A stretch of 62,005 nucleotides of DNA, filler included, from Sluysia triapertura (lineage: Eukaryota): NCBI GenBank assembly GCA_046118255.1. It is 5 parts of 5 records of this genome, joined end to end, with 100 filler letters (N's around TTAATTAATTAA, not from the genome) between each part and the next. Parts side by side here need not be neighbours in the genome. Positions count along the whole stretch, not along the records: positions 50,437 to 62,005 come from JBJNIA010183302.1; 4 more parts are not named here. One strand, 5' to 3'. This document shows, one piece after another, positions 1 to 62,005 of this stretch. Positions within the stretch are counted from its first letter, which is position 1. Every line of letters begins with the position of its first letter. The notes beneath the pieces are model-generated. The model worked only from the letters and a program-made list of their open reading frames with translations. It searched no databases and had not been told where the DNA came from. A program made the translations under genes and the position numbers.

Positions 1-302
1 ATATTTTGTTTTACAAATATCACTGTAAAATATTACGTAAATTCTTTTAATAAAATTTGTGATCTTATAATAGATCAGTGAAAAATCATTTATAAAATTT
101 TACTATTGGAATTACAAAAGATAATTCCTGTAAATTATTGTATAAAATGAATTCTATTAAGAATTTATATTAATTAAATACCTTTACTTTCCTGTATTAT
201 ACATAGTAATCTGAAATGTTAAAAACTTAAGAATCATTTAACAATTTTCTAAATTTAAAATTCTGCCTCTGCTGGTATGGTTGACTATTCTAATCTAAAA
301 AT

Positions 303-400
303 TGTTAGACAGGGCTGATAGCTCAGTGATAAAGCATCGAAACGCACAATGAGAGGTCTCAGGTTCGATCCCTGGTCAGTCCATTTTATGAAGTCTAACA
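303..400 (+). mobile_element. tRNA-Ala-derived LTR of a miniature LTR retroelement (TRIM); best-preserved LTR copy, probably a 3' LTR
   Basis: 98 bp starting TGTTAGAC and ending GTCTAACA (8-bp terminal inverted repeat, TG...CA). It encloses a tRNA-like sequence at 312-383 followed by TTTT. The upstream TTGACTA...AAAAAT matches the end of the internal region in the copies at 44.3, 46.4 and 40.6 kb. Confidence 0.8.
312..383 (+). tRNA. tRNA-Ala-like sequence inside the LTR (probably not a functional tRNA)
   Basis: Acceptor stem GGGCTGA/TCAGTCC with G3:U70 and discriminator A; A-box TAGCTCAGTGA; T-arm CAGG-TTCGATC-CCTG; CGC in the anticodon region; anticodon stem poorly paired. Confidence 0.6.
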
Positions 401-3400
401 TCTCTAACAGAGTCTAGTTAAGAGATTTCATGATATAACACATACTTCGTCACGGATGTACAACTGCTCTGGGAGTTTAGTCACTCAGTAAACTCAGCAA
501 AAAACTGACTAACTCGACAAACAATACCACTGTGAAGAAAAAATGCAAAACGTTGCTTAGAAACGTACATCTAGCACAAATCTGCTAAGTGCGTATTTTT
601 ACAAACTGTGAAAGTTTGTATTAATTTTGATTGAAATTTAATTCATTATATATCATTTAAGTTTTAAATCAAAACGAGATAATATTTAAGATATGTAAGA
701 TAATTTTAATATTCGTAATTTTAGTACAGTTATAAATTATTGACAAACTCATAATGTCAACAAAGATCATAACATTTAAAATAATATTGCATTATTTTTA
801 TCAACCCAAAGTACACTAGTACATTATTACATTATTATCACGAAATTGCATAGAAAATTAAATAAAAAAATAAACTGAGTTAATTGTAAAAATATTAAAA
901 CAATAAAATATTTACTTTTTTTTGTTTTTAATAATCAAAATTAACATTGAATATAAAGTTTTGTCAAATAAGAGTAGTTTTTTCACATTAGAACAAACAA
1001 AAGTATCACTAGATATTTCTCTATTGATCAGAAAGACAATAGATATTTGTGTTTTGTATACGTAGAAATGCATAACAAAAGATGTAAAACTTTTGTTATT
1101 TCTAAATACTTAAGAAATAAATTATTTAATATTATATGGTGTATTTAATTGTAATATATGTGCCATTATGTATCTATACTACGTATTTATAAAACTTTCA
1201 TTTATAATAATGTTTCAATAAGTTATCCACACGATGACTAAATCATACAGTTAATTGAAATTATATAAATCTGTGTAAACATTGTCTATTAAGTCAATTA
1301 TCGTCGTGATTTATGGATTAATACAACTGTTAGAAGAATTCATAGTAAAATAAGATAACAATATTAATAATAATAAATAAATAAAATATTTATTTAGGCT
1401 TCAACCTGCACTTATTCTATTTTAATGAATGACAACAAACATCTGTATTATATAAGATAATTCTAACGATTTCGAAACACATTTTATGCTCAAGAACAAG
1501 CCTTAGGCACAATTTTCTGAAATAAGAAGAATTTGAAGAATTTAATAATTATAATTATTTAATAATTTAAATAATTTTGTGGTCACAACAAAAGTGGCAA
1601 TTAATTGACAAGGAACAATATATCAAATAATTTAATACAAAAATGATCAAGAACCGTAATGGAAACAGTTAAAAGTATAAAGAAAAATTATTTGAAGTTG
1701 CGACAATTGCTGCTATTATAAATTATCACTATTTCATTGAAAATTGATAAAGCAATTTCTTGGAAGTGGTATATACAATAATGCTTATATTTAGTATCTT
1801 TTAATAGTCATATACAATAAATTATTTCCTTTGTTGATTTTATGGGCAATGTGAATGAATAGATTAAAATTATAATTGGTGGATAATTGACACAAGAAAT
1901 TTAGAGGTTTTATGGCAAAATAATAATAATTTATTATAAAAATAATCAAAATGTATCACAATGCATTAAAAATTATCAAACAATTCATCAGCAATTCAAA
2001 GAATGACTTACAAAATAAATATTACTTTAGAGTACAATTTAAACGAGAGACACACATTTGTAGAATTTTAATTAAAATATTCATAATTAAAAGTATTTGC
2101 TTAACTTATATTTCTTGAGGAATATCATATGAATCTTTGTCTAACAGTTTTATTTTTGTTAGAAGATAAAAAAAAATTTCATGTAACTTTATATAACCTT
2201 TAAGTTTAATTTGTCTCACCAGGTGACCTTAGTATTCAAACTCTCCTGAATCTTGATTATACTTAAAATGTCTACTGTCTCCTTAATGTAGGTATATCTT
2301 TATGCTTATTAAACTATGAGTTTATTCTACTTATTAAATCTTGTGATACTTTTAGATGTGACGCGATTATGATTACAATTGTCTGTCTTTGCAACGTATT
2401 TTATACAATTTCTTTACCATACTTAGAAAAAAGATAAAAGAACTGTGGTTTAATAACAAATTACACTTGGAATTAGTTATAAAAATAATGTTTCAGACAA
2501 TGATTTGTACAGTTATCAATATAATAAAGATTATCATAATAAATTTGAATATTAAGATTACTTTTAATATTTTAAAAATTGTTTATTTTCTAAATCGTCT
2601 ACCTAAGCTAACGTGGAAGCGAAAAATATTGTGGGTTCACTTAAATATACGTTTTACATTATATCTACTAACTGTTAGGTTGTCATCACAACATTCTAAA
2701 ATCATTTTAAAATAGTTATTTTCCAACAAGAAATTATTTTTTGAGAGAAGAAAATTCGCTACTAGAAGCAGAATAGAATGTTCCCTCAATCCCGATTTGC
2801 TGATGACTAGTATATAAATTAGCATCAGTACAATCACAACGACACTAATTACAACCGCCATCTTGATTTTAGCAAAATTTTGTGACTATTTGGTATGTGC
2901 CATTTTGGATTTCAACAATCATTTCTGTCAGTTATTTTCCCTTATCTTTTTTAGCAGATATTTCAACATTTGGTAGTCTAGTTCGGAGTCAACAGCATAC
3001 CATTTCATCGGCATCATTTTGAGCAGATTTTTTCATGCACGTCGTAAGTTATTTTTATTGAGGCGATACTAATCGTAAGAAAATTAATATCTTAATCGTA
3101 AAATCATTTTTAAATATAATGATTTTATGTATATATTGAGGGTTAAAATATATTCAAACTTATATTACAGAAATAAAAAATTAAATAAAAATTAGAATTT
3201 TCTTATTGTATTTTTATTTACTTTATTTCTATAATCTTATTTTATAGATACATTGTAAATTTCAGATTTTGTAATTTTTTAATAAAAGTATTTTTTCATT
3301 CATTGTTTCATTATTAGGGATAAGTGAAGAATTCAATAAACGAAATTAACAATTAGATTTAGAATTCTTTAATAAATAAAATTACGAAGCATACACGAGC

Positions 3401-4379
3401 AGAAATTTTATTTTTGGGGTTAAATATAAATTATTAATTTAAAGTCGTTGTAAAGTCGACTGTAACTCGACCTTGCTAAAAATTACTGTACAAACATCAA
3501 TGACTATTGATTAATTGTGTAACTTAATTTAAATGATTGTGTGACCATTGATCAATTTAATTGTGTGTCATTATATTGTATAATTTATGAACATTTATTG
3601 ATTTATAATTTTGGTATTTGGATAATAATTAATTTATTCGGATTTTTAATTATTTGGATTTTTAATTAATATTAAAGTAAGTAATTTCTATATGTTATTA
3701 AACTTTAATTTTTTAATTGAATTATTTTTGTTTTAATTGTTAAAAATATTTTTGTTTTAATCTGACCAAGGTCAGTTAAATTAAGTATGTAAACATCGTA
3801 AAAAAAGCATGAGACAATTTTTATAGTTTAAAGAAGAGACAACTAGTTAAAACAAATTTTAAACATTTCATTTGGAAAATTGGACATTGAGAAATGACTT
3901 GTCCGATTTTCATACAAAATATCTACGTTAGTTTATTATATTAAGTTTGGATACAATAAGTATCCACGTAAAATAGAGGAAAAATAAATTTTGTAATAAA
4001 TTTTGAAACTTATAATAGTTTCTCATAAAATATATTATTAAATTATTATTCAAGGGATTAACTGAAAGTTAATTAGCGCAACTTATCTATTAATATTTAT
4101 ATATCTTCTGTATTAAGTTATTTAATTTTGGAATATATAAATTCTTCGAGAAATTTTTATTATTAACGACTAACTTTTATAGTTTTAACTTTATAAAATC
4201 ATTACTATTGTTATAAATCCTTTTTATAGGAGTTTCGAAAACTATTTCAATAATACAAAATTTAACTGTTGTTTTTCAGTTAACAGAATATTTTCATCAC
4301 AGAATTTACTCCCATTTTTTAATAGATCCTATTAAATTATATTTAAAATACCTCCAGAGCTCCACATAATTTGACGAGC

Positions 4380-4490
4380 AAGCATTGAGATATATTTTTA
4401 ATCTTTTCAATTACAAAAATCCAACGGCTAGCCCTAACTGGTAAGCCTAGTACGTTGGTGAACTCAAGTAAAAAGTTTTACTTTATTCTA
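4380..4490 (-). repeat. Dispersed repeat (LTR-like), copy 1
   Basis: The reverse complement TAGAATAAAGTA...TGAGTTCACCAACGTACTAGGCTTACCAGTTAGGGCTAGCCGTTGGATTTTT aligns with 8544-8620. Confidence 0.6.
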
Positions 4491-7400
4491 TAAGTCACAC
4501 ATTATGTTGCCGTAGGTTAAGTATTAGAAAAAGCATAGCACAACTATAAAAACTTCTATCAAAATATTATATTAAATGTTATTCAAACTGTAGGCTCAAT
4601 GACATAAATTTACAATGCTTTTCTATTATTGGATCTAATTTAAAATTAACTAAACAACACAAAATTTTATTAATTACAATCTTCATACTAAGGTTTCTAA
4701 ATATTCATCCAGAAAAATTATAATATAATTTTACACATTAAGAGAACATTTTAATAATTTAATAGTTTAAATATGATTTTGTATCTAGATTTAAACTAGA
4801 TTTCAAAGATTAAATCGATCTTAAGTATAATTGTTATATTCACTTAAGGAAGATAAAATCCTTTTTGGAGGATTTAAATTTATTTATAATTTTATCTAAT
4901 TTTAAATATAAATTACAATTTAATTTATTTGAAACGATTAAAATTTTAAACATTAACAAATTAAGAAATAAGTCAGGCTTAATGTCTTTTAAAAAATATA
5001 TTTCTTTTAAAACCAACATATTAACAAAATTTCACAACATTTTATTATGAAACGAGAGTAATACTATTAGAACAAAAAAACAGTAATAGAGTAATTATTA
5101 CTCTATTAATTCAGTAATAAAACACCTGGTAAAAGTTCCATTGGTAAGAATTTTTTGTATTCAGCTTTGAAATTTTGTTGAATATCACGGAAATCACCAT
5201 TAGCATAAATTCTTGCACAAACATTTTACATAATTCTAAATATCGATTTTTTTGAAATTTTTGCTCTTGACGACTAATTATTATTAATTTTTTTAATTTC
5301 AGAACTGGCAACAATAACGAGATCGTTAGTAGTAGTACTAGTTGTTGTTGTTGTTGTAGTAAATTGTGTTATCATTCTACATGAATAAAATTTCTTTAAG
5401 TTTTTGGGCCTCAGTAATTTTATCTATTATTTTACAAATAAAAGATAATAGATAAACAGATAACTGATTCAGAATATTCGATCGTGTATAAAAGGAAAAT
5501 AACAACAATTTAAGTATGACTAACAAAATTTAAATCTTATTGTTGGAATTTTTTCATTTGAAATGTCAGAAGTTTTCATTACTGTCGGATATTCTTTTAA
5601 TATCGAATTATGAATATTTTTATTGTCGTCTCGGAGTAAATAACCATTAACAGTTTAGCTTATGAAATTACTTTCCTTTTATTATTATTTAATTTTTTAA
5701 TAGGTATTTATATTAATTCATGAAAACAGGTTATTTTTTATTTTCACATTTTATATTAATTTTATTTTTTATTTTTATATTTTCAAGTATAAACGGCAAT
5801 TAATATTTTCAGATATTCGATCTCTTACAAAATTGATTTTAATGTTAGCTTTATCCTTGCAGTAAGAACTGGTAAAAAATTAAGAGTAAAATAATATAGA
5901 ATTAAAACTTACGATATTGACCAAATACCACCAAAATATATGTAAGTTGTGCAATATTCTAACGACGATTTGTAAGCACCAAAAACGTGAAATAAAGTCT
6001 TTCGAGTCACAATTCGACAAATAATTGATCTAGTCGAAAATTAATTTGGTTCTGATACTATTATTCGACATCGTAAGTAATCATAAATAATTTCCTTTTT
6101 TTGATGTTTATTAATCTATATTTTTTTGATTTGATTTGATTTGCCGTTAGCGCTAAATTAAAACTTTTTTGGTTGCTAAAGAACTAGCTACAAAAATTTT
6201 ATTACTTAGATATAAATTTAAATATTTTATTACTTTTAAATATAAAACTTTATTATTACTAAATAAATCTTAAAATTTAGACTTTTATGCGAGTCAGAAC
6301 GTACAGTCAAAGCGGTTTTTATGCGGGGAATAGGGACCATATAAAAAAACGCATGAAATATATGCCGAAATGGCTTTAAAATATTTTATATTGTAAACCA
6401 ATCAAAAAGCAATCACACAAAAGCAAGTATGACTCTATGGTAATATCTATATTAAAGGATTTCCGATGGTAATCTGTTAAATTATCCGTAGACAATCTGT
6501 TTGCTTATGTTGAGATAAAATAATATTTTATTTTAAATAAAAGTTTCACCCGATTTATAAAATATTGTCATAAAATAGTTTTAAAACTTTGTTTTTTTAT
6601 TTTTTTATCTGATTAAACTGAATTAATACTTCATCAGTAAGTTATTATGTGACTTCAGTTATTATTTTTCAACTTGAACTTGAATATTTTTAAAAGTTTT
6701 TCGAAATATAATTTAAATTGAAGTCGAATGTTTAACTTTATTCTGAAATATAATGAGGTTTAATTTTTATATTAATTAATTAGTTACGTAAATTATTTTC
6801 AATTTAAATAGGCATTGTTTAATAATAATATAATTTACTGCGTATTTATGCTAAATAAACCTATTAATATTATGGGTCCATCTACAGCTGGTCGAGGCAC
6901 AGTGACGGTAATGACAATAAATAAATATTTAAGTAATTTTAATTTTCAAAAATGTAAAAAGTTTTATAAAAAAATTTACCATCATCAAATATTCAACTGA
7001 AAAAAAACATATAAAATTAAATTTAAATTTAAAATCATTGTTTTAGAAATACAAGAAAGTGAAATTTTAAAATCAATGTTAATATCTGGCTAGTTTATTA
7101 CAAAATAGTCAGTAGTCAACTATGTATATGTGAATATTTACAGTGAATAATGTAGAAGAATAATATGGGTAGTAGGGGTAAATTACTCCAAATGACGTAA
7201 TTGTGAAATTCCTTTCACCGGATAATTTAAATAATAATTTAAATTATAATTTAGATGATAATTTAAATAATTTTTATTTTTAAAAATGAAAAAAGTTTAG
7301 TATAATGATTTACCACCACCGTACATTCAATTTGAAAAATAAACGTATTATTGTCTATTGCAGAATGTATAACTGTGTAAGGCAGTTATAAACTGTAGAA

Positions 7401-8543
7401 ATTGGAATAGTTTATAATTTAGTGCTTTAGTCCTGCTTTAATCTTAGAAAACGATTACAAATACTCTGATTTCCATTGCATGTAGTTTAAGATTTAGTTT
7501 TAGTCACATGTTTCCTATTTCAAGGGAAGAAATGAATTCGATTGTACATTATGTGCGATATAGTATAAAAATGGTTAAAACTGTGGTTAAATTGAAGTGA
7601 AAGCTTGGGGATAATGACAAAATTACTAAAATCATATTTGGGTAATAGAGATAAAAGTATGCGGCCCTTAAGTTTATGTTTTCAATTCTTACGAAAGACG
7701 TATCCGTAAGATTTTAAATTAAATTAGCTTTAGAGGGCCTAACTTTAAAATATATTATTCTGTAAGAAATATTATCTTTATTAATAATGAATAATTTTAA
7801 CTTAACTATTTAAAACCTGACGTATTACTATCTTGACTTTTTATAACTAATATAATTCCTTTGAAATATCAGTTAAATATTAATGATAATTACGTTTAAG
7901 TATTAATTCATTCAAAGTATCAATAAATTCATGCGGCCTATAGATCTAATTATACAAACAACCTGGGTCACCCAGTAATGTCTGCTCTTCCAAAGTTGAG
8001 TTTAATAATTATAATTATTAATTATTTACTTTAAATCAATATCAAAATAGAGATAATTTTATAGCTATTATAGTTCAAATTCTAGTATGTTTGAGTAGAT
8101 TATATTCCTACATATTAATAATTATTTTGTCATTTTACAATACTTAAAGAGTAAAATGCGATTTTAGAAAATGATTCTGTTGCTATTGCTTTAATATAAC
8201 TCAAAATTTTATTAAACCTATGTCGAATTTTAATAAAAAAATAAGCTTGCGAAATTAATCTAAAAATAATTCATCGGATTGATGCGTCTATATCCAAAAA
8301 TCATCCTAAATCGTTTTGTCAATTTTTTATTGAAATTTATCAAATTCTTCTCTTTTACGTAAAAAATATGTGGCGAAAATCAAAGTAATATTTTGATTAT
8401 TATTTACTAACGTATTTTTAATTATCCGATAGAAAATTTGCAAGTAATGATTTTCTGTATTCAATTATTATTATATTTCAGAAAATCAAATATTAATTTC
8501 CAGCAAATCATGTTATTATTATTCTGTGCGAAAAGTATGCGAA

Positions 8544-8655
8544 TAGAATAAAGTATATTGAACATGTGAGCTCACCAACTTACTGGACTTATCTGCTAGG
8601 GCCAGCCGCTGGATTTTTATAAGGTAAATTTGAAGAAAATATGTCAATGGAGTGC
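8544..8655 (+). repeat. Dispersed repeat (LTR-like), copy 2
   Basis: TAGAATAAAGTA...TGAGCTCACCAACTTACTGGACTTATCTGCTAGGGCCAGCCGCTGGATTTTT; a weaker partial copy lies at ~24145-24185. Confidence 0.6.
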
Positions 8656-10882
8656 TTTTATTTGAAGTTACAAATTCAAATTGCAAGTTTTAAAAATTAA
8701 ATTTAGTTATAGATTTTACGCAAAATTCCTTTATACGGAATCATACAAAAGAGTTTACCTACAAGAATTAAATTCTAGTTTTTTGAAACAGTCAGGCGTA
8801 TGATTTTAATGAAGTTTGAAACTATATAAATTATAAATTATAATAAATTATAAACTATATTAAAAATAAATTATAAAATAAAACCTTTTATTTTGTAACA
8901 AATTATACAAGCAATAGGTAATACTAATAATAATAAAATTTGCGTTAACTAACTAATTTCCAGTTAATTGTAATAAAGCGTAAAATTTTATTAAAATATT
9001 TTTCCTTAGATCATTATATGATCCAAAATATTATTATTAAAGGTTACGTAGATTTTGCAATTGATATATAATATATCTGACTTAATAATATTAAACGAAC
9101 GTTACTCAAATTAGATAGTGATCCCAGGAAATTGTTAATTTTATCATCACCAAAGAATTTCTTTGATAGAATAGTTTAAACTTTTTTAATTCAGTTTTTT
9201 TGTGCGATGTTAACTTGAAAAGTTTATCCTTATATACTTGTTTTAGTCCGATCTTGGCCACAAAAATATTAAATTAAAATATTTAAACAAAATTTTAAAT
9301 AAAAATTAAGTTAGTGACGTTAACTTAAAAATAAAATAAATCAATAAAATTTTAATAAATTAATAAAAAATTCATAACTTATTAAAAATAAATTAATAAA
9401 AATTCTTACAATATTAATAATTTCCAATAAAGTTCATAAATTAATCAATAAAATTTAAATTCATAAACAATAGTTTAAAGTCAATAAAAGTGAATCATAT
9501 GTTACAACATAAATAATAATTTAAAGTCATATGTCACGATTCATTTACAACGATTATTCATTTACAATTCTATTTTTTGGAATTATTCCCACAAATATTT
9601 TTGCAACAGAAAGAATTTTGCCTTGAAATATTTCATAATCTTCTCGTAATTTTTTGGTAGCTCATTGTATATTTTTGAAACATAAACGGTACATAACTTG
9701 TTATCACTATGGATTCTGTATAAATTATTATATCTTAAAGACATTTTTTTATTTCCAAGAGATATTCAGAATTTCCATAACGAAAATATTTCTAAATTAA
9801 AACCAAAGATTTATAAATTTTAAATAGTTTTAATTTTTGTCTTATGATATTACGAGCAATACGTATCTATGATAAAATAATGCGAAAAAATGATTTTATT
9901 AATTCGTTATGTTTTCAAACTAATTTTTACACTTTCAGTACGATTTTTACCTGCACAACATATACACGAAATATGTTCAATATATCACATTTTTAATTAT
10001 TAATTGAACAATTTGGTGGGATGTTTATTAGAAATTTATATTCCAGTAGGATTGAAAGGCTTAAATATCAAGTTATGCTTAATATTTTAAAAAATTTTAA
10101 TTTAATGTAATTTTATTTAAAATTAAACGTACCACGTCCGGTCGCATGACCGTTTATAATTTTTATAATATGACTTAATTTTATATATAAACAAATAAAT
10201 TTACATTAGTACAAAAATTATTTTATAATAAATCTGATAACCGGTGATGGTATAAACCTTAATACATTTAGTGCTAAATAAATAATAAATAAACATAATA
10301 CAATATTAAATAATTATTTAATTTAATTGAAAAATATGGACTTTAAATGGTCATTTTTGTAAAAGTTGTGCTATTTTATTTGAAAAGTAAATATTTTAAC
10401 AAAAACTCTAAATCATAATAAATAATAATTAAAACACTTTTTTATGTAAACACAAATATGTTACATAAGATTAAATTTAAACGTTTTAAGCTTAAATTAC
10501 AATTACAAATAAAGTTTATATTTAATATATCAAAAAAAGTAAAACAAATAACTTTCAGTAAAAACTAAAATAATAAAAGATTGGAATTAACAAATCCAAA
10601 TAATTCAAATAACAAAAAAAAAGAAACTTAATTTTTCTTAAAATCAGATCAGACAAACAAAAATTACAAAAACAATTGAGACTATGAAAATCAAATATAA
10701 ATTAAGATTGAAAAGATGAAAGTGATCGAAAGATAAAATCCTGTGGATTATAAGTTATAAATGATAAAAATAGAAACTAAAACATTAACATATTTGAAAG
10801 GAGAGTAAAACTGAAAAATTATGTAAAGTAACTTGATAGTAAATTAAATGAGAATTTGACTGTACTAAGAATAAAGTGATCT

Positions 10883-10982
10883 NNNNNNNNNNNNNNNNNN
10901 NNNNNNNNNNNNNNNNNNNNNNNNNNTTAATTAATTAANNNNNNNNNNNNNNNNNNNNNNNNNNNNNNNNNNNNNNNNNNNN
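10883..10982. other. Assembly gap with TTAATTAATTAA six-frame stop linker
   Basis: N44-TTAATTAATTAA-N44; the same construct occurs at 23963-24062, 37901-38000 and 50337-50436. Confidence 0.98.
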
Positions 10983-10983
10983 A

Positions 10984-10984
<1 letters not shown>

Positions 10985-11051
<67 letters not shown>
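10985..11051 (+). repeat. (ATT)n microsatellite
   Basis: About 22 perfect ATT units directly after the gap. Confidence 0.95.
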
Positions 11052-13902
11052 GTTATATTATTAAACTAATTAGATTTTGGACATTTTGTTTTTGTTATTA
11101 ATTTAAGATTTATCTTTGCATTAATACTATTGTCATTTTAATATTTTTAGTGTATTTAATAAATATTGGAATAGTCTTTCTTAATCATTTGAATTTTTGA
11201 ATAACTAAATAAAGAATTTATGGTAAACGATCATTTAGTTTGATAATTTTCTAATAATTTAACATTTAATTTTAAATTACTACAGATTTAGAATGCATAT
11301 TGGTAGTAAAATAATTATAACGAGTTTTAACTGAAGATTTTCACTTTATTATTTCACGTATCTACCGCCACGCCATTTGTAAGTCGTGTATTGTAGACGA
11401 ACCTTTATATTCCATTTTGCTTCTTTAATAAGGTTAAGATATATATATATATATAATCTTATAATAATCTAATCTAATAGTTATATAATCTAACGAAATA
11501 TGTAATTATTATTATAAATATTTGTTTCTAGCTTTTATATTTTAATAATCGGTGAAATTTCGACAAAATATAAATTTGCATTTCAATTGTTTTAATTTTT
11601 ATTTGAAACATTACGAAATCATATAATAACTTAGAAAATGTGGTTATAGGCAAAAAAGTGGTAAAAACTATTATAAAACATAATCATTATACTAAGAATA
11701 AAGAAAAGAAGCAATCATCTTACAAGAAATAATTAATAAAAGAAATTATGTAGGAGAGCACTACAATCTCATTGTCGCTCTTATACATAAATTTATACAA
11801 AGTCATAATTCAAGTCATACATAATATACAAAAAAACATTTTCCACATATAGCTACTTCAGCATATCAATACAAAATCCTACAATAAAATATATTTAAGT
11901 TATTAACCGTTAAAATTACCAGCAAAATTCTACGAAAAATTATATTATATCAAATAAACGACACACATTATTAATTCATTGTATTCAACACAATTCATTA
12001 ATTATAAAACTTCAAACCACAAATTCTTTTTGTTTGAATGCATGATTACATTCGTATTACAATATAGTCCTAATTTTCTTTTAATGTTTTTATTATTATT
12101 TATTTTTAAATTTAATTTTTAATATTAAAAAATTTGCAATTTAATTATATTATATTTTTGCGTATTTTAAAATTAGCAAAATATTCGGATTACTTCTCAA
12201 ATGATGCATTTTTCACATGAAAGCTAATTTCAAATATTATGATTTCTCTTATGCAAGTTTTAAATAGATTTAGAATAGATTAAGACGTTGATAGAAATGA
12301 AACATTTCTCATAATGGAATCTGCGAAGGATTCTAGAGGAATTCAAAATATTTATAATTTTTATATCAGTTATTTTGAAAATTGTTCTCAACCATATAGA
12401 AGAGTGCTTTGCAAAACTGTTGATTATATTTGTTGTATGTTAAATAACGTAGTTAAGTGCAGCAAATTGCTAAATTTGCAATATAAATAATAAACCATCT
12501 CAAAGTGTATTACTTACTTAATTTCAATGTTTTTCCTTTTTTTCAAAATTTTCAAACAAAAAGTTATAGAGCAAAGTGTGTAAAGTCCGTTGAACATTTG
12601 ACAACAATTGTGAAACGTGTAACCACATGTGCACATCGTGTAACATTAAATTAATTAATCTTAATACAATTCCTATGTCGATAGCATTACTGCCTTTAAA
12701 AAATGAAACATAAAGACTAGTTCGAATTGTAAATTTTAATTCACGTGAATTAAAGACTAAAAGACTAAAGACTAGAATTTTAATGAAACAAGCGTTTGGA
12801 AGGTTCATAGTGTCAGTTAGAAGACACCATATGGTTATATTTTATTTAGAGTCTTTTAAATTATTAATATTTAGTGTAGATGCGTTTGATAGTATCGAAG
12901 AATTGGTAAGTAGGTCGTTCATGAGGCAAGAAAATTGCTCGGTAAATTTATTAAAACCTATTGTTGTGTTGTCGGAAACGGTGTGATTTTCTATGTTTGA
13001 CATGGTCTTTTTCAATTTATTTGATTAAGGACCTTAAGTCCACTTTTATAAAGATAAGTGTTTTAAAAGTTTATAAATTTAATAATTCTTTTCATAAATT
13101 AATGTTTTTTAATTAAATTAATAAATTAATAAAGTTCTAAATAATAAACTATTAAATATAAAAACATTAAAAGCTGCATAGAAATTAAGTATGTATCTGT
13201 ATGAATTTAAAGGCTTTAAATTTAAAGCTTTATTAGATACATACATTGAGTGTCTATATATTTACTCCGTTTACCAATATCGTAAATGACAATAAATTAC
13301 AATGATTATTACATTAATTGAAAACGAATTGTAATGTATGTATTCGAATATATACTCAAAGGTAATTAAACTATATATTAAGAATATTATTTCTGAAATA
13401 AAAAGTACTTTTTCTTCTTTTTTTACGTTTATGATTTTTAATAATTTGTTTATTATTAAAATTTATGAAACACAAACAATACTCAATTTATCACTTTCCT
13501 TATTATCTCTGTATTATGTATGCATTGCTTTACCGCATTTTCTTATAATTGTAGAGATTTTCAGCATTTTCATAAATTAAATATTTATAAATTACCACAA
13601 TGATTTCCCATTATATTCAATTTTATGTAAGATCTCTTTTAATTGGAAAATATGTTTTTTTAGAATATTTTCACTTTATATACGTTAATTTTAACGCTAT
13701 TTTTAAATTACTTTATGCGCATTTAAATATTAAATTACACTGATAATGTTACATTATTGCATTAAAATGGATTAATAGCCTGTGTTAATAGCCTTAATAT
13801 ATTTATAATTATTAATAATAATCTTAACAATTATTATTATGAGCATAATTGTGATTATAATTATGATAGTTATTACGATAATAATAATTATTATTGTTTC
13901 AG

Positions 13903-14039
13903 TGATACCAGGTATAGTAATTTTAATTTGGGCTTTACTTCGATATAATTACGATCACGCGTTCTGTTGGGATTTAAGTATTGACAAGAAAAAACGACCT
14001 TTATGGTTTTTACAAGGATACTTAATCATATTGACTTTG
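13903..14039 (+). CDS. Class B1 (secretin/CRF/calcitonin-receptor-like) GPCR, TM4-ECL2-TM5 exon
   Basis: Boundaries tttcag| and |gttagt, phase 1 to 0. Translation xIPGIVILIWALLRYNYDHAFCWDLSIDKKKRPLWFLQGYLIILTL fits the family B pattern (GW)xxP..W..R.YY.N..CW....W..QGP, with boundaries typical for the family. Confidence 0.85.
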
Positions 14040-14519
14040 GTTAGTCAAAAATATTTATCATTTTATATTAACATTAAAAATTATTTTAATTGTAAATAAA
14101 GCCAAATACAAATAAATTTTAAAATAAATGTTTTATACACTTTTTAGAACATATTTACTTTATCTTATTATTTATTCTGCTCTAAATGTTTTAAAAAATA
14201 TTAACATTGTTTTAGGTGGTTTATTGTTATTAAAATTCTTGTGATAAATTATTGATTTTCATGAATACTAATAAAGTCAACGTTACAAATTTTTAAAGTA
14301 TTGAAATGTTATTAAAACTTTTATACTGACAATCACATTGTACTTATTCAAGTTTGAATTTTTTCTCAGATATTATGCCTTATATTTGAATTTAAAATGG
14401 GTTCGACAAGAGATTAATATTTTTGCATGGTTTTATTGATATTTGTATTTAAATTTAATGGATGTTTATTAATATTTATATATTTATTAATTATATTAAT
14501 TTAAATTATGCTTGTACAA

Positions 14520-15645
14520 TAAGTGAGTTGAGTGGAAATTATTAAATTGTTATTGAATTACTGGGTAGCATAAGCATATATTATCAAGTAATTGGTAAGG
14601 TAGTTCATACGTATGATATGATCGTCAAGACATTAATCTTTAAGTGTATTTTAGAAATAATTCTTATTAAAGTGATATCATTATCAGAAGTGCTTAGATT
14701 TACTATTTCATTTAATATCATTAAGTCTAGTAACAATAGATTTACTTTGTTAATTATTATTTTACTTAGTTCAATTTTTGGTACCAGCCTCTGGCTCCGA
14801 TTTATTTCAGTCTGAATACCTGGTATTTGATACTTGACTTGATTGAGATTAAATTTTATTTCGATAATATTTTTTAACTTTGCTATAATTTACAAGTTCT
14901 GGACCGAGTATTAATGAGGGATAATAAAATATAAACAATTGAAAAATTATATATTTTTTTACCTAAAACATCACTGTAACTTCCAAATGTTTGAAAACTT
15001 TAATTTAATAAAATATAAAGACAGTAAAGGTCAGATCCATCTATTTCACGAAAAATCACACTGTGCATTTGGTGTAGCAATTGTAATTGATATATGAATT
15101 GTGGCAGGAAAACCTGTCATACATTTTCTGCTTGTCGAATTTATGCAGCAAAAATATTTTTGGTAGCAAATTTCTGATTTACTTAAAACTTTCATGGATA
15201 AGACATCGTCATAAAATGGTTATACGTGAATTAACTATCGCTGGATACTTTATCCCATATTGTCCACTTAATTTTTCAAAGAATGTTTTCGCATATACAT
15301 ATATTTCAAACATTCGTTCATCAAATAACATGTAACCCATAAGTTGAGAAACAAAATCATCTTCAATTATCAAATATTTATTTAAATTTTAAAAGATTCA
15401 GATATTATATGTTTTTCTACATTTGTTTGACCTTGAATTAGTTTAAGAAAATATCTTAGAGTATTAATAGTCATCATCCTCTTAACATGCATAAATATAA
15501 CATCAACAAAGATCAAAATTAGTTTTATGGCATTTAATTTCACGAAAAGACGTAGCCCGTTTTTCTTGCATACTATGCAAATCACTGTCATTTATATAAA
15601 TTTAAAAAAAGTTTCATCGTATGATTTAAATTAAAACATACATCT
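14520..15645 (-). pseudogene. Decayed ORF(s) of unknown family inside the GPCR intron, next to a piggyBac-like end
   Basis: Coding-like stretches such as KYLIIEDDFVSQLMGYMLFDERMFEIYVYAKTFFEKLSGQYGIKYPAIV are broken by stops and frameshifts. Confidence 0.4.
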
Positions 15646-16055
15646 GAAAATGATTCTGAGTATGATATTTAGAGTCTCGAACAATCTTTATTCATGTGAA
15701 ATATTTATGATTTAAAGAAAAGAAATGATTTCTAACATACCATATTTAGCATAAAATGCTTAATAAATTTTTTGAGACAATTTAGTTTGTCTAATTTAAA
15801 TTTTTTGTCATTTTATTGGACAGTTAATTTTTGTTAATTTCCATTTGCTAACTTTTAATTTGAATTTTCTAAATTTTTATCCAACTATTCTTTCGAATCT
15901 ACTTACTTTTTATTGGCCAATAACAGAAATTTACAATTTATGCATTTAACGTGTTACTTAATACATTCTTTGCGGAAAAGAAATTTTCTGCACGTTCTGC
16001 ACTTAATATACTTTATTAATAAATATGTGAAGAAATTTTCAGTATTATAAAATAG

Positions 16056-16087
16056 CGTCTCAGAATGTGTTAACCCTTGTACTATCT
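16056..16087. mobile_element. Two back-to-back piggyBac-type termini sharing one TTAA
   Basis: CGTCTCAGAATGTG-TTAA-CCCTTGTAC reads TTAACACATTCTGAGACG on the minus strand and TTAACCCTT on the plus strand. Confidence 0.45.
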
Positions 16088-18882
16088 GTAATACACAGAT
16101 TATTTCACAACTTTTTGTAACTCTGATTAATTCCTTTATTATTATTACTAATATTATTATATTATAACATCGTTATCCGTCAAAAGTCTTTCTTTATATT
16201 TAATTCTTTAATTTCCACATGAACTTGCATAAAATACAACATATTAAGTATTTATAAATAAGATACGGTTACATTTCAAACTACAGATACAATTAACGGA
16301 ACTATTAAATAATATGCATAAAGTTTCGTAATTAGTGATGTCGAATGAATTTTCTAAGTTGAAATACAGACTATCAAGAAGCTCATGCAGTGAATTTTGA
16401 TAATGTGCACACAGTCATTATATATATATACGCATAATGTGGCGCACAACAAACTTAAAAAATATCACATGCATGTCATCATAACAATCAATGTGCATAA
16501 TTAAAATAATTGTCATTATGCGAAATATTTGTCAAAATATTATATACAATTATATACATCAAATTATATACAAAACCATCAATTATATACAATCAAATCA
16601 AGAAAAATTGTATTCTCCAACTACAATGACAAGAGGTAATGGCTAAAGAAAAATCAAAGTTTAGCTTGTGAACACTATTTTCTTAATAATGAGCCTGATT
16701 ATGATTTTGATGATGAACTTTTATGACCGATTTTTTAGTAAATGTATTTGTTATTTTTTTCTTACCGTTTAAGTTTTTAATATTAGTAAATTAACACACT
16801 AATACTGTACACTTTTACTAATACTATCGTTTTCACAAGCGTTTAAGATTCGTGATTATACATTAAGAATGTGAAGAAAATTGTTTATTATTCTATAAGT
16901 CTAACCATAGTCTTAAATATATAGGTTTCGTGATGCTGATGATTTTCTGTTATTATTTACTAATATTTAATAACGGTTGACAAAAACATTATATATTTGA
17001 GTACGTACACTACAATAAGCACAGAAAATTCGCAAGAATAACTACGGTAATCATAGAACCGTAATCATATGATAGGAGATCATAACAGTTTCATATAAAG
17101 TGTCATACACCTCACTTTTTTTATTAATTGACCATTAACTGATTACTCGTACAAATACAAATACCATCAGTTCCGTGCATATACAAATACAATAAGCTCC
17201 ATGCACATAAATAAATCTATAAAAACTATAAAAAATTCTTTTCAAATTAAGACCAAATCCAAATTTAATATAATACTCATTCTAACCAATAAAAGACTCA
17301 ACCAATCAATTCAAATTAAGCGCGTGTAAGTAAATCAGTAAACAAGTTAAGCCCCAACATTTCTATTTACTTCATTTGATAAAATTCAATTATAGAATTT
17401 TTTTATTGACTATCATCATTTTTAATGAAAAAAGAAAAATAAAATAATCAGATATAAGTACAAATAAAAGTACAAATGAAGTGAAATGAACTATTTTAGT
17501 GAGCACTAAGAATTATAATAATTTTTTTGTTTTAATAATAAGAACTATGGTAAATTTGCTTTTAAAAAGAGAAAATAATTTAGTGTAATAAATTTAAGAA
17601 TTATTTTCATAGTTTTGATAGTAGCTGGGTAAATAAATATGATACTATCAAAATAATAGTATTAAATCCTAATCTAAGAATATGTAAAATAAAATTCCAT
17701 ATTATAACTCAGATAAATCATTTTAAAAGTTAAATTGTCGATTTGCAACTTGTTAAAAAATGAACAGACATTTTGTTCGAAAAAATTGTATCGAAAATTA
17801 ATTATTAGTTCATACACATGTGAGTAAAGTTTATTTTGCTTATATTTTATTATTTTTTCTGTATATTTTCTTACAGCACATTCTTCAAAAGTTACTGATT
17901 GTAAATAATCCGATTTTGATTTTTAATTTGCTAACTGAAAGAAAAAATTATAAATTTATTTCAAAAGCTTACTAATTTTAAAAAATGAAATAATAAGGTT
18001 ACATTTTTTAACGTTCACATTTTAATTTAAAATAAAATAAATTGCATCATATATTTAGCAAATTCTATTTCACATTACGCATTTACAAAATTAAAAGATC
18101 TAGAATAAAGTTCTTTCAGTTATTATTAGAAATATTTCTTGTCAATATGCATTAATTCAATAGAAGATTCAAATTTCTGATATCTTAAGAACTTCTTTAA
18201 GTGAACATCCAATTTTACACTAATCCAGTCGAATGTAAGCCATATATTGACAAAAAAAACAAATTTGTAACAATTTTTAACAGATGTATTTGTGTAATTT
18301 TTGTTTTTGTTTATCTCCTATTTCAATCTACGTGACAACTTTATTCCACTTTTAAACTTCTTAGTTTCATACGATTTAAACAAATTTCGAATTTTGATTA
18401 TTATGTTTATTAATAAATAATGTATAAAAGTATTGTTTTATATTTTAATTACATACCATATTTCTATTTAGCATTTATTTTTGAACATTACAACTTAATT
18501 GTAATTTTAATGTTGCAAATAATTTTATGAATAATTAAGTATGAAAAAATGAAAACAAAATTTTAGAGTTTATTTTCATTTGCAATTTATTTTTTTTTCA
18601 TTACGATCAGAAACTGAAAGTTTTACTAAATTGTATTATAACTTTGTTTTTAGTTTTTATTATCTTTTAATTTTAAAATTTTTGTTAATTTTTTTAATTA
18701 TTTTTAAAATAAAACCAGCTGAAAATTTTATAACAATAAAATACTTTTTACTGATTGTATGCTATATTATTATTGATATTAAAAAATCATTTAAAACAGT
18801 GTATGCACATAATAATAATAATTATTATTATTATCATTATTATTATTATTATTATTATAAAATTTTTCATTTTTATTGCAAG

Positions 18883-18968
18883 GTAAACTGTGTATTATTT
18901 GCCAAGTTGACATTTTCAATTTACTCCAAGGTCAATTCATACATATCACGTGAACAGCAAAAATACAA
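18883..18968 (+). CDS. Class B1 GPCR, TM5-ICL3 exon
   Basis: Boundaries ttgcaag| and |gtttgt, phase 0 to 2, compatible with the previous exon. VNCVLFAKLTFSIYSKVNSYISREQQKYK parallels the family B segment (V/I)NF..F..I...L..KL.....E..QY(R/K). Confidence 0.75.
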
Positions 18969-19561
18969 GTTTGTCAAATTATTTTAAACTATGTAGATGA
19001 ATTTTGTTTTTAATTTAATAATAATAATTATTATTATTATCATTAATATTATTATGTGAAATAAATTTTATAATGTAAAATAAAATAATAATAATTTAAA
19101 ATAACATATTAATTAAAATGACATCTTTCATAAATAAAATAAAATAAAATATTTCTATTACAATATAAGACTGGCTATATATTTTCTTTATTAAAATTTG
19201 GCTTGTGTTTTTTACATTTTATTTCCTTAATTTTTTCAAAACGGAATCCATTTCTTGCGATATTTCTTTTCCATTTTCAGGTTTTTAAGTTTTTCCACGA
19301 AACTACTGAAAATTCAAAATGTCTTTTTATAAAGATTTTAATTAAATTAATTAAACATGAAATTAATTTTTAATTTTAAGTTTTAATCTTAATTCTTACA
19401 ATAATTAAATATAGTTAAATTGAAATCATGTTTGAATTCACAATTTACAACATGTAGTTAACACATTTGCATAATTTGGTATTAGTTTATTTTATTAAAA
19501 ATTAAAATGAGTTTTAATAACACAATTTATTTAAATCTATTTTTAATTTTGCATATTTATC

Positions 19562-19590
19562 AGGGTGCACGTTCAGCGCACCTTCACTAG
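19562..19590 (+). mobile_element. Possible Helitron 3' end
   Basis: GC-rich hairpin GGTGCAC-GTTCA-GCGCACC followed by ttcaCTAG in AT-rich context; the base after CTAG is C rather than the usual T. Confidence 0.35.
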
Positions 19591-19600
19591 CGCATGTTTA

Positions 19601-19660
<60 letters not shown>
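19601..19660 (+). repeat. (AAT)n microsatellite
   Basis: About 19 AAT units. Confidence 0.95.
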
Positions 19661-19661
<1 letters not shown>

Positions 19662-20348
19662 TAACATAAATTAATGAAAATAATAATCTTTATAACACCG
19701 TACCTATAAATAAAATGTAGAAATTTATTTTTATTTGTTACTATAAAAAGAATTGTGTCTTATAAAAATATTAAAATTTACGACAATCAATCCAATTAAT
19801 AATAACTCATTAGTGCTTGCAAACATTCTGAAAAACGGCGAAAATATCACTATAATTATTCGCTTTATGTAAGTTTTATTTATATAAGTTTCTGCCTTCG
19901 TCAGTAAAGGTTAATATCATAAATAATTTGCAAGTAACTTTGCAGGTAGATTAAACTACCTTTAAAATCATTAAAAAAATATTAATGATTATAATATTAT
20001 AACTTTTAAAAGTTACTATAATCTTACAATAATCGCAATAATAATAACTATTGTCATAATAATACTAAATTGTTATAATAATTCCGTAATTATTGTTATA
20101 ACCAAAGTTGTTACTGTTGTAACTATTATTATTATTATCGTTGTTACAATTTTTGATTTTTCTTTTTTTGTATGCATGTATCCTTATCCTATTATGCATA
20201 ATTATTTCCAGCTTTGTTTTATTTCGTCTCACAATTTATCTATTCTTTTCCGTCAAACAATCCAAATAATTACTTGGTTTCAAAAGGTTTCGTTAATACT
20301 GATAAATTCAAGAAAATGAATCAATAATTCTAATTTTGCCTTTTTTAG

Positions 20349-21090
20349 ATGAAATTTTCAAGGACTATTAAGTATACTTTTGAAGAAAATGATATTATTC
20401 AATATGATTGGCCGAGAATTTTAGATGATGATGGTCGTAGGAGTATGTTAACAGAATTAAGTTTATAAGAGAAATTAAAGATTATAATTACTATGCCCAG
20501 GAAAAATGTGTATATATAGAATTTATTAATGTTAAAGATAAAGCTATTATACAAAATGTATTATTAACATTGTTTCCTCCGAAAATTTATTACATTAATG
20601 ATTAATATTATCATTTGCCATTGTCAACATGTTCAAATTTCCCATTAGCATATTAGTTAATCACGTGGAATACTCTAGTAAGCAAAATTTATGATCAATA
20701 CGTCGTGAATTATTTATTGATTTATTTATTAAATTAATTCGACAAATTTCAGTCCAATGTCCTGAACATGGTATTTAGTGAATTTGAATGATGATAATGA
20801 CAAATGTAATAATTTATTAGTAGGCTAAAAGACATCTGAAATAGTTCAAAAAATTCGACAAATTGAAGAGCAATTAAAACAACTGAAAAGTGAAAAAAAT
20901 ATAGTGAAGTTAAAAAATAATTCTATAATTAATGTATTAAAACACAATAAAGCCGAAGCTCAGAAATTAATCAGTGCTAATGCAAATATTAAGCAACAAT
21001 AATCAAGTATACCTGAAATTACGCGCAAGATTATTCTTACTAGTTAATATATGGGCTTTATATTAGATTACATGAAAAAGATAATCTAAT
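20349..21090 (+). pseudogene. Decayed ORF of unknown family
   Basis: MKFSRTIKYTFEENDIIQYDWPRILDDDGRRSMLTELSL*... followed by a coiled-coil-like EIVQKIRQIEEQLKQLKSEK; multiple stops and frameshifts. Confidence 0.4.
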
Positions 21091-21378
21091 TTTATTTAAA
21101 AATATTTTGCTAAAAATAGTAGTTATAATAATGATAATAATAGTTATTATTACTAATTAATTAAATATTATGGTATATAGTATTCATTAAATTAGACAGA
21201 ATTGAAGTAATAATTATCATCGAGAAATATGTCATATGTAATTCATAACATTTGAGCTTGATCAATAAAAAATATTTAAAAAATCACTACTAAAATGATT
21301 AAGGCTAAAAATGTTGCTCTAAATAAAATAAATGAATGATTCAAAATTATTATACTATCAACGGTTTCTATTGCTTAC

Positions 21379-22457
21379 CGCTTTACATTTGGTCTGTTAT
21401 AAACACTTATACGAAATTTAAAGCAGTTTATTATATCTGTAAGAAAAAGAGAAACAATAAAAGAAGTTATAAGAATTATTATTATTATCTATCAAAATTA
21501 ACATACCACTGACCATTGAAGCACATCATCCACTAAAATCTAACTTTGTATGTATGCCTGTATTTTACGATTTTGTTCTGTTTTTATTGTTATTGAATAA
21601 AAGTAATTTCCTCTATTTAGTTAATTTGTTAATCTTTGTTAAAAGCATTAAGCCTAAAGTTTTTCTTTATAAAGTTGAATTAATTTTTAAAAATTTCAAA
21701 ATAACAATGGTTAAAATTTGGACTAACATTCTTATAAAATTAAAACATTATAATTTGTTCGAAATTAGAAAAATTATTGTAACATATTGTAATCTTTTAA
21801 ATAAATTAAAATAATTAAACAATAAAATGCCCTTCGTAATGTCAATATCATGTAGAGAATTTAGTATATTTACTTTATTCAATAAGTAAAGAATAATAAA
21901 GAAATAAAATAATAACCCGAAAACTTAATTTGTACAAATAAGCCAAAGATAATTGCAAAGGTAATATCTTAAAATAGTTGAAACGAACAGAGATTAATAA
22001 TAGTTCTACCATTATATAATAAGCGAAAAAATTAGAAATGAATTGTGAAATAACATAAGTACCCTCAGACCTTTCTTGATATAATTAATCAAAAATTCCT
22101 ATATGGATGCCTTCCAGGGGATATAAAACATTTACTATAAGCGGATATTTATTATTATTTCTGATATAAATTATTCATATCACATCTATTTTACTAATGT
22201 TAATACTAGTAAATCTTTATGATTTTAAAAATTAACCCATTGTAATGTTTCCAGAAACTTATTTTTGATGTTGTTATCTTCCCAAGTAAATTCATATCCA
22301 ACATATTTTGGCATATTTTCTTTTTGTTATTATGAAGGTTTGATCGTGTTCATACTACACTATGGATTATTGGAAACATTGCATCAGATAATGTTAAAAA
22401 GTCACGAAAAATTAATAGCTACATGAAATTCAACTGATGTCAATAATTATGATGAAC
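21379..22457 (-). pseudogene. Multi-exon spliced pseudogene with phase-compatible exons and in-frame stops
   Basis: Candidate exons at ~22457-22238, ~22160-22063, ~21653-21507 and 21436-21379 have GT-AG ends (e.g. ttcttacag|AT...AAGCG|gtaagc) that join in phase, but contain TAA/TAG/TGA. Confidence 0.4.
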
Positions 22458-23962
22458 CTACAAAGATTAAAATTGTTTTTGTCATATATTTTTTAAGAAT
22501 ATAAAACTATTCAAAATTCAATCTCAGAAATAGTAATAGTCTATTATTTTTAATATAAAACCCAAACGACTTATGACCTATCAGCCATGGCGTAAATGAT
22601 AATAAAATGAATAAGAAATGTTTTGTAAAATTAAAAATTATATTAAAACCATTAATTACTTAAATAAAAACATAATCAAACTTTTATTAATATTTAATTT
22701 AATAAATTTATACGTATTTTAATCAAAGCTTAATATTTTTATAGAGTTTTGTGTATAATTTTAATAGGACTATTTTATAACTTGCTAATAAATGCAAAAT
22801 TATAATTAAATATGATTTACTACTAATATATTTTATTCCAAAAAGTCATTAATTAATTAAATTCTTACAAAAAAGAATGCTGATTAAATATTTTTATAGA
22901 AATTTCAAATTTATACATAAATTTATATATATATTTTGGCAAATGAATGGAATAAATCAAAGCATTTGTTATTTTATTTATTTGATACCAAGACAAAAAG
23001 GATTATCAATAAGGTTATTATTAATAATTGATTTTCACGTTAATTTCAATATACTTCATACTTGTGTTGAGAATTATGATTGTTTCAAAATGCACCACAG
23101 TCGTTTATATCCTTACACTTTGATTTTTATTTAATTATGATGCTTAAGTTATAACAATAACTTCTAAAAATAGAAGTATCACTTTAAACGTTACTCTAAG
23201 ATGTTATTATATGTATGCACAAATCGACAAATCTTACTGAAAGTCTAATTAAAATGAAAAAGAATAAAATGTATAATCAAACTTTTTCAACAATAACAGT
23301 GTATAATTAGTTATATTCAGACAAAACTAATTCTAATATCCATTAAGACAATAAATTGTCGCAGAAAATTAGAATAAATATAAAACACATATCTAGATGA
23401 TATGATCAATAAATATTATCATGAGTACAATATTGATAAAAATTCAAAGTAACTTATTACAGTCAGTAACCAGATAAAAATATAAATCCATTAATTATAT
23501 AATAAATAATAAATTCAAATAATTTCTAACACTTAAGACGCCACAATGTTCACTCTTCTTAAACACAATTTTTGTCAGAACTTAAGAATTAGAATATATG
23601 CAATAATACATTTGTATTATAAAATATAAAACAGAAATTTATTAATGTCTGATAAAAACAAAACAGTCAATTTAATGTAAATAAATAAATATGAAATTGT
23701 AATTAAAAAATAATTGTGAAAAGCAACAAATAAATAGTTATAACAAAAATTTATGTAAACATTATTATAGTTGAAAAAAATATAGAAAGTAACGCTTAAA
23801 ACAAAGTTTACACTGATTTTCTATTTAATTATTAAAAGTTGCTGGTTGAGAATTTCTAAAATAAAAATTCAATAATCGTTCGTTTATGCGAAAATATAAT
23901 TCGGTTTTTTATATTAATTATGATTATTTATATAATAATAATAGCGAAACATATAAGAGATC

Positions 23963-24062
23963 NNNNNNNNNNNNNNNNNNNNNNNNNNNNNNNNNNNNNN
24001 NNNNNNTTAATTAATTAANNNNNNNNNNNNNNNNNNNNNNNNNNNNNNNNNNNNNNNNNNNN
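23963..24062. other. Assembly gap with linker
   Basis: N-run with TTAATTAATTAA. Confidence 0.98.
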
Positions 24063-26278
24063 TATATATATTAATTTTCTTCCATAACATTGATTTTCCC
24101 ACATTTTTTATTTATGCAGTAACGTTTACATTAAAATGCTCAATATAAAGTGAGTTCACCTACGATCCTAGTCCGTAGGATTTTAATAGTAACGTAAACT
24201 ACTGGATGTAATTAATTTTATTATTTTACGTTCATGTTGTATACTAATTTAGATCTAATTTATACTTAATTCTTAACTATGAAATTGAAAGTTATTTTAT
24301 CTAGGTCAGTTTTATAAAGGTTTCGTGTTAAATGAAATCTTAATCAAATTTAATTGCTGACTTAAAATTCTCAATATTCAATTTTATCTGGTTCTTTCTT
24401 AAATAGATAATTTGTCAAATCGTGATTTTTTCGATTTCTTATTAAATGGAATTGTTTTAAAATTAATATGTTGCATTGGTTCTCTAATTAAACAGAACCA
24501 TTAGGAGTTTTTCAAAACAATCAAGTTTTGTTTCAAGTTCTTTAAAATGAAAGAACGAAACGATTTTAACTTCAACTCAATAAATTTATATTGAATTATG
24601 ATTATTTTACTGCGGTTTCCTATTTATAATGTTTATAATTTTTAAATTTGGTATATTCGTAATTAAAATTTAAATTCACAACTAAATGAAACTTAAGATT
24701 TATTGAGGAAATTTTACAGAAATAATTACAAAGTACAATATAAGAAAAATTTCTTCGGATGTATCTATATAAATGTATTAATAGAATGTTATTAGGTTAT
24801 TCTTTTTTGAATAATCTTGAATTATTTTAAGAATTTAAAATTGATTTTATTCGGTTATCATGTTAAAAGATAATCCTTAATACAATAGATGTTAAATATA
24901 TTTTAAAAAACAATATTAAAAATTGTTAAACTCTTATTAATTAAAAACTAACGATAAATTGTTATAATCTCCGCAAATGATAAATAGAAATTGTTAAATA
25001 TAGACACAGTACATCTTCGTAATTGTAAACTTGAAAAAATCAATTGTAGAGATACAGTTCAACACTTATAAGTTAACTAATAATCTAGTCAATCATTGCA
25101 ATTAAACACTATTTATATTTGAATATTTGACCTTCATATTGATTTAAACAATATTAAAATAAATTACTGATTTAAACAAATTCTGATTAAGATAAACATA
25201 ATAAGTTAAATATTTTCATAAATAAAAAAATGCTATACAGATCAAGACAAATAAAATATTCACAAATTAATAAAATTAAAATTAAAAACTAATTAATAAA
25301 ATATAATATATTATAAAATAATGTTATTATATTGTTACTGTTAATGTCACGACAATATATATAACAAGTTTTCCTTAGCTTTCTTTTATTTTCTTATGTT
25401 AACTTCTTAAATTAAGTGCATATTTGGACTATTTCACAATTAAGCTACTCTTTTTGAGCTGGAGATTATTTATGCTTAATTTAAAATTGTTTCAGATTTA
25501 ATTTAAAGCATAATTTTATTTTATTTTATTTACTTTATTTAAAAAATTTATCAATGTATAAATTATCATTTTTGTGCTAAATTAATTTTCATACGAATAA
25601 TTCAAACATTCCCTTCAATTATGTAAAATACTTTCAATTACAATACGTACATAAATTATGTCGATGACATAATTATAAATTATTTTCGCCATAATTTTTC
25701 AAATTTACTTCTTCACCATCATCATCACTCAAGAATAATTTGATAATATTTATACTACAATAATACAGTAATATCTCATTTCGCATAGTTAATTTAGTAT
25801 AGTTAAAAATAAGAAATTTTTATTAATTTTCTACTTTAATGGAATTACATTAAATTAAAATAAAATGAAATAAATTATTTTAAAATTATTTAATAAAATA
25901 TGCAAGTAGTTTTTTCTTTTAAAAATGATTCCAGCAGTTTCGTCTGTTTATTCTACATACGAATGGCAGTGACAATGTAAGGTACTATTGATTCCAGTTA
26001 AAATCCATACGTTGGTGCTTCATACAAGTAATTTTGGTCTTTAACTAACTTCATCTATGTTAATGAAATTGTGGAATCTATCTTATTAATTCTTAATTAA
26101 TTCTAAATTGTTGGATAAATTTAATTTTTTATATTTAGTTGGGACGCGTTAAAAAATTGATCATCATTAATTAATTTACCATTTTAACTCAAACACTGCT
26201 AAATCAAGGATCGATTTATTTATAATTAGAAAATAAAATAAATAATAAGCTTTATTTTAATTTGTTTTTTAATTTTAG

Positions 26279-26446
26279 TTAATAAACAAAAAAGATGTAA
26301 AAGGTTTCGGTGGAGATATGAATATGGATTACGATTCAGATGATAATATTCGGCCTGATTTTGATTCAACTATGCCCACTTTGGATCCTTTTGTGCCGAC
26401 TAATTTACATACTGAATTACAATCAAATATCAACATAAATAAAAGT
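26279..26446 (+). CDS. Internal exon of an unidentified gene
   Basis: Boundaries ttttag| and |gttcgt, 168 nt, phase 0-0, open: LINKKDVKGFGGDMNMDYDSDDNIRPDFDSTMPTLDPFVPTNLHTELQSNININKS. GC is raised relative to the flanks and an (AAT)n tract follows. Confidence 0.55.
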
Positions 26447-26487
26447 GTTCGTCTTTGTTTATTATTATGTTTTAAATTAACCTTGGA

Positions 26488-26535
<48 letters not shown>

Positions 26536-27329
26536 AATAATAAATAATATTATATATAATAAAACTTTATTATTTGTGTAAATAGATATCTTGATTTTTC
26601 TTGTATTAAATATTGCAATGGAAAAGTTGTAACTTATAATTTGTAAAATGAGTCGCCAGCATAATTGAAGATTATAACCTTAGAAAAAAGACAATTATAA
26701 ATACCACTTGTATTACAAAGTAACTTAGTAGTTTTAAGCTTAAGCCGATAGTTTATTAATGTCTTAGTTTCCGTTTCTCGTCTTATTAAGATATCAACGA
26801 AATAAGGTACTAGTGCAAGATTATTTACTGTATATTTTTTAATCTCACCCAAATTTGATTATTTCACTGATTGAACACAGTTAATATTCACTTCAAATAC
26901 AATGCAATTTTTTTAAATAAGTGAAAAATTAAGTAATATTAAAATTCAAACATAGAGATAAGTATATAAACATTTAGAGGTGGTAATTTTAATTATAAGA
27001 TTACAATCTTTCATTTTGTCTCTGTAGATATTTTCCATTTAACATTCTTTTGCTGCGAAATGCTAAGACAAAATTACAAAAAATTAATGTAACGTATTCT
27101 TCAATTGCAATATTAGAGAAAAAGTCACAACAGATGAAATGTACGTGAAGTAGAAGACTTTGAGGTTACCAATTTAAAAATATTACGACAGTATAACATT
27201 TAAAGGCTACCATGAGAGAAAAATTATTTTAATCAGTTATGATACATTTCATATGAAAATAATGTTACCAGTTTTTTATGGGGTTTGCAATTTCTAAGAA
27301 AAAAGACTAAAAAGTGTCGTAAGAAAATA

Positions 27330-27700
27330 TGCTTTGATTTGGTTAAAAATTAAAGAAAAAGAGATTACAGATTCTCAAATATTTGATTGAATTCCACAAT
27401 AATATAAGACTTTTTGAAATATTTGTTAGTAGTGTCGAAACGTTAGTATATTATCAGAAAAAAGTGAAAAGAATGGTCAGGTAAAGAAGAGATTGGTCAG
27501 CCATTCATTAAGAAGTTAGATTCGAACACAAGTTTTATTTTGTATTTGGTAAAATCTTGAAAGTATAGTTCAGTTCGATTTGATTCCTGATGATCAATCA
27601 GATTAGTTCAGCTTTGAGTTCTTCGGAGTATTAATTGTTTCCTTCAATGGCATCTGAATAGTGACAATAATGTAAAAAATATCGGAGGACTTTTTAGTTT
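27330..27700 (+). mobile_element. Degenerate mariner-type transposase remnant
   Basis: QVLFCIW*NLESIVQFDLIPDDQ resembles mariner KVMLCIWWD..GIV.FELLP...; SSSEY*LFPSMA resembles APSDYHLF.SM. Confidence 0.55.
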
Positions 27701-29697
27701 CTAAAATGAAGAATTAATATTAAGAAATTTCATTGTCACTTACAAGACTATTAGTTTATGAATATTACAATCTAAGATTCAATATTAAGTATTTTTGAGT
27801 ACTAATGTAAACTCATGGTGTGTTTAAGAATAAAATGATCTTTTGCGCAATATGGTTAAATGTGATGTTACAAAATACTTTAGTTAGTAAAGTTTGTTAC
27901 GCAACGTGTACAAAGAAATACTCAATGATCTGAGAACGTGTGTATACAAAATGAATTTGATGAATTAAATTATAGTTAAATATTTTATAAGTTGTCAGAT
28001 GATTATGAAACTTTTAAAAAGAAGACAAAGTTTTTCTAATGCACAATATTTTTACGAATGACACATTTTAATTGCTACATAATTTAATATATTTGTATTT
28101 TTTATTCGTTATATATATATAACGAATATATAATTATTTGATGTATATATAATTATAAAAGCATTTCTAAAAACGTTTATAAATTATAATTATAAAAGCG
28201 TTTATTTATTTATTAATATAATAATTAATTTTACTCAAATGAGTTGCAAATACAAAATAATTATTCAATTAAAGAATAAAAATTAATAAATATAATTAGC
28301 ATTTTCGCTTTGAAAATAAAAAAATGATTAAAATAATTTTCATGACTAAATATTAAAGTTGACATATTACAGTTTGTTTAAAAACAGGATCTTGTTCGAA
28401 AAAAATAAAATAGTTTTTTAATTATAGAACTCGAATAAAATTATTAATTCATTAGTGGGAATTATCCAACTTTTAAAAGTTTTATTTAGGAAAAGAAATA
28501 GAGCAAGAAGTATGTTTAATCTTATACAAATTTATAAAAACTATTGAGTTTTATAAACTATTTGAGTTTTAAAAATTAACTACGCAAGTTAATATTACGT
28601 TTTTATAATGTAGTATTTGTCTTGAGAATTAAATTTTATAAATGTTATATATAAAGGTTAAATTACTTTAAACAGTAAAATTTTTTCGATTAATGTTTAT
28701 GTTAGTAATTGTTTTATTGGTTTGCAATATGATTTTAAAACGATAATATGCTTATAAAATGATTTTAAACGACAAAGTTTTACAACATTCTAGACGCGGT
28801 ATATAATAATAAATATTTTAATATATTGCTTTGTAATAAAATTTTTCATTACTTACAAAATTATCATTAAGAGATAGTTTCATGTTTCTAAAAGATATGC
28901 AACGTTTTATTTGTACCCTTTTAAATGTAATCTCTTAACTATTAATGGAAAAGCGAAATATGTAGCTACTACTATTTTGTAATGGAATGAAAATAATGGA
29001 TATTTTGATTCTAAATCGCTTGGGATAAACAAATCAAAAAAATCATTTTTTGAACATTTAAAAAGCTGTAAGACGAATATTTAAGGTATTGATACACACA
29101 CATACTAAAATTAGTTTTGAATAAAAAGTTGCAATTAATAATTTCGATCTAAAAGAAGATTAAAAACACTTATAAAAATTTGACAAAAGTTTCTATTACA
29201 AAAAGCGCACAATAACTAAAATTTCAGCATGAATTAGTAGATACTTCAATTTGTGCCAACTAATGAGTTGTTATGAACTTGAATAATAATTAAAGTAATT
29301 ATTATAAAACAATGTATTAATTAATATCAAATAAAAGAAAACAAGTGAAAATATGTTATTAGGAAAAAATATCCACTTTTCTAACTAATTTTAGTTAATT
29401 AAAGGTTAAAAAATTATTTAGTGATTGTGATTTTTAAATATTTAAACTATACAAATTCTAATTAGTAATGATTGTTGTTACTTAAGGATTTGAAAAATAT
29501 TTATCTATAAAATAGTTCTTTAAATAACGATTATTATCTACATTCTTGTTTAACTTGAACCTTCCGATGAAAATTTCCGAAAATAACGTGTTTAATTTGA
29601 TCTTCGAAAGCAGTAACATTTATAAATATCGATTAATGTTATTAATTTTCCATTCTTCGAATAAACATTGCTTTTTTGACTTTCAGGAAAATTAATC

Positions 29698-29700
<3 letters not shown>

Positions 29701-29746
<46 letters not shown>
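29701..29746 (+). repeat. (AAT)n microsatellite
   Basis: About 15 AAT units. Confidence 0.95.
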
Positions 29747-29747
<1 letters not shown>

Positions 29748-29970
29748 TGACAATAAAAATTATATTAATTAATTTAATAAAAATAAGATTGTATCATATG
29801 TATAATTATTAATAGATAATATATCTAAACTTATAGTTGTATTTGTTGCCAAATATGGATTAATCATTGTTCAGTTCATTGATCAAAATTTAACAGTATT
29901 TGTAAAGTTTGAGTGGTTATAATAATATATAAACTGATATTTACATTTTTAGTATTTTTGATTGTTATTG

Positions 29971-30098
29971 NNNNNNNNNNNNNNNNNNNNNNNNNNNNNN
30001 NNNNNNNNNNNNNNNNNNNNNNNNNNNNNNNNNNNNNNNNNNNNNNNNNNNNNNNNNNNNNNNNNNNNNNNNNNNNNNNNNNNNNNNNNNNNNNNNNN
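29971..30098. other. Assembly gap (plain N run)
   Basis: 128 N. Confidence 0.98.
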
Positions 30099-30879
30099 AG
30101 TGGAATAAAAAATATTCCTAGTAGACAGATATTATCATTAAAAATATGTATTTACGTTTATAAAATTAATTCCACATCGGTGTTTTCTAATCTATTACTA
30201 CTAAATTCTTATTATTTTGCAAATTTATTCGAAATCTGATAATATGAATATATCTTTTTATTATCAATTTATTTAACATTAGATTTCTTATTACACTGCC
30301 TATGCTATGGCAAAATAAAATTGAGCTGGCATTCCTGTAACTGCTAAAATTAACACTTTAACTGCCTTTCAACGCAGAATGTACTTTTGAGGGTCTTAAT
30401 CAACAAACTTACTTTAACTTTTAAACTCAATCAAATGGTTTATGAACCTTTTCAGTTTCAACTTTATTAAAATTTAAAAATCCGTATTAACACAAGATAT
30501 AAATCTTTTAATGAAATAAAGTTTACTTACACTATTAACAAGATACTGTGATATAAAAATTTTAAATTTTAAGTTCTTTGAGCCTTTAATTTGTACATTT
30601 CAATATTTTAAATTAGATTTTACCTCTCAATATATTAGAGACAATAAATATATAATTAATATTCAAAAGTTGAAACAACCTTATCATGAATTAACTTACT
30701 AAAACGTGAAAATTTAAACCACAGAGAAGAATAAATTTTTTTCTGGAGAGAAATTGTTATCACTTGAAATTCGAATTTAAATTTGTGATGTGTGCGAATA
30801 GTTAGTGATGTTTTTCAGTATTTTTGTCAACCAAATTATTTATAAACAAAAAACAAAATGGTCGTTTTATGATTCAAAT

Positions 30880-31420
30880 GCAACTATTTATATGAGCCAA
30901 CAGCCAATCAAAAACAATTAGAGAAATCTAGAAAATTGCTTTTCTTTTTTAGGAAATAAGTTTTTCTTTTGGAAAATAACAATTTTAAATGATTTTTTTA
31001 GTGGATTGTGATGAAAACAAATTGAATTCTTCCGAATCTTATTAAATCTAAACTTGCTTTTCGTCGGATCTCAATTCTTGCTCTTATTATAAATCTATAG
31101 CAAGCTAAAAACTCATCAAAAACCAAAATAATTTCCATAATAAAGTGCCTGTAAAATATACTACGAATTATTTCTTCAGAATAAAATGTTGAATATTCCC
31201 AGATATCCTATAATTCTAGAACTTTGTGTCGAAATGTACGCCATGTATAAGGACTGGTGGGATAATTAAAAATATTGTATTAATCATTTCCATTTCTCTA
31301 ACAAAAATAATAACATCTCTTTTGTTATATACTTCAATTCTATATTTGAAAAAAGTTAATAAAATTTCCTCGATTTTGCAATATATATTGAAACAACTTA
31401 AATTATCATAAGAAAATGCT
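30880..31420 (-). pseudogene. Decayed ORF of unknown family
   Basis: About 66 open codons (AFSYDNLSCFNIYCKIEEILLTFFKYRIEVYNKRDVIIFVREMEMINTIFLIIPPVLIHGVHFDTKF*), then disrupted. Confidence 0.3.
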
Positions 31421-32045
31421 TAATAACAAATTAATCAATATTTTACATGACAAGTACATTGTAATATATTAACAATATTGGATAATTATACTAATAAATG
31501 AAATTTAACTTTGTCAGAATTTGCGATTATCTTTTATTTTATCACTAAAATGTTTTTTATCAATTTCATTTTTCGTTTTATATTTCTAAATAAAATACAT
31601 TTTATATCTACTTTTTCCATCACAGTTTTAATTTAGAAGAAAATGTATTGTACACAGTCACATGAATGGAAGAGAAAAAAGAAGAAATGAGACAAAATTT
31701 CAGTGCAGTGAATGCAACATTTGATTGTACATAGACATTTGTTTTAAAGACTATCATACTTTTAATAACTTAAATTTCTCTTTAAAAAAGCCCATCACGA
31801 AATGGTTACACATACAAAAATCTTTCACATAATCTAAAAAGTAATACGAAGATAGCGTTGGATTATAGGTGTGGTGGTCCAGCCCACACCTATGTACACA
31901 TCACATAAATCACAACAATAAATTACACAAACCTCATCAAAAAAAATACATTACAATAAGTCTTGTCCAAATCATTCACAACATCCCGTCATGCATCGTT
32001 ACAAAATTACAGATGCCTAATAAAATTTGTTTTATTAACATTTAG

Positions 32046-32800
32046 ATCAAAAAATTAAACACAAAGCTCGTTGTCATCCTGTTATTATTATGACTCAATA
32101 TCTTTTTCTCGTGCCTCGTCATTCTTCATTTTTTTCCTGTAATTTTTTCTATATCAATTGATATTGAATTTGTTCAACAATTACTAAGGGATGTGTCGAA
32201 GAAAATTCAAACATCTTTGTCAGTTTCAAAAATATCCGATTTAGAAATGAGTCAGTTCATTGAAAAATTCCGTATTCAATATTTAAACAAATTTAATGAA
32301 TATTTAATGCAAAGAATTCATCATAATGATTTAACTAATCATTTAGAAGAAGAATCTAAGAACCTTTGTAGAAACTTTTCACTTAGTCGTAGATTTAATG
32401 ATGTTTTAGAATTTTTAAATTAAATAAAATCGTTCCCAAAGTTATTTTTCAATAATATGTTTCGATACAAGTCCCAACATACAACTTTGAGAAACTTAAC
32501 AGTGATCAACAAGAAACACATAATGTATTATTAAATCCTAATTTTATTGAAATTATTGAAAAAATAAATAGTAAAAAGTTATAGAAAACATTATAGGAAG
32601 TTTTTAATATGTTGTATTCAAATATAATTTGATAATTTTTTATTCAATCGATGTCGAATAAAATAACAACAATATATGCTTGTTGTATTACAAATGTGTA
32701 AATTTCCGCAATATTCTTCTACACCAAAAGAATGGTAATGTTTCAAATAAACATATACAAAGATATGTTGTGATATTATCAATTTAAAATACAAATTTAA
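32046..32800 (+). pseudogene. Decayed ORF (putative transposon cargo)
   Basis: The frame extends upstream and downstream of ORF 32193-32423 (...IDIEFVQQLLRDVSKKIQTSLSVSKISDLEMSQFIEKFRIQYLNKF...) with stops and frameshifts. Confidence 0.4.
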
Positions 32801-33358
32801 ACGAAAAATAAAATTTAGATTATTATTGTTATTTTCATTATCAATTGTTGATGGAATATTATTATTTTGATCATAACTTTTTTTGAAAATATTTTCAGGG
32901 AAAATTTGTTTTAATGGACAGAAATTTTATTAATTAAAGATCAATAGATATTTTAAAAGTGAAATATCAAAATCAAATGTTTTATTTAAAAGTTATGATT
33001 AATTAACTATTTTTAATTATAGTTTGTTTTAAATAAACTATAATGTGGAATAAGTTATGTGGAATAAGTTAAATAGTTTTGAAAAGAAATATTAATTAAA
33101 AATGTAATATCGTTTTTACAATATTTGGTTTACGATTAGCTGTTAAAAATAAAACGAATGAAATTAAACGTCATGGGACGAAAAGTAAATTTTATGTCAA
33201 CAAAAATTATCAGAAATTCGAATTTCGTTACCAATGTTGAGCTTAAAGAAATATCTCTTGATGTTAGTATGAAATTTAGTGTGAAGTTGAATGGACTCGA
33301 GGTAATATTTGAAATAAGTCAAAATGAATTTGAATATGATAAAACTACATTTGAAAAC

Positions 33359-33540
33359 ATGCTCTAAGAAGCCATAATGATTGCAGTTGATAACAGTGAT
33401 TATATGCGAAATGGTGATTATAATCCTTCTAGGCACCAAGCTCAAATCGAAGCGACTAATTTTTTATGTGATGCTGAAAAAAGAATGAACGTTGAAAACA
33501 CTCTTTATGACTTTAACAAATAATAAAGTTGTCATTTTAA
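33359..33540 (+). pseudogene. PSMD4: Fragment of 26S proteasome subunit Rpn10/PSMD4 (N-terminal VWA part)
   Basis: ML*EAIMIAVDNSDYMRNGDYNPSRHQAQIEATNFLCDAEKRMNVENT/(frameshift)MTLTNNKVVIL versus the canonical [56 protein letters not shown]; one stop, one frameshift, truncated. Confidence 0.85.
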
Positions 33541-34169
33541 AAGATCAGGAAGTTTGTCGCAGGGATTCAACAAATACTGTGGAGAACGGTGATCCCGAAC
33601 CAGTTCGAAATGCTAACGACCGTTTACGTAAGCGTTACACGTTTAACATTTTTTTAGTTAAATCAGATTCTGTTTCAAGAGCGGCAGGTAAACGACAATT
33701 GTTGTTATTTAATAAAGAAAATTTTTCTTATTTTTGTTTTAAGAGTCTATAATAATAAAATTTTCATGTGACTTAAGCACCAACTTCATAATTATATTTA
33801 TGTGGGTGAAGATGATAATTTTTGTAATCAATTAAATAGTATAGATAAAATTAACAATAATAGATCTAATGTTAAATATCAAAATAATAATAATAATAAT
33901 AGTAATACTAAATTTAATAATTTCAACACCACTTCATCCACTATTTTTTGTCGTATGAAATTCAAAGTTTCAATGTAATATTTTCAATCGTTTTATCTTT
34001 TTAAAATTTTCATAGCAAACATTGAGCACTTTGAAAAATTTGCAAAAAATATTTTTCTTTAAAAACTCTAAAAATACAAAAAAAATAATATATTATTTTA
34101 TCTTAACTGTTGCGTGACTGGCTTTTTTGGTAAGATATTAAAAAATTGTTAGGAAAAAAGTGTTTTTTC

Positions 34170-34520
34170 TTATGATATATAGTAAAACAGTCGGATAAAC
34201 ATAAGCAAACATTACAGTCATTGCACTTATATCTGTCTTTACTTCGTTTTTACTTCCACTGCGTACAATACAAACTTTTTGAGATATAGGAATGAATGAT
34301 GGAAATTGTCTACCACCCAATCTAAAATGATTTTCAGAAGGTGGTATTCCTCTCAATATTCTTTTTGGCTGCTAAACTTTTCTAATTAGTTCCTTTATTG
34401 AAGGCTATAAGTGAAATATTTACCGAATTTTGTATCTTGTAAAGGCAGAAAAACTATTTTTGTACCATTTGACTGTTTTTCTAATTTTTTATCATTTCCT
34501 TTAGCGTAAAATATAGTCTA
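34170..34520 (-). mobile_element. piggyBac transposase C-terminal remnant
   Basis: HFRLGGRQFPSFIP...VCIVRS and, in another frame, RYKCNDCNVCLCLSDCFTIYH, the piggyBac cysteine-rich domain. Confidence 0.75.
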
Positions 34521-34928
34521 TCTTTCTGGGAAATACAATTTGTTTTCGTATTAAATGAAAGCTTTTGTTATTATCTTTAATTTGATATAGAGACATCTGA
34601 AAAACTCTTATATGTTGACGAACCATCTTTAAAAAACTACCAGATAGGCATCCGTCCTGAAAGAATTATTGATTTTAACGTAACTTTTCAAATAGATTTG
34701 TTACGAAAATAGATGGGAAATACATTACACTGAGTTTTAAGTGTTCATGTTTAACCGTTAGAGAATGTTTTTATTTTGTCGTATGAGATAGAAATAACAG
34801 AAAGCTCAGAAATTATAATTTCAGCTGATTATTATTTGATAAAAAAAATCTGAGCTTGAATATTTTGATATTGTATTATGATTAAATCTATCCATATATT
34901 TATAATTATCCTTAAAATATCATCTTAA

Positions 34929-35162
34929 CCTCTTGTCGCCCGAATTAATTTTCAAATCTAATAAAAAATTTTCGAAATTACTACTTTCGAAATTACTTCC
35001 GGTAAATTGTTGTAATGAAAAGCTATTCAGTACCAGCTAAATATGTAGTATTAAATGAGTCGTAAACGCTACAGTGGGCTATAAGGGAATAAGTAAAGGC
35101 ATTTGTTCAATAAATTATAGTTTTCAGTTTGAGTCGTATACGACTCACCGGGCGACAAGAGG
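34929..35162. mobile_element. piggyBac-family MITE (234 bp)
   Basis: TTAA on both sides (34925-28 and 35163-66); perfect 14-bp TIR CCTCTTGTCGCCCG/CGGGCGACAAGAGG; subterminal palindrome GAGTCGTATACGACTC. Confidence 0.9.
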
Positions 35163-37157
35163 TTAAATTTAAAAACAAATTATTATATGATCAAAGGCGC
35201 TACTATGACTGTCATTTAGTTCCATCATATGAAGTAATATTAGTGTTGATCTAAAATTGAGTAATATGCAACTTTAAAATAAGGATTTATAAAAATAATA
35301 TATTGTAAATTTTAACTTCACAAAGTACTAAATACATTTTTACTCTAATTATTTAAGTTATAAGATTATTTTCTACAGAAATACATAGTTAAATAACATT
35401 TAACAATAATGATAATTAAAATGCATTAAATACAAAATTAAATGTATTATTAAATTATTAAACCTTTTGTAATTAAAATAATTTACTTTTGTTTTATTTA
35501 TCTAAAACCGAAATAATTTATAATTCCATTGTTATACGTATCTTTCGGCAAAAAATATATGCAATCAGAAATTTATGTATAACTAAAATATAAACAAAGA
35601 AAACATTTTGTAATGAATCCAATTATGATTAATATTTTTAGAACGAAAATTAATTTTCTTATTTTGATAAATAACTTTTAGATTTTCTGTTCACTTTGTT
35701 TAGTTTCTTAGAAGAGATAAAACTAAAACAATGATTAAACAATGTATTCAATCATGAGAATAATTTATGTAGTAAAACAAATGTTGTAATTTATGAATTT
35801 AAAATTATAAAATTAATTATAAATAAAATACTATAGAAAATAAGAAAATAATTTTAATTGTATATTTTATTTTTAAGGCAAAAAAAAGGAAAATCAGACA
35901 AAAAATAATTTAAAATTTTAATTAAAATAAAAAATTATTTAATTAAATCTTTATTGGATAAGTCAATATTGATTATTCTAAGAGTGTGGTTCGAAAACAC
36001 AAATTTAATGAATAATCAAGATCGTTAACACAATCATTGTATTAATAATTATTAAAATAAAGAATATTTAATTATTTATTATTTAAATAATAAATATTAA
36101 TTATTAATACGTAAACAAAAAATTTTTACTTTACTGATACAAATTTAAATAAGTATTTGTGTTTTGTTGGAAATAAAACTTAATAAATATAAATTTTGAT
36201 GATAAAATAAAGAAAAATTTTTAAAAATTTATTTGATATTTTGACCATATTATTGCATGATCAATGATTTAAGATATAAAAAGTCACAACTAAACATTAA
36301 ATAAACCTAAGCCTGAGAATCCTAAGTTGTAGAGAAATAAATCTTCAAAAAATAGTGTATTATGATGATTTTAGGCTGTTTAAATCGTTATTTTTGCATT
36401 ATGTAGATAAGTAAATTAGCTTAACATAATATTCATAAGTTAACTTTTTCTCAAAATAATCATTTAAGTGAAAGTAATAAATCTTTATTTGATGAAAGAA
36501 TAAATGAACAGCTTTGATAATGCTTTAAGAAATTCTCAGTTAAATAATCTAAAATTATACACTAAAATGACGATCTGATGGAGGAGTTTTTACTTTTAAC
36601 GGTATAGGGATTTTTGATGTATTTCCTTATTTCAAATTTCATTTTTATTCTTTATTAACTTTATTAATAGTTCTTTATCTTGATTATATCTTGATTAATT
36701 ACTGAAATAATATATATAAAAGTCGATACTTTTTTAATAATTGTAAAAAACATTTAATAATTTATATTGTAAATGAGCTGTAAATTATAATATTTCTGAA
36801 CTATATTGTATTATTTTATGTAAATAATACTTAATAAAATAAAATATCTAAACTTCAAACGTTATAAACATTAAAAATTAAAAATATTATTTAAAATTGT
36901 TTAAATAAAACTGAAGCAAATATTAAACAATAGTATCTATTTTAATTTCTCGCTTTACAAATAATGCTAATGTAAAATATATTTAAAAATAGTATTAATA
37001 AAATCGAAATTAATTGTAAAATTAAAATTTTATTTTTTAAATCACTTTAAATCAAAATAAAACTAATTGCTAATTATCTTTATTAAGAAATTGTAAGATT
37101 TAGTTTTATCTGCAAATATTTATTTAGAATAATGGGTTTTATTTATTATTAACTAAC

Positions 37158-37379
37158 CAATGTCATTACAAGTACCACTTGTAGTAGATTTAGACAATTT
37201 ATTTAAAGAATTGGTTAAATAATTCGATGAATTTATAGGATATTGAATTTTTCCACCATAACCTTCATAAATTGTCAATGATTTATCAGTATTGGTTGAA
37301 TAAAGATAACACGTACATCGGCTATTATTTTTAGACAAGTAACATGATCCATCTCGACAGGAGGATGCTTCACAAATTT
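37158..37379 (-). CDS. Exon encoding an EGF-like domain
   Basis: Boundaries atttag| and |gttagt, 222 nt, phase 1-1, open: xICEASSCRDGSCYLSKNNSRCTCYLYS...GYGG...SGTCNDI; six Cys with a CxC motif. Confidence 0.7.
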
Positions 37380-37900
37380 CTAAATTAGTTCATTTAAACA
37401 TTAATTAGTATCAAATTAAAAATATTACTAAATAATTTAAATTATTAATAATGGCACATATAAATTTCTTCGAAAAAAAGCACTAAATAAATAAAGAAGA
37501 AATTGACAAGCAATTTTTTCATATTCGAAACTTAATAAATATATTTTTCTGGAATATTAAAAAGGAAATTACATTATTAAAATATCAGACGAAGAAAAAT
37601 CACGATGTCTGCTTGTATTAAGAATGGAAATAAATGTTAATTTTTATAATGTTTGAATAATTTCGTGTAGATTCAATGATAGATATTACTGCTATCGACA
37701 CGGGTATATGTTTGCGAAGAAGCAGTTATTTGCTTAGTCAAAAAATTTGTTTATTAAAATTAATAAGTTTAAAATAAAATTTTGTTTGGTAGAAACATTC
37801 TAAAATTTAAAAGTTTCCTTTTTTAAAAAAAAACTATTAAATAATAATATTGAATTAATTACAAAATTATATGCATTTTTCGAAAAAATATTTGTATCTA

Positions 37901-38000
37901 NNNNNNNNNNNNNNNNNNNNNNNNNNNNNNNNNNNNNNNNNNNNTTAATTAATTAANNNNNNNNNNNNNNNNNNNNNNNNNNNNNNNNNNNNNNNNNNNN
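37901..38000. other. Assembly gap with linker (may hide the DNAJC5 J-domain exons)
   Basis: N-run with TTAATTAATTAA. Confidence 0.95.
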
Positions 38001-38024
38001 TGAAAATTAAAAAAATAATTTTTT

Positions 38025-38073
38025 TTCGGGTACCGAGGAGCGCGATCGCGCTTGTTGGCACTCAAAGGGTTAA
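38025..38073. mobile_element. piggyBac terminus
   Basis: GCGCGATCGCGC palindrome followed by GGCACTCAAAGGG-TTAA. Confidence 0.65.
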
Positions 38074-39642
38074 TATTCAAATAACTTTTTCCGATGATTT
38101 TTAAAATAATATTGTTAGTCAGACTTGATAACATAATTTAAACTTAATTTTCTCACTTCAATTGATCGTATTTTAAGAGAATAGTTTGTAATTGTTGATG
38201 TTTTAATATTAATTTTATTAAAAAACTATAATGAGTTTATTTCTTGGTATTGATTTGTCTCTTAATTAAGATCGAATATTAATTTAAAAAATTCAGTGTC
38301 TCTTTTTCATTAGTTTGTTGAATTTTTGTAGATGTGATCGACTTAAGACATTTATTTTCATTTTTTGATTATGGTCATTCAGCTTTAATTATTATTATCA
38401 ACATCTACTATAACAATTTGATTACTTACATTCAGATCTTTCTTATGGATGTGACATTATTTACTTATTTAATAATAACGATAAATTTATTAAAAATTTG
38501 ATCATACATATAATAAATTATCAAAGCATTTACAGATTTACAAAATGCAAACTTTAAAAAACGCATAAGCTAGTGAGAAAGTTGAATTTTTAGTGGGATT
38601 TATTCCTTTATGAAGTTTCCGAGTTAATATCATAATCATGTAGCTTACAAGGGATACATCCCAAGGTAAACCGAGGGATTTTAATGGAACTATACGCACT
38701 TTTATAGATTTCGGCAATATGCTATCAATGTTTGAAAGTTTGAGGCAATTATCTCGCGAACCAGTTAGAATTTTACAAATCTGATATCACATTTGAATTC
38801 AGCATGTCAGTATGTAAAATGACATGTCGCACAGCAACATAATATAATGAACAAAATGTGAATTGCAGGATTACCATTACGACTCTTAATAAACATAACC
38901 TGTTGTCATAAAAAAAATTTTTTTACAAATAAATGAACAATAATTATAATGATAAAAAGATATTAAACAATGTCAGTGATAATGTTCATCAAAATATGTG
39001 ATCAAAGTACACAACATTATTACAATGTGCATAACGAATAAAGCAAATATCTCAGACGCTTTTCTTGTTAATGATGATGATGATGAAAATCGATAGATAT
39101 TTGCATACAGAAACCAATCTTATTTAAATAAAAAAAACTACGTGTAATTTTTACATCCGGGTTCAATGGCCTGTAGGAAGTATCTAATCACTGTATTGTT
39201 TATTAGTAATTATAAAGGCAATAGTGCAATTTATATTGTGTCCTTTAGATGAGAGAATAATATTACATAATTAAAATTCATTCCCGTTGTTATGCATGTC
39301 ATTTTATAGACCTTTTAATGCTGAATTCAAATCCGAAAATTTCTCACCGGTTAACAAGTTAATTTCATATGTCAGAACGGTTCGGAATCAGCGTCCCTTG
39401 TTAGAAATTTACACTATACTTTTTTATAGTAATTTATTATTTAGTTGGCACTTCGATATCACCCTGATAGAAACGCAGGTGATGAAGAATGCAAAGAAAA
39501 GGTTATTGGTTTTTCTATTAATTCACACCAATTCTTACCATTTAATTTGTTACAAAATTACTATAGGTACAGTACATTTCTCTGTTGTATGTAATAATAT
39601 CACTATAATCGTTCAATGATAGATTAATATTTTTTTCTTTAG

Positions 39643-39793
39643 TTTCAAAAGATCAACTTTGCCTACTCGATTTTATCAGACGAAAAGAAAAGGAAATTTT
39701 ATGATTCTTATGGCAATTTTGGATTAGGCCTTTTCAATCAGGTTGGAGAAGATCGAGCAGAAATGTTAATGAAAATTGACAATATTTTTGTTA

Positions 39794-39795
<2 letters not shown>
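39643..39795 (+). CDS. DNAJC5: Cysteine string protein (DnaJ C5), J-domain end and linker exon
   Basis: Boundaries ctttag| and |gtatt, phase 0-0. FQKINFAYSILSDEKKRKFYDSYGNFGLGLFNQVGEDRAEMLMKIDNIFVK resembles CSP [39 protein letters not shown]...WAK. Confidence 0.92.
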
Positions 39796-39797
<2 letters not shown>

Positions 39798-39851
<54 letters not shown>

Positions 39852-39852
39852 T
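39798..39852 (+). repeat. (ATT)n tract starting at the splice donor
   Basis: GT followed immediately by about 18 ATT units. Confidence 0.95.
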
Positions 39853-40431
39853 TGTCACTTGAACACGTTAACGCACATCACCTACTTATATACCTACTCT
39901 GTGTTGCTGCTCTATACATTTATGAATACAAAAATTACGTAATGCTTCATTTAATCCATATGAACATATACAAATACTAAAATGCACATTTTAAACATTT
40001 TAAGCTATATATTATACTACTACATACACTAATTCTGATTTTGATCTTCAATATAAACATTACATTTATTTAATATTGCTAAAAATCAAATTCAGAAAAT
40101 GATTGCGTGAGTATATTTCACTACATTGAGGACGAATGACATGAATTCATGTTATGTGAATTTATGAGCTCATAAATTTTAATAATGTATTATACTTAAT
40201 AAATAATGTTTTTTTCGAAATTATCACTTTTAACTTATATAGTTTCAACAAAATATGCGGGAATTCAGGCTCTGTGCGCTTTTCATCAAATGGAAATAAT
40301 TAATTTTCAATTTGTTTATATATTGTACGTTTGAAATATAATATTTGGTTGGCAAATATGAAGTAGCAGATGGATACTTTAGCTAAATTACACTAAATTA
40401 CCGAGATTTAACTTCTGAAGCTTTTATTTAG

Positions 40432-41020
40432 ATTGTTGGCATTTGTTTAAATGTATTGTTGGTTCTTATTACCTTCAATAAGAACGGTAAGTATAATTGT
40501 ATAAAGTATAAATGGATTCGAACTCGGATCCTCTTACCTCACAGTAATGCAGTTTGATGCACTGACCACTAAGCAATCAACTCCGTCTAATAATTTTATT
40601 TTATTATAGTCAATTATACTATCGTTATTCTAAATGGCCTGTACCCCAACATAATAATAAGCTAAAATAACAATGATAATAATTTATTAATTTATTTTGA
40701 AGCACTTAAGTTTCAATTTACGTTATTCTTTTCTCTGAATAGGTAGGAGTCGTCGTTCTTATCTGACCTTGATTTTAGGATATAAGCGAAAATATAAAAG
40801 CACAAATGGTGAATTCGAAGGTTTAGTAGACAAAAAATTATGCAATAGAAAAATACGTATTATAATAACAAATGTTACTTTTACTTTTAAATTTTACTTT
40901 GTAAGTTATAATGATTTATCAATATTAAGGTACAAAAGTATAATGTATAATCATGAATTTTTATCTCTACGAACTTTTAACCAAATAAAGTCCTTAATAA
41001 TGGCTTCCCCTAATTTATAA
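40432..41020 (+). pseudogene. Nested two-exon gene remnant: hydrophobic signal-like exon plus Ig-like exon
   Basis: Exon 40432-40486 IVGICLNVLLVLITFNKN|gtaagt (phase 1) joins exon 40743 onward, GRSRRSYLTLILGYKRKY...NVTFTFKFYFVSYNDLSILRY, which has a loose Ig E/F-strand resemblance. Confidence 0.35.
40511..40652 (-). mobile_element. tRNA-LTR TRIM, partial copy
   Basis: Reverse complement ATGTTGGGGTACAGGCC...GATAGTATAATTGACTATAATAAAATAAAAT-TATTAGACGGAGTTGATTGCTTAGTGGTCAGTGCATCAAACTGC...GAGTTCGAATCCATTT. Confidence 0.75.
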
Positions 41021-41597
41021 CTCGATTCAGGATACAATTCTCAGACCTTTATATAACTCGTTCATATTGCCTTGTTTTAAGTGGTTATTGTTTTACACAG
41101 GATCCAATAAAAATGATTCGTTGTATTAGGACATCATGTTGTATGGGTGTTTGGTATTTAATAGTTTTCTATATATTAATTTTACGTGAGCCAATATTTT
41201 GTTTACTTTATTTTCAATATATGTATGACATGATATTTCCACCTTACATTATTATTTTATAATAATAATAATCATTATTATTATTGTTGAATAAATTAAA
41301 ATAAACATTGTATTTAATCCATTGCATCAGATTTTTATAAAACATCACTGAAAAAATCTTAATGACAAATGACAAATGTCTCATTCCAGTTTGGAACAGT
41401 GCATATGTTTTTGTTTACGTTACACAATAAGTGCATTGTTGAATCCGTACTGAATTGATTGTAAGTACGTAAACAAACACAATTTACATTCATTGTTTTC
41501 GTATTGATTAATTTTATCAATGATAATAATAAAAATAATAGAAACAATATTAACAATTATATTAGTAGTATTGATACTTACATTACCACAACAATAA

Positions 41598-41598
<1 letters not shown>

Positions 41599-41664
<66 letters not shown>
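41599..41664 (+). repeat. (ATT)n tract running into the splice acceptor
   Basis: About 21 ATT units followed by TCAG and the exon. Confidence 0.95.
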
Positions 41665-41668
41665 TCAG

Positions 41669-41821
41669 GGCTTGCTCACAGTAGTTTGTCTTCTTACTGG
41701 TTGCTGTTTTTGTTATTGTTGCTTTTGTTTATGTTGCTACAATTTTTGTTGTGGCATTTGTGCTCCCAAAGGATATGCTGAAGATCATCAGTTTGAAGAA
41801 CGCGAAAGTTTACTGCACAAT
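41669..41821 (+). CDS. DNAJC5: Cysteine string protein, cysteine-string exon
   Basis: tttcag|GLLTVVCLLTGCCFCYCCFCLCCYNFCCGICAPKGYAEDHQFEERESLLHN|gtttg, phase 0-0. Confidence 0.93.
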
Positions 41822-42245
41822 GTTTGCTTTTTATTTATTTAGTATTATAAAATAAATATGATGAAGAATTTCAAATCAATCGAAACTTGAAAAACATCTT
41901 ATAATATAATCAATAAATTAAACAATATATAATTTATTAAGTATGGATGTCCAAATTGTCATTGTTTGTATGAAAGTAATTTCTGAATGTAAATATACGA
42001 AAAGAAATATCCCTTTTATTATTATTACTATATTAAGATTGTATATAATCATATTAAAGTGATATTTACAAGCTGAGCATGTACATGTACATTCAATTTT
42101 GGTTATTATTTTAAGTAATAATTAAAAATCAAGCATATTTTAGAAATCACACATGTTAAATATGTATACTGAATTGCTAAATACAACACCAATTAATTCA
42201 CACGACTTTAGGTTTAATATTTTGTGTAATTATGATAATTATTAA

Positions 42246-43897
42246 CATTTTGAGTCCCGAATTAATTTATTTTCATGAAATTCGACATAATGAAGAAAAA
42301 GTTCTAAAATAATTAATTGGTTCACGTGTGTATGTGTGTGTTTCTCTTAGGAAAAGGAAAAAGTGTGATCTTTACAAAAAAATTTATTCCTGCAGAACTG
42401 CTAAAGCTTTTTGCATTCTGATTTTTGGGTGAAGATTTATTCATGAGAAAATGAGTTTTTATTTTGTAAGTTGTAAGTCTAATCAAATACCGAAAGACGA
42501 TTATCTATTAATTGATTGAATTATTCATTAACATTCATTAACAAAATTTCTTTTTAATTCAATATTGCAAATTTATGTGAAAAATACAAAACAATCTGGA
42601 ACACAGAGTAGTACATTGCAGTCAGAGGACATGAAATACGTTCTTGTCTTTTTTTGTGTGAACCCGTAACGTAACAATATTTTCTTGAGCGTGGAAAAGT
42701 ATTCTGGTCTTGTGGGATCGAATCTGGAAAATGCCTGCTTGGTAAACGAAGTACCTGGTGGTCTGCCAAACTTTCTATTACCAGATACACATATCGATGA
42801 AATGAAAGAACTGTTGGCGAAAATGACATTTGCAAATCGATCTCGTCACGGAAGAATATATATTTCGGTTTCTGAATCGGGCAATTTGAGGATTGATCGA
42901 TTTTAATGATGTCAAGGAAAAATGGTATCATAAATTGATGATAACATGTACATATCGCGTTTGTTTTTCCATTTATTTGCAAGAACAATGCCATTTCCGT
43001 CACCTTTCTTTAATTTTCTTTGTCTTTTTTCATGCATTAGCTCAAACAATGAAGAACTACAGTACCAGTTACCACAGTAAAAGTTATTCCTCTGGTTTAA
43101 ATACGGCTGGTGCAATGTCATCATGACCGATTCGCTTAAACCAACATCAAATTTTAAATCAATATTAATTTCTGCGCCAAGAATCGCTTTAGTTTTACAA
43201 TTAACCAACTCGAAAAGTTTAATACCGAAGCGAATTCGTGTGGAAAGAATAAATTGTTCGAACGATAGGCGGCCTTTCCATGGAATTAAACTTTCATCAA
43301 TGCACAAATTCTATCCTGGTGTTATGAATGTTGAAAACCTGGAACGAATTATTTCAATTACTTTCCTCATTTTTATCAATTTATCGCAAGAATCGAAGTT
43401 ATTATTGGAGAAATGCAAATAAGCCAGAATGTCTTGAAAGTTATTGCGAGAGAAAACTTGGCTGAATAATGGTGCAATTATCAAATTATTAATCTTTGAT
43501 TGAACACTTGTGTATAGTCGACTGGAATCTGAAGAATTCTGATGTTAACTTTTTCCATCATGTAAATCTATCTGCTCGGTCGTGGATGTTGATTATAATA
43601 AATATTGGTTTGATCCGTCACAATTTCTGAAAGTTCATCGTCAAAAAAAACCAATTTCACTAATTCAAATGAATGTCGCTTGTACTTAACTAAGTATTTT
43701 CGTATTCATCAGCTGATGATAAGTCTGAATCATCATGTTCATTAGATATTATTTTTGAAAATGAAAATTTTTCCTTACATTTTTTGTAGATTTTATAGAT
43801 TTTTTTAGATTTTACTGTTATGTTCTTTCAAAAATTCCGTATTGTTCAAAAGCTATTTTATTTTGACCGTATATATGGCTCTCCGAGACTGAAGAGG
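42246..43897 (-). mobile_element. Defective piggyBac element (internally deleted, frameshifted transposase) in a DNAJC5 intron
   Basis: CIDESLIPWKGRLSFEQFILSTRIRFGIKLFELV (first catalytic D), YCGNWYCS (second D mutated), RLPSRHFPDSIP and a C-terminal CxxC domain. Ends TTAA-CCTCTTCAGTCTCGG (43901 side) and TTAA-CATTTTGAGTCCCG (42242 side). Confidence 0.9.
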
Positions 43898-44102
43898 TTA
43901 ATAAATATTTAAATCTAATATTTTGTTTATATTTTGAATATATAATTGATTTGTAGTGGAATTATAAACAATATTGAGGTGTGCTTAAAGAGTGCTAACT
44001 AAAAACTTGTAAAATTGATTATGGATGATTGTTATAATATCGATCGAACATCTGACTGCACATTTCGAAGAAAATGTAAATAACTGGAAATGTCCCTACA
44101 GA

Positions 44103-44340
44103 AAGAGTTCTCGGGTTCGATTCTAGGTCAGTCCATTTTATGAAGTCTAACATTTGGTGAGGCCACATATCCAATACCCTTCTGATGTTGAATTAAGTGA
44201 TTTACAAGATGTTTGAGGTCAAAAATAATTGAATTGGGTGAGATATGTTGGAATACAGGCCTAAAGTGCCACGGAATAATGATTGTATCATTGACTAAAA
44301 TAAAACAAAAATTGTTAGACGGGGCTGAGAGCCCGCATCG
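44103..44340 (+). mobile_element. tRNA-LTR TRIM: partial 5' LTR, PBS, 160-bp internal region, start of 3' LTR
   Basis: ...GGTTCGATTCTAGGTCAGTCCATTTTATGAAGTCTAACA|ttTGGTGAGGCCAC (PBS-like)...AAAATAAAACAAAAAT|TGTTAGACGGGGCTGAGAGC. Confidence 0.82.
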
Positions 44341-44820
44341 GCACTACCTTCGATAGACTACAGGAAATTGTCGACGAAGTTGTCCAAAATGCCAAATCTG
44401 CCAACCTCATATTCCGACCTACGAAATCCTTCTACCACAACAACATCCAGACTCAAGATACTCCCAACTAATCGAAAATAGTCCGATTCCCCGTGTCACC
44501 AACGAAAATCAAGCACTGTACCTTGGTGACTATAAACGGCAAAACGAGAACATCAAATACACCGAATTAATCTCGAAGTCTAAACTGAGTGCCCGGAATA
44601 AGTCTATCATGTGCCGGAATTTTGTGCGATCCAGACTTACATTCTACCTGAGGAACCTGAACATTAATATGCAATCCCCATCCTAAAAGCACATCCCAAT
44701 CAGCGAGGTACGACGAAAATAATAAAGAACTGCTGAAAATGTACCTCGATCTCAAAAAGTACCGCTGAACAGGAGTTTCTTTCTGGCACACTGGAACCAT
44801 GGAGGACTCAGCCTGAACTC
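44335..44820 (+). mobile_element. Non-LTR retrotransposon RT fragment (R2/NeSL/Utopia-like clade)
   Basis: GC-richer island translating as IGTTFDRLQEIVDEVVQNAKSANLIFRPTKS...IPRVTNENQALYLG...ISKSKLSARNKSIMCRNFVRSRLTFYLR, i.e. post-YADD RT motifs and thumb; disrupted. Confidence 0.65.
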
Positions 44821-46115
44821 AGCATATGACAACTACATGTGCGTTATACGGATAGCCAATAGCCGGATGAACCAGCTCTCATATGGTTCAATGGAAGTCC
44901 TACGGATAAGCGCGCTAGGTTGCATTATTGTGCTACCTCCTAATCGGTTAAATAGTGTAACTGGGATTTTGCATTATAGTTCATCTACAACTATCGAACA
45001 CTTGAAGAAAAAAGTTAATTGTCAAACTGGAATAATCAAAAAACAAATTTAATTAAGAAATATTTAAATAAGTCTATTCTTCAACAATACTTGCCTGGAA
45101 AACATCTTCAAAAATTTATTCTGACTATTATAACTGCCAAATAACCTTTAGAAACTTACTTAAAATTAATCCTGATGGAAAAGTTGTATTTTTTACTGTA
45201 ACGCTTATGAAATTCTAGTATAAAAATGATAAATTTACAAAATGTTTACAAAATGTTTACAAAATGTTTAAAAACGGCGGTAGTCAATAGGCGATCTGAT
45301 GAAGTGCTTCGGGAACGGGTGTCGCTTATCTATGTTATGGTTTCATTTAGACGTGCGAGACAGAAATTCACGCAATTGGTTACTATTTGGTCTAATTATA
45401 AAGAATTATTTCCATTTTTTACCTAAAATATGTAGTGAGAAAATTTCAAATTTGAATAAGTTCAACTTATGGTAGAAGGTAGAAGCATAAATATGAGTTA
45501 TAGAAATAAGTCGAATTTCTATTGCGTAACAAAAATAATCAAGTTAGGAGTTAGTTTTATGAAGTTTTACTGTACAATTTCTACTAGGAGGTTAAAATGA
45601 AAGATTTTGCGCAAAACTTAAATTGAAAGTTTCATTTTACACCAAAAAGAGACAGCTTCAAATTGCAAGAAGATCAACTTACAGAAGGATAATGTATTTA
45701 GTTCTAAATGCAACAAGAAGAATGCTAAAATATTCTAAAACAAAATAAATAATTTTTGTTTTTTTTGCGTATTAACGGCTTGCCTATTAAATATATACCG
45801 TAGTTAAATGGCTAAATAGCAATACAAAAACAGCTTCGAAATAAACATCCTAAAATAAAAATGGAACGCAATGAATATAGATATGAACTCGCCACAGTTA
45901 ATTAGCGAACAAACTAATAAAGAAATAAATGCTTACAAACACAAACCAATTTATAACTGTAAAACAGCTAATTATAATAATTTCAAAAATTCCCCAGTAA
46001 TTACTAATTGATGCGAGCTTTTTAAAAACAATACGTTTCGTCATTATTGACAATCGAATACTGAAGTATTAAAAATTATTTTCTAAAAGCTTTGTATTAA
46101 CATTTTTATATTTAG

Positions 46116-46184
46116 AAGTCATCATCTGAAAAATCCGAAAGTGTGACCATAATTGTTGATGAACAACCTGGTTTAAATCAATGA
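46116..46184 (+). CDS. DNAJC5: Cysteine string protein, probable terminal exon
   Basis: tttag|KSSSEKSESVTIIVDEQPGLNQ*(TGA), phase 0; IIVDEQP resembles the CSP PIVIQP motif. Confidence 0.65.
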   Translation, partial: KSSSEKSESVTIIVDEQPGLNQ

Positions 46185-46353
46185 AACTGTGATTTGTACG
46201 ATGTACATATGGTACCAGTTAAATAATCTTTTATCATATCAGATTCTTTTTTTGGATACACCTTTTAACATTTATTAATGAAGAAATTCTTTATTTTGTT
46301 GTACCGTTTAATTTCCAAAAAACAAATTAATTTTTATTTTATAAACCTAAAGA

Positions 46354-46485
46354 CCTAAAGTGCCATAGAATTATGATAGTAAATTGACTATAATAAAATA
46401 AAATTGTTAGACGAGGCTGATAGCTCAGTGAAACGAGAGGTGCCGGGTTCCAAATCTCGGTCAGTCCATTTATTGAAGTCCGACA
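46354..46485 (+). mobile_element. tRNA-LTR TRIM, end of internal region plus 3' LTR with internal deletion
   Basis: CCTAAAGTGCCATAGAATTATGATAGTAAATTGACTATAATAAAATAAAAT|TGTTAGACGAGGCTGATAGCTCAGTG...GGTCAGTCCATTTATTGAAGTCCGACA. Confidence 0.8.
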
Positions 46486-46695
46486 GATATATATATTACA
46501 CAATTTTTCTTTGCGCATGTTCGAAAATTGTGCCACGAAGTAGTTTTTCTTGTAAAAGAGTTCAAAATTAGTCAAAAATGTAATATATTAAAAATGAAAG
46601 CAATATATCATCATTTAATTGGAGGAATTTATTCTTGATTTCACTGAATCACAAGTAGTGCCTTGATTTACGATTGATTGTCGTTTCATGCTTAA

Positions 46696-46766
46696 CCCTT
46701 TCCGTACGATCGGTACACGTTTGTACGAATTACAACCATAAGTCATTGAATGCCCTCGCGAAAGGG
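46696..46766. mobile_element. Tiny piggyBac remnant (71 bp)
   Basis: TTAA-CCCTTTCCG...CGCGAAAGGG-TTAG (right target site mutated). Confidence 0.6.
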
Positions 46767-48329
46767 TTAGATACGCAATATTTAAATAATTAATCAGAAT
46801 AGACCATAATGAAGATTTAATATCTCGATTCATTGCCACTTTTTGCATTCTTATTTATTTCAAAGTAAATTACTTTAAATATCGACCTGTTATACTTAAG
46901 TTATTTTACTAAAAAACAAAATTTAATACATTATTGTAAATAATAGCAATCATCATAGTTTACTTTTATTTATATTTAGTAATATATAAAGTTGGTATTA
47001 AATCGACATGTGACTGTATTAGGTATTGTAAGTATAACTTCGGATTTATAAATCTGGTCAAAACAGAACCAGAATATTGAATATGAAGCATTTTTGAAAT
47101 ATCGATATATTTCAAAGGCAATCGACTAGGGTGTTAGAGTTTTTTGTTCATTACGAAGCAAAAGTGTACAACTGTTTTCATAACTAGATATACACTAGTT
47201 ACACAGCAAAATTAAAAGCAGCTTTATTATGATTGAAACTTATGTTTATCTATCAAATGTAGAGATTAAATAATACAAAATGCCATCTTTGAAACAAATT
47301 GTTCAATAATTTTAATACATTTATGAAAAGTTTAGAAATGTCAAGTCCTCTAAACAGAATGTAATAATATTTGCGAAATAATAAAATATTGGTAATATTA
47401 AAATAGTAATAGTAATAATTTGTGATATAATTACTATTACTCCGAATGTTTAAGCACAAGAAATTTCTATAGGTACACACATTTAATAAATAAAAAGTAT
47501 AGAAAGAATAAAGAGAAACACATTATAGAATATTTTTATTTGAATTAGCAACTTAGTTGGATTTGTAGTTGATAATTTGTACATTCAATTGACAAACTCA
47601 AGATATTTTTAACAATTGATTGATTTTAAACATTTATTGAATTTATCAATGCAACAAGTTTTCTTTGTTCCCATCTCATTTAGTCGTGATTAATTTGCCG
47701 CTATAAATTATTCGGTTGGAAATCATAACTTCCAGTGATGTTGCTTGATTCTCTGTTTTATAAAAGCCGTAAGTTTATAAATTAGTAAGAGATTTATGTT
47801 GTTTAACATGTTATGTTATGTGCTGTTTAGTGCCAAAACAAAATAAAATAATAATAACAAAATGAAGTGATGCTATTATTAAATGTTACTAATTTAGAAT
47901 AATTCACTGCGCCAGGACACCATATTATAATTATAATAAGACGAAATAAAAAAATTAAATAAAATATAATAAAAAATAATTACCACAATGGATCTGAAAT
48001 AATGTCTAAATAAATGTAAACTTACGAATAGTATAAAAGGACGCATTTTGGAATAAAGGGAAAATATTTATTCGAATGATAAAATATATCAATGATGATA
48101 AATGGTTATATAGTGGTTTGAAATTGGGGAAAGTTGCAAATTACAATATTGAAACTCATATGAACAAGGTTACAAATAAAAATAAAATACAGCTAGAAAT
48201 AAATGATGTAAGTAAGAAATACAGATTACAAATAAAAAATTAACAAAGAAACAAAAAGTACTGCTATATGATACTATTTATCGATATCCGTTAATAATAA
48301 CAAAAATAAATATCACATTGACGACTTTG

Positions 48330-49238
48330 TTATAATCAAATACGAAATACAACTAATAGAAGATAAAGTTATACGAAAGAAACCATATAGGATACCGATA
48401 TATAATCAAAAGGAAATGTAAGATCCAATAGAAACAATGAAAAAGGTAGAAATAATAAGGTTAAGTTTTTCTCCGTTCTCCGTACCTATGTTATTAGTTA
48501 AGAAAAAGGATGCAATTTTGCATAGACTTTAGAAGAATAATTGAAATAACAAGAAAAGGTGTTTTTCCACAATCGCGAATACATTAAATGTAAAAAAATT
48601 TGGACCGCTACATATATTACTACACTTGATCTACAAAGTGGCTATTGGCAAATTGACATCGCTGAAAAATATGAACATAAATCAGCATTCACCTGCGCAA
48701 ATGAGTTCTGTAAGTGCAAATTATGCCATTCGGTCTAAATGGTGCACCGGCAACCTTTCAACGTTGCATGAATTTTGTACTATCATGATGTAAGAATATT
48801 ATGGTATATAGAGACGATATAATCTTCTCTAAAGATTTCAAAACCCATATAAAAGATATCGATATTAATTTCAAAAAGGTTAGAGGGTGCTAAATTAAAA
48901 AATAAAACCCACAAAATGCGTTTGGACATATCGTATCGAATGGCGGTATTAAGCCAAACCCAATAAATACAGAAAAAGTAGCCGAATTTCCTCAACCAGA
49001 AAATGTAAACGTTCAGAGTTTTTTAGGTCTTGCAAATTATTGTGGAAGATTTGTCAAAGATTTTGCTAAAATAGCACATCCATTAAGAAAATTGACTAAG
49101 AAAGACGTAGAATTCAAATGTACCGACGAACAAACTAAAGCATATTTAAAAGAAAGACTCACAATGCACCTATACTCATCTTTCCAGATGTTAATAAACC
49201 TTTTATACTAACGACTGGCGCGAGTAATTATGCTATTT
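48330..49238 (+). mobile_element. Ty3/Gypsy pol remnant (RT and start of RNase H)
   Basis: KKPYRIP, SPFSVPMLLVKKKD, FCIDFRR, TTLDLQSGYWQI, MPFGLNGAPATFQRCM, VYRDDII, VQSFLGLANYCGRFVKDFAKIAHPL, KPFILTTGASNYAI; many frameshifts. Confidence 0.93.
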
Positions 49239-50336
49239 ATATCTTAAAATGTTATTTAGCAATTTCTTTAAATATAGTTTATATTGTGTTTAATACAATT
49301 TATCATTTTATTTAGTTTTCTTTATCATAATTTTGTTTATCATAAAATAAAAAATTAACTAAACGGAAAAATAATAATGGTAAAATAAGTGAAATAAGAT
49401 TAAATCGAATATTTTATTTTTCAGTAAAATGGGCTTCACGGTAAAATTAACTGTAGAAAAAACTTATTATTGATGAATTATTATAGGGAAACATTCGGGA
49501 ATTTTTTGGCTTTCTCGATGGTCTATAAATGTCTTTGGAACTCCTGGGTATTTATTAATTCTCAAGATGATCATGGATGCTTTCATCTTCATCATTCTCA
49601 CATCAAATATGTTTTATGATGCTCTGCCCATCATTTTGTATTAATTCTTCCTGCATATCTCAATTCCACATATATCAGTCCCAACATTTTTACAATTAAT
49701 TAATTCACAATGTACTTCATGTTAGGTTATCTTCACGACTCTTTAAACTCTTCAAAAGTACAAAAATAATGTTAATTTTCGAAAAAGAAAATAACATTTC
49801 CTAAAAACGAAATAGAATATTCTAGAATTTTCGAGAAATTCCATTGATTTTGATCGGCTGATGACTCTAGGAGTTAAAACCTTAAACTACAGTAAAAATC
49901 AATTTTAATTAAACCTTCTAATCTCCAATTTACTTAGGGTTAAAATAATTTCTAAAATACTTTATATTTATAAAAATTAAAAACCTTTTTAATTTAAATT
50001 GTTTTATTTTTATTTCTTTGCAAGTGTTTTTCTATTAAAAGCTTGAACTTATTCACTGTAAATTATCTGAGAAGTCGGTCCGCCTAATATATACGATTTA
50101 TACCACCAATGGAGACCTACTATTAGGTTTTCTTAATTAAATTAAACTTAACTAGCTTTCTACTTATAATCACTTTAATTTATGCTACAACCCTTTACTA
50201 GGTGTTGTTTAATGAAATTTATATTTTACAAATTACGTAACCCGTATTAAGGTGTTGCTTTTTGAAAAATGAATTTTAAATTAATTATACGAAATAAAAT
50301 CACTTAAACTCCTTAATGTATATTAACGACAATGAA

Positions 50337-50436
50337 NNNNNNNNNNNNNNNNNNNNNNNNNNNNNNNNNNNNNNNNNNNNTTAATTAATTAANNNNNNNN
50401 NNNNNNNNNNNNNNNNNNNNNNNNNNNNNNNNNNNN
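50337..50436. other. Assembly gap with linker
   Basis: N-run with TTAATTAATTAA. Confidence 0.98.
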
Positions 50437-52932
50437 ATTTTTACATTTATTTATTTATTTTCTATATTGCAATTTACACCCGTCCTAATTTTATTCTATA
50501 ATATAGCTATATTTATATCAGTCTTACTGTTAATTCATGTTTTATTCCACTTCTATGATGTTTTTGCTTATTGTGTGCAGCTCTTGGATAATTAAGTATG
50601 ATGAGCTCTATTCTTCCTTATTATTTTTGAGTGTATTTATGAAATGTTTCTTTTCCATTTTCAAATTTCTAAATTTTTCTTGATTTTTTTGAGTTATTAA
50701 ATAAAATTTTATTTATTTCATTAAATATTGATCTAAAAATAAGTCAAGAAATAAGTGATTAATAATCGTTTAATCCTTAAATAAGTCGTTTAATGCTTTA
50801 AGTTTATTAAGTGTTTTAGCAAAATTATTTCAAATCCTAAGGTTGTTTGGTCAACCCAATCAATTTCGTAGAAAATACACCTTTTGAAGAGATTTTTCCA
50901 ATCAATACAATAAATAATGATGTGGATGCAGATATAGATGTAAAAACTGATTGAAAAGTATAAAAAATGATGCATCAAGTTTTGGACATAGTAATGTCGA
51001 CTATGGAGAAACTTATACAGTGGATTTTGAAAATATGCTTACAGTCGTTAAATTTTATTAAAAACGTAGGATATCTTAATAAGAAAATGAACAATGGAAT
51101 AGGTGCGGAATATTTTAATGAATACTATTCTTTCTTCACATTATTATTTGTATCTGAATTCGATATAAATCCAAACAATTAAATTTAGAAAAGGATTGAT
51201 AGTACCAACTCGATAATGAAATATAAGTAACTTTGGAGATTTATGCCTTTTGTGCTTGCATTATCAATAATTTATCTAGTTTTAATCTAGTATGTCTTAA
51301 TATGGTACTTTCTTTGTATAAACAAAGATGTGTCGGGTGACAATTACAAAGTTAATTATATAGAAAGTTTTATTATTAATGAAAGCGAATTATTAATTAA
51401 TAATAAATATTATGATAATATTAATAATAATAATATTGATAATAATAAATATTACAAGATAAAATTAGTACTTATGGATTTTTACCTAAACCTTGAAGCA
51501 AAATACTTTTAATTTAGAGGGTTCCGCTTACAATTCAGTATGCGAGTCTCTAATTTGAAATTTAACGGATCGTCTGTATGTGTGCTCAATAATCTTCTCA
51601 ATAAATGGAAACCTTAAATTTCATGCTTAATATGTAATTTACAAATAAATTAAAAAATTATAATTCCAACTAATTATAAACAAATTAAACAATGAAATTA
51701 ATATTTAAAGTACCAATTAACAAATTTATCTTCAACACAACTAAATAAAAAACCAATAAAAATTCAAATCAAACAACAATAAATATCGTACTACTAAAAC
51801 GCAGTAGAAATTTTTATTAGTTGTAGTTCATTTTATGGTTCTATATTAGTGAACCGAATCTTAATAATAGCAACAAATTATTAAAAATTTAGGACAAATT
51901 CCACTAAATTTCAATAGATTAATTTTCTCTCTCTCTCTCTCTGTCTTACCTCTTAATTTACTTATTCTATCTCTTTTGCCTTTATTAAAATGAAAAATTA
52001 ACTGTTCAAAAATAAAATTTAGTTAGAAATGTGTTGAATTAGTATTTATAAATACTGAATTTTTTAAGCTAACATTGTTATTATTATTATTATTATTAAT
52101 GTTATTATTTTATGATTATTATTATAGCATCTTTATTATTATTACTGTAATGACAACCTAACAGTATCACTTCTTTGTACAATCATTCAGTTCTCAAACA
52201 ATGCATTGCAGCTTGATTTTTGAGTCGAATTCTGACACTATTTATAGCGAGATATGTCATAATAGACTGCGGTGAATCAAAGTGAAACAAGAAACACACT
52301 CTCTATGATGAAGAATTATGACACCGATTGTGGAGTTAAACTGTGAGACAATTTATATTGCATTAGATTGTAAGAAATATAAATTTAAGTTTGATAAGCT
52401 TTTAAACACGTTAAATCGAGAGTTAAGTAATAAGGAATGACTAAAATAATTAAATTTTAATTAAGATTTTCCCTTTTTATATTCACGAGTTAAAATAACA
52501 TAAGATCTTAGTTTCCATTGATTCGTTTAATTCGTTTAATAATTACAGACTTTAGCCTACTCATCCAAGTTAAGGCTAAAAGCACCTATATAAACAAATA
52601 TTTTTTCCAATAATATGAAATCTCACAAATTTGAGATACCTTTGAAAGTGCTTCTTCGATATTAGAAATCATTTACCACTGAATTAAAACTTCTAAAACT
52701 CTGCAATTTTAAAAAATAATTCAGCTCGATTAAGTTTTAACAAACATCAAAAGGTCTTCAAATAGCTAATTTGATTTTGGATTTTTCTTGATACTGTTGA
52801 TTGATTTGTACTTATGATACTCCAAATTTTATTTCATTTTTTGTAAAATTGATTACAATGAATTTTTATATTACTTTAAAAGAAAACATTAAGTTTTTAA
52901 ATTGGTACATTTTATTTATTGAATTGTTTTAA

Positions 52933-55529
52933 CACGTTCGCTGCCGAGCGACACAGACACAAACTTCTACCTACGAGATAACTCATATGGAAGTGTGGTG
53001 GCCAACCTTTAACTCAAAATTCAAAATTCAGATATTCTAACATTTTACTTTCCCAGATCTATTCAAACCTTTTTACACGTCAAAACATTCTAAATTCACA
53101 ATTTTACAACATCAAAACTATATTTTCATTCAAACCATTAATGTACATTTCAAATTTCATTCAAAACATTTTTAACTTATAATTTTACAACATTAGAATT
53201 ACAATTTACGTGTCAAATTATCAAATATACATTTCAAAGTTTATCCAAAACATTTCAAGTTCACAATTCTTCAACATTCAATCATTAACATTAAACTCAC
53301 CCTTTAAAACCATTCAAAACATTCCAATCAAAAAGAACTTTTTTCTAAAGAATTTTATTTAAATTAATTAAATTAGCTAAAGAGAAAAAATTTTAAGATT
53401 TTAAAGAAAAGATCATGTAAGAATAAAGAAAGAATTTAAAAGAACAAAGTTCATGCGTTTTTATATTGTATATAATAATATTATTATTTAATTATTTTAA
53501 TTATTATTATTTTTAACATTTTTATTATCATCAATATTTTTATTAATTTTATTTCTGTCCATTTAGACAGATTATTTGTGCACAAATTGAATCTTTTAGT
53601 TGCTGTTTGCTTACATTGAAATTACCTGTCACCATTTCTCAATTGTCATTTCTGTTTAGACATACGTTTAGACAGCTTGAGATTAATATTAACTTACTCA
53701 ATTTGATTGGATGTCCAATCAATTCTACTTTCTTGTTTCACTATCAGTTTCTACCATTGGACGTCCAATCATAATCGATATCTCACAATTTGCACACTAT
53801 TTTTACGCAACTTTAAAAAAAATTTAAAAAAATATTAAATTAAAAAGAGTTAAAAAACTTACACGTTAAAAATTTTTTATGGCACTGAAAAGTAAAAAGG
53901 AGTACTCAAATTTTAGAGAAAATAATTTATGTAACATGATTAGACAAATTTTGGTTCAATTACGTAAAAAGTTAATAATCAGCTAAAGTCATCATCATCA
54001 ATGAGCAACGTTAAATGAGTACTTCTACAATAATTCTACAATGATAATTCGTTGTCAGTTATAACACTAAACCTTATTCAAATGTATATGAAAGTTTGTT
54101 ACCCTAAAATTGAATTAGAATATCGATTAAATTATTGCCTATTTTATGGAATGGCTTGAGAGAGATTCATAATCAAGTTCAAAAAGATTTTATTCCATAT
54201 TGATTCTTGCAAACATTACAAGTAAAAGTTAGAGATAGTAATCTAAAGGTATATGACTGCACAAGCATACCTTATCAACGATAATACATTGTTGAATTTA
54301 TCAAAATTAAGAGAAACTATACTGTAAGCGAATTACTTAATCGAATAAGAAATAATTTTACTGATAAAAAACATTCTCAATTATTTTCAATAAATACCTA
54401 TCGAATCCAATTGATACTAAAAATGGTGATTATATGTTAATCAAATTCGAAGAAGACATGAATTTCTTTCACATAATTCACATCTGTTTACGAGTATTCC
54501 CGGTTACCTTAACGAAGACCAGGTAAGTATGATTCTACAGAAGATAGATGTACAACATTGAGCATTGCTCTATCTAATCTTCATTCATATAATGTCGAAT
54601 TGCTTGTTAGTAAAGCTACAACACATTATTCAAAATGTATTCAACAGTCTTCATTTAACTACTATTCTTTTAACGAAATGAATGTTGCAAACAATCTTAC
54701 TCTCTCAGCAATCACAACATGAATCGCTATTGCTTCAAACCAACAGAAGTATAATTTTTTCCGAACAGTCCAATGTCCATTCTAATTGAATGAATTGAGT
54801 GAATGCTGTAAATTTGGACAATCTTGTTATTTTTATCATAATATCCAAGAAATACGTTATATTGGTGCTAATCAAAACATTATTAATGATTACTTAGATC
54901 GTGTAAATAATTTAGTAATGACCATTCAAGCTGATAAAGTCAAAGATGAGTTGACATTTAACAAAAATCATGCCGACTTCTTGGACAATACTCAATCTAT
55001 TAGCTCTATAGACGATCAAGAGTAATTTTTATTTTTTTTAATCAACACATATACAATTTTGATTATTTTTTTAAAGGAATTTACTGTCGGAGAAAGTCAT
55101 TAATTTTCGAAATACAAACAGCCCTTTCAATATCATAAATGACTCTATAACTTTTAATTTTAATATAATCTTTATGTTCAAGATAAATAAAAGTATTTCG
55201 ATGTTTGTCTTTTCGGTCATTTTGTTAATTATGAGAGATAAATACAAATCAATTAAATTAAATTTCTAAGTTAATTATAATTAATCTTAATGATATAGAT
55301 GATGTTAAAAACATAAATAAAGTATATAAACCTCCTTTCACACCAGAGAAAGTTGACATGTTAAATAACTTTTTTATTATTTTCTTATTAAAAATGACTT
55401 TAAATGGTATTGAATTTTTTAACTGCCAAAAAATACTACAACACCTTATCGAAAACTGATAATGTAAACACACCTGACTCAAAAGCCAGAACTGATCCGT
55501 CGCACATGTGCGACGGTGTAGCGAATATG
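52933..55529 (+). mobile_element. 2.6-kb non-autonomous piggyBac-ended element carrying a cargo gene
   Basis: TTAA at 52929-32 and 55530-33; imperfect TIR CACGTTCGCTGC versus CATATTCGCTAC (reverse complement of the right end); perfect 20-bp subterminal palindrome CCGTCGCACATGTGCGACGG; no transposase motifs recognised inside. Confidence 0.65.
53879..55025 (+). pseudogene. Decayed ORF with a CCCH (TIS11-like) zinc finger
   Basis: FRTVQCPF*LNELSECCKFGQSCYFYHNIQEIR has a KTELC-like lead-in and a C-x-C-x5-C-x3-H pattern followed by an ELR-like tail; upstream coding-like sequence is disrupted. Confidence 0.65.
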
Positions 55530-56095
55530 TTAAAATACTTTTTAAATAGAATCAATTTAACTATTTTTTATTTTAATTTAAAATGATACTGCACTTATTT
55601 AAGTAGGGCTATTACTAAATTGTTTATTAAAATCAAATCAAAGTCGAGTTACTATAAGAATTAAAATCAAGTTTCGCTGTATGATTTGCAAAATTCTTAT
55701 GCTATTTTTCTTTGTTCAGATTGTATAGTAATAAATAATTAATTTTCATCATATAAGATTCTTCCTATAATGAATATTTCACTGGCTAACCACTTGTATG
55801 TCGTGGATCATATGCTATGGCTCTAAAGCTGATTTCTACTATTTACTACTTAATTGCAATGCATTATATCGCTTTGATGTTTATAAAGATGTTTTTTCAT
55901 ATTATTAACTGTTTTCAATTATACGACATTTAGATATTATAAAGTGCTATATTAATATGTACAAGATTTACTAAAATACTTTTACTATATTTACAAATGA
56001 ATTCTTACAATATTCTTATTTAATACAATATTATTACTATGATATTGTTGAAATATTTATTATGCATGTAGCAATATTTAAAAATCTAGACTAAC

Positions 56096-56226
56096 CAAGC
56101 GACACTTCGAATTGATAATGGCACTGCTGCAGCATAAACAGCTAAATCTCCATATAAATATATGCAAATAACCAGATAAAAGAAAAATAAGCCAATCCTA
56201 TTAAAGTACGTCATTGCCATCTTTCC
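56096..56226 (-). CDS. TMEM104: TMEM104 (amino-acid-transporter-like membrane protein), internal exon
   Basis: tttag|GKMAMTYFNRIGLFFFYLVICIYLYGDLAVYAAAVPLSIRSVA(C)|gttagt; matches the TMEM104 hallmark GQMASMFFNKVG..LFY...VYLYGDLAIYAAAVP.SL..V.C. Confidence 0.9.
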
Positions 56227-57711
56227 CTAAATTAATGTTATTTTATTTAAAATGACAATAATTGTCAGAATTGTATATTAATATAAAATTAAATAATTGA
56301 AAGCTAAGAGTTAAGTGTAAGAGTCCCATATTACAAACATTATTTAAATAAAGAAATAAAATAGAGATTATTTTTCTTGTTCATATTAATATTGAAAATG
56401 TTTTCCACACTCTAACAAGGCCCTTTTCAATGACTGACACTTATATAACAATAAAAACACCATCTATTATACGACTGAAAACATAGAAAAGAATTTAAAA
56501 AAGTAGTAACAATAATAATAATAATGTAAAAATATGAAAAAACGAATGTTTGATGAATATTTCGAATGGTTGATAAATAAAAGTAGATATTTTGGGCATT
56601 ATTGTAAATATATTAACGAATGAATATTAAATTATTATATTATTAGTATAATATTATTGTTTAATAAACTATTAAACAATGAATGCAGGTGATTGATTAC
56701 TCTGAAATAAATATACATAAATTATTAAGTATTGTATGTTTGAATAGAAAAACAATTTAATGTAATAAATATTAAATTAAATGTTGTGAATAAATTTTAT
56801 ATTACATAAAGAATTTTCCAATGTATACATGTTTATACAAATAATTCTTAATGCAGAAACATTAATCAAGAATTATAATTGTACATAATTTTATATAATA
56901 CAAAAAACATAAATATTGGATGTTTGTAACAAAACCCTCACAAGTCAATTATCCAACTTGGTATATCATCGATTCAATATCTAATCATTGTGATCTTCAA
57001 TAACTTCTCTATAGTAGTGATCGATAACGACTACAGGACAATTTTCGATCTTGTTATAATATACATGAGTCGTTATTTTTATTATACTTAAGATATAAAA
57101 TTATTTGTAATTTCAATTAACGATTTATAAAATCTAGCTTCATTTGTATAATTAATGAATTACATGTTTAAACAAAGAAAGAAACCTTGTATAAATTTGT
57201 CAGTATATTACTCTTTTAAGTTTTGATTATTTTATGTGGGATTGAAAATTAATATTTAAACGTTTCGATTAATTTAGATAGAGACAAATAGTGTCCTCTA
57301 AGTTAAAGTTACATTAACTAGAATGGTTCATTTAAACCAAAGTGATAAACAAAACTTGATTTACATTAAGAATCATTAGATTAATAATTAAAATTTTAAA
57401 GTTTAATCAGCGAAGAATCATAAAAGATAAATATAAAGTTAACACTTGTTATAATAGTAAACGATTAAATAAATATAAATAAAGTTATCAGTTTTTACAT
57501 AAAACTTATTAAGAAGAAATCGAAAGTCCACAGTTTCATATTATCAGAAGTAAAGTAAATTTTGAAGAGTTAAAATCAAAAATGAATTAAGAATTAACAC
57601 GTGAGACTAAATAACTATCACCTTTAACTCCTTTAATAAATAATAAGTAATAATAATATTAATAATTTAAAATGTTAAATATAGGGAGTGGAACTTCCCA
57701 CACCAAATTGG

Positions 57712-58240
57712 CTAATAGTAAAGGCTACCGATTATGTGTGGATAGGTTGCATACTGTTTAATTGAAATTATATAATCAACAATATCTAAACGAATACTCT
57801 TGATTTTAGACAGTCGTTTCATCACCGTATCTGGGTCTGAACCAGTAGGCGATCTTGTGTGAACAAAAATTATAAGTTTTATAACATTATCAACATCTAA
57901 GCTAATAATCTCGATAAAATATACATCGTCTATCATATCCAAACCGATACATCGGTATATTATTCTGATTTTGAAATGCCACTTCGGTAACCCGAATGAT
58001 GTGAAACTCAGCATTTTGAAATTTGAAATCGGTTCGATTGATTCGTAGTGCATCACTACCTGAGCAAGGCAGACACGTTGATATACAATTCCGACTTTGA
58101 AGCGTAGGTTCATCATCGCATCTGGAGCCAAACCAGCAGGCGACCGAATCCCAACAACACCTGCTACGTCCAAACCGATACATCGAAACAGCATCGCGAT
58201 TCTTTTCAAAACATATTTGTAGCTTATGTTCGTCAGCATT
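57712..58240 (-). CDS. Hypothetical ORF with internal duplication, next to a piggyBac-like end
   Basis: Longest ORF in the window (about 175 aa from the first ATG), GC-richer than flanks, with repeated RCIGLD...RSP(A/T)G..PD..M units. Confidence 0.35.
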
Positions 58241-59400
58241 TTTTTTCGATATTTCAAAAATTAAGTTAAATAAAAAAAATTAAGTTAGTAACGTGATAAA
58301 CGCATTTACTTATTAGTTGCAGAAACGCCAACTATACATTATAAGACGTTTACTGTAACTGGACCCTGCTCAATTTTATTTTACCGTAGATTTAGCTTTA
58401 AGAAAACCACAGCAATTAACAATATTTCAATTATCTTATCTATACCAATAATTGTATTATATTAAATATTACATTACATTATCATGATCATCACTATCAT
58501 CATTATTGGATCACACAAAATATTGACTTTAAACAGAAACTTGAATCGATCTTAGATACGCTCTTAGATGTTGAAAACAATCTGGAATAGAGTTACAATT
58601 TCCTGGTAATCTTGTCAAACAGTTATTCCAACTATATTCACAATTTTTGTTTATTATTATTGTTTCCATTCTCATTTATTACAAAACCCCACTAATAATA
58701 ATTTTTTGTAATATTCATGTTGTTTATTTATTACTTTAAATTAAAATAAATTAAATTAATAAATTTAGTTGATACATATTAATTATCAATGACTCATTTA
58801 TTTTAAAATTAACAAATTTTACGAAATTCTTAATCGTTTATAAAATATTTCTTTATAATCGTTTTTGATGTTAAAAACGAAAGTACGGATAAAAATAGTT
58901 TTATTTCTCAAAAAATAAAACTAAGAAACTTTTATAAAGTTTTAATTTTAAGAAATGACAAATTTGAAGAAAAGTTTTATTCAAATTTTAAAATCAGATA
59001 TTGTACTTATGTTTGCAAATCTTTGTTAAATTCCAAATTATCAATAAATAATCAATTCCAATGCTTCTAAAAAAATCTTCAATAAACCAAATTATTAATG
59101 TTTACTACCAATACTCCAAAATAATTTTAATAAACGGTTAATGGTTAATTAATCGATAATTTTAAAGTAGTTCTACAAATATTTCCAAAACTTTGTCTCA
59201 CCGTATTTTATTATTTTAATTAAATTGATTTAAATTCTAATAAATCAATAGATTTCTTATTCGTTGTATCAGAAATTTCTTGCAAGATAACGTTTTTTGT
59301 GAATATTAGGTTTTTTTTGTTATTGTCGTTACGCCCACACGGTCTCTGAATTGAGGTGCATCAAGGAAAAAGATTCAAATTACAATGCTCATTTTTTTAG

Positions 59401-59667
59401 AATTACCGAACTAGTCAAAAGCTTTAGTTTGTTGACAACGATTTCTGGTAACAATAAAAGTAATTAATTCTTTTACCTATTGTGTTAATATTATAAATTA
59501 TTTTTGTTCTTCAGATAGCGCAACATTTAACTACATTGGAGACACGTGCAGAAGTCAGTGCTTAACATTTAAAATTTTTATAAATAAAATTTTATGTGAA
59601 TGTTATTTCTTATATTTTGAACAAAACTTTAAAGATTATTTTCAATTTGTATTTTTTAAAAAATAAA
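59401..59667 (+). CDS. Possible two-exon fragment of an unknown gene
   Basis: tttag|59401-59447|gtaaca...ttcttcag|59515 onward; the joined frame reads ITELVKSFSLLTTISDSATFNYIGDTCRSQCL...; no family recognised. Confidence 0.25.
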
Positions 59668-61244
59668 CCTTTAATAAAGTTCAATGGGTACTGTTTTAAT
59701 CTAAGACTAAGTAGCTGTTTTAACTTTAATCAAATGAATGTAATTTATAACTTTAAATTCATCAATCATCATCATTTACCACAACACAGACAATTTTATT
59801 AACTATAAATACAATGGAAGAAAGTAGTCAAATAGAAATAACAATAAAAATTGATATTTTGTAATCAAAATCCCAAAGGATCTTTTATTTTATCTTTTTA
59901 ATAATATTATTTGAATATAAAATTTTCCTTTCTGTAGAACAGAAATTAAATAAATGATTTTTCGTAAGATTTTATTATTTCAATCCGTAGGACTGAAGTG
60001 AACTTACTAAAATATAACTTACTGAATGTTTGCTAAAATGATAAATCAAATTCAGGTTGTTCTTCTAAAATTCCCTATTAATAAATTATCTGAATTATCT
60101 GCGGATGGTTGCAATGGCTCCAAACGATATAATTACTTGATATAATTATCTTCTAAATCGTTTTCTCTCTCGTTAAACAAAATGGCGATTATCACTAAAC
60201 TGATGCTAGTTCATATAGTTGTTATCAGTCAATAAGAACATTCTAGAAACTTCTTTCATATTTTTCCATTTTAGAAATTGACGATTTTAATAAATTTAAT
60301 AATTTGAGAGGGTTAAAATTCTTCTTTATTATTATTATTATTTATCTATTTATTTGGTTTTGCCTTGGTTTCGCTAATTGGTTTGCCTTTTTATATCAAA
60401 AATTAGATTTCGATGCTGTTGAGATATGCTCTGGCAAAATTATATTAATCTCGTAAGTTTGTTTTTTGCTTCACTTATCTGGAGTCGCCCGTTCACTCGT
60501 CGTAGATGGAGCGATGGAAGTGCAAAACTTAGTTTATGAGGCCTTAAATACTTTAGAATGTTAATGTTAAGTTGTCCAAATACCTTCGAAATAACGCCAA
60601 ATTGACACAAAAACTGTATTATTCAAAAAAGTAAAACGATTACGAAATAACACACAATTTTTCAATAAAAACACTGAATACGTTACAATTAATATGTTAT
60701 ACAAAATGTTTAGTTACAAAATCGTAAAAATCTTTAATAAATGTTTAATTACAAAACTCGAAGTACTCGTAATTACCTTACTGTTCTTAAAGAAAATGAT
60801 CAAATTAATCAAAGTTATTAATAATAAATTAATGTAATAAATGAGTCTTAAATTAAATACCTTGTTAGGAATGGTTAATTTCTCCTTACTAAAATCAACT
60901 GGATTGATTAACAATTGAAATCTTCTTCTTAGACAATTAAATCTTCTTCTAAAAATTGTACCTGTCAACCAAAATGCCTCTCTATTTATACCAGTTGTGT
61001 AATTACCTATAACTATTATTATTCGTTTGTAATTACTTTGTTCATTATTCTAATTGAAAATCCATTAAGTCTTTATTATTTTTCTTTAAAACTTATGCAT
61101 TATTATTATTTTAAATAAATAAAAATTAATCTAAATTGGAAATAAAACTATTTTAAATTAATTTAAATTGGAAATAAAATTGTATTTTTATTTTTTATTT
61201 TACTTACAATATTCTGATATATAATTAATCAATTAAAGCTTGCT

Positions 61245-62005
61245 TTAATTCTTGTGTGATACTATTTCCAGAATAGAATTATCAAGATTATTATCATCAT
61301 TATCATTTTCTTCAAAACTTTCATTTTCATAAATTTCTTGGAAAACTTCCTCATCCTCAGGGAAGTTGTAAAATGTTTAAGACTTTATGATTTAATTAGA
61401 AAATTTTTTGTGAAAGGTTTTGTTATGGGATGTTCATTATAATAAAATTAGGCATAATGAGTTAAATTTGTAAAATAATCGTGTTAACTCCAAAAATAAA
61501 AAACGCTAATGAAAGCTATAATTTAAAAATAAGTATAAGATTTCTGAACTTAATTCATATATGTTGCAGCTGAAGAATTTTCTGACTAATTAATCTTTCA
61601 AAACGTATTACGATAATTTTACAACTATAACAAACTCAAATAATACTTGTCACATAGGTAATTAACAGCTTTAGGAATTGAATTATGAAATTCAAAAAAA
61701 CTGATTTTAACAAAATATGGAATAAGGCTTATTGACTTAAATTTTCAATTATTTTCAGAGATAATACATAAAATACTTAACTAATTCATAAATTTCTATT
61801 ATTTCAAATAAACTACTTCCTATGTCTGATCTAACTTCACTGGCAAATGAAGTAGCATTTACAAGATTTTCTCTCGAATCATTAATTAATTCTTCTAAAT
61901 AGAAATTAAATAATAAATTTTTTAAAACCTGTTTCTGTACCGTAATTTCGTTTATTTACTTCGGATTCATAATTATGATCAATAGTATGTAAGGATTGAT
62001 AAACA
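61245..62005 (-). pseudogene. Decayed spliced ORF with acidic tail, running off the window end
   Basis: YQSLHTIDHNYESEVNKRNYGTET|34-nt GT-AG intron (61928-61895)|EELINDSRENLVNATSFASEVRSDIG..., then stops, then FPEDEEVFQEIYENESFEENDNDD. Confidence 0.4.

What the first reader, a model, noticed from the sequence alone, without database searches (positions are those of the whole stretch)
52929..55533. Pack-type piggyBac: TTAA-flanked element carrying a CCCH zinc-finger gene instead of a transposase
Seen in sequence: matching imperfect TIRs with TTAA at both ends, a perfect 20-bp GC palindrome inside the right end like those in the bona fide piggyBac ends at 35130 and 38040, an ACATT-rich degenerate repeat block (53030-53330), two ATTGG-n4-CCAAT palindromes (53706, 53756) just before a ~380-codon decayed ORF ending in a TIS11-like CCCH finger. 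Established knowledge: gene capture is well known for Pack-MULEs, CACTA elements and Helitrons, and much less so for piggyBac. Inference: a piggyBac-mobilised cargo system; an RNA-binding cargo could act on host silencing or mRNA decay.
Basis: partly seen in the sequence, partly recalled or inferred. Interest (0 to 1): 0.7.

Follow-up and report, generated by a model that had tools for sequence, protein, structure and literature searches.

The report
TTAA-flanked transposon carrying a broken zinc-finger gene
This is a 2.6-kb cut-and-paste transposon of the piggyBac type that has no transposase gene and instead holds the decayed remains of a small gene with one TIS11-like CCCH zinc finger; whether the gene was captured and is spread by the transposon could not be tested here.

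Summary
These features are real and beyond chance:
- TTAA at both ends
- 16-nt imperfect terminal inverted repeats (13/16)
- a perfect 20-bp palindrome inside the right end
- an 81-84-bp degenerate tandem block
- two ATTGGAYGTCCAAT palindromes
- a CCCH finger of the TIS11 type

The same terminal sequence bounds a 218-bp TTAA-flanked MITE in an unrelated metagenome contig. The ends therefore belong to a genuine transposon family. They fit published piggyBac end rules and fail the Kolobok rule.

No stop-free piece of the element matches a transposase.

The "380-codon ORF" is overstated. Coding signal covers about 54200/54370-55022. It changes frame once and carries a TGA and a TAA, the TAA inside the finger. 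This copy is therefore broken under the standard code. Only the finger has relatives.

A second finger-like relic lies outside the element, which keeps open that the finger gene is simply resident DNA.

Verdict: a non-autonomous piggyBac-like element with a pseudogene passenger. "Pack-type piggyBac" is plausible but unproven. Interest is moderate to low.

The parts
52929..52932 (.). Left TTAA (target site / duplication)
   Evidence: Read directly. TTAA is the fixed target of this type of element, so identical flanks cannot by themselves prove that the two ends belong to one insertion.
52933..52951 (+). Left terminal inverted repeat CACGTTCGCTGC, overlapping a small palindrome TCGCT-GCCG-AGCGA (52938-52951)
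   Evidence: Its only partner with 3 or fewer mismatches is the inverted right end, with 0.09 expected. The first six bases CACGTT fit the piggyBac-like motif C[C/A/T][C/A/T][T/G/A][T/A/G][T/G/A] (PMC5381638).
53030..53330 (+). Degenerate tandem block: 81-84-bp units, about 3.5 copies, A/C/T-rich
   Evidence: the repeat finder families D1 and D2. Local blastn gives 75% over 118 bp at an offset of 81-84.
53706..53769 (.). Two 14-bp palindromes ATTGGAYGTCCAAT (53706-53719, 53756-53769), 50 bp apart, about 110-170 bp upstream of an ATG at 53879
   Evidence: 0.01 expected by chance. A promoter or protein-binding role is inferred, not tested.
54368..54522 (+). Stop-free stretch in the frame of base 54368 (52 codons to 54523), upstream part of the gene relic
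   Evidence: No family or homologue found.
54523..54547 (+). Frame change: either a 25-nt GTAAGT...TAG intron-like segment or a frameshift
   Evidence: Read directly. GTAAGT is expected about once per strand in 2.6 kb of this composition (my estimate from base composition), so the signal is not significant.
54549..55025 (+). Main ORF relic: 158 codons in the frame of base 54549, with an in-frame TGA at 54720-54722 and TAA at 54783-54785, ending at TAA 55023-55025
   Evidence: It has 2 stops where windows of this size in the piece average 13.4; only 0.44% of all windows have 2 or fewer. Codon-position bias is G1 0.24, A2 0.47, T3 0.45. Gln is coded 11 times by CAR and TAR occurs once.
54774..54839 (+). 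Single CCCH zinc finger, C-x10-C-x5-C-x3-H, followed by the NIQEIR tail (to 54857). The TAA at 54783 lies inside the finger.
   Evidence: phmmer against 1.84 billion proteins hits only multi-CCCH proteins, over query residues about 5-30. The best PDB matches are TIS11d 1RGO and tristetraprolin 1M9O. A local finger HMM scores it at i-E 2.6e-4.
55479..55494 (-). Subterminal motif CAGTTC..TTTTGA (read on the minus strand), shared with the metagenome MITE
   Evidence: Alignment A2. The same motif sits at the same distance from the end in L001.
55497..55516 (.). Perfect 20-bp palindrome CCGTCGCACATGTGCGACGG, containing TCGCA-CATG-TGCGA
   Evidence: In position and form it resembles the palindromic subterminal repeat bound by the cysteine-rich domain (CRD) of the T. 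ni piggyBac transposase (PMC5861402). This is a resemblance only.
55518..55529 (-). Right terminal inverted repeat (minus strand CATATTCGCTAC)
   Evidence: It matches the left end at 13 of 16 positions counting the TTAA.
55530..55533 (.). Right TTAA
   Evidence: Read directly.

Best explanation
The interval 52929-55533 is one copy of a non-autonomous, TTAA-specific cut-and-paste DNA transposon, most likely of the piggyBac superfamily.

Inferred mechanism: a transposase encoded elsewhere in the genome recognises the 5'-CAYRTTCGCTRC termini and the TCGCW-N4-WGCGA subterminal palindromes. It excises the element and re-inserts it at TTAA.

The interior is passenger DNA:
- a degenerate 81-84-bp tandem block;
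- a promoter-like pair of CCAAT-containing palindromes;
- the relic of a small gene, roughly 190-270 codons, whose only recognisable part is one TIS11-type CCCH zinc finger.

In this copy the gene is dead under the standard code. It has two in-frame stops, one inside the finger, and one frame break.

Shown: the ends, the palindromes, the repeats, the finger homology, the broken state, and the existence of the same end family elsewhere.

Inferred: the superfamily, mobilisation in trans, and that the gene relic travels with the element.
For: - The ends pair only with each other and are improbable by chance.
- Both ends start with C after the TTAA, and both fit the six-base piggyBac-like end motif and the 12-19-bp TIR length (PMC5381638).
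- Kolobok, the other TTAA superfamily I checked in the literature, has 5'-RR..YY-3' termini (PMC9587614). These ends read 5'-CA..TG-3'.
- A metagenome contig from a less A+T-rich, eukaryote-like source carries a 218-bp TTAA-flanked MITE (L001:5973-6190). It has the same TIR and the same subterminal CAGTYC..TTKGA motif, and neither its second end nor that motif was part of the search pattern.
- No Pfam family, including the piggyBac transposase domain, matches any stop-free piece of 38 aa or more that was scanned.
- The ORF relic is strongly stop-depleted and shows codon periodicity.
- The finger is homologous to CCCH fingers of the TIS11/TTP type.
Against: - Only one copy was seen. Copy number in the source genome, polymorphic empty sites and a cognate transposase could not be examined.
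- TTAA flanks are uninformative about whether the two ends belong to one insertion.
- The TIRs match at only 13 of 16 positions, and the left end lacks the CAGTYC motif.
- Transposase remnants were sought only piece by piece, which is insensitive.
- A second finger-like relic outside the element (59324-59356) shows that CCCH relics also occur in flanking DNA.
- The genetic code of the organism is not known. If TAA is read as Gln, the finger is intact and only the TGA and the frame change remain.
Confidence: 0.6

Rival explanations
1. True Pack-type piggyBac. The family has captured a host CCCH gene or gene fragment and amplifies it. Other copies carry an intact, expressed ORF that affects mRNA decay or silencing.
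For: - The structure is that of a TIR element without a transposase but with a gene-like insert that has promoter-like palindromes upstream.
- The finger is a cellular-type domain.
- A CCCH relic elsewhere in the piece shows that such genes exist in this genome as possible parents.
Against: - No second copy, parent gene or expression was seen.
- This copy is broken.
- Outside the finger the ORF has no relatives.
- There is no similarity between the ORF and the outside relic beyond the motif.
Confidence: 0.2
2. The CCCH relic is resident DNA. Either the two ends come from separate insertions, each having lost its inner end, or a composite formed around a decaying local gene family. On this reading the 2.6-kb unit never moved as one piece.
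For: - TTAA flanks cannot tie the ends together.
- The ends differ at 3 of 16 positions and in their subterminal sequence.
- A second CCCH-tail relic lies 3.8 kb outside the element.
Against: - No other TIR-like end, even with 4-5 mismatches and the GC-rich core, exists in the 11.5-kb piece. Each end would therefore have had to lose its partner completely.
- The ends are correctly inverted.
- At 2.6 kb, the spacing is the typical size of piggyBac-like elements, which average 2.8 kb (PMC5381638).
Confidence: 0.12
3. The organism is a ciliate and the interval is a germline-limited, TTAA-bounded eliminated sequence or transposon. It would be removed precisely by a domesticated piggyBac transposase, and the ORF would be read in a non-standard code.
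For: - G+C is 23%.
- The TTAAC ends resemble the Tetrahymena TPB6-dependent TTAACACTT ends (PMC5766162).
- A 25-nt GTAAGT..TAG segment would suit ciliates with tiny introns.
- With TAA read as Gln the finger is intact.
Against: - The ends TTAACACGT and TTAACATAT violate the required TTAACHCTW motif at positions shown to be essential.
- In the ORF, Gln is CAR 11 times and TAR occurs once.
- The ORF stops at a TAA followed by A+T-rich non-coding-looking sequence.
- Another 182-codon ORF in the piece avoids all three stop codons.
- A TGA remains in frame.
Confidence: 0.08

Closest known systems
Non-autonomous piggyBac-like elements (PBLE derivatives and piggyBac MITEs)
   Same: TTAA flanks. Short TIRs starting with C that fit the published six-base motif. 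Asymmetric subterminal repeats and palindromes. A size near the PBLE mean. No transposase of its own.
   Different: The interior is not a deleted transposase gene, as far as could be seen. It is an unrelated gene relic with a CCCH finger plus a tandem repeat block. The cognate autonomous element is unknown.
Pack-MULEs / Pack-TYPE elements (gene-fragment-carrying non-autonomous TIR transposons, mainly in plants)
   Same: TIR-bounded, transposase-free, with an interior that looks like a cellular gene.
   Different: A different superfamily. The two defining proofs, a parent gene elsewhere and evidence of transposition or multiple copies, are missing here.
T. ni piggyBac ends (13-bp TIR plus a 19-bp internal repeat with inverted TGCGT/ACGCA motifs, bound by the transposase's cysteine-rich domain)
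   Same: A short TIR followed within about 15-35 bp by a palindromic motif of 5-bp inverted arms (TCGCW-N4-WGCGA here), with the two ends built asymmetrically.
   Different: The sequence differs, the arm spacing is 4 bp rather than 7 bp, and binding was not tested.
TIS11/ZFP36 (tristetraprolin) tandem zinc-finger proteins
   Same: The finger core CKFGQSCYFYH with the following xxxE(I/L)R tail and a preceding RTVQC lead-in resembles (R/K)YKTELC...CKYGxKCQFAHGxxELR.
   Different: There is only one finger, the first spacing is C-x10-C rather than C-x8-C, the rest of the protein has no relatives, and the reading frame is interrupted.
Tetrahymena TPB1/TPB6-dependent TTAA-bounded IES
   Same: TTAA-bounded, ends begin TTAAC, a few kb long, and may contain ORFs.
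   Different: The required TTAACHCTW motif is not met at either end, and there is no evidence that the organism is a ciliate.

Membership tests
piggyBac superfamily (as a non-autonomous member) | Insertion at TTAA with TTAA on both flanks | tested here: met
   TTAA at 52929-52932 and 55530-55533. Duplication as opposed to pre-existing TTAAs cannot be told apart.
piggyBac superfamily (as a non-autonomous member) | TIRs of 12-19 bp beginning with C; first six bases C[C/A/T][C/A/T][T/G/A][T/A/G][T/G/A] (PMC5381638) | tested here: met
   CACGTT and CATATT both fit. The 12-nt TIR after the TTAA matches at 9 of 12 positions, or 13 of 16 with the TTAA.
piggyBac superfamily (as a non-autonomous member) | A cognate autonomous element with the same ends that encodes a DDD transposase (Pfam DDE_Tnp_1_7) | not testable with these tools
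   No transposase domain in the element or in the rest of the piece. The source genome was not searchable. Scans of the metagenome, genome and viral collections gave only a MITE and chance hits.
piggyBac superfamily (as a non-autonomous member) | Precise excision restoring a single TTAA | not testable with these tools
Kolobok superfamily | TTAA duplication with termini 5'-RR ... YY-3' (PMC9587614) | tested here: not met
   The termini are 5'-CA ... TG-3'.
Pack-type (gene-capturing) non-autonomous TIR element | TIR-bounded, no transposase, interior of non-transposon gene origin | tested here: inconclusive
   The ends and the absence of a transposase are met. The interior carries a cellular-type CCCH finger, but the rest has no relatives.
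Pack-type (gene-capturing) non-autonomous TIR element | An identifiable parent gene elsewhere in the genome, and more than one copy or a polymorphic insertion | not testable with these tools
   Only one run holds the sequence. The exact and word-based protein look-ups were empty.
TIS11/ZFP36 family | Two tandem C-x8-C-x5-C-x3-H fingers 18 residues apart, each with a (R/K)YKTELC lead-in | tested here: not met
   There is one finger only, with C-x10-C spacing. The finger HMM found no second finger in any frame of the element. Similarity is limited to the finger.
Tetrahymena-type TTAA-bounded precise IES | Terminal motif TTAACHCTW at both ends (PMC5766162) | tested here: not met
   TTAACACGT and TTAACATAT differ at positions 7-8, which are essential in the mutational scan.

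The most novel reading that the evidence does not exclude
A piggyBac-type family whose non-autonomous members have captured a TIS11-like CCCH RNA-binding gene, complete with its own promoter-like palindromes, and spread it through the genome. Intact, expressed copies would exist elsewhere. This would be a 'Pack-piggyBac', a kind of gene capture so far documented mainly for MULE, CACTA and Helitron elements.
Probability: 0.18. Interest if true: 0.6.

Novelty: new member of a known kind. Interest (0 to 1): 0.35.

Why it matters
If the finger gene proves to be multicopy and always bounded by these ends, it would be a clear case of gene capture and amplification by a piggyBac-type transposon. That would show such elements can shuffle RNA-binding domains, much as Pack-MULEs do in plants.

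As it stands, the value is more modest. The finding defines a TTAA-specific end family (CAYRTTCGCTRC plus a subterminal palindrome) that occurs in at least two very different genomes. It also gives a worked example of a transposase-less copy with a pseudogene interior, which is useful for annotating repeats in this A+T-rich genome.

Tried and rejected
- Ciliate-code reading. Gln codon use and the TAA terminator argue for the standard code.
- Spliced model. A 25-nt GTAAGT..TAG segment joins the two frames neatly, but it is not significant. No GT..AG segment can remove the TAA from the finger without destroying it. The joined model was not built or searched as one sequence; exons were searched separately by reference.
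- Transposase remnant. Pfam scans of the 13 longest or ORF-region stop-free pieces (38-91 aa) of the element gave no credible family match and no transposase; three PDB searches found only CCCH-finger proteins.
- Paralogues and copy number. 
- Literature search for the end sequence returned only unrelated guide and primer sequences.
- The genome contigs and viral-contig scans gave only bacterial or viral chance matches.
- A search for a paralogous empty site, or any dispersed repeat, within the piece found none.
- Rfam and tRNA scans of the piece were empty.
No letters from them were sent to any search tool afterwards, and they were masked in local scripts.
Full report
**Material and limits**

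I had only the piece 50437-62005, which is 11.6 kb at about 23% G+C throughout.
- Only one coded sequencing run holds the interval.

**The ends**

The interval starts with TTAA (52929-52932) and ends with TTAA (55530-55533).
- The left 16-mer TTAACACGTTCGCTGC has exactly one other match with up to three mismatches in the window. It is on the opposite strand at 55518-55533 (TTAACATATTCGCTAC), where 0.09 matches are expected.
- Beyond these 16 bases the two ends share only scattered identities.
- A perfect 20-bp palindrome, CCGTCGCACATGTGCGACGG, lies at 55497-55516, one base inside the right repeat.
- The left end has a smaller palindrome, TCGCT-GCCG-AGCGA, at 52938-52951. Both ends therefore carry a TCGCW-N4-WGCGA motif.
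- No further end-like sequence exists anywhere in the piece, even when five mismatches are allowed.

**The same end family occurs elsewhere**

I scanned the metagenome contigs with a pattern built from the positions shared by the two ends. It returned two contigs, L001 and L002, which are the same locus at 96% identity.
- In L001 the match is the left end of a 218-bp element (5973-6190) flanked by TTAA on both sides.
- Its other end, which was not part of the pattern, is the inverted repeat TTAACATTCGCTACCAC.
- L001's left end has a subterminal inverted repeat right after the terminal repeat. All three of these ends then carry CAGTYC followed by TTKGA, at nearly the same distance as in the window's right end (alignment A2).
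- L001 is about 32% G+C and poor in long ORFs, so it looks eukaryotic and is clearly a different organism.

This shows that the window's termini belong to a real, TTAA-specific transposon family and are not a chance inverted repeat. Scans of the prokaryotic genome and viral collections gave only chance matches.

**Which superfamily**

- A survey of 157 piggyBac-like elements reports TTAA duplications and TIRs of 12-19 bp. It also reports an almost invariant first C, a first-six-base motif C[C/A/T][C/A/T][T/G/A][T/A/G][T/G/A], frequent subterminal direct or inverted repeats that are sometimes palindromic, and a mean size of 2.8 kb (PMC5381638). CACGTT and CATATT both fit the motif, and the 2.6-kb size fits.
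- Kolobok elements also duplicate TTAA but have 5'-RR..YY-3' termini (PMC9587614). These termini are 5'-CA..TG-3', so that signature is not met.
- In T. ni piggyBac, the transposase's cysteine-rich domain binds inverted TGCGT/ACGCA motifs in a subterminal repeat 17-33 bp from the left end (PMC5861402). The TCGCW-N4-WGCGA palindromes here occupy the equivalent place. This is a resemblance, not a test.
- From memory, some Sola elements also use 4-bp sites. I could not check this.
- The defining proof is a cognate element encoding a piggyBac transposase, and it is out of reach with the data I had.

**The interior**

- From about 53030 to 53330 there are about 3.5 degenerate copies of an 81-84-bp unit.
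- Two 14-bp palindromes, ATTGGAYGTCCAAT, sit 50 bp apart at 53706 and 53756, with 0.01 expected by chance. Each contains CCAAT on both strands, and they lie 110-170 bp upstream of an ATG at 53879. A promoter role is an inference.
- No stop-free piece of the element that I scanned matches any Pfam family credibly, so no transposase relic was detected. The test is insensitive because the pieces are short.

**The ORF**

There is no single 380-codon frame.
- Three-base periodicity is absent from 53590 to about 54340 and rises to significance only across 54790-55240.
- In the frame of base 54549, the 158 codons up to 55022 contain two stops, a TGA at 54720 and a TAA at 54783. Windows of that size in the piece average 13.4 stops, and only 0.44% have two or fewer.
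- Upstream, a 52-codon stop-free stretch (54368-54523) lies in another frame. The two frames are joined either by a 25-nt GTAAGT..TAG segment (54523-54547) or by a frameshift.
- Further upstream, from about 54200, the first frame is again moderately stop-poor: 8 stops in 274 codons.

**The finger**

Codons 54774-54839 read C-x10-C-x5-C-x3-H, with the TAA at 54783 inside the first spacer.
- The 79-residue piece that starts just after that TAA finds ten proteins at E up to 1e-3 among 1.84 billion, the best at 7e-13.
- All five of the hits that I scanned are multi-finger CCCH proteins. The matches cover only query residues about 5-30, i.e. CKFGQSCYFYHNIQEIR.
- Against solved structures, the best matches are TIS11d (1RGO), a cytoplasmic zinc-finger protein (6NZL) and tristetraprolin (1M9O).
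- The language-model look-alike search also points to zf-CCCH, as a lead only.
- The finger is therefore genuine and of the TIS11 type. But there is only one, its first spacing is longer than in TIS11, and nothing else in the ORF has relatives. It is not a member of the TIS11 family.

**Genetic code and state of the gene**

The low G+C raised the possibility of a ciliate germline with TAA/TAG = Gln. Several observations argue against it:
- In the best-supported 158 codons, Gln is CAA or CAG eleven times, and TAA appears once.
- The ORF ends at a TAA followed by A+T-rich sequence that looks non-coding.
- Another 182-codon ORF in the piece (57715-58260, minus strand) avoids all three stop codons.
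- The ends do not meet the TTAACHCTW motif required for precise excision in Tetrahymena (PMC5766162).

I therefore read the gene in the standard code, in which this copy is a pseudogene. No GT..AG segment can remove the TAA without destroying the finger.

**A complication**

The C-terminal half of a TIS11-type finger, C-x-[FYW]-x-H-x3-E-[LIV]-[RK], occurs a second time in the piece. It is CRYAHTVSELR at 59324-59356, 3.8 kb outside the element. None of 400 simulated sequences contained even one such motif. The pattern was chosen after I had seen the first hit, so the statistic is generous. There is no end-like sequence near the second motif, and it has no similarity to the element's ORF beyond the motif itself.

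This cuts both ways. It shows that CCCH genes or relics exist in this genome as possible parents for a capture. It also shows that a CCCH relic between two transposon ends need not be cargo.

**Conclusion**

My best reading (about 0.6) is a non-autonomous piggyBac-like element, mobilised in trans, whose interior includes a dead single-finger CCCH gene. The alternatives are:
- resident DNA flanked by ends that do not act together: about 0.1;
- a ciliate eliminated sequence: below 0.1.

Noticed in passing
window 59324-59356 (+): A second TIS11-type finger tail (CRYAHTVSELR) lies outside the element. The motif C-x-[FYW]-x-H-x3-E-[LIV]-[RK] occurs twice in the piece and in none of 400 simulations. 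There are no transposon ends nearby, and it has no similarity to the element's ORF beyond the motif.
   Followed up: partly
window 57715-58260 (-): A 182-codon ORF free of all three stop codons sits in a 36% G+C island. It contains an internal repeat of about 60 bp (57794-57852 and 58083-58143, 73% identity). It has no Pfam family, no homologue and no Rfam match.
   Followed up: partly
window 60337-61686: This region shows three-base periodicity and a stop-poor window on the minus strand (60537-61049), suggesting another coding relic. No Pfam family matches it.
   Followed up: partly
L001:5973-6190 (and L002:643-851): A 218-bp TTAA-flanked MITE with TIRs TTAACACGTTCGCTACCAC and TTAACATTCGCTACCAC and a subterminal hairpin, in a metagenome contig of about 32% G+C that looks eukaryotic. 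L002 is the same locus at 96% identity with a small indel inside the MITE.
   Followed up: partly
window 54523-54547: A 25-nt GTAAGTATG...GATAG segment whose removal joins two stop-free frames exactly; the TAA at 54524-54526 overlaps its GTAAGT. It could be a tiny intron, which would say something about the organism, or just a frameshift.
   Followed up: partly
It lies in the A+T-rich spacer between the repeat block and the palindromes. It was left out of all later searches.
   Followed up: no
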